Source: Octopus vulgaris (Eukaryota). From it: DNA of 64,000 bases. The stretch lies in the NCBI GenBank assembly GCA_951406725.2, contig OX597814.1, positions 23,808,001-23,872,000 of the forward strand, in the 5' to 3' direction. Positions within the stretch are counted from its first letter, which is position 1. Each line of letters opens with the position of its first letter. The notes beneath the pieces were generated by a model. That model did not search any database and had not been told where the DNA came from. It was given only the letters and a program-made list of their open reading frames with translations. This document shows positions 1 to 64,000 of the stretch, one piece after another. Made by a program: the position numbers and the translations under genes.

Positions 1-213
1 TGAATACCCAAATAACTAAACGAATTTATTAGTGATAGCAAGGTGAAAGAGAAATGGAAAATATACGTAGGGATTCTAGATTGTAATAGGACACTGCATC
101 ATGGAAGGCACTCTGATTTGGGAAATGAAATGTTATGAAAAACTTTTTATACTTATTTAAGCCCTGTCCACATGATCAGGCAGTATCCAATAGATACATG
201 TTAAATGCCTGCT

Positions 214-765
214 AGGAGAGGTGTGGCTTAGTATTTAGGGTGTTGGACTCATGACTGTAAGATTGTGGTTTTGATTCCTGAATCAGGTGACGCATTGTGC
301 TCAGGAGCAAAATACTTCATTTCACATTGCTCCAGCTGGCAAAAATGAGTAATCCTGTGATAGCTCAATGTCCTATCAAGTGAGGAATTTGTATGTGAGG
401 GAAAGTGGAGGCACATGGCCTAGTGGTTAGAGCATTGGACTCGTGGTCGAGGGATCGCAGGTTCGAATCTCAGACCAGGCGATGTGTGTGTTCATGAGCA
501 AAACACCTAAGCTCCATATGGCTCTGACAGAATGTAATGATGAACTTCTGCTGACTCTTTCACCACAACTTTCTCTCACTCTTTCCTCCTGCATCTTGCA
601 GCTCACCTGCGACGGACCAGCGTCCCGTCCAGGTGGGAAACCTATATGTCAAGGAAACTGGGAAACCGGCCCTTATGAGCCAAGCATGGCTCAAGAAGGA
701 ACAAACTATGTGATGGAAACCAGGAAATTGACATGACTTGAGAAGCTAACTTTACCTTTTACCTT
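214..765 (+). mobile_element. Degenerate tRNA-headed SINE, interrupted by a younger SINE at 405-706
   Basis: A-box-like gtggcttagtatttag, then body gagcaaaatacttcatttcacattgctccagctggcaaaaatgagtaa. Colinear with the intact copy at 60188-60448. Confidence 0.75.
405..706 (+). mobile_element. tRNA-derived SINE with 13-bp TSD
   Basis: A box tggcctagtggttaga, B box ggttcgaatctc, tail ...aagaaggaacaaac. TSD tatgtgagggaaa (392-404) / tatgtgatggaaa (707-719). Closely similar copy at 52191-52493. Confidence 0.9.
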
Positions 766-2045
766 TAAATACCTGCTAGCAAACAAAAGTGGTAGAGAAT
801 CAGTAGAGTGCTCATGCCTGTAATTGAGCAAAATCACCAGATAATGGCCACCTACCAGGTGGTTTGCAACCAGGTATTATTGTCATTCTCAAAACTATGC
901 ATGAAGCCATAAAAATTGTACAACACCTACTAATTCTGACTACCTACCAGTACCCAGCTACAACTGCCTCTATTTATTAGTTATTACATCATCATTTTTT
1001 GATAAATAATCTATAAAAGAAGTCTTCTCTTGAAACTCTTACGTAATCATGGGGCTTAATATATCTATGAGTATCCTAATCTGCAGACAACCTTATCAAG
1101 TTAATGACAAATTCCTGAATTTCCCGATATATATCCCAAAGAGAATTAAAATATGAGCAAAGGATCACTTCTATTTTGAGGCTACAGGAATTAAAAGACT
1201 TCACATTAAGAAGTTAAGTTAGGGAAGAAGTGAAAAAACGATCATGAGAAAGTTAGTAAGTGATAGTAGATTTAACACTGTAAACTAGAATTTGTAGAAA
1301 TAATAGTTTATGGGGTTGGATGGGCTGCTGTTTTTGCTTGTAGGGGAGAATGCTGTTTCAGGTGAGATACATAGCTTCAAAAATATATTCCTGCTTTATA
1401 TTATAAAGCCTTTAAAGTATCAAACTCTGGTGATTGATGGGCTGTATAGAATGTGAAAGGAACTGAGGACAAATGGCTCATGAATTAATTACAAAAGTAA
1501 GGTTAACAATGTCTCAAGTATATAAATTGTAAAGAAATGTCTCATGCTTTATCACAAAATTAAGGTAAGGGACGTATCAAGTATACCAATATTTTTTCTG
1601 CCTTGATTGTTCTCTTGCATAACATTTAGTAGTGGCGGTTTTGTAAACTTTTGTATATTGATAACAAGTTCCCAGAACTTGAAGGAATGATCAAAATTGA
1701 AAGCTTAAAGATTAACATGGTGAAGCTCAAGATACTAAATAACTAGAAATAAATAGAAAATACCCATAGGATTCTATATGTGGCTTTGTTGAATACATAG
1801 AAGGGGTGTGTTGATGTAAAACTATTTTGTCCATTCTAAAATGGATAAACAACAGCTATAGTTATGCTGCTAAAATGCATTAAATGAATTGATTTTGTTG
1901 GTAACCAGATATGAAATGAATAATTTGTATTGCTAAAGGGATACTCAGTAACTAATAGTTAAATTAAATTCCATAAAGAAACATAATTATTGATGAAGAT
2001 GGTTATAATGAATGTATACTGCATATGGTGCAAATAAAATTGTTT

Positions 2046-2577
2046 CATCATCATCATCATTGTTTAATGTCTGCCTTCCATACTAGCATGGGTTGGATGG
2101 TTTGACAGGAGTTGACCAAGCAGAAGACTACACCAGACCTCTGTGTCTATTTCAGTATGGTTTTTACTGCTGGATACCCTTCCTAACACCAACCACCCAG
2201 AAGAATGAACTGAGTGTTTTTTATGTGGCACTAGAATAAACAAGGTCAGCTTTGACATGTTTTTTACAGCTGGGTGCCCTCCCAAATTCCAGCCACTTTA
2301 CAGTGTGAACTGGATGCTTTTTGTGTGACATCAGCACTGGCGGAGTTACCAAGTAACTTGCAAGACAAAACCTTTGAATGGGGAGGGGGCATTGGAGGAG
2401 GTAATCTTATATCAGATGATGAAAGGTTAGAATGTGACAGAAAGACAGAAACAGGTGTCTTGCTGTAGAGAAGGTACATGGTTATCCAACAGAGAGAGAG
2501 AGAGATAGTGATCAGGAATGAGGACAGAATCAGGTGTGCTGCTGTAAAGGGGATAACTGATTACTCAACCAGAAGGA

Positions 2578-2609
<32 letters not shown>

Positions 2610-2760
2610 TGAAAAACAGCAAGAGTATAACAGAGACCAAGAAAGAGATGGTTGTGAAGTGCCAGGGCATACCTTCAAGTTATGGAGGTCATAATATAAG
2701 TAGGGATTAGGGATGTTGAATGCAGTGATAGTGAGAACCTGGGTATATAGAGGGTATATA
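2046..2760 (-). mobile_element. RTE-type 3' UTR/tail fragment ending in (GAT)n
   Basis: Reverse complement of the ccaacccatgctagcatggaa...gttaaa(tga)n tail shared with the LINE at 7440-7615. The upstream part matches 48240-48875. Confidence 0.7.
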
Positions 2761-2839
2761 GAGGTATCAGGGGACTATTTAACAGATATTTCCTCTGTTG
2801 GCAACCTATGATTCCTCTGACTTTATAAAAGGCAGCCTA

Positions 2840-3214
2840 GTGGAGGCGCAATGGCCCAGTGGTTAGAGCAGCGGACTCGCGGTTTTGATTCCCAGACCAG
2901 GCGTTGTGAGTGTTTATTGAGCGAAAACACCTAAAAAGCTCCACGAGGCTCCGGCAGGGGATGGTGGTGATCCCTGCTGTACTCTTTCACCACAACTTTC
3001 TCTCACTCTTACTTCCTGTTTCTGTTGTACCTGTATTTCAAGGGGCCGGCCTTGTCACTCTCTGTGTCATGCTGAATATCCCCGAGAACTACGTTAAGGG
3101 TGCACGTGTCTGTGGAGTGCTCAGCCACTTACACGTTAATTTCACGAGCAGGCTGTTCCGTTGATTCGGATCGACCGGAACCCTCATCATCGTAACCGAC
3201 GGAGTGCTTCCAAT
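2840..3214 (+). mobile_element. tRNA-derived SINE, different tail subfamily, 10-bp TSD
   Basis: Head gtggaggcgcaatggcccagtggttagagc, like the 405 family. Exact TSD aggcagccta at 2830-2839 and 3215-3224. Confidence 0.9.
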
Positions 3215-3627
3215 AGGCAGCCTATACTAGGCATGCAAGCAAAGTGTGGTGCTGTAAAGCCATGGGGCATAATGTTGATAAAATGGTAAGTAGTGACTGC
3301 AGAAGAATATGTAACCCATTAGTGAAAATTTCTATCGACATAACTGCTACTGAATATCAGAGGTGTTGAGCAAGGCATTTAAGAGTGACACCTATATACT
3401 GGTTTGAATATGGAATAAAAAGTGATAAAGAATGCACTCAATTGTGTGGAAAAGTGGACTAAACAGAACAGGAGAAGACACTTGAGATGGAAGAGTCACT
3501 GAAAAGGTCACAGATGTGTGACGAAAGATTTCCAGGCAATAGACATAAGATACAATAAGAACAATAATAAACAAGAGAAGAATAAATATATAATGCATGT
3601 GTTTATTTGGCAAAAAAAAGTGACCAT

Positions 3628-4056
3628 AGGTGCAGGAGTGGCTGTGTGGTAAGTAGCTTGCTAATCAACCACATGGTTCCGGGTTCAGTCCCACTGCGTG
3701 GCATCTTGGACAAATGTCTTCTGCTATAGCCCCGGGCCAACCAATACCTTGTGAGTGGATATGGTAGACGGAAACTGAAAGAAGCCTGTCGTATATATGT
3801 ATATATATATGTATATGTATGTGTGTGTATGTGTTTGTGTGTCTGTGCTTGTCTCCCTAGCATTGCTTGACAACCGATGCTGGTGTGTTTATGTCCCCAT
3901 CACTTAGTGGTTCGGCAAAAGAGACCGATAGAATAAGTCCTCGGCTTACAAAGAATAAGTCCCGGGGTCGATTTGATCGACTAAAGGCGGTGCTCCAGCA
4001 TGGCCGCAGTCAAATGACTGAAACAAGTAAAAGAGTAAAAGAGAGTAAAAGAGTAT
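3628..4056 (+). mobile_element. tRNA-headed SINE with internal (TA)/(TG) microsatellite and (AAAGAGT)n tail
   Basis: Head gagtggctgtgtggtaagtagc...ccgggttcagtccc. Full copies at 13305-13770 and 23827-24219. Partial copies near 14.9, 16.7, 18.4, 39.8, 45.2 and 46.1 kb. Confidence 0.9.
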
Positions 4057-4229
4057 ACCAAAATACAACAATATTTCTCTTTGCTCTTTTCTTTTAACAA
4101 CCGCTTTCCAAGCTGGTATGTGTTGGATAGTTTGACATGGAACCGGCTAGCAGGGAGCTGTCCAGATACATTTGACAAAATGCCGAACTACAAACATGGA
4201 TGCCACAGGAATAACACGAATAATAATAA

Positions 4230-7200
4230 AAACATAGGTATAAAGTCTTCTGGCAAGGTAACATGGATGGGGTAGGGGGTGTAGGCATTCTCCTTGCGGA
4301 GAAATGGGTGGATAAGGTCATAGAGGTTGTCAGGGTTTGCGATAGAGTGCTTAAGCTCAGGTTAGTCCTACAGAGTGGCACAGCTACGATTATCTCCGCC
4401 TATGCCCCACATGTGGGACTACCAAATGATCAGAAGGACCACTTTTATGATACCCTTCTACAGGCTACCCCAAAGACTAGTGGCAAGGACCTCATCTTTG
4501 TGGGTGGAGACTTTAATGGGCATGTTGGGCGGGAATCGGGTATCTTCACTGGGGTACACGGTGGCCATGGTATTGGCACCAGAAATGATGAGGGAACTAG
4601 ACTTTTAATCTGCAACACTAACTTCAGGAAGCCTGACTGCCACCTTATAACTTATCAGTCAGGAGACTCCGCTAGCCAAATAGACTTCATCCTCACCAGA
4701 CAGCGGGATGCAGGGTCGCTCTTAAATACAAAGACCCTCCCGGGTGAAGAATGTATCCCTCAGCATAGGCTAATCATTAGTGACTTTAGGCTTGAGGCCA
4801 GAAGGACTCCAAGAAACAGACCAATCCAGAAAAGAAGGATTTGGAAGCTAAAGAACCCTTCACATGGTCAGAGATTTAGGGACATCCTCATCAAGAAATT
4901 TGATGAGAGAGAGGAGGAGCTACAGACGTTGGACAAAGAAGGTAGCTGGAAATTCCTACCGGACTGCTTGCTGAGTGCCACAGACCAAGTCTGTGGATGG
5001 TGCAAAGTCCCTTCCAGACCTAGAGTTACGTGGTGGTGGAATAGTGCAGTAGACAAAGCCATTAGTGCAAAGAAACAGGCCTGGAGAGCCTGGAGGGATG
5101 GGGTAGCAGGGAACTGTACCAAGTAGCCAAAAGGGAGGCTGGGCGGCAGGTATACATAGCCAAAGATATAGCAGAAAAGAAGAAGTTTGCCAATGTCCAG
5201 CGACGTGAGGACCAAAGAACTGAGGTATTTCGGATTGCTAGACAGTGTGTGAGAGAAAATAGTGAGGTTACAGGAGAGAAATGTGTCCGCATGGATGATG
5301 GGGCACTTGCTTTTAATGTTGGTGAAAAGAAAGAGGCTTGGAGAAGCCATTATGAAAGACTGCTGAATGTGGAGAATGAATGGGAGGAGGAGAGCCTGAC
5401 AAATGTTGACCCAGTAGAGGGACCAGCTATCCAAATAGAGAGCTCCCTTGTAGTTAAGGCAATTAAGGGTATGAAACCAGGTAAAGCCCCCGGCCCATCA
5501 GGTATCACTGCTGAGATGCTTAAAACAGCTGGTTATGTGGGCTATGGCCTAGTCACCCGTATTGTAAACCAGGTAGTTCATAATGGAGTCATACCCAATG
5601 ACTGGCGTAGCAGCACCATAGTCAACTGCTACAAGGGTAAGGGTGATGCTCTAGATAGAAATAACTACAGGGGTATTAAACTGTTGGATCAGGTGATGAA
5701 GGTCACAGAGAGGGTCATAACCCATCTCATTAGGGAGAGAATTTGCTTAGATGAGATGCAGGTCGGTTTTGTGCTGGGTAGAAGCACCACTGATGCTATA
5801 TTCCTGGTCCGACAAATGCAGGAGAAGTACCTAGCTAAAGATAAACCCCTCTACATAGCTTTTGTGGACTTGGAGAAAGCCTTTGACAGGGTCCCCCGAT
5901 CCCTTATCTGGTGGTCGATGCGGAAACTGGAGATTGCCGAATGGCTAATAAGGGCTGTACAGGCCCTATACAGAGAGGCTGTCAGCAAGGTTAGGATTGG
6001 CAACGAATATAGTGAAGAATTCCGGGTAGAAGTAGGTGTACACCAAGGCTCAGCCCTCAGTCCCCTTTTATTCATCATAGTCCTCCAGGCAATAACAGAG
6101 GAATTCAAAACAGGTTGCCCCTGGGAGCTCCTCTATGCTGATGACCTGGCTCTCATAGCAGAATCACTACCGGAACTAGAAAAGAAATTTCGGGTGTGGA
6201 AACAAGGGTTAGAATCAAAGGGCCTTAGAGTAAATGTAGCAAAGACCAAAGTTATAGTAAGCAGAAAGGCGAACTCAGCACACACCCCATTGGGCAGGTG
6301 GCCCTGCTCGATCTGTAGGAAAGGTGTAGGTAGAAACTCCATAAGATGCACCCAGTGTAAGCTATGGACACATAAGAGGTGCAGCAACATCAAAGGGAAA
6401 TTAACTGATAAGATAGCTTTCATGTGCGGCAGATGCACAGGGACAATAGACACCACAAATACTCAGAAAACAGATTCCATCACACTCCAGGGGGAGAAAC
6501 TAGAAGTAGTTGATAGTTTCCACTACCTGGGTGACCAAGTTAGTAGTGGAGGTGGATGCTCAGAGAGTGTCACCACTAGAATACGAATAACCTGGGCAAA
6601 GTTTAGAAAGCTCCTACCCCTACTGGCAACAAAGCGTCTCTCACGTGAAAGGTAGATTGTATGATGCATGTGTGCGAACTGCCATGCTTCACGGTAGTGA
6701 AACATGGGCCGTGACTGCAGAGGACATGCATAGACTTAAAAGAAATGAAGCTAGCATGATCCGCTGGATGTGTAATGTCAGTGTGCATGCACGACAGAGT
6801 GTAAGCACCCTGAGAGAAATGCTGGACATAAGAAGCATCAGATGCGGTGTGCAAGAGCGACGCTTGCGATGGTATGGTCATGTACTGCAGATGGATGAGG
6901 AGAGATGTGTGAAGAAGTGCTGCTCCCAAACAGTTGAAGGAATCAGGGGAGAGGTAGACCCAGGAAGACATGGGATGAGGTAGTCAAGCATGACCTCAGA
7001 GCGTTGGGCCTCACTGAGGCAATGGCGAAGGACCGAGATCTCTGGAGATGTGCTGTGACTGCAAAGACCCGGGCTGCTTCCGGCACCAGTTCCACATAGC
7101 CCCTGCCCATTCAAAATACCTTGGATCCCAGAACATCCTGCTGTGCTTGAGTGGACCTGTTGAGTCAAGTACATGAACATCGAAATAAATATCAATGGAA

Positions 7201-7615
7201 ATAGTAGTTGTAATACCTGTGCCGGTGGCACATAAAAAGCACCATCCGAACGTGGCCGATGCCAGCGCCGCCTTGGCTGGCTTCTGTGCCGGTGGCACAT
7301 AAAAAGCACCATCCGAATGTGGCCGATGCCAGCACCGCCTTGGCTGGCTTTCGTGCCGGTGGCACGTTAAAAGCACCAACCGATCGTGGCCGATGCCAGA
7401 CACCCCAGGCACCTGTGCCGGTGGCACGTAAAAAGCACCCACTACACTCGCGGAGTGGTTGGTGATAGGAAGGGCATCCAGCTGTAGAAACACTGCCAGA
7501 TCAAACTGGAGCCTGGTGCAGCCTCTGGCTTCCCAGACCCCGGTCGAACTTTCCAACCCGTGCTAGCACGGAAAACAGACGTTAAACGATGATGATGATG
7601 ATAATGATGATGATT
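4230..7615 (+). mobile_element. RTE-clade LINE, 5'-truncated and frameshifted (APE endonuclease + RT + PHD-like insert)
   Basis: APE motifs YKVFWQG, GVGILL, SAYAP, GDFNGHVG, SQIDFIL, QHRL (ORF 4263-5126). RT motifs KAPGPSGI, NYRGIKLL, FVDLEKAFDRV, GVHQGSALSPLLF, YADD at 6134-6145 (ORF 5249-6655). C-terminal HGSETW, RRLRWYGHV, GRPRKTW. Frameshifts near 5100, 6645 and 6950; stop near 7099; (GAT)n tail. Confidence 0.95.
7219..7440 (+). repeat. Tandem 62-67 bp units in the LINE 3' UTR, each with a GTGCC-GGT-GGCAC hairpin
   Basis: gtgccggtggcac starts at 7219, 7286, 7353 and 7415, each followed by an A-run and gcacc. Confidence 0.9.
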
Positions 7616-10311
7616 ATAATCATACTGATGATGAGGAGGATTATTGTGAGATATTTATGAATTGCATGTTTTTTCTAGTCCGTACCAGTATAGAAAAGCA
7701 GCTGTAAAATAATGATGATGATGATGATGATGATAAAAATAATGATGATGATTAATCTACAAAATGGCAATGTCATCAAATGTTGGCATAATTAAAAATA
7801 TATAAATGGATATTCTATCATTAAAAAAAAAAGTGTAAATTGAGGCAAAGAAAACTTTCCACTTATTTTACTTGATATAATATCATTAAGAATAAGTTTC
7901 ATAATGAGAAGAAAATTTATTGAAATGAATAGAAACATTTTAATTGAATATTTTGTGAATGCCTTCTTATTTTATATTAAATTACCAAAATTGCAAATGT
8001 GTTATCAGTTGATATTACTCTGTTACACCATAGACATTAATTTGAGCTGAAATGTGCAACGCCTTCCCAATTCCTAAAAGCTAGTTGCAATAGCAGAAGC
8101 TGAGATGTAATTAAAATATAAACCATAACAAAGCAATTTATTAGATAAAAAAAAAAAACATTATGAAAACAGTTAAAAGCATCTTTCCATAATCAGAAGA
8201 ATGTTGAATATGTTTAAGGAAGGATAAGCATTTATGTCTGAGCAGTATAACTTTGTAGACTGTCTAACCTGAATGAAAAGGTTCTTGTTTGGCTTAAAGA
8301 TAAAACCTGACCCCTATGGTTCTATGAGTGATTTGTTTAGCATCCTCAGCATTTAATTACAACAATCATCTCTGATTCTTCTAAACAACTTAAATATTGT
8401 GTTAAGAGTATTGAAAGATCAAAGATCAGACTTAAATGTCTCATGAAAATCCAAATACCTAACAGCAGAAAACGTCTCAGACAGCACTGTATTTACAGTA
8501 GCTTATAAACAGTCAGCAGAATTCATAGTAATCTAGCAGAAACTATTTGAAACCATTGACAAGTTTACTTGATATTTGTCTTTTATTATTTTGCTGCCAT
8601 TCTAAAGAGGATAGTTTAAAATACAAAAACACAGAACTACAGTTAAAAAAAAATTACGAAAACAACAAAAAAATCTATATTTTTCAAAAAGCTTAATGGA
8701 TATTTGAACAGATAATTTTCTTTGACATCTTCAACATTTTAAAAAATGTGTTATGAGTATCTTGACAACCAAAAGAAAAAGTAATGCTATCAATAAAAAT
8801 ATTAGTTTTTTTATTTCACACAAGTGTTTATTTTTATAAAATAATCCACTAAATTATATTCGAATATATATAGGTCAAATCTAATAACCTATACTTGTAA
8901 CAAATTTCTAGCTAGAAAAATATTATAAAGTGTGAAGAATGCAACAATATAATCAAATATAAACAATTATAATTAATACAGAGATGTGCTAACAAAATAA
9001 AATATCAAAATTTATGACACTCATCCCCACAACAAAAAACACAAGAAACTTCTACATTTTTGCTTGACTTTATAGGAAAAGCTACCAAATCTTCCTGAAA
9101 TCACACCTCTAAATAAAGAACAGACACATTAGATAATGCAATGTTGCATTCCCCATAAAAGGATGGAATGTCCATGAATGGAATGCCAGTGATTATATAC
9201 TTGCTTTATCAGGGCTGACTTCAGCAAAACAGTAACTGGTAATGAGGCACCTTCTACATAGCCATTCAATCTACAAAAAAATAGCAAATAAATTTCTCTC
9301 AAATCACACCTTATAACCTTAAAATAAAAGATAATTGTCTGGATAATATAATCAGTAGATAAAAAATGAAAAAATGGGATCATAAGTTTATTATTTAGAA
9401 CTGAATTGGTGGGGCAGATTACAACAACAACACGTAGTAATGGATCAGATGAGAGTCTCTAAGGCAAAAGTTTCTACAACTGGATGCTCTTCCTGCTACC
9501 AATCCAAAGCCGTTTTTAAGCAAGGCAACATTTCTTTTCATCATTTAAACTTGATCAGATAAGCACACACACACACACACGTCAAGTATGTTTGACTTTT
9601 GAAAATGAGAGAAAAGAAAACTAAATCATATATGCTAGACACCTCGTAGTGTTTTTCCTCAGACATTCTTTACTCTATTCTTTTCTAGCTTTCTTCTTAT
9701 CATTCACCCACGATATTTTACATTTACTTTTCCTTCCTATATACATCTTCCCCCTTTCCAGCCCTATTTTTTCTTTACTTTTAACTGGAAGTTAACATCA
9801 CATAATCGTGTTTAGCTAATTTGATTCACCTCAGATTCAAACAATCTATATTTTCTAAAGTAAAGGAGAATTAACTCACACCTGCTGGGCATGTTAATCA
9901 TATTCATGGAAGCAGATGTTTGAAAAAATCGTTCCAAATATTTTTCGTTTACTTTATACCATACGGAGCAAGACTACACAACCAATGATAGCCCATGTTA
10001 TCAGTTAAGTAATATAGCTTTATGTGATAGTTGCACTGGGTTGCTGATTTTGGTATAGTGATATATATATATATATATATACTAACAATATAGAATGAAG
10101 TCCCTTTCTCTACAGAAAAGGAATCCATCAGGAAGCGTGGGCAGTATATTAAAAAACCGTTACGGTTGAAGTATAAACATCATATAATTAAGGGCTAAAG
10201 AGGGTTATTCTAAAGCCAATACACTGATTTATCCACTTATAATCCGCTTGCTACAGGAGAATTGAAACTGAAAACGGGCAACTAACCTTTAGAAAATTTA
10301 AATTTCGTTAT

Positions 10312-10372
10312 CTCTATATTGAATCAATTTCGGAATTAATCTTATAAAAGATATATTCTTTCTTCAGTAGAG
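10312..10372 (-). ncRNA. Minimal type I hammerhead ribozyme (mirror copy in the left arm)
   Basis: Reverse complement of 10732-10792. Confidence 0.75.
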
Positions 10373-10731
10373 CTTTCGATGGGATATAAATAAAATACTC
10401 ACGTATGATCATGGAAAAAGCACAAGCTAAAAACATAACTACACTTGAGTACATCACTTATATCTAAAAATAAAAATTCTTTGGTCAGCCTCAGAAACAA
10501 CGTCTTGACAGGGACTTCATCCTATATTGTTAGTAGTAAACTCGCTGCGTGCTACGGGAGGACCGGTAACCATTACAATTTGTAGCGGCGAAAGGTCAAG
10601 ACGTTGTTTCTGAAGCTGACCAAAGAATTTTTATTTTTAGATATAAGTGATGTACTCAAGTGTAGTTATGTTTTTAGCTTGTGCTTTTTCCATGATCATA
10701 CGTGAGTATTTTATTTATATCCCATCGAAAG

Positions 10732-10792
10732 CTCTACTGAAGAAAGAATATATCTTTTATAAGATTAATTCCGAAATTGATTCAATATAGAG
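10732..10792 (+). ncRNA. Minimal type I hammerhead ribozyme
   Basis: Stem I ctcta/tagag. Core CTGAAGA at 10737-10743. Stem II gaat..atctt-ttat-aagat..attc. GAAA at 10773-10776. Stem III ttga-t-tcaa. AUA cleavage triplet ending at 10787. Confidence 0.75.
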
Positions 10793-10921
10793 ATAACGAA
10801 ATTTAAATTTTCTAAAGGTTAGTTGCCCGTTTTCAGTTTCAATTCTCCTGTAGCAAGCGGATTATAAGTGGATAAATCAGTGTATTGGCTTTAGAATAAC
10901 CCTCTTTAGCCCTTAATTATA

Positions 10922-10958
<37 letters not shown>

Positions 10959-11044
10959 ACCCCTCTGCGACAAGATCTCAGAATTTTAATTGATTTGCTT
11001 TTCGCAGGAAGGAATTTTTCATTCGAAGTATACGTCTCGCTTTT

Positions 11045-11094
11045 ATCCTTTGAAACGTTTAGTAGATGAAACTTTAGCGACTGAAGAAGGGGAT
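11045..11094 (+). ncRNA. Possible permuted (type II-like) hammerhead in a (TA)n-flanked module (10956-11283)
   Basis: atccttt-GAAA-CG-TT-(imperfect stem I)-CTGAAGA-aggggat. Outer segments pair as stem II; stem I is poorly paired. Confidence 0.4.
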
Positions 11095-11283
11095 TTTTCG
11101 TTGTGCTTATTGTCCTGTATCTCCTTTTTTTGCTTGTCTTGTTCCTTGGTTTGTGTCTATGTTTTTCGTCTCTCTATGTGTTCGACGTCCTTTTGGTGTC
11201 CTGTACACATATATGCGTGTATATGTACATGTAGAGGTAGGTACGTACATATATGTTTATATATATGCATATATTTTATTAAC

Positions 11284-11314
<31 letters not shown>

Positions 11315-11332
11315 GAACTCACAAAGGAAGTC

Positions 11333-12803
11333 TCGTGCAACCACATGGAAATCATGAGAGGAACAAGCTGGCAGCCATAAAAAGGGCAATACTTTGCTAC
11401 ACACAGGGAGGCTAGGAACTGTATAGCGTAGCCCCCGAACTGAGCTGTGTAACTTGCAGTTACGAACATTCAACGCACTTCCTACAAGAGTGACGCTCAA
11501 CATATAATGACAAGGATGAGATACGAAAATCATTTAAATTTGAACAATTTGGATGAAGATCGAAACAATACTTGAATGTGACGACGTTGAAGATGTCGAA
11601 AAGAAGCTAACATTTCTTTCTACCCGTGGAGTTGAAGCCATAATGAAGTTGAAAGAGGTTCTTTTTCCGGTAGGTCTTCAGAATGCAACATACCAACAAT
11701 AATGAATGCGCTGCAACAACTTATAAAACCGGAGAGATTGTTAATTGCGGACAGGTTAAAATTATAGGAACTAGAGCAACTACAAGATGAGCCAGTCAAC
11801 GACTTTCTTCAAAAGATTAATTCTCAAGCTTCCTTCTGTCATTTGAATAGGTTGAAAGAAAATCCGGAAGAGGAAACCATGAAACTCATTTTCATCGCGG
11901 GATTGTCGTCGGTAGACATCAAGCTAAAAATTTTGGATCAGTTACGGTGTCATTCGAAAATGAATTACACTGAGATAGTTGCTCTCGCATCCAGCATAAA
12001 ATCGGAAACAATAAAAAAATTCTGATGTCAACAAGAATATCTGCAGCCGTGACGTTGTAGAGACATGTCGAAATTGTGGGCGTACACACAAAGCTCATGT
12101 CGTGTGTCCAGCATATAGAAAAAAAGTGTAATAAATGCGGTAGTTGCAAGGCTAACCAAGGCGCGGTTCTCCATTAACAAAGAAAAGTCATTCTCCAGAA
12201 GAATTCGGCTTTTCTGGGAATGAACATAGCTGAAGAAGACATTTCTCCATCTCGGGAATTCGTAGCAAAACTAAATGATATACAAGTACCAAAATCAAAG
12301 GAAGATATTGACAAAATAGTGCATTTGACAAATTACTACAGAAGATTTGTTTCGGCACATTCTGAAAAAGTAAAACCACTCTTATCTGCTAGATCTAAAG
12401 AATTTCAGTCGGGTAAAGAACAAGAAAAGTCCTTTCGCATGCTTATCACTCATCTTTCGGAAGCTCGTTTTGCAACCGTACTCAATAGAGGAGATGAGCA
12501 CTTTCACTGAAGATGCATCTTTGCAGTAGCTGGGGTGTTTTCTCAGGAAGGACACCCAGTAGCATTCATAAGTCACACCTTTAGCCAGGCACAACGAAAT
12601 TGGTCGAACATAGAGAGAGTGGCTTATGCAGTGGTATGGTGTGTAGATACTGTGGCATTTCCTTCTAGGAAAGCAGTTTTATTTGGAAACAGATCACTAG
12701 CCTTTAAAAACCCTGTTCGTGAAGGATTTAATTATATCTCGAAAGTGAGCAGTGTAGCTTGCGGTTACGAACATGAAATACATTTTCTATAAGAGGGGAA
12801 CAC
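11333..12803 (+). mobile_element. Degenerate, internally deleted Ty3/Gypsy LTR retrotransposon (gag + RNase H)
   Basis: Gag-like QDEPVNDF...FIAGL and a Cys knuckle CRNCGRTH..CPA..KCNKCG near 12060-12145. RT/RNase H motifs YYRRFV, DAS, HPVAFIS, RNWSNIER, ETDH. LTR-like segment gagc.gtgta.cttgc.gttacgaacat at both ~11443 and ~12747. PBS-like taatgacaaggatg at ~11505. Confidence 0.8.
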
Positions 12804-12807
12804 AAGA

Positions 12808-13471
12808 CTTTACAAACTACAACACTAATCATTAGAACTCTGTTAGTGAACGTGACCTGGATATTATTGTCAACAGCAACCTACCTTGGACAAATCACAT
12901 CACTAAGATTGTCAATAAGGCTGAAAATGTCTTAGCATTAATCAGTAACACTCTTGTCGGTCACTCTCCAACTATCTATTTAAAGCTGAATATGATTATG
13001 GTATGTCTCCACTTAGAGTTTGCATCACCAGTCTGAAAACCCTATCTTGCTCGGCATATCAATCTCCTGGAAACTGTTCAGAAACGTGCAACCAAATAGA
13101 AACCTGCCGTCAGGCATCGACCATTCTCTGAACGTGTTGCTTCTTTGGGCATGGACACATTAAAGCTCCAGCGTCTGGCAACAGGCTTGGTAGACGAAAG
13201 ATTATTCACCACCTTTCCAACAACAACCTTCGGCACCTGTTTGTGCTTCATACATCTAACACTCGTGGACATGCTTACAAAATATAAAAATAAAAAAAGC
13301 AACATAGGCGTGGGAGTGGCTGTGTGGTAAGTAGCTTGCTTACTAACCACGTGGTTCTGGGTTCAGTCCTACTGCGTGGCACCTTGGGCAAGTGTCTTCT
13401 ACAATAGCCTCGGGCCGACCAAAGCCTTGTGAGTGGATTTGGTAGACTGAAATTGAAAGAAGCCCGTCGTA

Positions 13472-13534
<63 letters not shown>

Positions 13535-14085
13535 ATATATATATGTGTGTGTGTGTGTATATATGTTTGTGTGTCTTTGTTTGTCCCCCCAACATCGCTT
13601 GACAACCGAAGCTGGTGTGTTTACGTCCCCGTAACTTAGCGGTTCGGCAACAAGAGATCGATAGAATAAGTACTAGGCTTACAAAGAATAAATCCTGGGG
13701 TCGATTTGCTCGACTAAAGGCTGTGCTCCAGCATGGCCACAGTCAAATGACTGAAACAAGTAAAAGAGTAACAACAACAACAACAGCACTAATAAATTTC
13801 ACAAAACCAATTTTTGCACGCTCAGAATTGCTGAAGCATGGAATAGACTACCTGCGTCAGTTGTTAGCTGTTGAGACACAGCATTCTTCAAAACTTCCAT
13901 TTTTCCTGGAATCTGCCAACAATACACATAATATACTTCATCCTGTTCTTCCATTTTTTCCCTTAGACTTTTTCTCTGTTCACTTCCTGCGCATATTCTA
14001 CGTACCGTTCATGCAGCTTTGGTTACTTTTTTCTGATGAGTTGTAGTGCACCTGGGCACTGCATACAATAAATTTATTATTATTT
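12808..14085 (+). mobile_element. CR1-group LINE 3' fragment, split by the SINE at 13305-13770
   Basis: Translates to ERDLDIIV..L.WTNHI.KIVNKA...LEFASPV..PY....LLETVQKRATK...ERVASL, resuming as LRIAEAWNRLPASVV. Tail aataaatttattattatt. Related tail on the minus strand at 18190-18360. Confidence 0.8.
13305..13770 (+). mobile_element. tRNA-headed SINE (3628 family) with expanded internal (TA)n
   Basis: Colinear with 3628-4056. Confidence 0.9.
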
Positions 14086-14089
14086 AAAT

Positions 14090-14540
14090 ACAGGTGGGGA
14101 CAGAGAGGACGGACGCTTTTGAAAAATTCACAAAATCATTAATTTTAGCAGAGAACAAATTTTTATTGACATCAATGTGTCGGTATTGAATTATTATTTG
14201 TGAAAATCAATGGGATAAATCAGGGGACCAAGGAAATTCAGCAAGCCTGGAAATGAGGCGGTCACCAAAGAGAGGGTGAAGAACGTCCACTGATGCTGTG
14301 GCTGTGTGGACCGAGTAGAAATGCAGGTCTTCATGCAAAATATGTCTTACTAATCGATTACGGATGTCAAGTTCAGTGGAATGCCTCCGGAGCGATTCGG
14401 ACTCCGTATCAAAGCTTGTCTGACGCGTTCTACATTTTCTACCGTTTGTGACGCCTCCACCAGTCTCCTATTCATTAGTGTACCTTGCGTACGAAGTGCA
14501 TTCACCCAAAGTAAGATTGTGTTACGATTTCAGCGCGGTC
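14090..14540 (-). mobile_element. Internally deleted Tc1/mariner-superfamily element
   Basis: TA-CAGG terminus at ~14089. Minus-strand remnants VENVERVRQALIRSPNRS and LFGDRLISR are typical of Tc1/maT-like transposases. Confidence 0.55.
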
Positions 14541-14730
14541 TTCCCCAATTTTAATATATACCACTCTACATCTTAGAGTGTGCTTCTTCTTTCAGTCTTA
14601 TGTTTTTTACAAATGCTATATATATATATATATAGAATTTAGAGAAAGTTAGTTATATAACTAACTTCCTCTAAATACTCTACTACTCTATAACTTAGTG
14701 TGCTTCTCTTTCAGATTTATGATTTACTGA

Positions 14731-14801
<71 letters not shown>

Positions 14802-17154
14802 CCAGCATGACTGCAGCTGCATGGCTGAAATGAGTATAAGAATATATATATATATATATATACAAAGGATTTTTTTCAGTTGCTATCAACTAAATCCTCT
14901 TACAAGGCCAGTGCTATAGAAGATAACCGCCCAAGATGGTGCATGGTGGGACTGAACTCAAAACGATGTTGTTGGGAAGCAACCTCTTCACCTATAAATA
15001 TATGTATACATGCAAACCATACTGATGAATGGCTGGGAAAGCATGCATGAAATAATTTTATTGATACATTATACATGCTCTCACCCTTTCACATATTTGT
15101 TTACTTACATATACATGCATATGAAATATTATACTAATGTATTATAAACTCTTAAATACATTATGTACACTTTCTAGATTCCCAGACATATAATTATTGA
15201 TATTTTCCTTTTATATAGAATATTAGATACTCAATTATTCTATATGTCTATTATCCATGTAATTCTAAAGCAACACATGAAAACAAAACTGGAATGTTAG
15301 GAGATTAAGAATGGAAAACTAGATAAAAATATTTCAGTAAAGGGAAATGTTTGCAAACCTTATCTAGAATTTATAGATTTAAAAACTCTACCGCAAATAT
15401 CTTGTTATTTCCTTGCCTAAGGTAGCTTTCTCTTTTGACTTGGAATGCGGAAGATACATAGTAATCTCATTCTGTGGCAGATTACAAAGAGCTTGAGGCA
15501 TAAGGTTAACAATTCATTTGTTAATAAAACATATGCACGAGACTAAATATCTAAAACTGTATATGAAATTATGAACTAGACAGGCTCTGCAAAAAAACAG
15601 AATAAGATAAACTATAAAGCAAGTGAAACCTCATATTTCCGTTGTGTTATTTATAATGAAACATTATTTAAAACAGAAGTAATTGCATAGCGTGATGTGG
15701 TACAATATGACATTGATGCAAGAGAAATAATGGACAGTGTAATCATATTTTGTTTTTAATTCAAACTTAATGGGATTTAAAGAAATCTTGTCAATATTTA
15801 AATAAAAAATATATATGCGGAAAAAGGTAATAAAGCTTCCTAAATTCTGAGACAGAAGGGAAATTAATCTTGCAAAAACACATTTATAAAGAAAATTAAG
15901 TGCATGAAATATAGTTGTTTCTCTTTATTCTTTTTCCATTTTCCATTTCTTCATGGCTGCTTCTCTTATCAACACTGTCGCTTCATTTTGTTTTATATGC
16001 ATATTATTCATATGACATTTCTTTGTCCCAGTTTTCTTCTATCATTTCACATAATACAAGTTATTCCAAGAATTTCTTTATCTAACTTTTTGTTTGGTTA
16101 TCATTGCATTTTTGGTCCTGTTGAATTTTCCTTCAGTTCTGTAGATGAATTTTTTGTCGAGTTCCTTTCCACTAGTATGTTTGAATTTTCTCTTTTTATA
16201 CTTTCGTTTCCTTAAATTTCTTTTTTTTCTCAATAGTATTGAACAGAAAAAAAAAAAAGGGAAAAAAACATTGACGACGAAGACACTGATGTTAGTTGTG
16301 AGATGTGTAATCAAATGAACAGCCAACAGCATTCCATTGCAGGCAACAGTCACATATACACTGCATGTTCAGCAATGTTAGGAATTTAGAAGAATAAATT
16401 GAATAAAGAAAATAAAATGTGAGCAAAAGAAAGGAATCACATGAAGCAATTACTGAAGTGAATAAGCATTAAAAAATAATTCAATGAAAGTAATGTAGAC
16501 TTAAAAAAAATAATCGATATACTTAGAAATGTTTATGCGAGTATGTTTAGGAATTTATGTTAGAACACCTAGAATTATACACACACACACACATACACAC
16601 AATATATATATATACATACAGACACAAGCACGTCTTGTATATTTGTGTGTATGTATATATATATGTGTGTGGAGAGAGAGAGAGAGAGAAACATGGCTAT
16701 GTAGTGAAGAAGTTTGAAATTCACCTCACAATCATGTGATTTCAGGCTTAATCCCAATGCACACTTTCAGCAAGTGTTTTCTGGTATAACCACAGGCTCA
16801 CCAAAGCCTTTTGAGAGAATTTGATAGATGGAAACTAAAGAACTGTGTTGATGTCACCCATTCATGAAATCCTACACTAACTGTAAGCAAAAATTACCTT
16901 TACACAACTATTGCTATTCATTTGCAATCTTCTATGAAAATATATAACTGGTCATCTCATTCGTATTTGAAGAAGTAGAAGAAATATTATTTTGTTTAGA
17001 AATAGGTGAGGGTTGACAGCAGTAAAGGTATCTGTCCATAAACATCTGTCACAAAAAGTTTTGACTCACTTCATACAACCATTAACAAGTGGACATTTTA
17101 AATGATGAATGTGATATATATATATATGTTGATAAAAATGGTAAGACAACAAAA

Positions 17155-17215
17155 GATAACTGAAGAGATGACAGCGTGGATTTCCACCGCAGCATCCAAA
17201 ACTTGGAGTTTTATC
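17155..17215 (+). ncRNA. Decayed minimal hammerhead (GAAA mutated to AAAA) in a (TA)n-flanked module
   Basis: gataa-CTGAAGA-gatg..gcg.tgga-tt-tcca.cgc..catc-c-AAAA-ct-tgg-ag-TT-ttatc. All three stems are present; the core change fits CpG decay. Confidence 0.65.
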
Positions 17216-17274
17216 ATGGCTACCGAATAATTGTCACATATTTCATTTACAGATATATATATATATATATATCA

Positions 17275-17510
17275 TCGTCATCATCATCATCGTTTAACGT
17301 CCGTTCTCCATGCTAGCATGGGTTGGACGGTTCGACTGGGGATCTGGGAAGCCAGAAGGCTGCACCAGGCTCCAGTCTGATCTGGCAGTGTTTCTACAGC
17401 TGGATGCCCTTCCTAACGCCAACCACTCCGAGAGTGTAGTGGGTGCTTTTTACGTGCCAGGCGAGGCTGGCAACAGCCACGATCGGATTGGTGCTTTTTA
17501 CATGCCACAT
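17275..17510 (-). mobile_element. RTE 3' tail copy
   Basis: Reverse complement of LINE 7430-7600, including (GAT)n. Confidence 0.85.
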
Positions 17511-17514
17511 ATAA

Positions 17515-17546
<32 letters not shown>

Positions 17547-17774
17547 ATAAAGTTAAATGATGAGGGTAGAAATTGATATTACTCAATTAAAACCAGTGGA
17601 TTAGCATATTTAAAATATCCGAAGATTAAAAATTTTATCACAAACAAAATTAAGAGGAATGACCACCAAAGGGGTCTATATTTAGCATATTAGGAGTCCA
17701 CTTTGGTGGTCATTCTACTTAATTTTGCATATATATAATTTTCTATATATTTTGTATATATATATACTTCTACC

Positions 17775-17805
<31 letters not shown>

Positions 17806-17848
17806 AAAATAGAAAATATTTTAGTGGGGTAACACACGTAGTTGGATA

Positions 17849-18186
17849 TACAGAGGAAGAGAAAAGATGAAAAAACACAGATTTGTTTCACAGGTTTAAG
17901 GAGTATATTACAGTCATAATAAAAAAAGATATTATACAGTTTTGTACAAAATATTAGTAAGATTTTGTTCTTTCAACATAATTAAAATAAGAAGCAGTTT
18001 CGCATTGCTCCTCAAGCTAAGGGTTGAAAAATAGACATATTGCTATGAGAAGCCATATTACTAGTTGTTGAAAGAACAAAATCTTATTTCATACAAAACT
18101 GTATAATATTTTTATTATTATGACAATAATATAATCCTTAATCCTGTGAAACAAATCTGTATTTCTTCATCGTTTCTTTTTCTGTA
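17849..18186. repeat. Diverged ~125-bp inverted repeat within (TA)n
   Basis: cagatttgtttcacagg...gattttgttctttcaaca vs tgttgaaagaacaaaatc...cctgtgaaacaaatctg. Confidence 0.85.
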
Positions 18187-18355
18187 CATATATATAATAA
18201 TAATGAAATTATTGTATACAGTGTTCAGGTGCACCACAACTTGTCAAAAGTGCGTATAAAGCATATGCAGTAATGTACAAATGTCTGGAAAGTGAACAGT
18301 GTATGAGTCAGATACATGCTTGCATGTGTATGGAGGGGAGAAAATCAGGTGTAGA

Positions 18356-18393
<38 letters not shown>

Positions 18394-18725
18394 ATATATA
18401 ATATATATGTACACACACATGAGAAACTTCTTTCAATTTCTGTCTTCCAAATCTATTCACAAAACTTTTCAGAAGGCATTTCACCAAAGTCTCATGCAGA
18501 GGGATTGAATGCAGAACCATATGTTTGGGAAGCAAACTTCTTTCTACACAGCCATGTTTGCACCTATGAGATATGTGTGTGTGTTAGGGGTGGGTGGGGT
18601 GTAAACTTATATACACATGCATGCATGCGTGCTCGTGCACACACACGAATCTATATATAGTTAATTCAAACATGAAAACACGACGCGAGGACATTGGATG
18701 CTCAGGAAGGAAAGAAAGAAGGAGG

Positions 18726-18760
18726 ATTTAACATTTCGAGCAGAGCCCTTCGTCAGAAAC
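18726..18760 (-). ncRNA. Minimal hammerhead ribozyme (Penelope pseudo-LTR type)
   Basis: Minus strand reads gttt-CTGACGA-a-gggc-tct-gctc-GAAA-tg-TT-aaat, with pyrimidine-rich flanks. Confidence 0.65.
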
Positions 18761-18962
18761 ATAGAAAAAGGAAAGATCCAATGAAGGGAAGATGGAGGGA
18801 AAAAATCACCAACGATACACACTCAATCACACACACACACATATATATATAAATAAATAAGGATAAGATCGTTATTTAAATATCGAACTTATCAAGTGGC
18901 CAGCATAGGAATAAAAACCTTCAAAGGTAATAATTTTTATTAAAATTATAATTCAGGATATC

Positions 18963-19360
18963 TAAGAGATACCACCATGCTTGAAATAGCAGCCAAAACT
19001 TGACTCTAGAACCACATTAAAAGTTCATACAGCACCAAGAGAGAAGACAAGAAGACAAAATATACTAGCAAAAAAATTTTACTGGATAATTCCAGATCCC
19101 GGATTTCTGACTTTGCATAAGAAATGCTTTGCCTCTTCAGTGGAATATACGTAGCACATAAATACAAATATATATATATATATAACATACGAATACTTAC
19201 ATATATGCAGAGCCAGAAATCCGGGATCTGGAATTATCCAGTAATATTTTTTTGCTACTTTATTTTGTCTTTTTGTTGTCTCTCCTGGTGCTGTATGAAC
19301 TTTTAATGTGGTTTTAGGGTCACGTTTTGGCTGCTATTTCAAGCATGGGGGTATCTCTTA
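18963..19360. repeat. ~160-bp diverged inverted repeat with a central TA-rich spacer
   Basis: agagataccaccatgcttgaaatagcagccaaaac...ctggataattccagatcccggatttctg vs cagaaatccgggatctggaattatccag...gttttggctgctatttcaagcatg..gtatctct. Confidence 0.9.
19089..19146 (-). ncRNA. Minimal type I hammerhead ribozyme
   Basis: Minus strand reads attcca-CTGAAGA-ggc.aaa.gcat-ttctt-atgc.aaa.gtc-a-GAAA-tcc-g-gga-TC-tggaat. The right arm keeps only the 3' half, with gcc restoring stem II. Confidence 0.7.
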
Positions 19361-19929
19361 TATATATATATTTATATGTATGTATTATCTGCACAAATTG
19401 GCTTGATATTTACTGTTAAAATATTTACATAAAATTTATCTAATTTGAGAACAGAACATTCCACCAAATTCCATTTGGTTGAATGCATAAATGAACATTA
19501 ATCAGTAACTGCTGAACTATTCGCGATTTCTTATTAAGAGGAAAAGGTATTCAACTATTTTTCTCTACTACAAAAAATATAGAGGTTGACAAATAACGTC
19601 ACACCATGACACAACACCATATTCCATTACTGCTTGCATACCGACATTCAATTAACATACCTTTCCCTGCATTCTGAATTTGAGAGGCCAATATACATTA
19701 ATATAAATTCATATCCACGGTAGATATGAAATGATGAGCATTTGCTATAACATTCATCTCTCCTTCCTCATCCTTTTAACATACAACTGTGCCATCGTAC
19801 AATAACTCAACTGATGGCCATTCAATTTAATAATCATTCCCTTCGCGACACAATGCTATGCCTAGCAACATCTAGATAAAATTGGAATCACCATTTTTTA
19901 CAATGCTTCTGCAAAGCAATGAGTGAGCC

Positions 19930-20115
19930 ACTGTGCAGTTGTTCAACATGCTAGAAATAGCAGTTATATTCTTTCAAATCACACCCTGATATTTTAAAAA
20001 CGATGACCACACAGCGGTCCTAGATATGCCAGAAATGATGGTGATTGTCAACACTGAAACACCTTTGATCATAGGTCTGCTTGATCAGGGCTGCTCTGAA
20101 GCTAAACAAACAACA
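19930..20115 (+). repeat. Old dispersed repeat (SINE-tail-like) family
   Basis: tgctagaaatagcag...caaatcacaccct...tttgatcataggtctgcttgatcaggg...ctaaacaaac. Related copies near 9.07, 9.27, 22.8, 40.7, 44.4 and 60.5 kb. Confidence 0.65.
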
Positions 20116-21858
20116 TTGTTTCATCAGACAGTATAACATTAAGACTCCTCTGATAATAGTCACAATTAACTTTTTTTATATTTAGTATATATTATAAAAT
20201 TAATTATCACTCAACAAGGCATTAAAAAACTTGTATAGTTATACTAAATTCTCAAGTCATGTATTTTACCAAATATGCATAAAAACACACGGCTGTAGAA
20301 ACCAAGCCAAATCAGATTGGACCTGGTGTAGTTATCTTGCTTGCCAGCTCTGGTCGAACCTCCAACCCATACCAACATGAAAAACAGACGTTATAGGATG
20401 ATGATGTGGGTATTGCTATATGTATTTGTGTTTTACACAGATAGAAGTAGGAGCGATGTTAATTTAGTTCATCTGCAGCATTCATTCTAATGTGCTAGAC
20501 AATTCTTGGCAAGAATTACAAATGTGTTATGTAGGCCAGTGTGAACAAAACATACTTTGATTTTTTCTTTTTTTTTTTGTAAATTTTGTCTAAATCAATG
20601 TTCTTAGTGATTAAGGTACTATAAGATCAAATCAGAAAGATGGATAAAAATATCAGGTCAGTGAGGTCACAGATAATAGTCTCCAACAGAATTGATTTAC
20701 AGTCTGACTTACATTCTGTGTTTCTCTTAGTATGAAACTTCTCAAGAAAGTCCATTGATATAAAAAAAAAAAAAGAATTACATCGGAGTAATGTGCTTAT
20801 TGACTGAAAGAGTGAAAGTGTATTTGTTTATGAATGAGAGAAGCCATGGCAATATTGTGATTTAAGAAGATAAAAAAAAAATTTAAAACATTGATTACTT
20901 TGGAAATTCTATTGATTGTTACTGAACAAGTGAGAAAAACAATCATTTAAAAATACTTAAGTAAAATGAGAAAATATTTTCAAAAAACAGCGTTGGAAAG
21001 AATTTAATCAGAAAAAACCTTCTATATCAAGCATAGAAGTGCTTGAGGTCAAATATACTGCATATGTTTGTTGAGGAGGAGGGCAGGAGATAAAAATCAT
21101 ATACACAGCGGTTAACATTGCAATTAAGAATAGCTGCCTGATCTATGAATTTTCCCCGAGTCTCTCATGCTGTCTAAAAAGTTATTTATCTCTTATACAT
21201 TTAATACAATGAAAACACAGGTAGCCACTAGCCCTTATGACACCAAAAGCACTTGCATCATATCCATAAACTTAAGTGTCTTGTTCAGACATCTGATGTA
21301 GTAGATAAGAATAAATGACTAATGAGGTCAAATTTTAATATCTTGTTCATTTCTCCAGTTTATTTTCTCACATAAATACACACACAGAGACACAAACATA
21401 TACATACACATAAGCAATATAGATACACATAAACATATGCATACACACAAACATACATAAACATACTCATGTATAGAATGACTTTTCCTCTAAATAACTT
21501 TCATTAAAAACATGTCTATGCTCAAGTTTTAACTTTCTCATTTGTCAAATATTTTCTAATTAGTTCTTTAAACTTGCCATGAAACAATAAAGTTCCTAGC
21601 TTCAGCAATGATTCTAGATTTTCAAACTTTTATCTTCTTGAAGACTTTGGTGCTTGTTATTGCCATACTATTATAAGAGAGATTCATAGGAATGATGCTG
21701 GTACTTATGATGATGCTGGTACTTATTTTATCAACCATAAAAGGTTGAAAGGTAATGTCAGCCTTGGCAGAATTTGAACTCAGAATGTACTGATCCAGAA
21801 GGGATACTGCTAAACATTTTGTCAGACATGCTAACAGTTCTGCTGACTTGTCATCTCA

Positions 21859-21909
<51 letters not shown>

Positions 21910-23616
21910 TCAAGTATCAGCACTCAGCTACCACCATAGCTGAAAAAGATCTTTCTTCACTGGTTTCTTGAAGCATGACCAGCAAACAAGTGTCACCATC
22001 ATACCCAGCAAAATAAGCTGTGAGCTTTCATATAATAATAATAATAATAATAATAATGATTATGATGATGATGATGATGATGATAATTCTTTCTAATATT
22101 TTGGCAGAAAATCAGATGTTTTTAGCAGAAGTGATTTTTACCACACTATGAACCAGAGCTTCCCATTAGCTTTAGTTAAGTCCTCATTTTCATATTTTGC
22201 ATCTCCCCTAGTAGCATAAATATAGTCAAGTCACCTCTATCCTCTTTTAGAATGCAGAAAACTCAAAACATCAATATCTGGGATTCCTGATAGATGGTGA
22301 CACTAAACAAACCGGGTGTTTTCAAACCATCTTTTAACATAAAAAGATATTTTCTCCACAGTAACTGTAGTGAATTTGCCTTTTAGAAGCTGAAATATGT
22401 CACAAACATATTTTAACTAACCTAAATTTTGCCTATGATTAAACACTGCTTGGCACTAACGTTTTGTTAACAATATTTCTATTTGTTTTCCTTTTCCATA
22501 AATTTGGATAATTTTGTATACCACGGAGAGAATAGAATCCTGATATTCTAGTTATTTGGTGAGTGACTGATATTCTTATTTTTATAATGTCGGTTAATTT
22601 CCAAATGGCATACAAAACCAACCAAAAACAGTTGTAGAAAGAAGCAATAAAAATGTAAACAAACAATTAAACATAAGTATCGTCATCATCTAACATTCAT
22701 ATCTTTCAAACTAGTGAAGTATCTTCTATGTGTTTACTTAACCTACTATAATAAGTAGTCAAGTCACAATCAAATTTCCTTCTACCATCCCATAAAATGT
22801 GAAGAACACATTGAACAACATAGATTTAATATATACTAATATACTAGGTGGTCATCACTGTAATACATTTGATCAAAGATCTGCTTAATCAGAGTACACA
22901 TGAGACTGAAGAACAGCAGCAACTTATATATTTATATATTTTTGTGTAAATCAAATCTGGCAAGTTAGCTGCAGAATAAATACCACATAAAACCAATGTA
23001 AAAACATAGTTTAAAGAGAAATTCTTCCAAATTCTCTAAGCAATCACAAGATAAGGAAACATTTTTGTCAAGACCGGTGGAAAAAATAAAGAAAAACAAT
23101 CACTCTCACCTCAAACATTGTGACTGATATCTCCAGGAAATATGTGATAACTATTGGGCAATCAGTGTCTGTATGTATGTAGCTATTATCACTGTGAAAC
23201 AACATTTATATGCTAGTTGTGCACACTGTTATAAAATTAACCAAACATAAACCAACCAGGCTGATAATAAAACTAGAGGGAAATGACAACAACTTGTGTC
23301 ACAGGTGTGAAAATTTAGATACTATTGTAAGGTGCAAAGTTGTCAATAAATTCACTGCACACCAAATGCACACCATGGGAAAGTCTAAAATGTAAGAGGA
23401 TACTACACTTTAAAATCTTGAAAATAAATATTCTTAAGACATAATATCTGAAGTAGACAGTAGGCCTCAGCTGTAAACGATGGCTTACAATAATAATAAT
23501 AATAATAATAGTGTGTCATGGCTGAATACAAGGATGAAATATTGTACTAACAGCAACAGTTAAGCATTTTCAATCAATACTGGAAAAAATTTACTCAAAA
23601 TAGAATGAATTCATAT

Positions 23617-24375
23617 TCTTTTATTCTTTAATTCTTTTACTTGTTTCAGTCATTTTGACTGTGGCCTTGTTGGAGCACCACCTTTAGTTGAACAAATCGA
23701 CCCCAGTACTTATTCCATCAGTCTCTTTTGCCAAACCACTAGGTTACAAGGATGTAAACACACCAGCATTGATTGTCAAGTGATAATGGGGGATAAACAC
23801 AGACATGCAAACACACACACACATATAGGCGCAGGAGTGGCTGTGTGTTAAGTAGCTTGCTAACCAACCACATGGTTCCGGGTTCAGTCCCACTGCGTGG
23901 CATCTTGGGCAAGTGTCTTCTGCTATAGCCCCGGGCCGACCAATGCCTTGTGAGTGGATTTGGTAGACGGAAACTGAAAGAAGCCTGTCGTGTATATGTA
24001 TATATGTGTGTCTGTGTGTGTTTGTCCCCCTAGCATTGCTTGACAACCGATGCTGGTGTGTTTACGTCCCCGTCACCTAGCGGTTCGGCAAAGAGACCGA
24101 TAGAATAAGTACTAGGCTTACAAAGAATAAGTCCCGGGGTCGATTTGCTCGACTAAAGGCGGTGCTCCAGCATGGCCGCAGTCAAAATGACTGAAACAAG
24201 TAAAAAGAGTAAAAGAGTATATGCGACAGGCTTCTTTCAGTTTCTGTCTACCAAATCCACTCACAAGGCTTTGGTTGACCCGAGGCTATAATAGAAGACA
24301 CTTGTCCAAGGTACCATGCAGTGGGACTGAACCCAGAACCATGTGGTTGGCAAGCAAGCTACTTACCACACAGAC
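23617..24375 (-). mobile_element. Minus-strand SINE (3628 family) with a plus-strand copy (23827-24219) inserted in its microsatellite
   Basis: Reverse tail half at 23617-23826 and reverse head half at 24220-24375 flank an intact forward copy. Confidence 0.85.
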
Positions 24376-25954
24376 TACATTTTTTATGTGGTAATAAGCC
24401 CAGGCAAGGCCAGGAAATATTTCTAGTTGATTTTAAACTTGGGCCTTTGTATGTCTTTACATTTAATATGATATGAAAGCTTCATGCAAATAAAACTTGT
24501 TTATTATTGTTATTAGAATGCACTTCAAATCCATTATATTTTTCTTCAATATCATTTGTAGATTATGTTATGGATATTGATATCATGTAAGTTTAACAAT
24601 AGTGCTTTCTTCTTATAAACCCTGGAAATATAATATATAATATTCACTCATTTTACTTTAGTTTTACAATGAGGAGAGCTTAGCAGGTTTATCATTATTG
24701 CTGTATAACACTGAAAACCATCTTCATTCTTAACAAAACAGAAAAACAAATACTTTAAACTTTGCTCGTTTAGGTTATAAAAGTGCAACATATTATATAG
24801 AATATTTCTCACCTTGTTGAATCCATCTTTGGGAATTTATAGCTAACTCTGATGACTCTAAAACCAACATTATTATTAGTCTGTTGTCTATTAAAGACAG
24901 CATTAGTATTCTGTTTAAATCATGTGATCTTAATATTTAAATCAAAATCTCTTCTGGTGCTATCAAACATGATTATGTTTTTATTTCCAACATTATGAAG
25001 CCAATAACAGAAGGCAGTGAGCTGGAAGAGTTGTTATGGTGCCAAACAAAAAAAAAATGGATTAATGGCATTACTTCTGGCTTTACATTCTGAGTTCAAA
25101 TGCTGCTGAGACTGGTTTTTACCTTTTATTTTTTCAAGGTTGATAAAATAAGCACCAGTCAAGCAAGGGAGTCAAATATAATTGACTATCCTGCTTACCC
25201 CTAATTTCAGGCCTTGTGTGTCTCGTAGAAAGAATTGTGGAAGTAACACAAAAATGTTTTTCCTAGAAAGTCAATTTGTGAGCATCATTTTAAATTTTCA
25301 CAATGTGAGAAACCGTTTTAAACTACAACATCCAATGTTTTGTTATTTCATGAGCCATGCATTGTTTTGACACAATACTTATATAATATCTAATAATTGT
25401 ACACATTTTTGTTCAGATAATAAAAAATGCGTTTCATTGTTACTAATGTCAATTTATTTTTTGATTACTTCATACAGACAATTATGAACAAAGTTCGAGT
25501 GTATTTATAGTCATTGATTGATATGTGAGCATATTTATGAAATATGATGAACATTTAATACATTGTGTATACTTGTATGAAAGTCACAGTGCTAAATAAT
25601 TCACATCCCCAATGGTGTTTATAATATTTTAGTTTCAAGCACGGACCAATACATAAATTACATGTTTTTTATGAATACAATTTGCAGCTTTCATTGTACA
25701 TTTAACTGAAATAATCATAATTATTGCCAATATCAATGTAGCAATGTCCCAGAACCATAAATATCATAGCAATGAGTTTCTTGATCTACATCTAGTACAA
25801 ACAGACCAATTGTTGCTTTTAAAATGCCTCTCTGGATTACTGGTGAATATTTACTACGTTTTGAATCAGCCAATAAAGAACAGCTTTTATTTGTACTGCA
25901 CAAAGGGCAAGTGTCATTATTGTCATCATCATAGTTTAACATTTAATTTCCATG

Positions 25955-26175
25955 GTGCTCCACGAGGCTCCGGCAAGGGGTGGTGGCAACCCCTGTTGTA
26001 CTCTTTCATCCTAACTTTCTCTCACTCTTTCTTCCTGTTCCTTGAGTAATGCTGCAATGGACCAGCGTCCTGTCCAGCTGGGTGGGGGGGGGGGGACACA
26101 TATGCCATAGAAACCGGGAAACCAGGCCCAGAGCCTGGCTAGGCTTGAAAAGGGCACATAAAAAGATAAAAAATA
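25955..26175 (+). mobile_element. 5'-truncated SINE (2840-type body, 60188-type tail)
   Basis: gctccacgaggctccggcaagggg, then ccatagaaaccgggaaaccaggccc. Confidence 0.7.
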
Positions 26176-26399
26176 AATGTAATGGTTCCATGAGTTAATC
26201 GGTTAATGGTTTGCTAGCATAATGAGAATCCATTTCTGTTCACGAATCTCATATACTATTACTAAGGTAGTGAAATGTGAAACTTTTGAGAAATATTATA
26301 TTCATTCGTATCCATGGAAATTTGCAAGCTATCTATTACATTTTGTTCTAAAATTTATGTGAGTAACAAGGTCATTCACACATGATTCACATGCCCAGT

Positions 26400-26630
26400 T
26401 ATATAAATTTCTGTGTGTTTCTCATGCTAAGAGACACTTTGGCAAATTTTGTTTTAGGTATTTTATTTTTAGTGTTTCTTTTCATTTCCATCAGTCCACT
26501 GCTAATTTTTCTGACAAATAAATTCTCTCTTGGCACAACAATTTCCATGCTCTTCAGCATATTCAATGATACACAAACTGAAACCAACCTCATAACTAAT
26601 CTTTTCCTTTTTAATACTTATGGAGCAATT
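26400..26630 (-). mobile_element. pogo-like transposase N-terminal (Brinker-type HTH) remnant
   Basis: Frameshifted translation resembling KR..YEVGF.LC.IEYAEEHGN..AKREF...EK..VD. Confidence 0.5.
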
Positions 26631-28476
26631 TATAGTTCCTTTTTACAAAAAGAAGCTCAATGTATTCTTCTACACTTCTGCAAACAAATATGTGCATATA
26701 TAATCAAAAAGCTTAGATAGATATAAAAACAGTTTAGACAGATGCAGCAAAGTATAAACAGAGTTTAAGATGTATCATTTTCACTCACTTTGTTTTGTAG
26801 CAAAACCAAATTCTGATTTGGCACATATAAAAATAAGAAGGAAATTTGCTGAGAAAGTGTAAACCCAGGTTCAACCCAGGATGTTCAAAGTGTTTACATT
26901 GCTCCCAAAACATTTTAGGGAATGCTCTTGTATCCTCTCACCCATGTGCCTTTCCTGTTCCCAAGCCTTTGAATACCATCAATTTTTGGTTGTTTACAAC
27001 ACTGGTGTTCATATATAACAGGTAGTGACATGATGAACAAGCTCTAAATACTCTATCATTTCTTGGAATGTGTGTGCATGTGTGTGTGCATATGTGTTTG
27101 TGTGTGTGTGTGTATGTGTGCGTGTGTGTGTTGGCATATGTTGAGTATTTCAGTGCAAAGTTCAGTAGGTAAGCCACAGGTGGATATTTTTCAACCTGTT
27201 AGTAAAAAATTGAAACTTATCTATAAGTATAAATGACATTATAACTATCATAGTAAAATGTAACATTATTATAATGGTTTAAAATCTTCTTTACATACCA
27301 CTTTGAATAACCGACGTAACTAACTTCCAGTTAGGCCACCCAGAATATGGTTATGAATGAGGATTAGTAGCAGTTCTAGCATAAAAGGCATATTCCTCAC
27401 TCTTCAGTTTAAAAAGCTGATAAAAATATATACATTATGCACAAAAAAATATGATTGTTGATTTTAAATTTGGTAATATTCTTCTAACTACTATTTGACA
27501 GAATAAAAATTATTTTGTGATTTACAACACAAGACAATTTCTTTTACCATGTCACCAATTGTAAACTCAAAAATAAAATAGTATAAGGGATAACACTCTT
27601 CTGATCTTAATTTTTCAGTATTGCCAAGTGAGACTAAGCAAATATGCAATGCAATAGACTTTTATACATAATAGTAGGATGGCATGTTGAATGGTAATAG
27701 ACATACAACAGCCAAAGAACGTCCGGCAAAGCATAAAGTAGCCAATACACTACACATCCTCATCATCATTATCATCATCATCAACAGCAGCAACATTTAA
27801 CGTCTATTTTCCATGCTTGGCATGGGTTGGACAGCCTGACAGAAACTAACAAGGCCAGGGGCCACCATAAGTTCTATAATCTGTTTTGGCTTGGTTTCTA
27901 TGGCTGAATGCCCTTCCTAATGCTAACCTCTCCACAGAGTGTGCAGGCTGCTTTATATTTGGCACCATCACCAGTGCTTTTTATGTAACACCATCAGTGT
28001 TTTTTATGACATCAGCACCCACACCAATGCTTTTTACATAGCTCTTTAGTTTTAGGATGTGTTTGTCTTCATATAGATACTACCTATGTTTGTTTTTACA
28101 TAGCTGCTACAAATACAAAATAATTTCTAATAGAGATACAAGACCGGAAATTTTGGGAGGGGAGCAATCAAATATTTCAACCCCAATATTTGACTGGCAC
28201 TTTATCAACCCCAGGAGGAATGACAAAATCGACTCCAGAAGAATTTGAACTCAGAATTTAAAGAATCAAATGAAATACTGCAAGGCATTTTGTCCAGTGA
28301 TTTTTGTCTAATACTTCTGCTAAGCTTACATTTGTATGATGAAGAAAATTGTGAGTTGTGATCTTCATTTTCTCTCGTGACTTTCATAGCAAGAATTAAA
28401 CGATCCCATATGTCAATCAAAACTACATGCTGATTCTTTACCGAAGAACTTGGAGTCTTACATGACATCTCTCACC

Positions 28477-28519
<43 letters not shown>

Positions 28520-31242
28520 TCGAAGGTAATGTATAATTATAAATTCCATTAAGAATGCTATTTTGCTACTCATTAAACGTGTATCTAATATAACTGTAAA
28601 ACTGTAAAATTTAATCCTATTATTCAGGAAAGAAAAAAGTTTAATGATTGAAATAGAAATCATGTGAACAATTTCAAATTAAAATTAGTAATTGATAAAT
28701 AGAGAAAATATTCAAATCATAAATAAATAAATAGAAAAGAATTCTACAATCTATGATTAAATTAAGAAAACATAATCTGAAAATATTCCATATTATAAAC
28801 CCTGCTAATTATAACATACATTGTCATATGATCCATAAGCAAGAGCATATAGTTGTATATGTCATATGATCTGTATGTGAGAGCAAAGAGTCTTACATCT
28901 GTATAGCTGAGAAAAATGAGTTTAATGCCAGTTGTATTCTTGTGTGTTTCAAAGCAGTTGATAGCAAGGGAGCTGATTGTCATGAAAGTGACTGTAGCAT
29001 TAGAGCATCCTTCTCAATTTTTTTTCTGCTAAAGGTACAAGGTCTGAATTTTAGGAGAGGGTACTAATCAATTACATCAACCTCAGTGCTTGACTGGTAC
29101 TTATTTCATTGCTTCCAAAATGATGATAGGCAAAGTTGGCCTCTTCGGAATTTGAACACGGAATGTAAGGATAGACAACGTGTCACTAAGCATTTTGTCT
29201 GGCATGCTAGCAGCTCTGTCAGCTCACCCCCTTATCATCCTTCTTAAATTGAAAACAGTGAAGCTTATTCTTATTATGGTAAATGTAGTCCTTCCTCCAC
29301 ATAATGTTAGCCTTTTGGAATTACCTTTCTGTACATATCTTTTCTGAAGCTGCCATCTTGAAATTGTTCAAGAGGAATTTTACAGCATCACTCTCATCGT
29401 TTTCCTTTGAAAAGATCATAAGTATTGCTCCTTCCACTTAATTGAGTCATTAAAAAAACAAAAACAAAAAAACCCAAACACTTAATTGTATCATTAAGTA
29501 CAGAAATGAAACTAATTATTTTATGATATCATTAAGCCTTTAAGTCTCTAATGGCATCACTATAGATCAGAAATGAAGATATATTTAAGAATAGGTTTAG
29601 AAATTCGAGATAAAGACAAATTTAAAAATGAATGCAAAATCTGGAACAATTTTTGCTTAATAATTCATTCACATACCTTTCACAAATTCTTTACATGATA
29701 ACCTGATGTAAATGAATTTATTTCACTATCTTTAATATGTATGGCTTACTTTTAAATTTACTGGTTACTTAAGATGAATTTTTGATTTTAGAAAAAAACA
29801 TTGCACTTAAAATCACATTTGGAACATTTATAGTTACTAAAAACTTTTAGAGTTAGTTATTAATACTAAGAAGTTGTTAGCTTTTAATGGACTTTTCTCT
29901 TTAATGTAACCTGGAAAAATATATATTTTGATATGTATCTTTGTAGAGTATGAAATTAACATTATTGTTATGCTTCAGAAATAGGTAGAAATTATGGCTA
30001 TACAATTCTACTGTATGCTCATCTTAGCTATTTTAAATCCTGGAAAGACTTAGTAAAAAGGAAACTACCAACTGGTATCTAAAGTACGTAATTAAGAGTG
30101 ATCGTGAGGAGGGAAAAAATTATAAATAAAGCACTATTTAACTGAATAATTTGTGCTTAGATAGGAAAACAACAAAATGCAACATTTAAAATATGCACTA
30201 TTAGTATAAATATTGATGAATATTTTCTACTTTATATTGTTAAGCACAAAACATAACTGGCATTGATGTTTTGTCAGTCTTTAGTGAAGTCATGGCTTGG
30301 CAAAGATAGCAATCAATGGATAATGGACACAAATTTTATCAAACAAAATTCATATCTGCAACTAAAGTTTCATTATTCAGCTATTTACTTCTTTATTGTG
30401 ATTAATCTCTAAAAGCAACAACACCAGTCACAGAAACATCAACAAAAAAAGAAAAAAAACCTATGATTATAAAGTGTTTTATTGATTATGTAATCACAAT
30501 GGCAGACACATTACCTTCTAAAATTATCTTCTACCTTCAAAGACTGAATTAATTGCTAGCCCAAAGTAATGTTTTTGTCACTTCCTATTGATTTGGGTTA
30601 TGATCTAAATTTTATTAAAATAATAGATGGATGAAAAGTAACAAATTGAGTCATTTGAGCATATATACGAAAACTAATACTAAAAGTGTTCCTATTAGTT
30701 TCCATACATCTAAATCAAAATCACTATCAAATCTAGAAAACATTTCTGAATATCAAATTACATGTGTAAATTTGGAAGATGACTTATTGAGATAACATTT
30801 AAAAATTTTCAGAAAGTTAACTCATACTGTTAATTTGTTTGTGCATCCATTTTTCTGTGCTAACCTGGATTGGACAGGAATTGATTTTGATGGCAGAGTT
30901 TTATGGTTGGACCTCTTCCCGTCATGAACCCTCATCAGTCTTCAAGGTAAGGAATTTCTATTCACTACAGGTTTTCAAAAGCACAGAGCAATTGGTCATA
31001 ATACCAAGTTTAGCACCAGTTTACTGAAACAATGACAAGTAAAATATCAACAGTTCATGTTTGCATGTATATACACACACACATACCATATACCAACTAA
31101 ACTATGTTTTCAATCACATATTTGCATCACAAAAATTTAACATTATCATTTTTCTTTTAGTCACCTATTGTAAACGACATTTTATATCACCACCATAATG
31201 ACAATGACGTCACATTTTTTATATGAGTGTGGTCACACATTC

Positions 31243-31468
31243 ATTACCTACGTTAGGCTGATGACTGATAAGTACATGTGTATGATGGTGTATGTGTCTG
31301 CCAATATACATACGTTTTTGTGATCACTGACATACACACATACACATACATCTAAAAACGTCCGTTACCTACGCTAGGCCGATGACTGACAAGTATGTGT
31401 GTGACAGTGTATGTGTCTGTCAGTATACATACATTTTTGTGACGACTCACACACACACATCTAAAGAC
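31243..31468 (+). repeat. Two-copy ~115-bp tandem duplication
   Basis: ttacctacg.tagg..gatgactga.aagta...tgtatgtgtctg...catctaaa occurs twice. Confidence 0.85.
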
Positions 31469-31554
31469 AGACAGAGACACACAGGGACAGAAATAGGCTT
31501 CAAGTGTGTGTTAATGTATGTGTGTCTCTTAGTTTATGTATGTAACTTCCCCCA

Positions 31555-31775
31555 CCATCCAACAGTAAAACATGCTGATATTGAAAGTTTACTTGCGGCC
31601 TGGATTTCAGACAAACAACAACGTTCACTTTCAAGTACTACCAACATGAAGATTTGGGCTGATTTAACACCACTCACAATACTCGCAAATATATCTGAAA
31701 AAGGATATTATTCTTGTTATAACAAATTTGGAAACTTGGCGAAGTTGAAAGCCTCAGTGGCTCTTTCAATATAAT
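31555..31775 (+). mobile_element. CENP-B/Tigger-type HTH remnant
   Basis: KHADIESLLAAWISDKQQR ... KLKAS resembles the Tc5/CENP-B HTH. Confidence 0.4.
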
Positions 31776-32319
31776 TACAGAAATGTTATTCCACTCCTAA
31801 CCAGTTTCAAGATACTGTTTTTTCACAGTCCATGTATTCTTCATCATTGTGGGTGGGTATCAACGTTGCACAACTGCGTTATTCAGTATTTATTCTACAG
31901 CCTATGATGTTACACAGTTCAAAAACAGCATCTTCCTTTTTATACACTTGGTTCAGCATTCGTTTCAAAATTGTAAAATGAATTATTTTTGTATGAAAAA
32001 TTGAATTATGCTTCCTGAATTTTCTTGGACTTTCACTTTCTTCACCGTGGCATTCATTCAATTGTGAATTTTATAACATGTAGTACATGTTCCGAATAAA
32101 TGTTGACTTTCTGTACTTTCCTACATTGGTGACTTTCAATTTTTATAGCATAACTATACTAGAGAAAGTATGTTTTGCACCTATATTGACTATGTTTCGA
32201 TTCGCTTGAACTTCGTGTGTGTACGTTTTGCTGTTTTCAGTATTATCAATTCTATGAGTGTGTGTGTGTGTTTCTGCGTACATTACGTTTATAGTAAACT
32301 ATATTAAAGAACATTTTAC

Positions 32320-32600
32320 GCTATTTTAATGAGCCTACATCTAATGCAGTAACATCCTTGTGGTTGATGATCCCATTGAAAATCATGATATTCTCATTCG
32401 TGTTCAAAATTAAAAAAACTTAAACATGTTTCACAGACTTGTCCGTCTTATGATGCTCTCCAGTATAATCTTATTCTGTGGAATGGACAAGATGGGTATT
32501 ATTTCAATATTCCTTGGATTGAACCTGCAACAGGATAGCCTATTACAAACAAAAGGGTGCAGTCAAATGACTTCTATTCTTACCAATTTATGTTAAGACT
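32320..32600 (+). mobile_element. Helitron RepHel coding remnant
   Basis: FNEPTSN...HDILIR...SYDALQYNLILWNGQDGYYFNIP...FYSYQFMLR matches the conserved SYDALQYP..GEDGY region upstream of the Helitron Rep domain. Confidence 0.75.
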
Positions 32601-32610
32601 AGAACAATCA

Positions 32611-32830
32611 AATCCTTTCTATTATAGGCACAAGGCCTGAAATTTCAGGGGAGGAGACCAGTCGATTACATCAACCCCAGTGTCTCACTGGTCCTTCATT
32701 TATCAATCCCAAAAGAATGAAAGGCAAAGTTGACCCCGGCAGCATTTGAACTCAGAACGTAAAGACAGGCGAAATACCACTCAAGCATTTTGCCCAGCAT
32801 GCTAACAATTTTGCCAGCTCACCACCTTCC
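32611..32830 (-). mobile_element. tRNA-headed SINE inserted in the Helitron remnant, 10-bp TSD
   Basis: Body gatgaaaggcaaagttgacc..gg..atttgaactcagaa. TSD agaacaatca at 32601 and 32831. Family copies near 21.7, 25.0, 28.1, 29.0, 40.5 and 55.5 kb. Confidence 0.85.
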
Positions 32831-32915
32831 AGAACAATCAGATCAATTACAGTTGTCATAAACTTTATTTTCATTTACATATTTTTTACGTTATCTCAAT
32901 AACCAGCTATAGTTA

Positions 32916-33337
32916 TGTAGTGATGCTACTGTGTAAGGTTCAGCGCGCATGCGCAGAATAGGACTACTTCCGGGTGGCCACCGGAAGTCTTCTCCATGCG
33001 CATGTGCGGGAAACTGACCCCTAAGGCACAGTCCACTCATTCACTCTCTCTGGCGCTTTCAGCCCTCGTGAACAGACGTGCATTTGGTAGTCTCTGAGAA
33101 CTCTACACCGGCTTAGCAACGGACCACATCGAATCACTGCAATCAACCAACAAGAAGCAGTATTAAGATTCGGCTGTCGTTTCCCCTCAGAAAACACGCA
33201 CACCATCACGAGTAATAAACAACAATTTGCTGTCTTTCCCAGATAACCTGACTTCGTCTATTTTATCTAACTAAGTTGAATGTGACGGGATCGGATCGGA
33301 CACCCCTTCAGTGATACCGATTCCAGATCCTGTTACA
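32916..33337 (+). mobile_element. Solo LTR (422 bp)
   Basis: TGTA...TACA termini. 4-bp TSD gtta at 32912-32915 and 33338-33341. AATAAA near 33214. CpG-rich relative to flanks. Confidence 0.75.
32945..33007. promoter_or_regulatory. Symmetric NRF1-ETS-ETS-NRF1 motif cluster in the LTR
   Basis: GCGCATGCGC at 32945, ACTTCCGG at 32966, CCGGAAGT at 32981, TGCGCATGTGC at 32997. Confidence 0.6.
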
Positions 33338-33878
33338 GTTATTTCAAATACACTTCTCTACAACGACCAGGTTTCATTACGAAATGGAAGTAGTTTCACA
33401 CATTCAATTTGAACCAAAATTACAAACTGTCGCATTACGAGAGTGACGATGTGTGAATAAAGAAAGTAATGTTTTCCGAATTAGTCACATGTGTATTGTA
33501 ATAAAGCTGCTTATTATCTATCTACCAAATAAACTATGTATTTGACTCAACAACTCTTTTTTTTTACAACTAAAATAACCTCGGCAACTAGGTTGGGTCA
33601 CACAATTTTCAGATCATTCTCGGACACTATTTTGATTTGCTTCTAGTGCATCACTTTCCTCCTATATTTCACACATGCATAGAATTCTACTCAGACAAAC
33701 ATTTATGAAAATGTACACATAAATATTGTATTAAAATAAGCCACAACCCAAAATATTGCATTAAAAGTCATCCATTGTTCTATATGTTATGAGGAAATAT
33801 AGCTTCACTCTCTCTTTCCCCCCTCTCTCTTTCTCTCTCTCTCTCTCATGCACAAAAAAGATGTATGCATATGTATTT

Positions 33879-33969
33879 ATGGGCGAAGGTCAAGAATATG
33901 CACTCCTGGTGTTTAGGGTTAGTGTTATGGCGAAAACGGATGGTGTGCGTATTCTTTACCTCCACCTAT
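33879..33969. mobile_element. ~90-bp MITE with a TTAGGG-like core
   Basis: TIRs gggcgaaggtcaagaatatgcac / gtgcgtattctttacctccacct; core tttagggttagtgttatgg. Confidence 0.6.
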
Positions 33970-34088
33970 TCATGTACATGTATATAAAAGATAATGTGTA
34001 TGCGTGAGAGAGAGATAGAGAAAGAGTGAGTGCCACATACACATACATGCAAAAAATTTCCTACATCACAACACACACTTCACTCACT

Positions 34089-34126
<38 letters not shown>

Positions 34127-35444
34127 GACACATGTCCATTTCATATACATGTACATCTTATACTTTCTCCTCTCTTTTACTTTCTCCTCTCACTTCAAAT
34201 TAAATGTCACCTTTTCAGTTTATCCTCTCTTTCAATTTCTGCTGTCTTCAAGGCATACAGAAATTAAAACAATTTTACAGAAATTAACAAACAATCATAT
34301 GATCCCATATATGTCGAGTTGACAACTTTGCTTCTTCAAATGAAAGAATGCCATGAAATATGCAAATTAAGTTAATTCTTGCAGTGTGCACGTGCAAATT
34401 TTAAGCTGCAAATTTACAGCTCAAACTCAATTGAAATGATCTTTTCTATTGTGTAATGTGTGTTTGTGATGAATGTATTTAAAAACCTGATCTTCGATTT
34501 AAACTTAAAGGGAAGTTTTCCCAGAAACCCTGTCCCTTACCTCTTCTTTCTAGCATGTCCAAGGTGACATTTCCATCTCCCCAACTCCTTATTTTTTTCT
34601 CTGATTCCTATGTTTGCAATACAGGAGATTAAGATTTCTCCCACAAAATATGTTCTCAATATTTTTTTACCCACAAAATATTATTTCATCCACAAAACAC
34701 GTTCTCAAATTAATTTTTTTTACTTTTTCAAAATTCTTTTCTTTGTAATCCATGGAGGAAAAACAGAGTGTACGAATCTTTAAGAATTTTACCCATCACC
34801 TCACCACTTTCAAACAGCTACACACTCCCAATGTTTCACTTTTAGCTTTTTGGAAAGCAGGGAAGTGTCTTCAGAAATAATATCATTTACCGTTCTTTCT
34901 AGCATGTTGGGTTTTCTAGTGGTGGTCTTGTATTTTTTAAGTCTAATATTTCAGTAGAATTCTATGCATGCTGGAAACCTCAGACAAAAATGAAAGATTG
35001 GTAGATTTTAGCCTTTTGAAAGCTGGTAGGTGATGGGTAGGCGAGAAGGGGGGGAGGGTCATTGAGTGTTTCTTTAAGAAAAATTAAACTATAATATATA
35101 TATATATAAAATCTTTATATTTTTCTATGTAGATAACAAAATTTTAAAAAATATTTTGAAAAAGTTACAAATTAAGAAATTGCAATGGGATAAATTAAAA
35201 ATGTTGAAAATGTGATTTTTGGACAAAATCTTGTTAACTCCCTTTTATACGATGAAACAATACATAGTTCCTGATCCTTCTTAAGAACAGAAAGCACTTT
35301 CATGCAAACCCATGCAAAATATACCTTTGCCCTTCACTATTAAGCAAAAAATAACTTCCATTATTCCATTAACTATATATCAGCTGTGCCGATTGTGACC
35401 ATAAGAAAGGAGCAAATAATAAAATGAGGCTTGTAGTTTATAAC

Positions 35445-35474
35445 ACCTGGGCAACGCCAGGATGCATTACTAGT
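35445..35474 (+). mobile_element. Helitron 3' terminus
   Basis: Hairpin cctgg-gcaacg-ccagg, followed about 9 nt later by CTAG|T. A similar end lies at ~24397-24427. Confidence 0.7.
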
Positions 35475-35779
35475 ATATCTATAAAAGTGCGTTTGTATGT
35501 GTGTGTGTGTGTGTGTGCGTATGTTCCTTATGCATTCCAAAACAGAGTTGTCAATTTTGAAATATGAGGTGTCAAAAGATTCAGTACTATTTCTGCTACC
35601 AACTACACTTTATTTTCAGTGACTTATTTGCATTACAAAAACTTAAAATTATAATCTTTTCCGTAAGTCAACTATCATAAATATTTTATATGACAACGAA
35701 GGTTACAGCACATTTTCTATATGAGTGTATACATTAAAAGACATCCACCATTATGAACCACTCACTCACTCACTCTCTC

Positions 35780-35953
35780 TGTTTTGAATTAATCATGTAT
35801 TATCTCATAACTTAGAGATTTTGATGATGTGATTGTTTATTTTTGGGATAACATTGTAGAGAAAATATGAGAGATTGGATCTGACCTGTTTGGATATAAA
35901 ACAAGTGAAATATTTAAGGCCTGATAGGGTTGAATTAAATGCTAAAAGGTTAA
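35780..35953. mobile_element. Partial piggyBac-type MITE
   Basis: Ends aatgctaaaaggTTAA (TTAA target with a CC(C)TTT-type terminus). The other end was not seen. Confidence 0.45.
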
Positions 35954-37914
35954 GATGGTAGGGAGCAATTTGAGAGAGATTTAGTCTCTATTCTGAGCAG
36001 ACTGTGGTCTTTTACTTGTGCAACTCATTATAGCAAAGAAGTGGACATATGTAACTCTAGAAGACAACTGAGCATTCTTAATTGGCAGCCTGTATTGAGC
36101 TGCTTTTATGAATGGAGCAAGAATCCAACCAAATGATAAGGGACATGACGAATTTAAAACTAAGGTACAGGTTTAGAAGAAGTGAGATAATGGGGTAAGC
36201 AAGGAATCTTATTAAGAAACTAGATGACAAAAATGACATCAAGAGTATCTAGAGGTGGTGGGGGAGGAACTCAGCGTGAGGTGTTTACATCACAAGGATG
36301 AAAAGTACAATGTGTTTTGAATAACAGAAATAACAATATCTGTACAAATTTTGATGTCATAATGGTAATGAGAGGAGAAGTCTGTTTGAAATATTAATGC
36401 TAATGTTTTCAGACATACTGAAAAGAAAATAGTATGGAAATGCTGCAAAGAAAGATTATTAGTTGAATAGAGAGTTTTAAAAATTACTTTTATTTTTGGA
36501 TGGAGCATTATTTTCTTCTTTTCTTATGAAAGCTATCAAATATAGTAGTTCATGACAAGATCTGAACTTAGCAAATACTGCAAACTATCTGATCTGATGT
36601 TCTTTTAGTTTGTCAATCCATAGGCTGGATTGATGATTTATTTTTTTATTAACCCCAAAAAGATAGCAAGAAAATTTGAGTTCAATAATAAATAAAGGAC
36701 CAAGGATATCTGACTGGTGAAATATTCAGTTTAAAAGTCAATTAGCTGTTATTCACTTATGTAAAAGCAATAAGAACTGAGGTAAACAAAGATGTAGATA
36801 AGATGTACTAGTTTTGACATTGTAAGCTAGTAATAAACAGTGATATGTGCAGCCATGTAAAACTCATCTAAATCATAACTATTTAAAAAAAAATAATAAA
36901 AATCTTATCATATACTTCCATATATACTCAATATATAGCATTCTAAATCAAAATATAAAGAATATTGCTATTTGATTCAAATAAAAACTAAAAATCACCT
37001 CTGAGATTTAGATAAGTACAATTTAGCAAAATTTGAAATGTGTAAATTAATGAAATCAGAAAGGTTCCTATTCAACGTTTGCTTTCAATTAAATTATATA
37101 ATCTCATACATTTAATTTGATTAAATCTATGAGATAAAAAAAAGAAGATAAAAAAAGGAAATGAAATTCAAATGAATGCCTTCTTTGAGAAAAATAAAAT
37201 AAAATAAAGTTTCAATTTGAGATTTATGGATTTACATCATTTCCAGTAAATGAGAAATACTTGAAACTGAAGTTAAAATGACTGAAAACCTAACTTCTAC
37301 CTAATGAAATGGCAGAATTCTGAAATTATAACCATAACTCATTTCATTTATTGAAATGATGCAATGAGTTTCATAATAAAATCTTTCTCATATATTTTCA
37401 TAAAAATTTCACTAAGCAGCTGAGGTTGTTTGTTATCAAATTTTAATTTATAAAGAAGAGCCAATAACTGGTAGGTTCAGTCTATTCATATCTAAAGAAT
37501 TCTATAACTTTCTAATCAAATCACTCAAAGCCATATTATTGTAACAGTATAACAGTTCTATAGATATAAATATATATATGGAATCTTTAAAACTCCTTCT
37601 GAACTTAGCTTATTTATCGATCTAAATTTTTTTGCTAAATATTCAGCATTTGTTTGTGCACAGCCTATGTCTCATTTAATATCTCTCTCTCCCTCTCACT
37701 CATATAGTCATACTTCATCGCGTCAGTAGTTTCTATCTCTTCATTTAGGAATCTGCCTGTCTGTCTCTCTTTCTCTTTCTCTCTCCCTCTCATATATGTA
37801 TATATATGTGTGTCTGTGTGTGCATATATATATATATATGTACATAAATATATACATATATATATACATATACATACACATGCATCTATATTACTTTTAC
37901 TTTTATATATATAT

Positions 37915-38165
37915 GCCCGTGGGCATATGACGTAGTGGTTAAGAGAATGGGCTACTATTCCCAAGATTCCAAGTTCGATTCCAGGCAGTGACCTGAATAA
38001 TTAACGATAATAATAATAACATCGAAAAATGCTATAGGAATGAGAACCCAGGTTTGAAATTTCTCCAAGACACCTGATGAAGGCTGGAAAGTATATCAGC
38101 TGAAACGTTGTGTTAACAACAAACAAGATGAGGACAAATATCCGTGAAATGTAAATAATGTACAT
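37915..38165 (+). mobile_element. tRNA-headed element carrying a hammerhead ribozyme, flanked by (TA)n
   Basis: A box TGACGTAGTGG at 37928, B box GTTCGATTCC at 37973, hammerhead at 38070-38113. Confidence 0.75.
38070..38113 (+). ncRNA. Minimal type I hammerhead ribozyme
   Basis: acac-CTGATGA-a-ggctgg-aaagtata-tcagct-GAAA-cg-TT-gtgt. Palindromic ACGT stem III, GUU triplet. Confidence 0.85.
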
Positions 38166-38192
38166 ATATATATATATATGTAAATATATATA

Positions 38193-38235
<43 letters not shown>

Positions 38236-38469
38236 CCTCCCATCACACAACTACACCCACGCATATACAAGCATATGCATATCTATATAAATGAAGGGAA
38301 TGTGTACATGAAAGTTGCACATATGCACCAGATACTGTCTTACACTCATATACACGCACACACATATACATTTAAAATATATACATACATATACATATGC
38401 ACACACACGTACACATTCACACAATTAAAAAGGAAAAAGGAAAAGATATATATGTATAAAATAGATTAA

Positions 38470-39500
38470 ATTTAAAAATTAATGGAAGTTAAAACATATA
38501 GGAAAGCTTGTGCAGGAACATAGTAAAAATGTGAATTCTAGCTGTGATTTTGGGAGACCCAAAACCGTAATGGGTATTTTGCAACGTGTGGATATGATGC
38601 AAAAAGGTCAGTTCTTGAATTTAGACATGTAGTGGGGTTCAAGGAACTTTTCCAGATAAGTCATCTTTCCATATTACAAAGATCACACTTACCACTACTG
38701 TTGGTATAAGGTTTACACTTGGCTAAGATCTTCCAGTAAATCCTGAAGTTGACACCTTGTTCTTTTAAGAACCATATATAACTGGATAATTTGGTAGTTT
38801 TTCATTTATTCTATTGTCTGAAGCTTAAGGTGTGATTGTTGAATCTTGCTTTGAAATTTCCCTCTCTGAGACCCACATATCTCTTGGATGAAACTGTATT
38901 ACTAGCGTTCATAGAATTTACAGTGGCTTCATAAATAATGGCCTTAAGTCATACAAGCTCATTTTAGTGAGCACAAGTCAGCTTCATGTTGTTGTGTTGC
39001 ATTGTATGTAATTATGCTTTTAAAGTTTGGGGTGGAACAAAAACTAATTTTTACATTAAGCCTATTAAAGAGTTTTGTATATTTGTGATGTATTGGAAAA
39101 TGTCTATCTATAAGTGACAAGAAATATTTACCTATATTAAATGTCACTTTGGGGGAGTAAGAGGGTGTAAACCAGATAATATTCCTGTGTCTATGTTTTC
39201 TTTATTTCTGATCTAATAGTAGGGGTGTAAGCTATTTCCTCTTTAAATCCACTAGCTTTAAGAGCATTGTTATATAATGGGGTAGCATTATTAAATATGT
39301 TTATATTGGAGGAGAGGCTAGAAATTCTCCTACTTATATTCTTAACTAAATTGTTAACCACTATGTGGATGGTAACAGGAACCTACCTTAGTATAACTAA
39401 GTCTATCATTGGGCTTTCTATATGGTTTGTAAATATTCTTTTGTAAATATATACGTCAAGGAAATTGACAACTGTCAGGTTGGTATCTTTTGTTATGCTA
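38470..39500 (-). mobile_element. Penelope-like element remnant (RT C-terminus, linker, GIY-YIG endonuclease)
   Basis: Minus strand: VNFLDV..YKPYRKPND; ISRRISSLSSN..F..ATPLYNNALKASG; RNIIWFTPSYS; NIGKYFLSLIDRHFP..FNRLNVKISF; AIIYEATV..RYVGLREGNFKARFNNH; LSSYIWFLKE; CDLC. Contains stops. Confidence 0.9.
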
Positions 39501-40016
39501 AGATCGAATGTGTCCCTCTGTGTCTGCTGTCTTGACCCACTCTGTGTTCCTGCAGAGATAAAGACTTGTGCCTGCTAAATGGAGAGATTTTCTATGGCCA
39601 GACGTCCTTCCTGTCACCAAACCTCCTCTATTTCAAAGTAAGGCAATTTCCCCCCATTACTGCACATGTTTCCATGGAAGGTTGGACATGAACAACACTC
39701 CTTATGCAACTGTTGCATTCATTTATGGCCGTTACACAATGTCAAAACAAAGAGATACAAAATCACTCACCCACACATATATACATATATATAAATATAT
39801 ATACAGTGAGCTTCTTACACTCTCCATCTACCAAATCTATTCACAAGTCTTTGGTCAACTTGGAGCTATAGTAAAATACACCAGCCCAAGGTGGCAGGTA
39901 ATGTAATTGAACCTGAAACCATGTAGTTTAGAATCAAACATTTTAGCCACTTGTCCATGTCACAATGATATAAGTAAATTAAGTAAATATTTTGCACCAA
40001 TATATATATATATATA

Positions 40017-40235
40017 TATGAGAGGGTACTGAAAAGTTCCTAGCTTTAAGTGTATTGTGAGAGGCCTGGCTGGAGGGGCCCAACCTTCCAAGTTTTTTAC
40101 AGGGCTTAGAAAAACTGAAGGACTGCTGCAATATCTGTGAATTTAAGATGAGATAATGTTGAATAGAATCATAATTAACTGATCCTTCTATATTTTCTTT
40201 TACCCAATGCCAGGAACTTTTCAGCACGCCCTCAT
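40017..40235. mobile_element. Mariner-type MITE
   Basis: TIRs tatgagagggtactgaaaagttcct / aggaacttttcagcacgccctcata in a TA context. A second copy lies at 60977-61192 in the opposite orientation. Confidence 0.85.
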
Positions 40236-41329
40236 ATATATAGTATATATTGAGAGAGAACCTCCATCAATCAAGACTGACCATGTATCTGCACTTGTAT
40301 ATCCAAACCTAGGCAATATATTCTAAGAAAGGTTGGTTGTTTCCTATGTACGCAAGTCCAGCCCTCTCCTCAATACTAACCCCAAAGGTCATCAAATTGG
40401 GCCAATGCAAATGTTGTCATCAGAAGGTAAACAGCCAAGAAAGATACTTGCAAGACATCTTGCATGAACCTCCAATAGGTCTGCTAATCCACTGATTTAG
40501 ACTTGTTGTTTTTTATTGGCTGTTGAATGATGAAAGACAAAGTTGATGTTGGTGATGTTTAAAGAATATAGAAAGTCTGAACAAATATTCCAAGATATTC
40601 TATCCAACACTTTAATGATTCTGTCAAGTTTCCACCTTATATAGCACCACAGAAAACTAGAATTAAGTTAAGTACTAAAAGATGAGCAGACAAAGGAGTC
40701 TTTATGTCACCATTCAAATCAAACCCTGGCATCTTAAAAATAATAAAGTGCTGAATAAATATGCTTGAAAATGAGAAAGAGATATAGGAAAGCCATGAGT
40801 GGAACACTTTGATCATAAGTCTGCTCTATGAGGAGTGACCTAAGGCTCAACAACAACAACAATAAAAATTAAAATAATTGATGATGAGAAAGCATACATT
40901 ATTTTCTTTTTCCATCATTAATATCTTATTGATCTTGATTACCTCAAGTTTTAATACAATATAAAAATTTCCTGAATGCCATTTTCAGCAAAAGATTCAG
41001 TTTATTAATATTGAGCAATAAAATCTAAACAATTATTTTGACCAATAAACATAATATACTAGAATGCTGTTTTAATGTTAATTTCATTTAAAATGTTATT
41101 ACAGCCATTTAAACAATATAACAGTTAAACTATTTGTAATACTGTATAAAGTACCTTTAATAATAAAGCTGTGCAGTAAAGCAAAAATTGCAGAAACACT
41201 GTGACAACATGACTAGATTGTAGAGGAGTGTTTATTTTTATATCTTACTTAGTATTGGAATTGTGTTGACCATAGCTTTCCTGCAATTAAAAAGCTAGAT
41301 ATACAATTATATTTTACATTCGTGCATGA

Positions 41330-41606
41330 TTGTTACCTGTGTGGTCTTACTAGCACTTGTGCTGGTGACACGCCAAAAACATTTGAGTGAGGTCGTTGCC
41401 AGTGCTGCTGGACTGGCCCTCGTGCAGGTGGCACGTAAAAGCACCCACTACACTCTTGGAGTTGTTGGGTTAGGAAGGGCATCCAGCTGTAGAAACTCTG
41501 CCAGATCAGATTGGAGTCTGGTGCCGCCATCTGGTTCGCCAGACCTCAGTCAAATCGTCCAACCCATGCTAGCTTGGAAACGGACGTTAAATGATGATGA
41601 TGATGA
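41330..41606 (+). mobile_element. RTE 3' UTR/tail copy
   Basis: ggtggcacgtaaaagcacccactacactc...ccaacccatgctagc...gttaaa(tga)n. Confidence 0.85.
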
Positions 41607-43249
41607 ATTTGTGACTAAGAGCATTATTGATTAAAGGTTTTTAATAAGACAATCCTCAGTTTATTGTTTTTATGATTGCAAACTTGATGCAGAACAAATT
41701 TCACATCTGAAGAGCACTAGTTCCTTAGTTTATTCACCAACATAAGCAATAAAGCATACACATTAACACATATACGTACACATTTATAGCAGGTTTCCAC
41801 ACTAACCAAGGTACAACACAATGAGATCAAACCAGAAGCTAAGTGGATGTAAAGTAAACTGCTTAAACAATGAAGCTTGAACCCATGCCTGTTATTTTAA
41901 TATTTATTTCATATTGCTGTATGGATTAGGCAAGCGAGCTGCCAAAATTGATACAAAAAATGATGCAGCAGTTTCCGCAAGCATAAAACTGTTGCATAGC
42001 ATTTGGATTGTCTACTTTTGCCAAATAAACTGTTTGGCAGACCTTTGACCCCTGTTTCAAATTTAGAAATAATCAAACAAGAGAAAATGTTATTTCATCA
42101 CATGCAAAACTTAACAGCCTTTTATCTCTCTGACTGTAAGTTAATATTGAAAAATAAGAAAATATAGATTTATAGATTGTGCGTGTGTGTGTGTGTGTGA
42201 GTGTGTCTGTGTCTGTGTGTGAATGTGTGTCTATATATGTGTTTGCATGCACATGTGTTCCAACATGATATCGATTTTTTTTTTTTAGTTTGACATAAAG
42301 CCACAAAATTTTAGGCATGTAATCAATTGAATCAACTCCAGTACATATTTTATTGACTGGAGTGTTGGTGGTGGTGTGGATGAAATACAAGTGGTATTTT
42401 AAATCAGAAACATAATGGGATGTAACTAAATATCGCAAGACACTTAGTCTGCGTCTCTACCACCATTTCTGTAAAATATCGTAAAATATCGCAATAAAAA
42501 TAAATTTTAGTGCATGTTTTGAAATATCAATGTATATCATAAAAAAAATTGAATCTGCCTGATTTTAAGGGTGATCCTTCATATGGTTGTAAAGTCAAAG
42601 GAAAATACAAACAGGAACCAGAAGACTGGAATACAACACAAACGCAAACATCATTAAATATTCTAAGGAGACAAACCATAATCATTCAAATATGTATATT
42701 TAATAATGTTTCGCATTTTTTAGTATAAAATATGTAAAATTTCATACTTAAAATATACCAGTAGAATCTAAGAAAAGAGTGTTGTTCTGTTTTATCAAGA
42801 ACGTTATTCAAATATTTTAAACAGTATGTTAAGTTTTAAACATTAGGGTGAAGTCTAATGTTTTGAATAGAACCATTTGTCAGAATGCAATGAAATGTCA
42901 ATTGATATTGGAGGATAAATAAATTTGAATTTGTGAGAGAAAGAAGGGAAAATATTATAACAGTGAAGAATAAGGCAGAAGAATTGAGAGCTAGCATGTA
43001 AATGAAAGAGCAATTTGTCAGAGAGGAAAGAAAATAAAAGGAACAACACAAATAAAATAAAAAATGTTCAAAGTAGGGAAGGAAATGACAACAGAGAAAC
43101 AATTTAAAGACATACCTATTAAGTATAACACCTCTTTCTATAAAAACACAATTCTTCCTCACCTTTTCTTCCATAAAATTTATCCCCTGTTTGAATTATT
43201 TGGTTCTTACATGTGAACATGATTAACCACTTGACAGCACCTTCTCTAA

Positions 43250-44400
43250 CCTAATATACTCCATAGCTTGCAAGATCTGCAGCACACTAACTAAACTTAG
43301 ACAATCTGTCACCATTTTGAGAAACAGGTTCTCTAAGTATTTGCTGGATATTTCCAATACCCAGTGAGTCTTCAACCAGTGGCATCACACTTCAGCACTT
43401 CTGTTCACTCTCAGTCTGTGGTGTCCTGCAATAATTTGGTTCTTCCAAAACTCACAAAGATAAAAAAGAATTGCCCTACTTTCAATTTGAATACCTTTGC
43501 TCCAAAATGTCTTAATACATGTTTCATCTTCCTCTGATTCTGTTTTCATCCCTTCCACACATGAAAACTATTTCTGTTCGTTATGGCCTGTATTTGTTTA
43601 TATTGTTTTGTATATATAGCTTTATACATCTATGAGTATATACATATCTCAGTCATGTTTGTTAAGTGCAGTTTGTGTCATATAACACAGTTTATATAGT
43701 TGGGGTTTTTATTTGCTGTTCTTTGTTCATTGTTGCTCTCTATCCCTCTTCCTCAACTCTCATCATAGTTTACTATACTTTTCAGTCATAATTTCTCAGT
43801 AGTTTTGTCTCTGTAATTTTGACTATTCTTATGATTCTTACATTCTTTTTTTTTTCCCCTTTCATCATAGCCATTTAATTTCTTCTTTGCTTACTCATTC
43901 TCTTTTGTTCCCCAGTCTCTCACCTTGTTTATTGTGTACATATCTGTGTTATGTATATGACCTTTCGTTCATAGTCTTCTTTCCTTTGCTTTATCACTTA
44001 TCTCCAAATTCACCTTACCTGACCCTTCTCTCTTCATTCCTACATCAACTGACCTGGATCTTGATACAAACTTTGATGACTTTTTCTTTACACTTTATTC
44101 CTACTAACATTATATAGCTCTCACATTACTCATACATTTCCCACAATATTCACACCTCACACTGTCTTTTTCCTCCCTTATCTCCCCATATCTGCCCTAC
44201 CAAATCACTACTTTCTTTCAGGCACTCAACTGCAATTTTACAACCATGATAATATGACCTCTACAGTGTTTTTCCTTGAAGAAGAGCATGTCATTAAAGC
44301 GAGCCAATTTTTTTACTCCTCACGAGAAATCAATTGAAATCTGTTTCCCTTCTATGTACTTTTATTTGATTCTTTGTCCATTTTTCTCTGTGATTTTATG
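43250..44400 (+). mobile_element. Old Penelope-like remnant (GIY-YIG C-terminus + pyrimidine-rich tail)
   Basis: Degenerate translation LRNRFSKYLLDI...VASHFSTS.HS...KE...FNLNTFAP..LN resembles the PLE pattern R..EH..DI..VA.HF..HS..LNT..P.GLN. A broken ttgaagaagagc lies near 44277. Confidence 0.5.
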
Positions 44401-45388
44401 AAAGACCAGGAAATCTTTTAGTATCCTGTTGCTTGTTCAAATGTAGCAACCAAATCTCTCTCATACTGATCCAAAACAATGAAGGGCATGTTGAACCCTA
44501 AATACATGGCCATTCAAACAGAATGGATGGTCATATGTGGAATGCATTTTATTATAGGTTTGTTCAATAAGTTAACTTGAGCATAAATAACAACCTGTGT
44601 CTAGAAACAATGATCCCGAATATATCTGTTTCATCAAATTGAAGTTATCCATATTGACAAAATAATCCAGTGAAAATTATTGGGTATTTTAATGTTGTAT
44701 ATCAGTGTTGTGTTACAAAACAGTAGCATGGTAATGTAATATTTTACTTAACCTGCCTTTTAATCTGTTAACTGAAGTAAATGCCAGCTTAGCACAGGTA
44801 TAAGCTGCCAAATGCAGAGTAGAGATTCCTGTGTGGTCAGTGAAACCAAATCAGTCAGAGGAGGAGAAATATGTAGAAATGAAAAGGTGGTATGGTGGCA
44901 GTTTACGATGTGACCTTTACTTCCCACCCATCTGAAAGTATGAACACATGAATTATTAAACATGTACATTTTTACTTTCATCTCCCTTTCTTCTAATGAA
45001 TAACAGATCTAATCGCCTACTGTTGGTTGTCAAATGGACTTGTGCAGAGCAGACAATTATCTTCCACTAGCAATATAAACACAAGTGCTTATATGCACCA
45101 CAAGTCCATATGAGAAGTTCTTTTAGGGTAAATTATGCAGTATTTTGTGTTCTAACACAACATCCACTTTTAAGTGGGGAGAAATACCTTTTGGTATTAA
45201 TACTTTTTTCTGTTGCTATTTATTTTATAAATATAGGAGTGGCTGTGTGGTAAGAAGCTTACTTCCCAACCCCTTGGTTCCAGGTTCAGTCCCACTGCAT
45301 GACACCTTGGGTAAATGTTTTCTACCATAGCCATGAGCTGACCAAAGCCTTGTGAGAGGATTTGGTAGACAGAAACTGAAAGAAGCCT

Positions 45389-46063
45389 GACTGAGACCTT
45401 TGGAGATATGCTGTGATTGAGAAGACCTGGCAAGTAAAGTGAGATCGCAGCCATGGCTCATGCCAGTGTTGCATGACCGGCCCATTTAAACATACCCTTG
45501 AAGCATTTGGTGATACAATGTGCTTAAGAAGACCTGTTGAGTCAAGTGAAATCAAAATCATAGTCGTGGTCAGTGCCACCTGACTGGTACCCATGTTGGT
45601 GGCATGTAATAAGCACCATTTGAGCATGGGTCGATGCTAGTGCTGCCTGACTGATTCCCCGTGCCAGTGGAACGTAAAAAGCACCATGTGAACAGGGTCG
45701 ATGCTAGTGCCCTCTGACTGGAGCCTGTGTTGGTAGTATGTAAAAAGTACCATCTGAATGTGGTTGATGTCAGTGCCCCCTGACTGGCACATAAAAAGCA
45801 CCATCCAAATATGGTCAATGTTGGTGCCATCTGGCTGGCTCCTGTGCTGGTAGCATATAAAAAGCATCATCCAAACATGGTCGATGCCAGTGTCCCCTGA
45901 CTGGCTCCTGTGTCAGCGGCATGTAAAAAGCACCCACTGTGCTCTTGGAGTGGTTGGCGTTAGGAAGGACATCCAGCTATAGAAACATTGCCAGATCAGA
46001 TTGGAGTCTGGTGCAGCCTATTAGTTTGCCAGACCTCAGTCAAACCGTCTGACCCATGCCAGC
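45389..46063 (+). mobile_element. RTE 3' end with six hairpin-repeat units, between two SINE pieces
   Basis: RDLWRYAVIEKT matches the LINE C-terminus. Repeat units near 45593, 45661, 45727, 45786, 45845 and 45911. Confidence 0.85.
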
Positions 46064-46922
46064 ATTCTTTTACTTGTCATTTGACTGTGACCATGCTAGA
46101 GCACCGCCTTTAGTCAAACAAGTCGACCCCAGGACATTCTTTGTAAGCCTGGTACTTATTCTATCAGTCATTTTTGCTGAACCACTAAGTTACAGGGACG
46201 TAAACACACCAACATCAGGTGTCAAGCGATGGTGGGGTGACAAACACAGACACACATACAAATACACACACACACACACACATACGTACAACAGGCTTCT
46301 TTCAGTTTCCACCTACCAAATCCACTTACAAGGCTTTGGTCGGCCTGAGTCTAAGCTTCTTACCACACAACCACTCCTGTGCCTGTTTTCATAACATGAT
46401 AATTGTATTTAAGAACTGATTTTTCACCAAGTTAAATTTATTTAAAAAGATGTAAGTAATTAAATGACAAATGACTTTAGCTAAGAATTCATGAATACCT
46501 GAAATGTGTTTACAAGTTGTAATTTCAGATAATGAAAAAAGGAAAAGTGATTGTACCTCAAACTGTCTTCACTTTTGATTAGAACATTACTGTATTACAA
46601 ATAACTTGGACAGATGAGACATAGGTGCATAAATGCAAGGCAATATAATTACTAAAATCTCCCCAAGGTTTTATCATAGATGTTTTCTCAACATCCTATA
46701 GCATGAAAAGCATTCATTTGGTGTTATTGGAAAAGCTAACATTAATTGAAACCAAGAATTTTTATTATTTATTTATTTATTTATTTGTCTATTTATTTAT
46801 TTATTTATTGTTTTGTCAAGCAACATAAAATATATAAACTCAAAACTTTGCTCCTTGTCTATCTTTAGTAACAGGAAAAATCATTTATTTCATAATGGTT
46901 AGCACCTGTATGTCTTGCAATG

Positions 46923-47376
46923 CAGTACTGGATTAACCCATTCAGCAAAATAAGCACATGCTTAAGGCATCAAGGGACAGGGGCACTACAGAAATGAAAA
47001 TGGTTTACGGCTTGAAATAAATTATTTTAAACTTTCTAGAATAATTTTCTTAAGGCCTTATCTCTACTAAGTATAGAAGCAGAAGTTTTATGTAAAACTA
47101 TTTTTAACGACATCACCGAACGCTTTGCAATTAAAAAAAAAAAACGAAGGAGAAAACTTTCCAAGTATAAGTAAAATAGAAGCATACAAAAATTAACATT
47201 ATTTCTCGTCTTACAGTAAATTTTGTTTCATTTTGAAAAATTAAAATTTCTTTTATGGTTTATTATCATTTACATTTTGAATTATTTTTGTTTACAGTTT
47301 CAACCATTTATATATACTTGAGGACACCAAAACCTTTTAAGTGCTTAGGGCCACCATGGGTCTTAATCCAGCCCTG
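46923..47376. mobile_element. hAT-type non-autonomous element
   Basis: TIRs cagtactggattaa / ttaatccagccctg. Exact 8-bp TSD ttgcaatg at 46915-46922 and 47377-47384. Confidence 0.85.
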
Positions 47377-48239
47377 TTGCAATGTCTTCTCCATATTCAT
47401 TCCAGAAAACAATCTGTTGAGCCTATGAAAATACTGCTGTTAACAATCAAATTAGAAAAACCCAGTCTTATAAATAGTAGTAAATACTTTCAATTTCAAC
47501 AGAATACAAATAAAATGTGTGATTTTGGAGTGTCACAGCTTGTTTCCAGTTAAGAAAAATATTTCCACCTTTTTGGGAGGATTTTCATCAGTAATTTATT
47601 AGCTTTTACTTTTGCTGGTGTTGTCCTTGACTTAAAGCTTTCAGTTTGTCAATGTCCATAATGATAAATTATTTATTTGTTAGCTTCACAAGCTGAAATG
47701 TTAATTCTTTTAATAATCTTGATATTGGAATGTTACTTACATGTATACATTTATCTCAAGTTTTGAATGAAACTAAAACTTATTATAACTATAAAAAGTT
47801 TTTAGATAACCTTTTTATAACATATTTCAGTGAATTCTTTTCAGTCCATAGCATTTCATAAGTAGTAAGTGGAAAAATGCAAGAAGTAATTCATTGATTT
47901 AAATTTTTTCTTATCAAAAGCAGATACTAGGAAGCTCAAAATAACATATTGTAGGTGTCATAATCTGTTTAATCATGAGGTTAGTTTTATGTTACGTGAG
48001 CAGTAAGAAGCATAAGGTCTAAATTGAAATAGACCATTATTTCAACTCAGGAAGTTTTTAGGCAGGAACATCAGGCTTTTAGCATTGCTTTAAAAAAATG
48101 TTTAGTTAAGAGTTACATCAGTGATTAGATTAAAAGAAAAACAACAGATGACCCCCACCAAAATAATTTACTGTATTTTCATCCCCACTCTTCTGTATTC
48201 CTGCTCATTTTATCAAAAGCAGTCGTTACTGCTTATATT

Positions 48240-48875
48240 TGTCATCCTATGTGCTACTGATCTCATTCCAGGCATTATGCATCTCTAGCATGCTGCCCAC
48301 ATTCCACATCATATGCTGCCACCTATCACCTCAATCCCATTTCCTTCACCCTATTCCTACATTCATCTCGGTCCCCATCTCTATCCCTCCACCATCCTCC
48401 TTTCACACTCTCAGTCTTACCTATCCATTCACTTTGTCTAATTTTCTGAAAGTTGTTCTCTCATGTTCACCTTCCTATAACTTTAGGGTACATCTTAACA
48501 TTTCTTCCCCATCATTTCCTTTTCTAACTAGAGTAACTTTGTATCTCCTTTACTGCAAGACACTGGATCCTATCTTCCATCATACTTTAATCTCTCATCA
48601 TCTGGCATAGAGTCACCTCCCTCAACATTAAATACCCTTAGTTCAGGGGGACATATAGTGCAAGTTACTCCCTCATGCTTGTACTATGTAAAAGGCATCC
48701 CTTACACTTTGTGAAGTGGTTAGCATTAGAAAGGGCATCTGGCCATAGAAACCATTGTCAAAGCTGTGATTGGTGCTTGGGACAGACCTCTGGTGCATTG
48801 GCTCATGTCAAACCATCCAGCTCATGTCAGCATGGAAAAATGGATGTTAAACGGTGATGATGATGATGATGATGA
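48240..48875 (+). mobile_element. RTE-type 3' UTR/tail fragment
   Basis: Same family as 2046-2760; (GAT)n tail. Confidence 0.7.
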
Positions 48876-51603
48876 AGGTGCTTCTTGCAGCCCATATTAA
48901 TTAAAATAATTTTACATACCTCAAAATAGATGAGAAATTAAAAATCAGGATTAAGAAAGAGGTTAAAGAATCTATAGAATTTAATTCAATGTTTTAATAT
49001 GCAAATTTGTTATAAAAAAATCACTTTCCCTCTGAAAGTCCACCAAGTCAAACTTGGGTTATTTATTTTTCTGATACTGCTTCATGGTATTAAGTTCGTC
49101 AAAGGCAGTAAGCTGAGACAGTTTTCTAAGATGAGAAGGGAGATTTATTAAGATAATTATTTTGGTATAAGAAGAGGAAAATCATATATTCAACCTTCAT
49201 AGAGATAGAGTTTATGAAATACAGAGTTAGAGTTAGATATCAATAAGAAAAATATGAACAACATTAAATTAAAGATTAAAGGTTCAAATTTATAAGTAAA
49301 TAAAGAATAGGTTTTAATGTAGGATAAGAGTAAAGTAATTTATTATAGTAGATTAGAATATAGCAAATTTCTGCATTGTTTTAAAAGATTTTTAGCATTT
49401 TGCATTACTGAAGACATGTAATTTATTTTTTATTAAATATAATAATATATATTATATTTACATGCTTTATGTTACAAAACAATTTGGTATGGTATTTGAA
49501 TTTTCTTATTGTTAAATAAATTTTCATCATACTATTGCACTGTTATTCATTTATAACTTTGTACTACACACATTATCGTTTTCTCTTGTATCATACTATA
49601 TCTTCTATATATATATATATCTTATATATATATATTTGACTTTGTGTATAATGTCTGACAGAAGCAAGTATGTTTTATATCATAGCTCTGTAAACAAGTA
49701 AATCTTCTGGTGAGATGCACACTTTTCTATATATTGCTTAGATAAAAGTAAATATACAGAAAGAAGGAAAATCAACAAAGAAATGTGTTTGTGTCATGAA
49801 GAATAAATTTCTAAGTATTGTGATTATTATAAAACGTATATTAAAACCATACAGTAAAACATTAAATATCTTTAATGGGATTCATGTCGCCATCTTTTAA
49901 TCTTTTTGTTATATGCTGAATTAATATTTTCAGTCAAGTTTATCAAATTCCTTCATATTCTTTGTAAAGCTTTCTCCAGTACTTTCCAATTAATAATCCA
50001 TTTATATTTACGGAAAATTACACGGAAATCTTTCCTACTAATCTGAATGGAGCAGCTTGAGTGCTGTTGCTGTCATCATGTGATAAATGTTTGTGCATTT
50101 TGATTTAATTTTCTTCCATATGACTAAAGTTCTTTTTTAACATTTATGTTCTTTTAGGGGCTGGGAAGTGTTGTAAGGTTAAATAGAACTTCTTACACTT
50201 AACAGTTCAGAAAAAGAATTTTTCGAATACTTCCCAGTCCAATTTATAGGCACTAAAAATATGTTTCCTGTATATAAAATTTCAACAAAACTATGGATTT
50301 CTAACCATGACCATCTCATCTTTCGTTTTAAGTATTATTTTTGTTTTTCAAGGTATAACAGTGATCCATCCACTCCTATGATTCTGTTTTTTAAGAATTC
50401 CTTTGGATTCTTCTTTTCGGGAATGGAGATTACGATTTTAAAACAAAAATGAATTAATAAATAAAGGAATAAAGCTTACAGATTTTTTTGTTTTTAACTT
50501 TCCTTGGAAATATTTTGGTGAGTTACATGCTTCACTAAATTATGATTAGGATTTCAAGAAAAAGAATTTTTTGCAAAATTCCGATTTTTCTAATCACAAT
50601 TCAAATCCTGGCTTTTGGAAAACCTACACCTACCCAATACTAATCTTCAAGAAATATGTAGACTCATCTTTTTTTTGCATATTCAACATGGATGCATGCC
50701 AAACAATACTGAGCTTATGACATTTGGGGGCTAAAATCAAGGGAAAGCAGCTTCAGTGTAATTGCTTGACCTCTGAAAAATAAGAGCTAAACTTCTCTCA
50801 AATGACCCAGCTTTCACATTATATGGACAGACTGGATAAAATAATCCTTGATATTCTAAAATATGGCGATTACAAAGTTTAAAAATCAATTGTTTTCATT
50901 GCTTTTGGAATAGTGCTGTCCACACAACTGCAATAAGGAATATATTAATGCGATTGTTAACACTTGATATGAATGTTAGTTGGTTGGTTGGTTGACTTGT
51001 TGATTAGCTGGTGACAGTTATGCTATACATTATAGAGAGAGGAGAAGGGAGATTGAAAGGGGGTTAATATAAGGGGTACAGGATGAGCACAAATGCTAGG
51101 CTTCGTGGCAGACAATGAGTAAATGAATACTTCACACAGTGAGTGAGAAAGTAACATAGACAGAAGAGAAAGACAAGCTAGAATATGTATGTGCATGCAC
51201 TTGTGTGTGTGTGATGTGTCTGTGTGTGGAGAGAGAAAAGAGGGAGGAAGAAGGAAAACTTTCATAGAACATTATTTTATTTTATTTTAAAGTAATAAAC
51301 ATTTTTCTTTCAAAAACTGGTATTAATCTCATAAGCACTAAAAAATTTGATAACAATTAAATTATAATTTTTGCCTGTATTTTATATTTCCTGATATTAC
51401 TCATAGTGTCAAGAGTATTCTTCCAAAGTTACCTGTTGTGCGATGGGTAACACTTTAGTGCAAATCATAAATTGTATTAAATTTTGTTCAATACATATAC
51501 ATTGCCTATTATTTTATAAAAAAGATAAATAATATTCAGATTTATTGAAACATAGGTATGTATTCACAAGAGAAAAGAAAGCTATACAAATAGGAAATAT
51601 ATA

Positions 51604-51661
<58 letters not shown>

Positions 51662-51689
51662 CATACGTGTGTGTGTGTGTGTTTGCATG

Positions 51690-52700
51690 TGTAGAGGAGG
51701 TCCATGATCCAAGCAGAAGTATGTATCCAGGAGGAAGAAAGAAAAAGGTGAAGAGTTGTGGAACTGGTATCTCAGGAAACCTAGTCTAAATACAATCTCT
51801 CCATGAAGAAGGTCATGGACAAACCTGTAGAGACAAGGACCTCCCTATATTTCCTTCCTGCTACAGGTAGTGTATGACATACACCTTATGCCAACAAAAC
51901 TGCACAAATGGGGTTTGAAGGGAACCAGCTGTGTAGACTTTGTGAAGAAAGAGGAACCTCGGCACGCATCTTATCAGGGTGCAAAATGGCACTTACTCAA
52001 GGGAGATTCAAGTGTCACCGTGACAAGTTGCTTGCAACACTCACTCACACCTTGGAGCAAGAAAGGCTCAAGAAACACCATCAGCAGTTGAAAACAACGG
52101 CAACAATCAAGTTCATAAAAGGAGGAGAGAAAGCTAGTAAAGACAGCAAGAAGGACAAATAGTCTACTGCATGGGGGTGCAATCATGGTATGGAGGCACA
52201 TGGCCTAGTGGTTAGAGCAGCGGACTCGTGGTCAAGGGACTGCGTGTTCGAATCTCAGACCGGGCGATGTGTGTGTTTATGAGTGAAACACCTAAGCTCC
52301 ACGCGGCTCCGGCAAAAGGTAATGGTGAACTTCTGCTAACTCCTTCAGCACAACTTTCTCTCACTCTTTCCTCCTGCATCTTGCAGCTCACCTGCAACGG
52401 ACTGGCGTCTCGTCCAGGTGGGGAACCTATACACCAAGGAAACTGGGAAACCGACCCTTATGAGCCAGCCATGGCTCAAGAAGGAACAAACAACAATCAT
52501 GGTATGTGAAAGTAGACCTAGAGGAAAGACTACATTGCTCCAGTTTGTCCATACAACCCTGAGGCCAGATGTAGTTTTATGATCTGAAAAGACAAGGGAA
52601 ATAACTTGATCAAGCTTACACTCCTTTGGCAAGAAGGATAAGATCAAGTCTTTCAATTGAAGCATGCCAAGTATAAAAGCCTTCTGCAGGATTGGAGGGT
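51690..52700 (+). mobile_element. HERO-like (RLE) non-LTR retrotransposon remnant, split by a SINE
   Basis: PTKLHKWG..CRLCEERGTSARILSGCKMALTQGRF..RDKLL (zinc knuckle region) and TTLRPDVVL.SEKTREI...KLT (PD..D/ExK nuclease). Confidence 0.75.
52191..52493 (+). mobile_element. tRNA-derived SINE (405 family) with TSD
   Basis: TSD caatcatggta(tg) at 52180 and 52494. Confidence 0.9.
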
Positions 52701-53689
52701 GAAGTAGAAGTGGTGAGCTGGAGAAAGGAGAGGAAGGGGTGAGATAGATGAATATTGTGAAAGGGAGCACTATTAGTGGGATGTATACACATATATATGT
52801 AATACTATACAACACTGATGCCATTAACAAAAACCGTTATAGGAAAGCAGTTGAGTGACAATATAACAAATAGGTTACTGTTTCATCCAATCGGTTCACA
52901 TTGGAATTAGAATCAGCTCATACGAAATAGCAAATATTCAAGTCAAACTATTCACTGATGTATGCTGATTCAAGAAATGGTTTATATGGATATTTACAAT
53001 GATTAGTTAACGTAATTATTGTGGATAGTCATTGTGCTTCAGTAATAATTACACTAGGGACATATTTAATGGCTGAAACGAATTTCCTTCGAGCTAAGTT
53101 CTAATGAGATAATATTTATTAGTTCTAAAATGCCAAAACTTTTCTGGAAAATTGAATTCTCTTATCTTCATAAATTTAACTATGATGTAATCATGATAAA
53201 CTTTCCACACACACTTAAACAATTTCCTATTGAAGCATAACGGAATATTTTGAATTCAGAATTTTTGCATCTAAGAAACATTTTTATAGCATTTAAATTA
53301 TATATTTTTTTCATAAAATGATACCTTACAAGTATTCAAAAGGAAATTTCCTAAACTTGAAGACTTTATTAAAGGCTTTTTCCCATGAGCATTAGTTTTT
53401 CAAACTAGCATATTCACTTCGCTTAAATACGCTACTTTGAACTGCTACACTTCAGGTAAAAATAAAAAGAAATTTGGAAATTCTTCTAAGGTAAAAATAA
53501 TATTTTTTTAAATGCTTCTAATTCATTGATTTATGAGAAAATATATATTAAAGTAGAACTTTTTTCTTCTGATTTGGTCGAGTTTTGTATGGTGTGTAGC
53601 AGTTTCATATAGGAACATTTCCACATTTCCCCAAAACAAGGTTTTAAGAAGTTATAACCTACTCTCATACCCCCAACGAATGTATCTCA

Positions 53690-55480
53690 TGTAGTTGACT
53701 ATTTGTTCTTCTTGCTCTCCTCACTTGCTTTTTCTTCCTTTCATGAAATAGATTGCTACTGATGTTTTTCACTGCTGATGGTGTTTCTTAAGCCTTTTTT
53801 GTTCTAGGGTGTGAATGTTGCAAGCAACTTGTCATGGTGTCACTTGTATTTCCCTTGAGTATGTACCATTTTGCACTCTGATAAGATGTGTGCATGTGTG
53901 CCCCATTTTTCCACTAAGTCTGCACAACTGTTTCCCTTCAAACCCCATTTGTGCGGGTTTGTTGGTGTTGAGAGTGTGTCATACACCACTTGCAGCAGAA
54001 AGGAGATACATGGTCTTCCTTTTAGAGAAGTTGCATTTAGTAAAGGTTCCATGAGATACCAGCACTGCAGCTGATGACCTCTCATCCTCCCGGTTCTGTA
54101 TTTCTGCCTGGATCATAGCACTCCTCTACTTGATATCCACTTTCTTTCATTAATGGAAATGGAAGAACCAAGACCATACCATTCTCTGCATGTTATTCCA
54201 GTGATGTTGAGTAGCTTCAGGATGCTTTCATCCAGTGCAACATTGATGCTGACCACCCACTTTTACCTGGATCTAGTTGTGATACCTGCATGTCCATCAT
54301 CCCCAGCTTAGGAGTAACTGTGCATCATTATGACTCTACATTTTACAACCTTGAATTCCTCCATCATGGTGGATGACAGAGGAAGTTGGAGCTGTCCAGA
54401 TTTTATGTACAAGTCTACTGAAGTGAGGATTGGAGGGACTCCTGGCCACCTTTGGAGGTACTTGTTAACCATCCTCTCCACTTTCTACTCTTATCATTGG
54501 ACTCTCATATACTGTCAATAATCATATGAGTCTTGTAAGCTGTTCATATTGGTGGAGCCATGCCTTGTATTTTCCTGAAAGCCCTCATCTTTCAGTCATC
54601 CTCAGCCACTCATCTGCTGGTTTCTCTGTATTGGTGGCATTGTCTCTGTCTAAGAGTGAAATGTCAAGCTCTTTTCAAGGCATTTTGTTGTACTTTCCTC
54701 TATTGATGGAATAGCCTCTCTCCTTGCACTTGCAGCTTGGTTCTATTTATTAATTTGCCTCTCCTCACCATACTACTAGATTTTGGGGGTTTAAACTTCA
54801 TTCTAGCTCATGTTGCCATGTGTTCAAGTGGAGTCAGCACCTGTTCCACCCCACATGGGTTCTGGATGTCGCTAAGATTATGCATGAAACTCCTTATTGG
54901 ATGTTGTTGACTGCCTGGTTCTACTGTTGCTCCTTGGACTTCTTTAACAGCAGCTGTTATGAGAAGATTCTTTCCAGTGATAAAATGGATGGGGAAATTT
55001 CTGCAACCAGTTATGATTCCTAAGATATTTCAATGATTTGGCTTTTGTCCTTTCTTAGAAATGTTTCTATTAGTAAAAGACCATGTCAGTAATACCACAC
55101 TTCACATCTCCTTGCAAGACCTCAGTTGTCAATAGGAAATAGGCAACACTTCACTTTGGCTTTAATTATTTCCTGTCCAGTATCCAAGTGAGAATTGAAC
55201 TGGGGATAATGTGAGGACAAGACATTATATACAGGCTGCAACATGTTTTGATTTTGATGTGCAGTCAGCAGTACTGGGTTAGCTCATCAAACCTGAAGAA
55301 TTGTTTCGTCTAACTTTCCCTCCCTCCAAGTAACTTCTTATGCCACTGGAAACCAGCTCCATAGCCATCATAAGAAGAAATGGAGTAATGGTGCCATCAC
55401 AACACCTATTTCTAATACTTGTAGGTGGCAGGTCATAAAGTATTCAATAGTTATGGTTCCTGTCAATCACCTTACTAGCT
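53690..55480 (-). mobile_element. Second HERO-like remnant (RT to zinc knuckle)
   Basis: Minus strand: PFLLMMAMEL, RMKFKP, GKYKAW, VNKYLQRWPGVPP, VYDTLSTPTNPHKWG, HILSECK..TQGKY. Confidence 0.75.
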
Positions 55481-55502
55481 GTTACCAACTCACATTGCTA
55501 TC

Positions 55503-55736
55503 TTATTTCTTTATTGCCCACAAGGGGCTAAACATAGAGGGGACAAACAAGAACAGACAAATGGATTAAGTCGATTACATCGACCCCAGCGCGTAACTGG
55601 TACTTAATTTATCGACCCCGAAAGGATGAAAGGCAAAGTTGACCTCGGTGGAATTTGAACCCAGAATGTAACAGCAGACGAAATACCACTAAGCATTTCG
55701 CCCAGCATGCTAACGTTTCTGCCAGCTCGCTACCTT
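55503..55736 (-). mobile_element. tRNA-headed SINE (32611 family), well preserved
   Basis: Minus strand reads ..gagctggcagaaacgttagcatgc...gggttcaaattcc..gaggtcaactttgcctttcatcctttcggggtcgataaattaagtaccag. Confidence 0.85.
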
Positions 55737-56259
55737 TGTTATCTATCTCCACAATCTTCTTTTGTATAATGGACCTTCATCTCATTCATGGTCCTATCCC
55801 GCTCTTTGGCCACCGGGAGTTGTATCATGTATTTGTTACTTTCAAAGGGCAGGTTTGTGGATGATGTATGCATCCTTCTCGTTAGAACACTATGAAAGAT
55901 TTCTTATTATGTGAATTTTTCACATAGTTTTACTGTCTTTGCAGGCTATCATATTACTTTTACATGAGATCAGCTCATCTTTCCAGAGCATCACATTATC
56001 CTTCCAGAGTACTCACCAGCCTTTCATTTTAGTCATCTCGCTCAAAGCTTCATATACATGGGACATTCTTCAAATAGCTGTGTGGGGATCCCAATGTTTT
56101 AAGTACCTTCCAACAGTATCGCTTCCAGTAGCAGTGTCAAGCTACATGGATATTGCAAGAGAATGGTCGGGTTCTTTTGATCAACACCATAGCACACATT
56201 TTTACCCATCATCCATACTGCCATTATAACAAACTCAGGTAAGCTGTAATCACTTCAAC

Positions 56260-57548
56260 ATTGCAGCAATTATTGAATATTTGTTCTTTACTCTTAGTTT
56301 TTTCATTTTTGTTTGTTTACTTGCTTTTTTTTTTATCCATATTGAAGCAGTTCTGTTTCCTTTTCCTGAATCACTGATGATTTCTTTGATAAACCAGTAA
56401 TTTTTCGAATTAATTAATCTTAAATTTTGATATTTTAATTGAGAATGTCAAGCATTGTTATAAGCAATTTCTTCTTTTTTGTACTATTCCTTCTAGAAAT
56501 ACAATATATGTTCATTCTTTCACACTGTGTAGAAGAAAGGTCAGGGGAATAAACTGGGTGGGGAAGAACTTCGTAGCCAAGTTCCCTCAACTTCTGGAGC
56601 CTCATTAGTGAAACGTGGTCGAGCATTATCATGAAGAATAATTGGTTCTCTTCTGTAGACCAGTCTGGGATGGAGAGTAGCAGTTTTTCATTCAACTTAG
56701 TAATTTCATAGCAATATGTTCCTGCAGTAATGGTTTTCCTGGGTTTTAAGAAGTTATAGTGGATGAGTTCAATAGAACACTACCTAACAGCCACCATAAC
56801 CTTCTTTTGAAGTGCTAAGGTTTAAGGAAGGTTTTTGGTGCTTCATTTTGGTCCAACCACTGTGAAGAACGCTTTTTTAAAATTATTGTATGGAATCCAC
56901 TTTTCATTAGAAGTTACAATACAGTAGAGAAATGGTTCAGTCTGGTTACGGAGAAGAAGCAATGAACAAATTTTGTATCTGTGCATTTTCTGATTTTTAT
57001 TCAAATCATATAGTACCCATATGTCGAGCTTTTATGATTTTCCAATCACATGCAAATGGTTGCAAGCAGTTTTCAGGCAAACTTGAAGTTCTTTTGCCAT
57101 TTCTTAAGTGGTTTTATGTGGATCTTTCTCAATGACAATCTTTAATTGACTGTCATCGATGACAGATGGGTGTCCACTATGCTCACAATCTTCATGGCTC
57201 AGGTCTCCACTGCGAAATTGTTTAAGCCATTTTTGAGCTGACCACTCACTGGTCATTTCCTCACCAAACATTGTGTTGATATCACAAGCAGTTTCAGCTG
57301 CTTTATGTCATTTTTTGAAGTTGAATAGCAAAATTGCTTGAATATCGTACTTTGACAGCTCCATTTCAGATGATTGTAACAATGGTGAAAAATATATCAA
57401 TGTTAATTTATTGATGCATTTGGGCAAGTCTATGTTTGCATTATCAGATATTTGCAAAAACATGCTTAAAATAATTTAAAACTCTGCAAAAATCCGGTAC
57501 GAATTCTTCATGGTTCAAAGTGTTGCTTACTTTTTACTCAACCTGATA
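56260..57548 (-). mobile_element. Decayed mariner (DD34D-type) transposon
   Basis: TIR tatcaggttgagtaaaaagtaa. ATG near 57364 begins MELSK..AILLFNFK. Further motifs QFRSGDLSHED, IVTSNEKWIPYNN, QWLDQNEAPK and HPVYSPDL. Confidence 0.85.
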
Positions 57549-60187
57549 TGTAGGAGCCCACTGTTTGTTTTATGCAGTGTACAATGTTGTAACAATTGTT
57601 ATGTTCTAGACAAGTAACATTTCTTCATTTCATTTCTACTGTCTAACGTTCTGTGTTTTGAGCAAGTTGGGCATGTTTAACATGAGTAATAAGAAATGTT
57701 TATGAGAAGAATTTGTGAAAGAATGCATGAAAAGTATTACCATTTAGAATACATCAGTCTAACACACACTTTAACAAAGGTTTCAGATTTCATATTCCAT
57801 ATTCTTCTAAAATGCATAATATCTCCATAGATAAGCACATTGTTCTATCATTGGGCATAAAGTAGCAGCAGAATGAGTCCCTGGTGACACCAAAATGCAT
57901 TCCAAATGTTCTGAGAGCATCAATATTCAAAACAAAGACTGGAAAGCCACGGGAGTAAAATGAAGAAACTACCCAAGCCTTACAAAGGAAACACATACCC
58001 AATAGATCAGACGAAAATACTGCGCAGAAACAAAACGAAAACAAATGACAACTGTTTGATAACAAAATGCTACATCATACTAAATTAGTCGTACAAATTT
58101 CAACTAATTTTGTTACAAATAATATTTGTTAACTTCTATCAGATAAATTTGTTGAAGTTAAACATTCAAGGAAAAGTTATATTTTGTTTGTTATTTTTGA
58201 TATTTCACTCATTTTTATTGTCTAAGATTTCAATCTTCTGTTTTCCTAACAAATGTTTCAATTGTGAGATTTGTTTTCTTATTTATTCCACCTGAAATAT
58301 AGGCTTACATTTTACAAACTGAAATGGAGTTGCTGATTTTAAAATTTATCTATGTATTTATATGTCTATTTGTTCATTTCCCATTTTTCTCCTTGTGTTC
58401 ACTTTCAATCACAGTTCGACAGGAATATTTTGTACAGTTACTATATAGCTCCTACTATGGAGTTGGTAAATACTGAGAGCCGTAATTGAGCAAGCTATGT
58501 CAGCTCTGATCATGAAGATCTATAACCTAAAAGAAGAAAAATTTACTGGACATAACCATCCTCTTCTTTTTTTTCTGGGAGAACTCTGAGATATAGGTTT
58601 TGTTCTATGCCCATTGCCACCTCAGATCTTTTTGCATGTAAGGCTTCTTGTGTAGTGTGACCTAGAATTAAAACCTCACAGCTCTTATAGCTGGGCTCAT
58701 GTTCGGATTTCTGACCAACCGGCTTGGGGAAATAACTCTCCAAATCGTATCTATGATATTTCCTGCACAAAAGGGTTGATAAAAGCGAAAGCAAGCCAGA
58801 ATCAGGCCGAGGTTGAGAAAGCCACCAGACATACATTCTTACCTCTCAGCAAAAGCAATCCAGAGAGAGTGGCATAATTCAAAAACAAAGAACAAGCTCT
58901 TATTTCAACAAGTTTACCTTGGCTGAAGTTCAGCCTCATGTTAACAAGAATCCTTCAACTAGGATGGAAAAGCATTACACCTAACTCTTGCTTGAAGTTA
59001 ATCTCTATTATTAGTAGTTTAATTACAACTACATTTGAGCTCACTACATTATGCTACTGGCAAACAGTGATGTAATTATGTAAATATTGTAATTTACTTC
59101 AACAAAATAAAATGTTATTTCAACAACGTTCATAATCAGTTATTTATGGGACAACACACAACTAAACTTAATACCAATGAACCAACACCCATTTATCAAT
59201 GTCACTCTTGTTTCTTCACCTCTACAAGAACAATATGGTGGATTGATTACTATACTGAGTTACACAAATGGTACTATAGTTGTTAAATATCTATTCTATA
59301 TAATTTCATATCTAATAGTCAAAAGAGTATTAAATACACTGAAAGTATTTTTTCAGTTTATGATCACAAATTGAAAGAGAAAAATGATCGTAAACAATCA
59401 ACATTAATATCCTATAAAGGAGTTTTATCAGAATTATATTTTTAATGTGGAATCCCTGTCATGAAAGATAGAAAACTGTAAAAATTTAGAATAAAAAATA
59501 CGTGTGTGTGTGTGTATTTTGATTATTAAAAATTTGGAAAGTTATTTTTTGAAGGAAGAAAGTGGCAGAGTGCCTATTCAATATGTCCAGATATTGTGTT
59601 CAACAGGCAATATTTCCATTTGGGATCACAAACCAAAAGATTGCCAGATATACATATATGTCTATAAAAAATAATATATTTTATAAATCTAGAAAATTTA
59701 ATGATTCTTGCTTGTTTTCATAGTCTTTTGAATTTACAGTCATTTGCTTTTTGGCAGAGGATTGGTTCTAGAGAAATAACTTGTGTCCATAAGTTTTTCA
59801 GATGCTCTACCATTGAGGCTGATGTGGTTAATGTGTATTTTGAATTGCTACAAGCTGATAACTGCAGAAAGAACACATACAAGTGGGGAATTCCTGTTGG
59901 TTAACATATAAAGGGTGGAAAAGTAACCAGTGCAATGCCTAGGGGCAGAACAATATGGGTAAGAGAGGAAAAGAGAGATATAAATCAGGAGTGGGTGTAG
60001 TATCACTGATTCAGCTGTTATTTCTAGTAAATCTATGATATTAAGGCAGCTTTTCTATATTTACACTTCACAGAAGTTTCACTTTGCATTTGATGGTATC
60101 TTACAATTTTGCTTTATATGTGCTTACACATTTTTTACACTTTCACTTTACATTCATCTACAATAATTACTAAGCATCTATATGATT

Positions 60188-60448
60188 GTGGAGGCACGTG
60201 GCTTAGTGGTTAGGGTGTCAGCATCATGATTGTAAGATTGTGATTTCGATTCCTGGACCAGGCGATGCATTGTGTTCTTGAGCAAAACACTTCATTTCAC
60301 ATTGCTCCAGTCCACTCAGCTGGCAAAAGTGAGTAACACTGTGATGGACTGGTGTCCCATCCAGCTGGGGAACACACATGCCATAGAAACCGGGAAACCA
60401 GGCCCATGAGACTGTCTAGGCTTTAAAAGGGTGCATTTATTTATTTTT
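60188..60448 (+). mobile_element. tRNA-derived SINE with 12-bp TSD
   Basis: A box tggcttagtggttag, B-box-like ttcgattcc. TSD atctatatgatt at 60176-60187 and 60449-60460. Confidence 0.9.
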
Positions 60449-60976
60449 ATCTATATGATTACATGAGCAGCTACCAAATAGCTACCAAATCTCTTTCAAT
60501 GATATCCCACTAACTTTTAAAAGATAGGATGCTTTGGATAATGTGGTTTTACACCACTGAACAAAAGAAGGGATTTTCACTTTTAGGCTACCCGACTTGG
60601 GGCAAAAAAATGAAACAGGGAAGGTAAAAAATGTTACAAAATGTCATGTCTTTTAAAATGCTACAAGTTAAATTGCCTGCACTGTCACCTTTTGGCTATA
60701 CTTTTACAAGAAGTTGGTTTGGCAAGATTGTTAGGTTGGGGTGATGAGTGGTTAGTGAATTTGGATTTGGCAGTGTGTTATTTCCCCAAAATAACCAAAG
60801 CCATTTCTCTGTCACAAAAATCATCATTGCTGGTAGACAGTATAAGCATTAGGGTTACTAATATGGAAGATTGTTGGTTTGGCTTCAGTTTTTGATGTGA
60901 GCTCATCAATAAGGAGAAAAATTTACTGGAGGTGAAATATTGATACAATGTTAGGCTGTATGTTGAGCCATAACAT

Positions 60977-61192
60977 GATGGGGTGCTGAAAAGTTCCTCA
61001 ATTTGGGTAAAAGAAAATACAGGAGGATCAATTAATTATGATTTTATTCAACATATTCCCCTCTCAGATTCACACATTTATTGCAGAGGTCCTTCAGTTT
61101 TTCTAAGCCTTGTAAAAGAACTCAGAATGCTGAGTCTCACACTAGGCCTTTTGCAATACCCTTAAAGCTAGGAATTTTTCAGCACCCTCTTG
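60977..61192. mobile_element. Mariner-type MITE (second copy)
   Basis: ggggtgctgaaaagttcct ... aggaatttttcagcaccctc; reverse complement of 40017-40235. Confidence 0.85.
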
Positions 61193-62959
61193 CAAAATCA
61201 ACTCCAGTGTTGTTTGAATAGCATCCATTTTTAGATAAGTATATAGTAATATTTATTTTATTACATAGTTATTTACCAGTAGTGTAAGTGTGAGAAAGAA
61301 ATGTTTTGGGACTGCAAACACAGTTTTTCAAGAGGATGTTTAAAGCAATTTTCATTGCCTCCATGCCAAATTTTAGTGGAAGTACTTGCACCCACATCAC
61401 ACCCTGTTCTCAAGCCTATGGCCAATAGAGTATAATGGTATGATTGAAGCAAATATAGTTCATAGGTACATTAATAACAGAAAAGATTAGCTTCATATGA
61501 AAGGCAAAAATAACACTCTGTCCATCATAATCAAAGGTTCCATTAATCCACTACTGAACTGCAACCAAGGAAACTTCTATGTAAAGGACTTGTCTGTGCA
61601 TCCTATGTTTACCATTGGTTTACCTTTAACTAAAACTTGCCTGGCTGCTTATTTGTGTGGCAGAAAGTGATGATATTGTTCTTGCCTACTTTATTGCTTA
61701 AATAACTCCTTGTTGCACAGGAATTACTGGAACATGCAGCACTCATCAAAAGATATCCTATTTTAAAATGTTTTGAATAATGAATATATGAACACTAAAC
61801 AAGAACAAATGTGAGGAGCTAACAATCAAATAAGCAGTCGTTAGTTTGTATCCTGATAAATTTTTGCATCAAAGCTTAACTCTCAACCAATACTTTATTC
61901 CACATAAGTTACAATTAGCTAGGAGGCTTACAAGAATAGCTGTATTAAATCTGCATTCATATCTAGATAAGATTTCTCTCTCAACTGCTTAAGGTTTCCA
62001 AAACTAGAGATAAGCACCAAGTTCTTGGATTCTAGTAATTCAATAAAAATTACCATTTTTTCTGAGTAGAATGTATTATAAATTCGTTAAACACATTATT
62101 CTATTGCAAACGGGAAGTTTTCATCACTCTAGAATTCTTCAATACCAAACAAAACTTCTTTCTATATCTATTAAATGACTAAAGGTCTCATGCTTGAGCC
62201 AATTTTCTGAAATATGGGCAATTATTGAGCGTTGAATTTTTCCATTTATCAAATTTTCATTTGTTTAATTTTTTCATCACGTAATTTCCTCTTTGGCTAT
62301 ATCAGCACTGAAGCTTCTGACTGTTAATATAGCTAGTAGTCTGGAATAAAGCATCTCTAATAATAGCCTCTTGTAATAGCTCAAATTAAAAAGTATCAAC
62401 ATACATTTGGAAATAAATGAAAAGATTCCAATAATCACAAAATTGAAACAATACATGGTGCAATTTATTGTTTATATATATTTTATTGATTTAATCAGCT
62501 ACTTTTTTATTATTATATTGGTTACATAGTTTAGTGTTAGAAAAATTCATTGTAGAAACTAGACAGCTATTTTAAGTTATACAGTTGACTAGAATAAATT
62601 TTTCCAAAATATATTTATGTTATTTCATAAATCAGTTAAATGAAATACATGAAGATATATTTGAATCATTTCCTTGAAAATTTAATATAATTCATGTCAG
62701 GAAAGAGAAATATTTTATTAACCATAATGGGAAAGAAAAATAATGTTATTATGTTTAAAAATAAATGAATTAGTGAATTTAGTTTTTTAAAATTTACAAA
62801 AACATCTTTCTTTATGTCATTTTAAATTTTCCTGTTAACACTACAGTGTTTTGAAGACATTGTAACACACTGGAACTTTTCCTGATTTTTAAGATATTAA
62901 GTTGTTGAAAGAAGGGCAGAAATGACTAAATGACAGACATCCATAAAAGCAAAATCTTA

Positions 62960-63375
62960 TTCAAGTGCAAGTCATTAGGCATTGTAACTTAGTCTATCTG
63001 TATAGCAAAAACTGTAAACTTTGCCTACCAATTTCATCTTTAGGATTCAAAGCCACGAAGGTAAGGGCAATCAGTACATTGATTCTAACTAGGGACAGGA
63101 GAGTCAGACATGCTAACATGATCATAAAGTGTAGCAGAATGTGGAAGCCCTAGGAATCTGCGAAGGAAGCGAAAACACACTGGAAGCACTATGAGGTTGT
63201 TGGAGCAATCTGTCAAGAACAGCTAGAGCTTAGCAACTACAACTCTAAGAGGCAAAAAAATACCTATTCCAGAAGCATAGTGCCATGTAAAGGCAGTAAG
63301 GCTGTCCCACTCAGGTAAAGCATACAGATAAAGGGGTAAAATGCTTGGGACCTTGAGATACTTGATGGGGATACA
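62960..63375 (+). mobile_element. Third HERO-like remnant (post-RT region)
   Basis: LYSKNCKLCLPISSL.FKATKVR....RD..VRHA...RMWKP resembles the LY..KL.LP.SS..EFK..K..D..V..GRKW segment. Confidence 0.55.
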
Positions 63376-64000
63376 GAACGGTTTTGGATATTGAAATGGA
63401 TTCAAAAGAAGAGCTTGAAAAGCCTGTGGGTAATTTCTGCAGTTTTCGTATCAGGCAAAGCATCGGATCTTTGCTGCAATTCTTATTTTATTGCTCCTTA
63501 ATATTCATGAAATTATCTTTTGTATAATTTACTTCTAAAACATTTTAAGGTTTGTTATAATAGCAGAATCTTTAAATTCTAAACCTATAACACAAATCTA
63601 AATTCATGGTAAGATAAGTCAGCTGCTTGGCTTTAATTTTGCTTTGGAATTGTTTTACTTTAAATTGTAATTGCCTGAAGAAAAAGATAATATCAAAACT
63701 TTTTGCACCATTTCCTTTTTTAAAACTTCTAATTTTCAAAAACAATTATTTAATGTAATATCAACTTTTTGTTTCTTATCTAGAATTGATGAATCTTTTT
63801 GATAATGTGTCACCATAGGAAATAAAAAGATGTCTGCAAATTTTTAGAAAATTTTAGTAGAATTATAGTAATGATTTTATCAAAGCATTACTCTTTCTAA
63901 CTCCAACCACATGGAAATAGTTTAAAAGGAAAGTGAAAACTTAAAGAAAGTTAAAAATCTTTAGAATGGAGTATTTATAAATTGAAATGTGATAAAATTT

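Follow-up and report, generated by a model that had tools for sequence, protein, structure and literature searches.

The window analysed here is a stretch of 64,000 nucleotides of Octopus vulgaris DNA, and in it lies a palindromic insertion with a hammerhead motif on each strand, bordered by TA microsatellites. The locus raises the question of what kind of element this is and how its two unequal halves were made. The preliminary description gave the layout as (TA)n-A-X-B-A'-Y-B'-(TA)n, and this was reproduced exactly when coordinates, mismatches and lengths were rechecked. Segment A (10081-10105) is the reverse complement of A' (10510-10534) with 1 mismatch, B (10179-10509) and B' (10595-10925) are inverted arms of 331 nt with a sole mismatch at 10614, and X and Y measure 73 and 60 nt. 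A repeat search on the window reported the inverted arms as 10172-10509 and 10595-10932 (338 nt, 99%), where the greater length results from TA microhomology that is counted in. The unit was numbered from 10595, such that B' is u1-331, X' u332-404, A' u405-429 and Y u430-489. The palindrome represents a young copy of a hammerhead repeat of ~490 bases that is non-coding, dispersed and found in TA microsatellites. With a probability of about 0.7, we regard it as an insertion of this repeat into (TA)n with ends at two sites, likely made by a Penelope-like RT-endonuclease acting in trans.

Table 1. Features of the palindromic locus (T1 and T2, the two 3' termini)
Feature	Position	Strand	Remarks
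Left (TA)n target microsatellite	10061..10081	.	from sequence
Left arm, u1-u430 (B, X, A)	10081..10509	-	5'-truncated at 10509; 3' end is T2 and faces the left (TA)n
One-sided tail X'+A', ~99 nt between T1 and T2	10081..10178	-	at the left end only
Minus-strand hammerhead copy, minimal type I	10312..10372	-	H17 at 10317
Head-to-head junction of the 5'-truncated arms (u1 against u405)	10509..10510	.	sequence shows no microhomology
Right arm, u405-u489 then u1-u331 (A', Y, B')	10510..10925	+	3' end is T1 and faces the right (TA)n
Y, GC-richer part of the unit, predicted in a long stem	10535..10594	+	fold of the sibling copy L002
Predicted long hairpin, ~u45-u131, directly 5' of the hammerhead	10639..10725	+	from fold; related sequence in the sister family
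Minimal type I hammerhead; helix I 10732-10736 / 10788-10792; core at 10737 and 10773; predicted cut after A10787 (H17)	10732..10792	+	
Right (TA)n target microsatellite	10924..10955	.	from sequence

The assembly around the window comprises 2.8 Gb. When it was searched with 10510-10925, 85 matches were obtained from the best 40 of 1,057 candidates, and those spanning most of the query were 95-100% identical to it. A 22-mer near the right end had 176 exact matches in the genome and none in the control. The first 100 of these 176 matches listed served as a census and correspond to 70 loci on C1-C10; 22 further loci came from other searches and are biased to long arms. Flipping the left block of the window had been predicted to restore a non-coding direct repeat of ~489 nt, and the X'-A'-Y order was indeed found in non-inverted copies, with real direct B'-X'-A'-Y-B' tandems at L002, L017, L019, L021, L028, L081 and L089. 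The two same-strand hammerheads expected ~489 nt apart are present and complete in six of 136 arms, at a spacing of 488-495 nt. Loose contig ends in two DNA runs continue from A' into X'-like sequence, and contigs of the family occur in two runs guessed to be RNA, possibly DNA. The window locus has its two hammerheads on different strands and therefore cannot yield a two-hammerhead tandem RNA.

Most copies of the family are sub-monomeric or inverted pairs with variable 5' ends. One unit is exceeded by 19 of the 100 census arms (longest 884 nt), and two full units are reached by none in the family. Within the element no stop-free frame of more than 98 aa was found in the two longest tandems, and tblastn with two proteins of Penelope-like elements (PLEs) gave matches confined to the flanks. 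The unit has 34% GC and is strongly self-paired, with z = -5.4 as a linear RNA (L002, 100 shuffles) and -5.7 as a circle (30 shuffles). In the literature covered, outside of which lie most subscription papers, Repbase entries and supplements, no description of the family was found, and it may already be named.

The recent activity proposed from the near-identical arms was borne out. The window arms have 2 differences over 357 shared positions, compared to a family-wide divergence of 1.0% within loci (102 of 10,119 positions) and 3.1% between loci. The window copy is young, and gene conversion between its arms could have lowered the divergence. The two arms of a locus belong to the same subfamily, and 90 minor and 11 rare alleles were shared over 49 cross-arm pairs, showing that both arms stem from one source lineage. 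In the locus L022 / L029 (C25), which has two long arms of 725 and 534 nt, the repeats differ at family-polymorphic sites; this suggests a template switch between different copies.

The 3' ends of the arms are fixed at two positions. Of 136 called 3' ends, 130 lie at u324-338 (T1) or u422-433 (T2), the latter interval holding 44 of the 47 ends of the T2 class. In the window T1 is at 10925, 138 nt 3' of the predicted hammerhead cut site, and T2 is ~99 nt further. The six remaining ends, up to ~55 nt short, were classed by the nearer terminus, and in several of them a deletion or substitution immediately precedes the end. Almost every called 3' end enters (TA)n directly or within a few bases (by eye, uncounted).

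Inverted two-armed loci make up 30 of the 70 census loci and 14 of the 22 others. All 44 consist of one T1 arm and one T2 arm with the 3' ends outward, a pairing that for the 30 census loci has a P of at most 1e-9 under independent ends. Of the 48 single-arm loci, 45 end at T1 and 3 at T2, a ratio to be read with the position of the census motif just 5' of T1: a short arm that ends at T2 is missed when it stands alone, and so is a T2+T2 locus if both its arms are short. Four small fragments (L013, L096, L157, L158) were dropped before counting, and arms below 18 nt were not called. Since segment A is the standard T2 terminus, it is not a by-product of the inversion, and X and A together form a one-sided tail.

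A larger sister family was noticed with a unit of ~470 nt, 2,739 first-look candidates and a G-C-closed helix II (L083:5557-5960, L172, L178, L219). It has the same T1/T2 architecture, and in L219 three same-strand hammerheads are spaced by 514 and 468 nt. Among sister-family loci with opposite-strand hammerheads the T1/T2 pairing was seen by eye in 7 of 10, the other 3 being ambiguous.

A two-armed pattern of this kind has been described for PLEs. According to the accessible part of PMC8557442, PLE insertions show a partial tandem, an inverted 5'-truncated copy, a one-sided tail of 30-40 bp and a (TA)n bias. In the accessible part of PMC11167929, the PLE protein of Anolis cuts and extends both target strands and is predicted to be a dimer; it starts reverse transcription at two internal sites, which define the tail, and needs no hammerhead cleavage. 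For the octopus unit we propose that a PLE RT-endonuclease, likely as a dimer, would bind the unit RNA in trans and nick both (TA)n strands. Reverse transcription would be primed by one nick at T1 and by the other at T2, with unit RNA of a common source as template. The two cDNAs, both ending early and joined 5' to 5', would form a palindrome of unequal arms that has a tail on one side only. For an arm to exceed one unit, the template would have to be a tandem transcript or a circle, or a template jump would be needed, and hammerhead cleavage is likely not required in each cycle. In 24 of the 44 two-armed loci, the window included, neither arm is contained in the other, showing that one arm is not a simple copy of its partner. 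The intact 781-aa ORFs for RT and GIY-YIG in the genome are also in keeping with the proposal. Against it stand the lack of an autonomous element with a homologous pLTR among the PLEs sampled, the tail of ~99 nt, which exceeds the published length, and the 20 loci with containment, which are also attainable by fold-back copying.

A more specific version, which we regard as tentative, is that the unit is a hammerhead-made circular RNA of ~490 nt, copied by a Penelope RT-endonuclease dimer from two fixed internal starts, one for each target strand. It is hinted at by seamless arms longer than the unit, with homogenised repeats, in subfamilies of different age, and a rare allele present in all three passes of L015 points to a monomer or circle as template. 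A circle is at odds with alleles specific to individual units in L004 and L022, and with the weakened hammerhead of the amplifying subfamily. The allele patterns thus conflict on circle or linear tandem, and the alleles of L004 and L022, together with the G/A difference of the window at a family-polymorphic site, fit linear tandems or two RNAs. If the circle were true, the family would directly record in the genome the integration of retrozyme circles through PLE machinery, and it would serve as a natural minimal trans-substrate for insertion targeted to (TA)n.

The loci with containment would also be obtained if Penelope-type machinery primed only once, the cDNA then folding back or switching template and the endonuclease resolving the product at the other site and thereby leaving the tail. 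The accessible part of PMC8557442 ascribes the tail to such EN-mediated resolution, and near-coincident 5' ends were seen in L059, L096 and L157, with small junction duplications in the latter two. Single priming appears unlikely nevertheless, because the 24 loci without containment are not accounted for and 5' ends coinciding to within 10 nt were seen in 4 of 44 loci as compared to 2.1 by permutation (P = 0.15).

Twin priming implies that the arms are copied from one RNA, each from its own part, and that these parts abut without overlapping. The 25-bp overlap at the window locus had been taken to match this geometry; in an L1-type event the template would be one linear B'-X'-A'-Y-B' RNA, with the second primer at the end of A'. 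This part of the preliminary description did not hold, as the overlap is one value of a broad spread. Arms abutting on the template to within 10, 20 and 30 nt were counted in 2, 5 and 9 of 30 cases, where 2.6, 5.4 and 9.6 are expected when arm lengths are drawn from the pooled distribution. This chance level largely refutes twin priming as a general account. The right arm of the window does stop 26 nt past T2, abutment is close in a few loci (1 nt in L090, 8 nt in L103, 11 nt in L025), and with a multimeric template the geometry could still be non-overlapping. However, T2 also ends the three single-arm copies mentioned above and long arms, and is therefore a fixed and not an opportunistic site. 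Also, a rare allele of L004 is found in both arms at the equal template position and is absent from the second repeat, so that this stretch was copied twice or converted later, and a poly(A) end is absent. We consider twin priming very improbable. It is hardly credible that the palindrome is an artefact of assembly, or that it arose at the DNA level as a MITE or fold-back element without any relation to retrotransposition: the accessible part of PMC8557442 notes that such structures trouble short-read assemblies and the window junction is spanned by no contig in 4 other runs (other samples, fragmentary contigs), but 44 loci with their own junctions and flanks follow one common T1/T2 rule, the arms are unequal with variable inner ends and without a fixed terminal inverted repeat, the 48 single-arm copies are 5'-truncated, and helix I of the hammerhead covaries.

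The complete minimal hammerhead reported in B' was confirmed for its core bases and not for all of its helices. At 10.1/11.1 the bases A10745 and C10772 oppose each other as A·C, unless the pair is shifted and preceded by two unpaired A's, and the monomer fold gives helix III a pairing probability of 0. Rfam gave no match at the gathering score on the window, and on a sibling copy 3 weak E-value matches attributed to chance, none of them a ribozyme. The hammerhead was identified by pattern and covariation, independent of Rfam. A degenerate-pattern search of the genome found 1,423 related motifs, here called the superfamily, and 1 control match. In 18 hand-picked diverse rows, one of them mis-framed, double changes were present in all 5 pairs of helix I and 97.6% of the cells were paired. 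The double-change cells numbered 21, compared to 5.3 after shuffling, a figure inflated by relatedness. Each helix I position was paired in 48-50 of 52 distinct motifs. The core and helix III are set by the search pattern and carry no evidential weight; the covariation of helix I shows that the hammerhead structure is maintained across the superfamily.

In the window subfamily u151 is A (81 of 104 passes), which leads to the A·C at 10.1/11.1, and in an older subfamily it is G (18). In the superfamily, G-C was kept at this pair in 40 of the 52 motifs. The accessible part of PMC4209133 describes the pair as highly conserved and reports a minimal hammerhead without monomer cleavage and with low dimer cleavage. 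These data suggest that the subfamily can amplify after loss of the G10.1-C11.1 pair. At the predicted cut site, u193-194, 5' ends were observed in 3 of 136 arms (0.56 expected, P = 0.019 uncorrected) and in 1 of 100 census arms, which gives no evidence of in vivo cleavage. An apparent enrichment there, from four matches at query 278/279, was discarded as L011 moved to u199 after trimmed end-calling. A second hammerhead-like reading in Y-B' (10589-10616) was rejected by eye for its incomplete core, and a regex match at 19140 (-) for want of a credible helix II.

The 5' ends cluster at u28-35 (window 10622-10629) in 11 of 136 arms, as compared to 2.2 expected for this interval, which was chosen post hoc. 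Every arm of the cluster is at most one unit long, and both arms of L148 are included. The cluster may mark the start of transcription, or a site in the AT-rich linker between predicted stems where the RT stops. Arms in L002:1140, L004:1140 and L136:2734 begin at u45-46, at a pyrimidine-tract-AG motif, possibly from a spliced chimeric template. The upstream flank of L002 resembles what we take to be a mariner transposase fragment.

The comparison with retrozymes and Penelope pseudo-LTRs (pLTRs) made in the preliminary description was judged right. With EN+ PLE insertions, as far as the accessible parts of PMC8557442 and PMC11167929 go, the family shares the partial tandem, the inverted 5'-truncated copy, the one-sided tail, the (TA)n target and a hammerhead shortly upstream of the 3' termini. 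Unlike them, it has no RT-EN ORF (RT and GIY-YIG), its repeat unit is the whole element, and a homologous autonomous pLTR was found in none of the families sampled. With animal non-LTR retrozymes (accessible parts of PMC7229834 and of Li 2026, bioRxiv 10.64898/2026.07.22.740005), it has in common a non-coding, low-GC, self-paired unit, one type I hammerhead per repeat, short tandems and co-occurrence with PLEs. The unit is longer than the cited 170-400 nt, the hammerhead is of the PLE minimal type and not canonical, and the longest arm has 884 nt. The accessible part of PMC7229834 defines the canonical hammerhead by loop 1-loop 2 tertiary contacts, and the minimal motif of the window family does not conform to it; minimal motifs are also accepted in the accessible part of Li et al. 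2026. Judged by sequence, the family falls under the definition of a non-LTR retrozyme family given there, and several hammerheads in one arm occur in the family, not at the window locus.

Compared with the metazoan PLE hammerheads in the accessible part of PMC4209133, the motif has the same short helix I, long helix II and small near-palindromic helix III, and both occur as dispersed families with opposite-strand pairs 100-700 bp apart; in contrast, the window subfamily is devoid of the conserved G10.1-C11.1 pair. The Chlamys elements, e.g. MRC1 (PMC8557442, accessible part), are likewise non-autonomous and PLE-dependent with pLTRs and head-to-tail copies, but they are green-algal, mostly hammerhead-free and have a 3' end similar to their autonomous families, a similarity that was not found for the window family among the PLEs sampled. 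In sum, the window family works like a non-autonomous PLE.

Candidate partners were sought among the PLEs of the genome. GIY-YIG loci gave 148 matches among the best 150 of 6,136 candidates, many with open frames of 781 aa. One 781-aa ORF scored 28.9 bits for RVT_1, just under the cut-off of 29.6, and had a GIY-YIG match, a DKG motif, a CX4CxxC linker and a CCHH motif. By these motifs, the 781-aa family probably fits the Neptune/Nematis type as presented in the accessible part of PMC8557442. Its pLTR measures 456 bp, its ends are flanked by TA, its two termini are separated by ~40 nt, and it carries a minimal hammerhead with U3-A8. A look at 20 of the 148 GIY-YIG matches and at 8 longer regions revealed no autonomous element whose pLTR is homologous to the unit. 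In the Neptune-type family, and likewise in at least three further PLE families inspected, hammerheads and pLTRs differ from those of the unit. PLE fragments beside unit copies (L081, L059, L227, L024) look like independent insertions that share TA runs, two wide hammerhead pairs on C1 (5.4 and 11 kb apart) flank no PLE ORF, and L216 has a short EN fragment only. We infer the PLE partner from its footprint.

A young Neptune-type PLE lies at L082:906-1983 and 2245-4588, with a 359-aa frame upstream of, and in a different frame from, the RT-EN ORF; this frame had no convincing Pfam match. Another PLE family was seen at L059:1753-2850 and L227:47-1700, with an ORF end rich in C and poor in A and, near the 3' end, a hammerhead with a variant core; copies of the unit family directly adjoin it.

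PLEs are named as the likely mobilisers of retrozymes in the accessible parts of PMC7229834 and Li 2026, from co-occurrence and pLTR phylogeny. In the octopus, the PLE integration signature is found in full on a hammerhead unit that has no coding sequence at all. The rule of one T1 and one T2 arm agrees, at the population level, with the mechanism of two start sites observed in vitro for one lizard element, and T1 and T2 offer two exact RNA positions and a short substrate for trans-mobilisation. Specific to the window family are the wholly non-coding unit, the ~99-nt tail and the 44/44 pairing rule. Every component has already been described, so the gain is incremental, and the family is of a known kind and not a new mechanism.

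Elsewhere in the window, LINE-like endonuclease and RT frames of 298 and 529 aa, frameshifted, lie at 4230-6655 (+), which we assume to be RTE-like. Related tandem units of 66-67 bp were observed at 7217-7439 and 45668-45934; they are probably a SINE-type repeat and presumably resemble cephalopod SINEs.

Follow-up and report, generated by a model that had tools for sequence, protein, structure and literature searches.

The Poseidon element PAc of Anolis carolinensis is described (PMC11167929) as having the order pLTR-ORF-pLTR and encoding an RT with a C-terminal GIY-YIG domain; its ORF start overlaps a hammerhead that cleaves only with protein and is dispensable for insertion. According to the same account its RT starts internally at two sites about 110-150 nt into the ORF on an uncleaved RNA template, the gap between these sites corresponds to the 30-40-nt tail that distinguishes its two 3' ends, and copies have inverted 5'-truncated partners. 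The octopus element considered here is alike in the order of its parts, its encoded domains, the hammerhead overlapped by the ORF start, the two 3' ends set apart by a tail, the inverted 5'-truncated partners and the uncleaved template, and differs from PAc, as far as that description extends (PMC11167929), in that it alone has a tRNA-derived A/B-box head at the start of its pLTR, with most head-reaching copies starting there. The Schistosoma repeats Sm-alpha and Sj-alpha, as reported in PMC6765202, are likewise short and place a hammerhead behind a Pol III-type promoter, but Sm-alpha forms tandem repeats in which the hammerhead cuts monomers from multimers, whereas the octopus unit is dispersed or head-to-head, bears a minimal PLE-type hammerhead and is part of a coding element. 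The TRIMp3 elements Cassandra, Helenus and Ajax are similar in holding a small-RNA-derived Pol III promoter within the terminal repeat; as presented in PMC10886601 these are non-autonomous LTR elements, whereas the octopus head sits in an autonomous protein-coding PLE, and the argument is made there that any autonomous partner has to rely on Pol II and is not expected to have the repeat in common with them. Non-LTR retrozymes are also short hammerhead repeats related to PLE pLTRs, and are defined in the relevant accounts (PMC7229834; bioRxiv 10.64898/2026.07.22.740005) by a head-to-tail tandem arrangement and by hammerheads of type I, with no tRNA promoter described in those accounts. The octopus unit, by contrast, is mostly solo or inverted.

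The octopus SINE families OK, OR1 and OR2 were reportedly described by Ohshima and Okada in 1994. Like other tRNA-derived SINEs (SINE2), they share with the unit a tRNA head, A and B boxes, a length of about 250-280 bp and a high copy number, whereas the unit is without LINE-derived tail, poly(A) or regular TSD and bears PLE integration marks. In part of the literature OR1 and OR2 are cited as CORE-SINEs (PMC4758252, PMC4824008). Our search of the open literature found no description of a PLE with a tRNA-derived pLTR; Repbase, Dfam, SINEBase, the supplement libraries or the 1994 paper of Ohshima and Okada may already name the sequence as SINE/Penelope.

The unit and its features

The window is a stretch of 64,000 nucleotides of Octopus vulgaris DNA, within which a repeat of 250 bp combines a tRNA-derived head with a minimal hammerhead motif. 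The original prediction put it forward as a candidate SINE with a Pol III promoter and a ribozyme, mobilised by PLE machinery, and all the features that it named were found at the positions it gave. The unit and its surroundings are laid out as follows.

37911..37928, no strand: perfect 8-bp palindrome with a 2-nt loop, at the 5' junction
37915, plus strand: unit position 1 (G), the putative RNA start, 13 nt 5' of the A box, placed by the 5'-end pile-up
37921..37995, plus strand: tRNA-derived head; A and B boxes present, acceptor stem lost
37928-37938, plus strand: A box, TGACGTAGTGG
37973-37981, plus strand: B box, GTTCGATTC
37996..38020 (approximate), plus strand: (AAT)n linker; length varies, often interrupted in other copies
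38040..38165, plus strand: Poseidon ORF start; ATG at 38040, MRTQV..., in frame with the RT in long copies
38069..38114, plus strand: minimal type I hammerhead, lying within the beginning of the coding sequence
38069-38073/38110-38114, plus strand: hammerhead helix I
38074-38080, plus strand: hammerhead core CUGAUGA, followed by a single unpaired A at 38081
38082-38086/38097-38101, plus strand: hammerhead helix II
38102 onwards, plus strand: hammerhead GAAA, with the ACGU palindrome at 38105-38108
After U38109, plus strand: predicted hammerhead cleavage site
38150..38166, plus strand: 3' end of the short kind, at the first of the RT start sites (about unit 255); the optional tail of about 35 nt is absent in the window copy
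38164..38230, no strand: (TA)n tract, outside the unit; the Hydra-type PLE next to it has this tract in common at its 3' end
38235..39300, minus strand: decayed Hydra-type PLE, a bystander; RT end, linker, GIY-YIG-type EN and 3' UTR

The A and B boxes lie at the tRNA-like spacing that had been claimed for them, 45 nt apart, and such a pair arises in none of 2000 shuffles of the unit; the AAT-rich linker is likewise present. Rfam gave no tRNA or hammerhead match (the window at the gathering threshold, eight loci at E<=1), and ARAGORN detected no tRNA. For the bare hammerhead core pattern the window has 3 matches, which is no excess over chance (1.7 expected); folding of the single strand shows nothing unusual (z -1.0 and -1.9), and MFE folds did not yield the active form. 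The predicted hammerhead is nevertheless taken as real because of the family, where the core is intact in 41 of 88 copies, and because it is placed in the pLTR of a PLE. It has the PLE-type unpaired base before stem II and a palindromic helix III, features of the minimal type I hammerheads in PLE pLTRs as characterised in PMC4209133; the G10.1-C11.1 pair is G-U in the window copy.

The palindrome at the 5' junction is likely a short fold-back (inverted) arm, as typical for PLE insertions. Its loop is AC, AT or AA in all 10 parsed ORF-linked copies and GT in the window copy; GT was also considered as a general fold-back marker and dropped, as a frequency of 2/20 parsed solo copies versus 0/10 ORF-linked ones comes from too few copies and is suggestive at most.

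The neighbouring Penelope-like element

The PLE remnant that had been noticed some 300 bp away is real, its ORF ending at about 38571 on the minus strand and its 3' UTR extending to the (TA)n at about 38235, but it is not the partner of the unit, being Hydra-type and having an unrelated 3' UTR. In the 3' UTRs of 29 related loci the unit goes unmatched, with matches limited to AAT repeats and one separate unit fragment. A young sister family of the remnant has RWK, DKT and CxCx5C, motifs that are typical of the Hydra clade, a clade for which a preference for (TA)n is noted in PMC8557442. The (TA)n on both sides, which had been noticed in the original prediction, is present at the window copy but is not a family trait: only 4 of 98 copies have it near their 3' end, against 5.8% of random windows, and (TA)n targeting by the unit was rejected on that count.

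This sister family (loci L101-L104 and L288-L317) is very young, with intact 717-codon ORFs and a 31-mer that has 2,321 exact matches, and it is likely to have been recently active; apparent full tandems occur, with matches about 2.58 kb apart, and its hammerhead core is a variant, CCGAWGA. In the head-less Hydra-type family, 5' ends pile up 52-75 nt upstream of the 31-mer (11/27, at L288-L317), a candidate pLTR transcription start that may be readable from the genome.

An autonomous Poseidon element contains the whole unit

The unit is the pseudo-LTR plus the ORF start, that is the first 130-160 or so coding bases, of an autonomous Penelope/Poseidon element, head included. The full element consists of one unit, a 2.3-kb body that codes for RT plus, C-terminally, a GIY-YIG-type EN, and a second unit. 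Three of the first 30 loci share an upstream sequence that translates to a PLE ORF end; among 30 loci found by the EN protein, the unit or part of it lies just downstream in 29 (L121 and L129 are duplicates, L109 is without a head, the head is displaced in L137, and L117 has no unit); and among 30 found by the ORF N-terminus, a direct unit fragment lies just upstream in 22, as read from the match table. Locus L214 is a near full-length copy. The ORF opens at the ATG inside the unit, passes through the hammerhead and is open into the body, the optional tail carrying its frame onward; in the window copy this ORF start is interrupted by stop codons. The column-majority body is a single 783-codon frame with the motifs GLNF, DKG, YVDD and CCHH, and further VYSIPCSC..YKGET, EEH and ADH, without a linker Zn finger. 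The RT matches PF00078 (E 3e-8); Pfam gave no match to an EN family, and the EN is called by motif, against the descriptions in PMC8557442. It is by the motif criteria given there, rather than by tree, that the element is assigned to Penelope/Poseidon (PMC8557442). A protein search found no longer proteins with the N-terminal 207 aa at E<=0.001, which is weak evidence, and no second, head-less Poseidon family was found among the fetched loci.

The original prediction had asked whether head and ribozyme co-occur in many copies and whether the 3' part matches a PLE pseudo-LTR. The two are joined in thousands of dispersed copies and not at one locus, and the match to a pseudo-LTR takes in the whole unit with its head. 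A free-standing SINE with no more than its tail in common with a PLE has thus to be given up, since the autonomous element holds the whole unit, which is a pLTR with an ORF start and not a sequence with a borrowed tail. Of the traits of SINE2 elements, the tRNA-related head with A and B boxes is present, whereas sharing of the 3' tail alone with a partner is not found.

Several derivatives and relatives were encountered alongside these copies. Five loci (L264, L266, L271, L276 and L284) are internally deleted, with the pLTR and the first 390-455 nt or so of the body followed by the 3' part of the unit, possibly a non-autonomous subfamily. A 9-nt duplication at unit 240-260 (L259, L273, L277), close to the first 3' end, varies in number and keeps the frame. 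Stop-free RT fragments of another PLE family, with about 30% identity, occur at L240:1295-2317 on the minus strand and L127:2676-3290 on the plus strand; from their motifs these are presumably Neptune-like.

Insertion marks and the making of copies

Two samples of copies were classified, the first drawn from the 100 matches at the top of the 27-mer listing, of which 98 were classified, and the second comprising 60 further copies from a second pattern, some of which are partners of copies in the first. Two 3' ends occur, at about unit 255 and about unit 284, some 30 nt apart. Among resolved head-to-head inverted pairs, 32 of 38 in sample 1 (10 unresolved) and 22 of 24 in sample 2 (7 unresolved) have the tail of about 35 nt on one end and not on the other. 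Of 48 inverted partners in sample 1, 22 have their start at 0-24 and 2 extend into the ORF. As had been predicted, neither a LINE-type tail nor a regular TSD is present: no regular TSD was found in 12 non-inverted solo copies, six of which had no 5-mer match and the rest short or low-complexity ones, and in place of a LINE-type tail there is a PLE tail. The claim that PLE machinery made the insertions is borne out by the head-to-head inversions, the one-end tail and the lack of regular TSDs; the marks of Penelope/Poseidon insertion, which are pLTRs from partial tandems, an inverted 5'-truncated partner and a one-end tail of 30-40 nt, are all there, and LINE-type integration with TSD and A-rich or repeat tail is not. 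No direct head-to-tail tandems were flagged among the 98 copies, whose partners are inverted, so the head-to-tail hammerhead tandems of non-LTR retrozymes are not found. The element is a member of Penelope/Poseidon that works like a SINE, yet has neither the independence nor the LINE-type integration of one.

Full copies span the cleavage site, which means that their templates were uncleaved. The 5' ends at 195-205, near that site, number 3/98 and 4/58, a weak excess, and at least two of the four are junction artefacts. The hammerhead is the ordinary one of a PLE, and its predicted cleavage was not needed for the making of these copies.

Where the RNA begins

Copies that reach the head tend to end there. 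In sample 1, 32 of 44 head-reaching copies have their 5' ends at -8..15 (38/50 once seven linker-interrupted copies, in which the upstream ORF is unchecked, are reassigned), as do 17 of 21 in the partly overlapping sample 2, while 12 and 3 copies, respectively, continue into the ORF and one other ends at -10. The 5'-end density is about 0.06/nt at the head and 0.002-0.006 in other non-linker bins; linker ends, which 20 of 98 and 18 of 60 copies have, are not fully assignable. Upstream pLTRs of long copies read past position 1 in four cases out of five (P=0.013 vs 38/50), and for this reason position 1 is no hard RT stop; because, moreover, head-starting copies lack a fold-back at the head in 21 of 32 cases, a hairpin stop is an unlikely cause of the pile-up. 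On the simplest reading, position 1 is where the RNA begins; it lies 13 nt 5' of the A box, at the place expected of a Pol III start, and the head is likely to be the element's own promoter.

The pile-up was also entertained as proof of Pol III, and that use of it was weakened by a head-less control PLE whose 5' ends also pile up, just before its hammerhead, in 11 copies of 27 at risk. The effect in the head-bearing family is stronger (P=0.003), and since the control piles up as well, a pile-up marks the RNA start of a pLTR and does not name the polymerase. The occurrence of pile-ups in two unrelated families suggests that a genome sequence by itself can reveal where transcription of a pLTR starts.

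RNA-seq was consulted in runs X21 and X23 of organism B, of each of which about 6% was scanned. Unit reads numbered 10,478 in X21 and 7,031 in X23, with strands equal and 61-64% extending into other sequence, and in the scanned portions of both runs there was no pile-up of starts or ends. This coverage looks like read-through in host transcripts, which is silent on Pol III and on cleavage.

Polymerase and origin of the short copies

The explanation that we favour, with slightly better than even confidence, is that the head of the Poseidon pLTR is a likely Pol III promoter and that RT priming in the ORF and run-off at the 5' end give rise to the SINE-like copies. The tRNA-derived A/B-box head would start transcription at unit position 1, likely by Pol III; the element's own RT would then probably prime just inside the ORF on uncleaved RNA; and by running off the 5' end of that RNA it would leave short tRNA-headed copies such as the one in the window. 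Thousands of SINE-like short copies are thus likely to come from the PLE itself, with no separate SINE.

Pol III is the likely polymerase, judging from the position and state of the boxes. The same element and the same RNA start could also be served by a Pol II promoter, with a TATA-like element that the copy upstream provides through the end of its ORF, an initiator at position 1, and the tRNA head a captured SINE relic, and this arrangement we consider unlikely. Of 30 ORF-linked loci, 27 have a TATAA at -28 relative to position 1, a placement compatible with Pol II and Pol III alike; the head-less control piles up without any head; the characterised Penelope promoters, in the pLTRs of D. virilis and A. 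vaga, are Pol II-type in the accounts of PMC2377424 and PMC3846280; a capped mRNA would be more easily translated; and the head is equally near to a resident tRNA-SINE head and to the best tRNA gene (a score of 58 against each). Against a Pol II promoter are the offset of the start from the A box, which is that expected of Pol III, the survival of both boxes intact in the majority sequence despite its decayed stems, and a pile-up that exceeds that of the control. The 2.6-kb majority element also contains no T4 run, compared with 29 in the control PLE; this lack has P=0.007 under a base shuffle, 0.045 under a synonymous shuffle of the body, and 0.08 and 0.22 under first- and second-order Markov models, and is fragile, since it does not hold up under the higher-order nulls. 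T4 runs are scarce also in the two Neptune-like fragments, with 2 in 1023 nt and 0 in 615 nt.

It is improbable that the solo units form a SINE in their own right, whose solo masters are transcribed by Pol III with the Poseidon RT acting in trans. Solo copies outnumber ORF-linked ones by about 3-4 to 1 among those that reach the head, the unit is without a T4 terminator, and long templates pass position 1 where most others stop, all of which would fit such a SINE; but the whole unit lies inside an autonomous element, making a separate origin unnecessary, solo copies are without the upstream TATA-like element, and no solo-specific variants are apparent on inspection of the alignments. The minimal template of the Anolis Poseidon, moreover, is reported to need 172 nt of ORF (PMC11167929), as against about 160 nt in a tailed solo copy. 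That the short copies are ordinary 5'-truncated PLE copies, made as RT stalls or folds back at a GCCC-NN-GGGC palindrome in a head that is no promoter, is very improbable, for although in 11 of 32 head-starting copies there is an inverted partner that likewise starts at the head and the window copy has a palindromic junction, the remaining 21 are without such a fold-back, the parental stem has merely 4-5 bp, and the palindrome is read through not only in most upstream pLTRs but also in 12 of 44 sampled copies.

A bolder proposal, to which we give a rather low probability, is that an autonomous coding element is transcribed end to end by Pol III from a captured tRNA promoter. Transcription would start at the 5' pLTR and meet no T4 terminator over 2.6 kb, and the uncapped RNA would be translated; hammerhead processing and circularisation might come first, and would bring ATG and ORF together again over the cleavage site. 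The same RNA start would also yield the SINE-like copies, so that SINE and partner would be united in one element.

Source of the head

Compared with the tRNA genes of the genome, the head gives several scores above all of 200 shuffles, the best being Arg-TCG; the comparison set comprised 30 tRNA loci of the genome, an incomplete set of isotypes within which Arg, Ala, Thr and Cys score alike. In the majority sequence the A and B boxes match the consensus and the cloverleaf is decayed. Two abundant tRNA-SINE families with heads resembling that of the unit were seen, with 7 and 4 copies in 464 kb made up of random loci (L061-L100) and the window, and these resident families are possible donors of the head. 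A tRNA or tRNA-SINE head may have been captured behind the stop codon, in the 3' UTR of a PLE, and would from there have become part of every pLTR, as its start.

Abundance and state of the family

One 27-mer of the unit has 7,018 exact matches in the genome and one 28-mer has 5,620, and a lower bound of about 14,000 segments follows from how far the two patterns overlap; five loci in 400 kb of arbitrary sequence correspond to about 35,000 segments (11,000-82,000) in the 2.8-Gb genome, which comprises about 30 large contigs. The best 40 of 3,845 candidates, the window's own copy aside, are near full-length at 88-91% identity. Across 78 copies the divergence from the column majority is 5.3%, an underestimate since the copies were picked by exact match, and among 150 + 150 protein matches the longest open frame has 465 codons, against 783 in the majority. 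With copies about 5% diverged and no more than 465 of 783 codons open in any match, the Poseidon family looks dead or inactive. The unit sequence also occurs in sequencing runs from organisms B, D and E.

In some copies the AAT linker exceeds 800 nt, and it is often broken by other repeats with shared ends (for example in L194, L132, L185, L225 and L228); these shared-end interruptions suggest elements that target (AAT)n.

Implications

The octopus element shows a way in which SINE-like repeats can arise in the absence of any separate SINE: with a tRNA promoter in the pLTR of a PLE and internal priming of the Poseidon kind, every transcript could give a short, tRNA-headed, hammerhead-bearing copy. 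Repeat annotation is likely to split such a family into 'SINE' and 'Penelope'. The arrangement provides a model, open to testing, of how repeats of the Sm-alpha type originated, as well as a PLE counterpart to Cassandra and Helenus. If Pol III does make the coding RNA, this would contradict the published view by which an autonomous element depends on Pol II.
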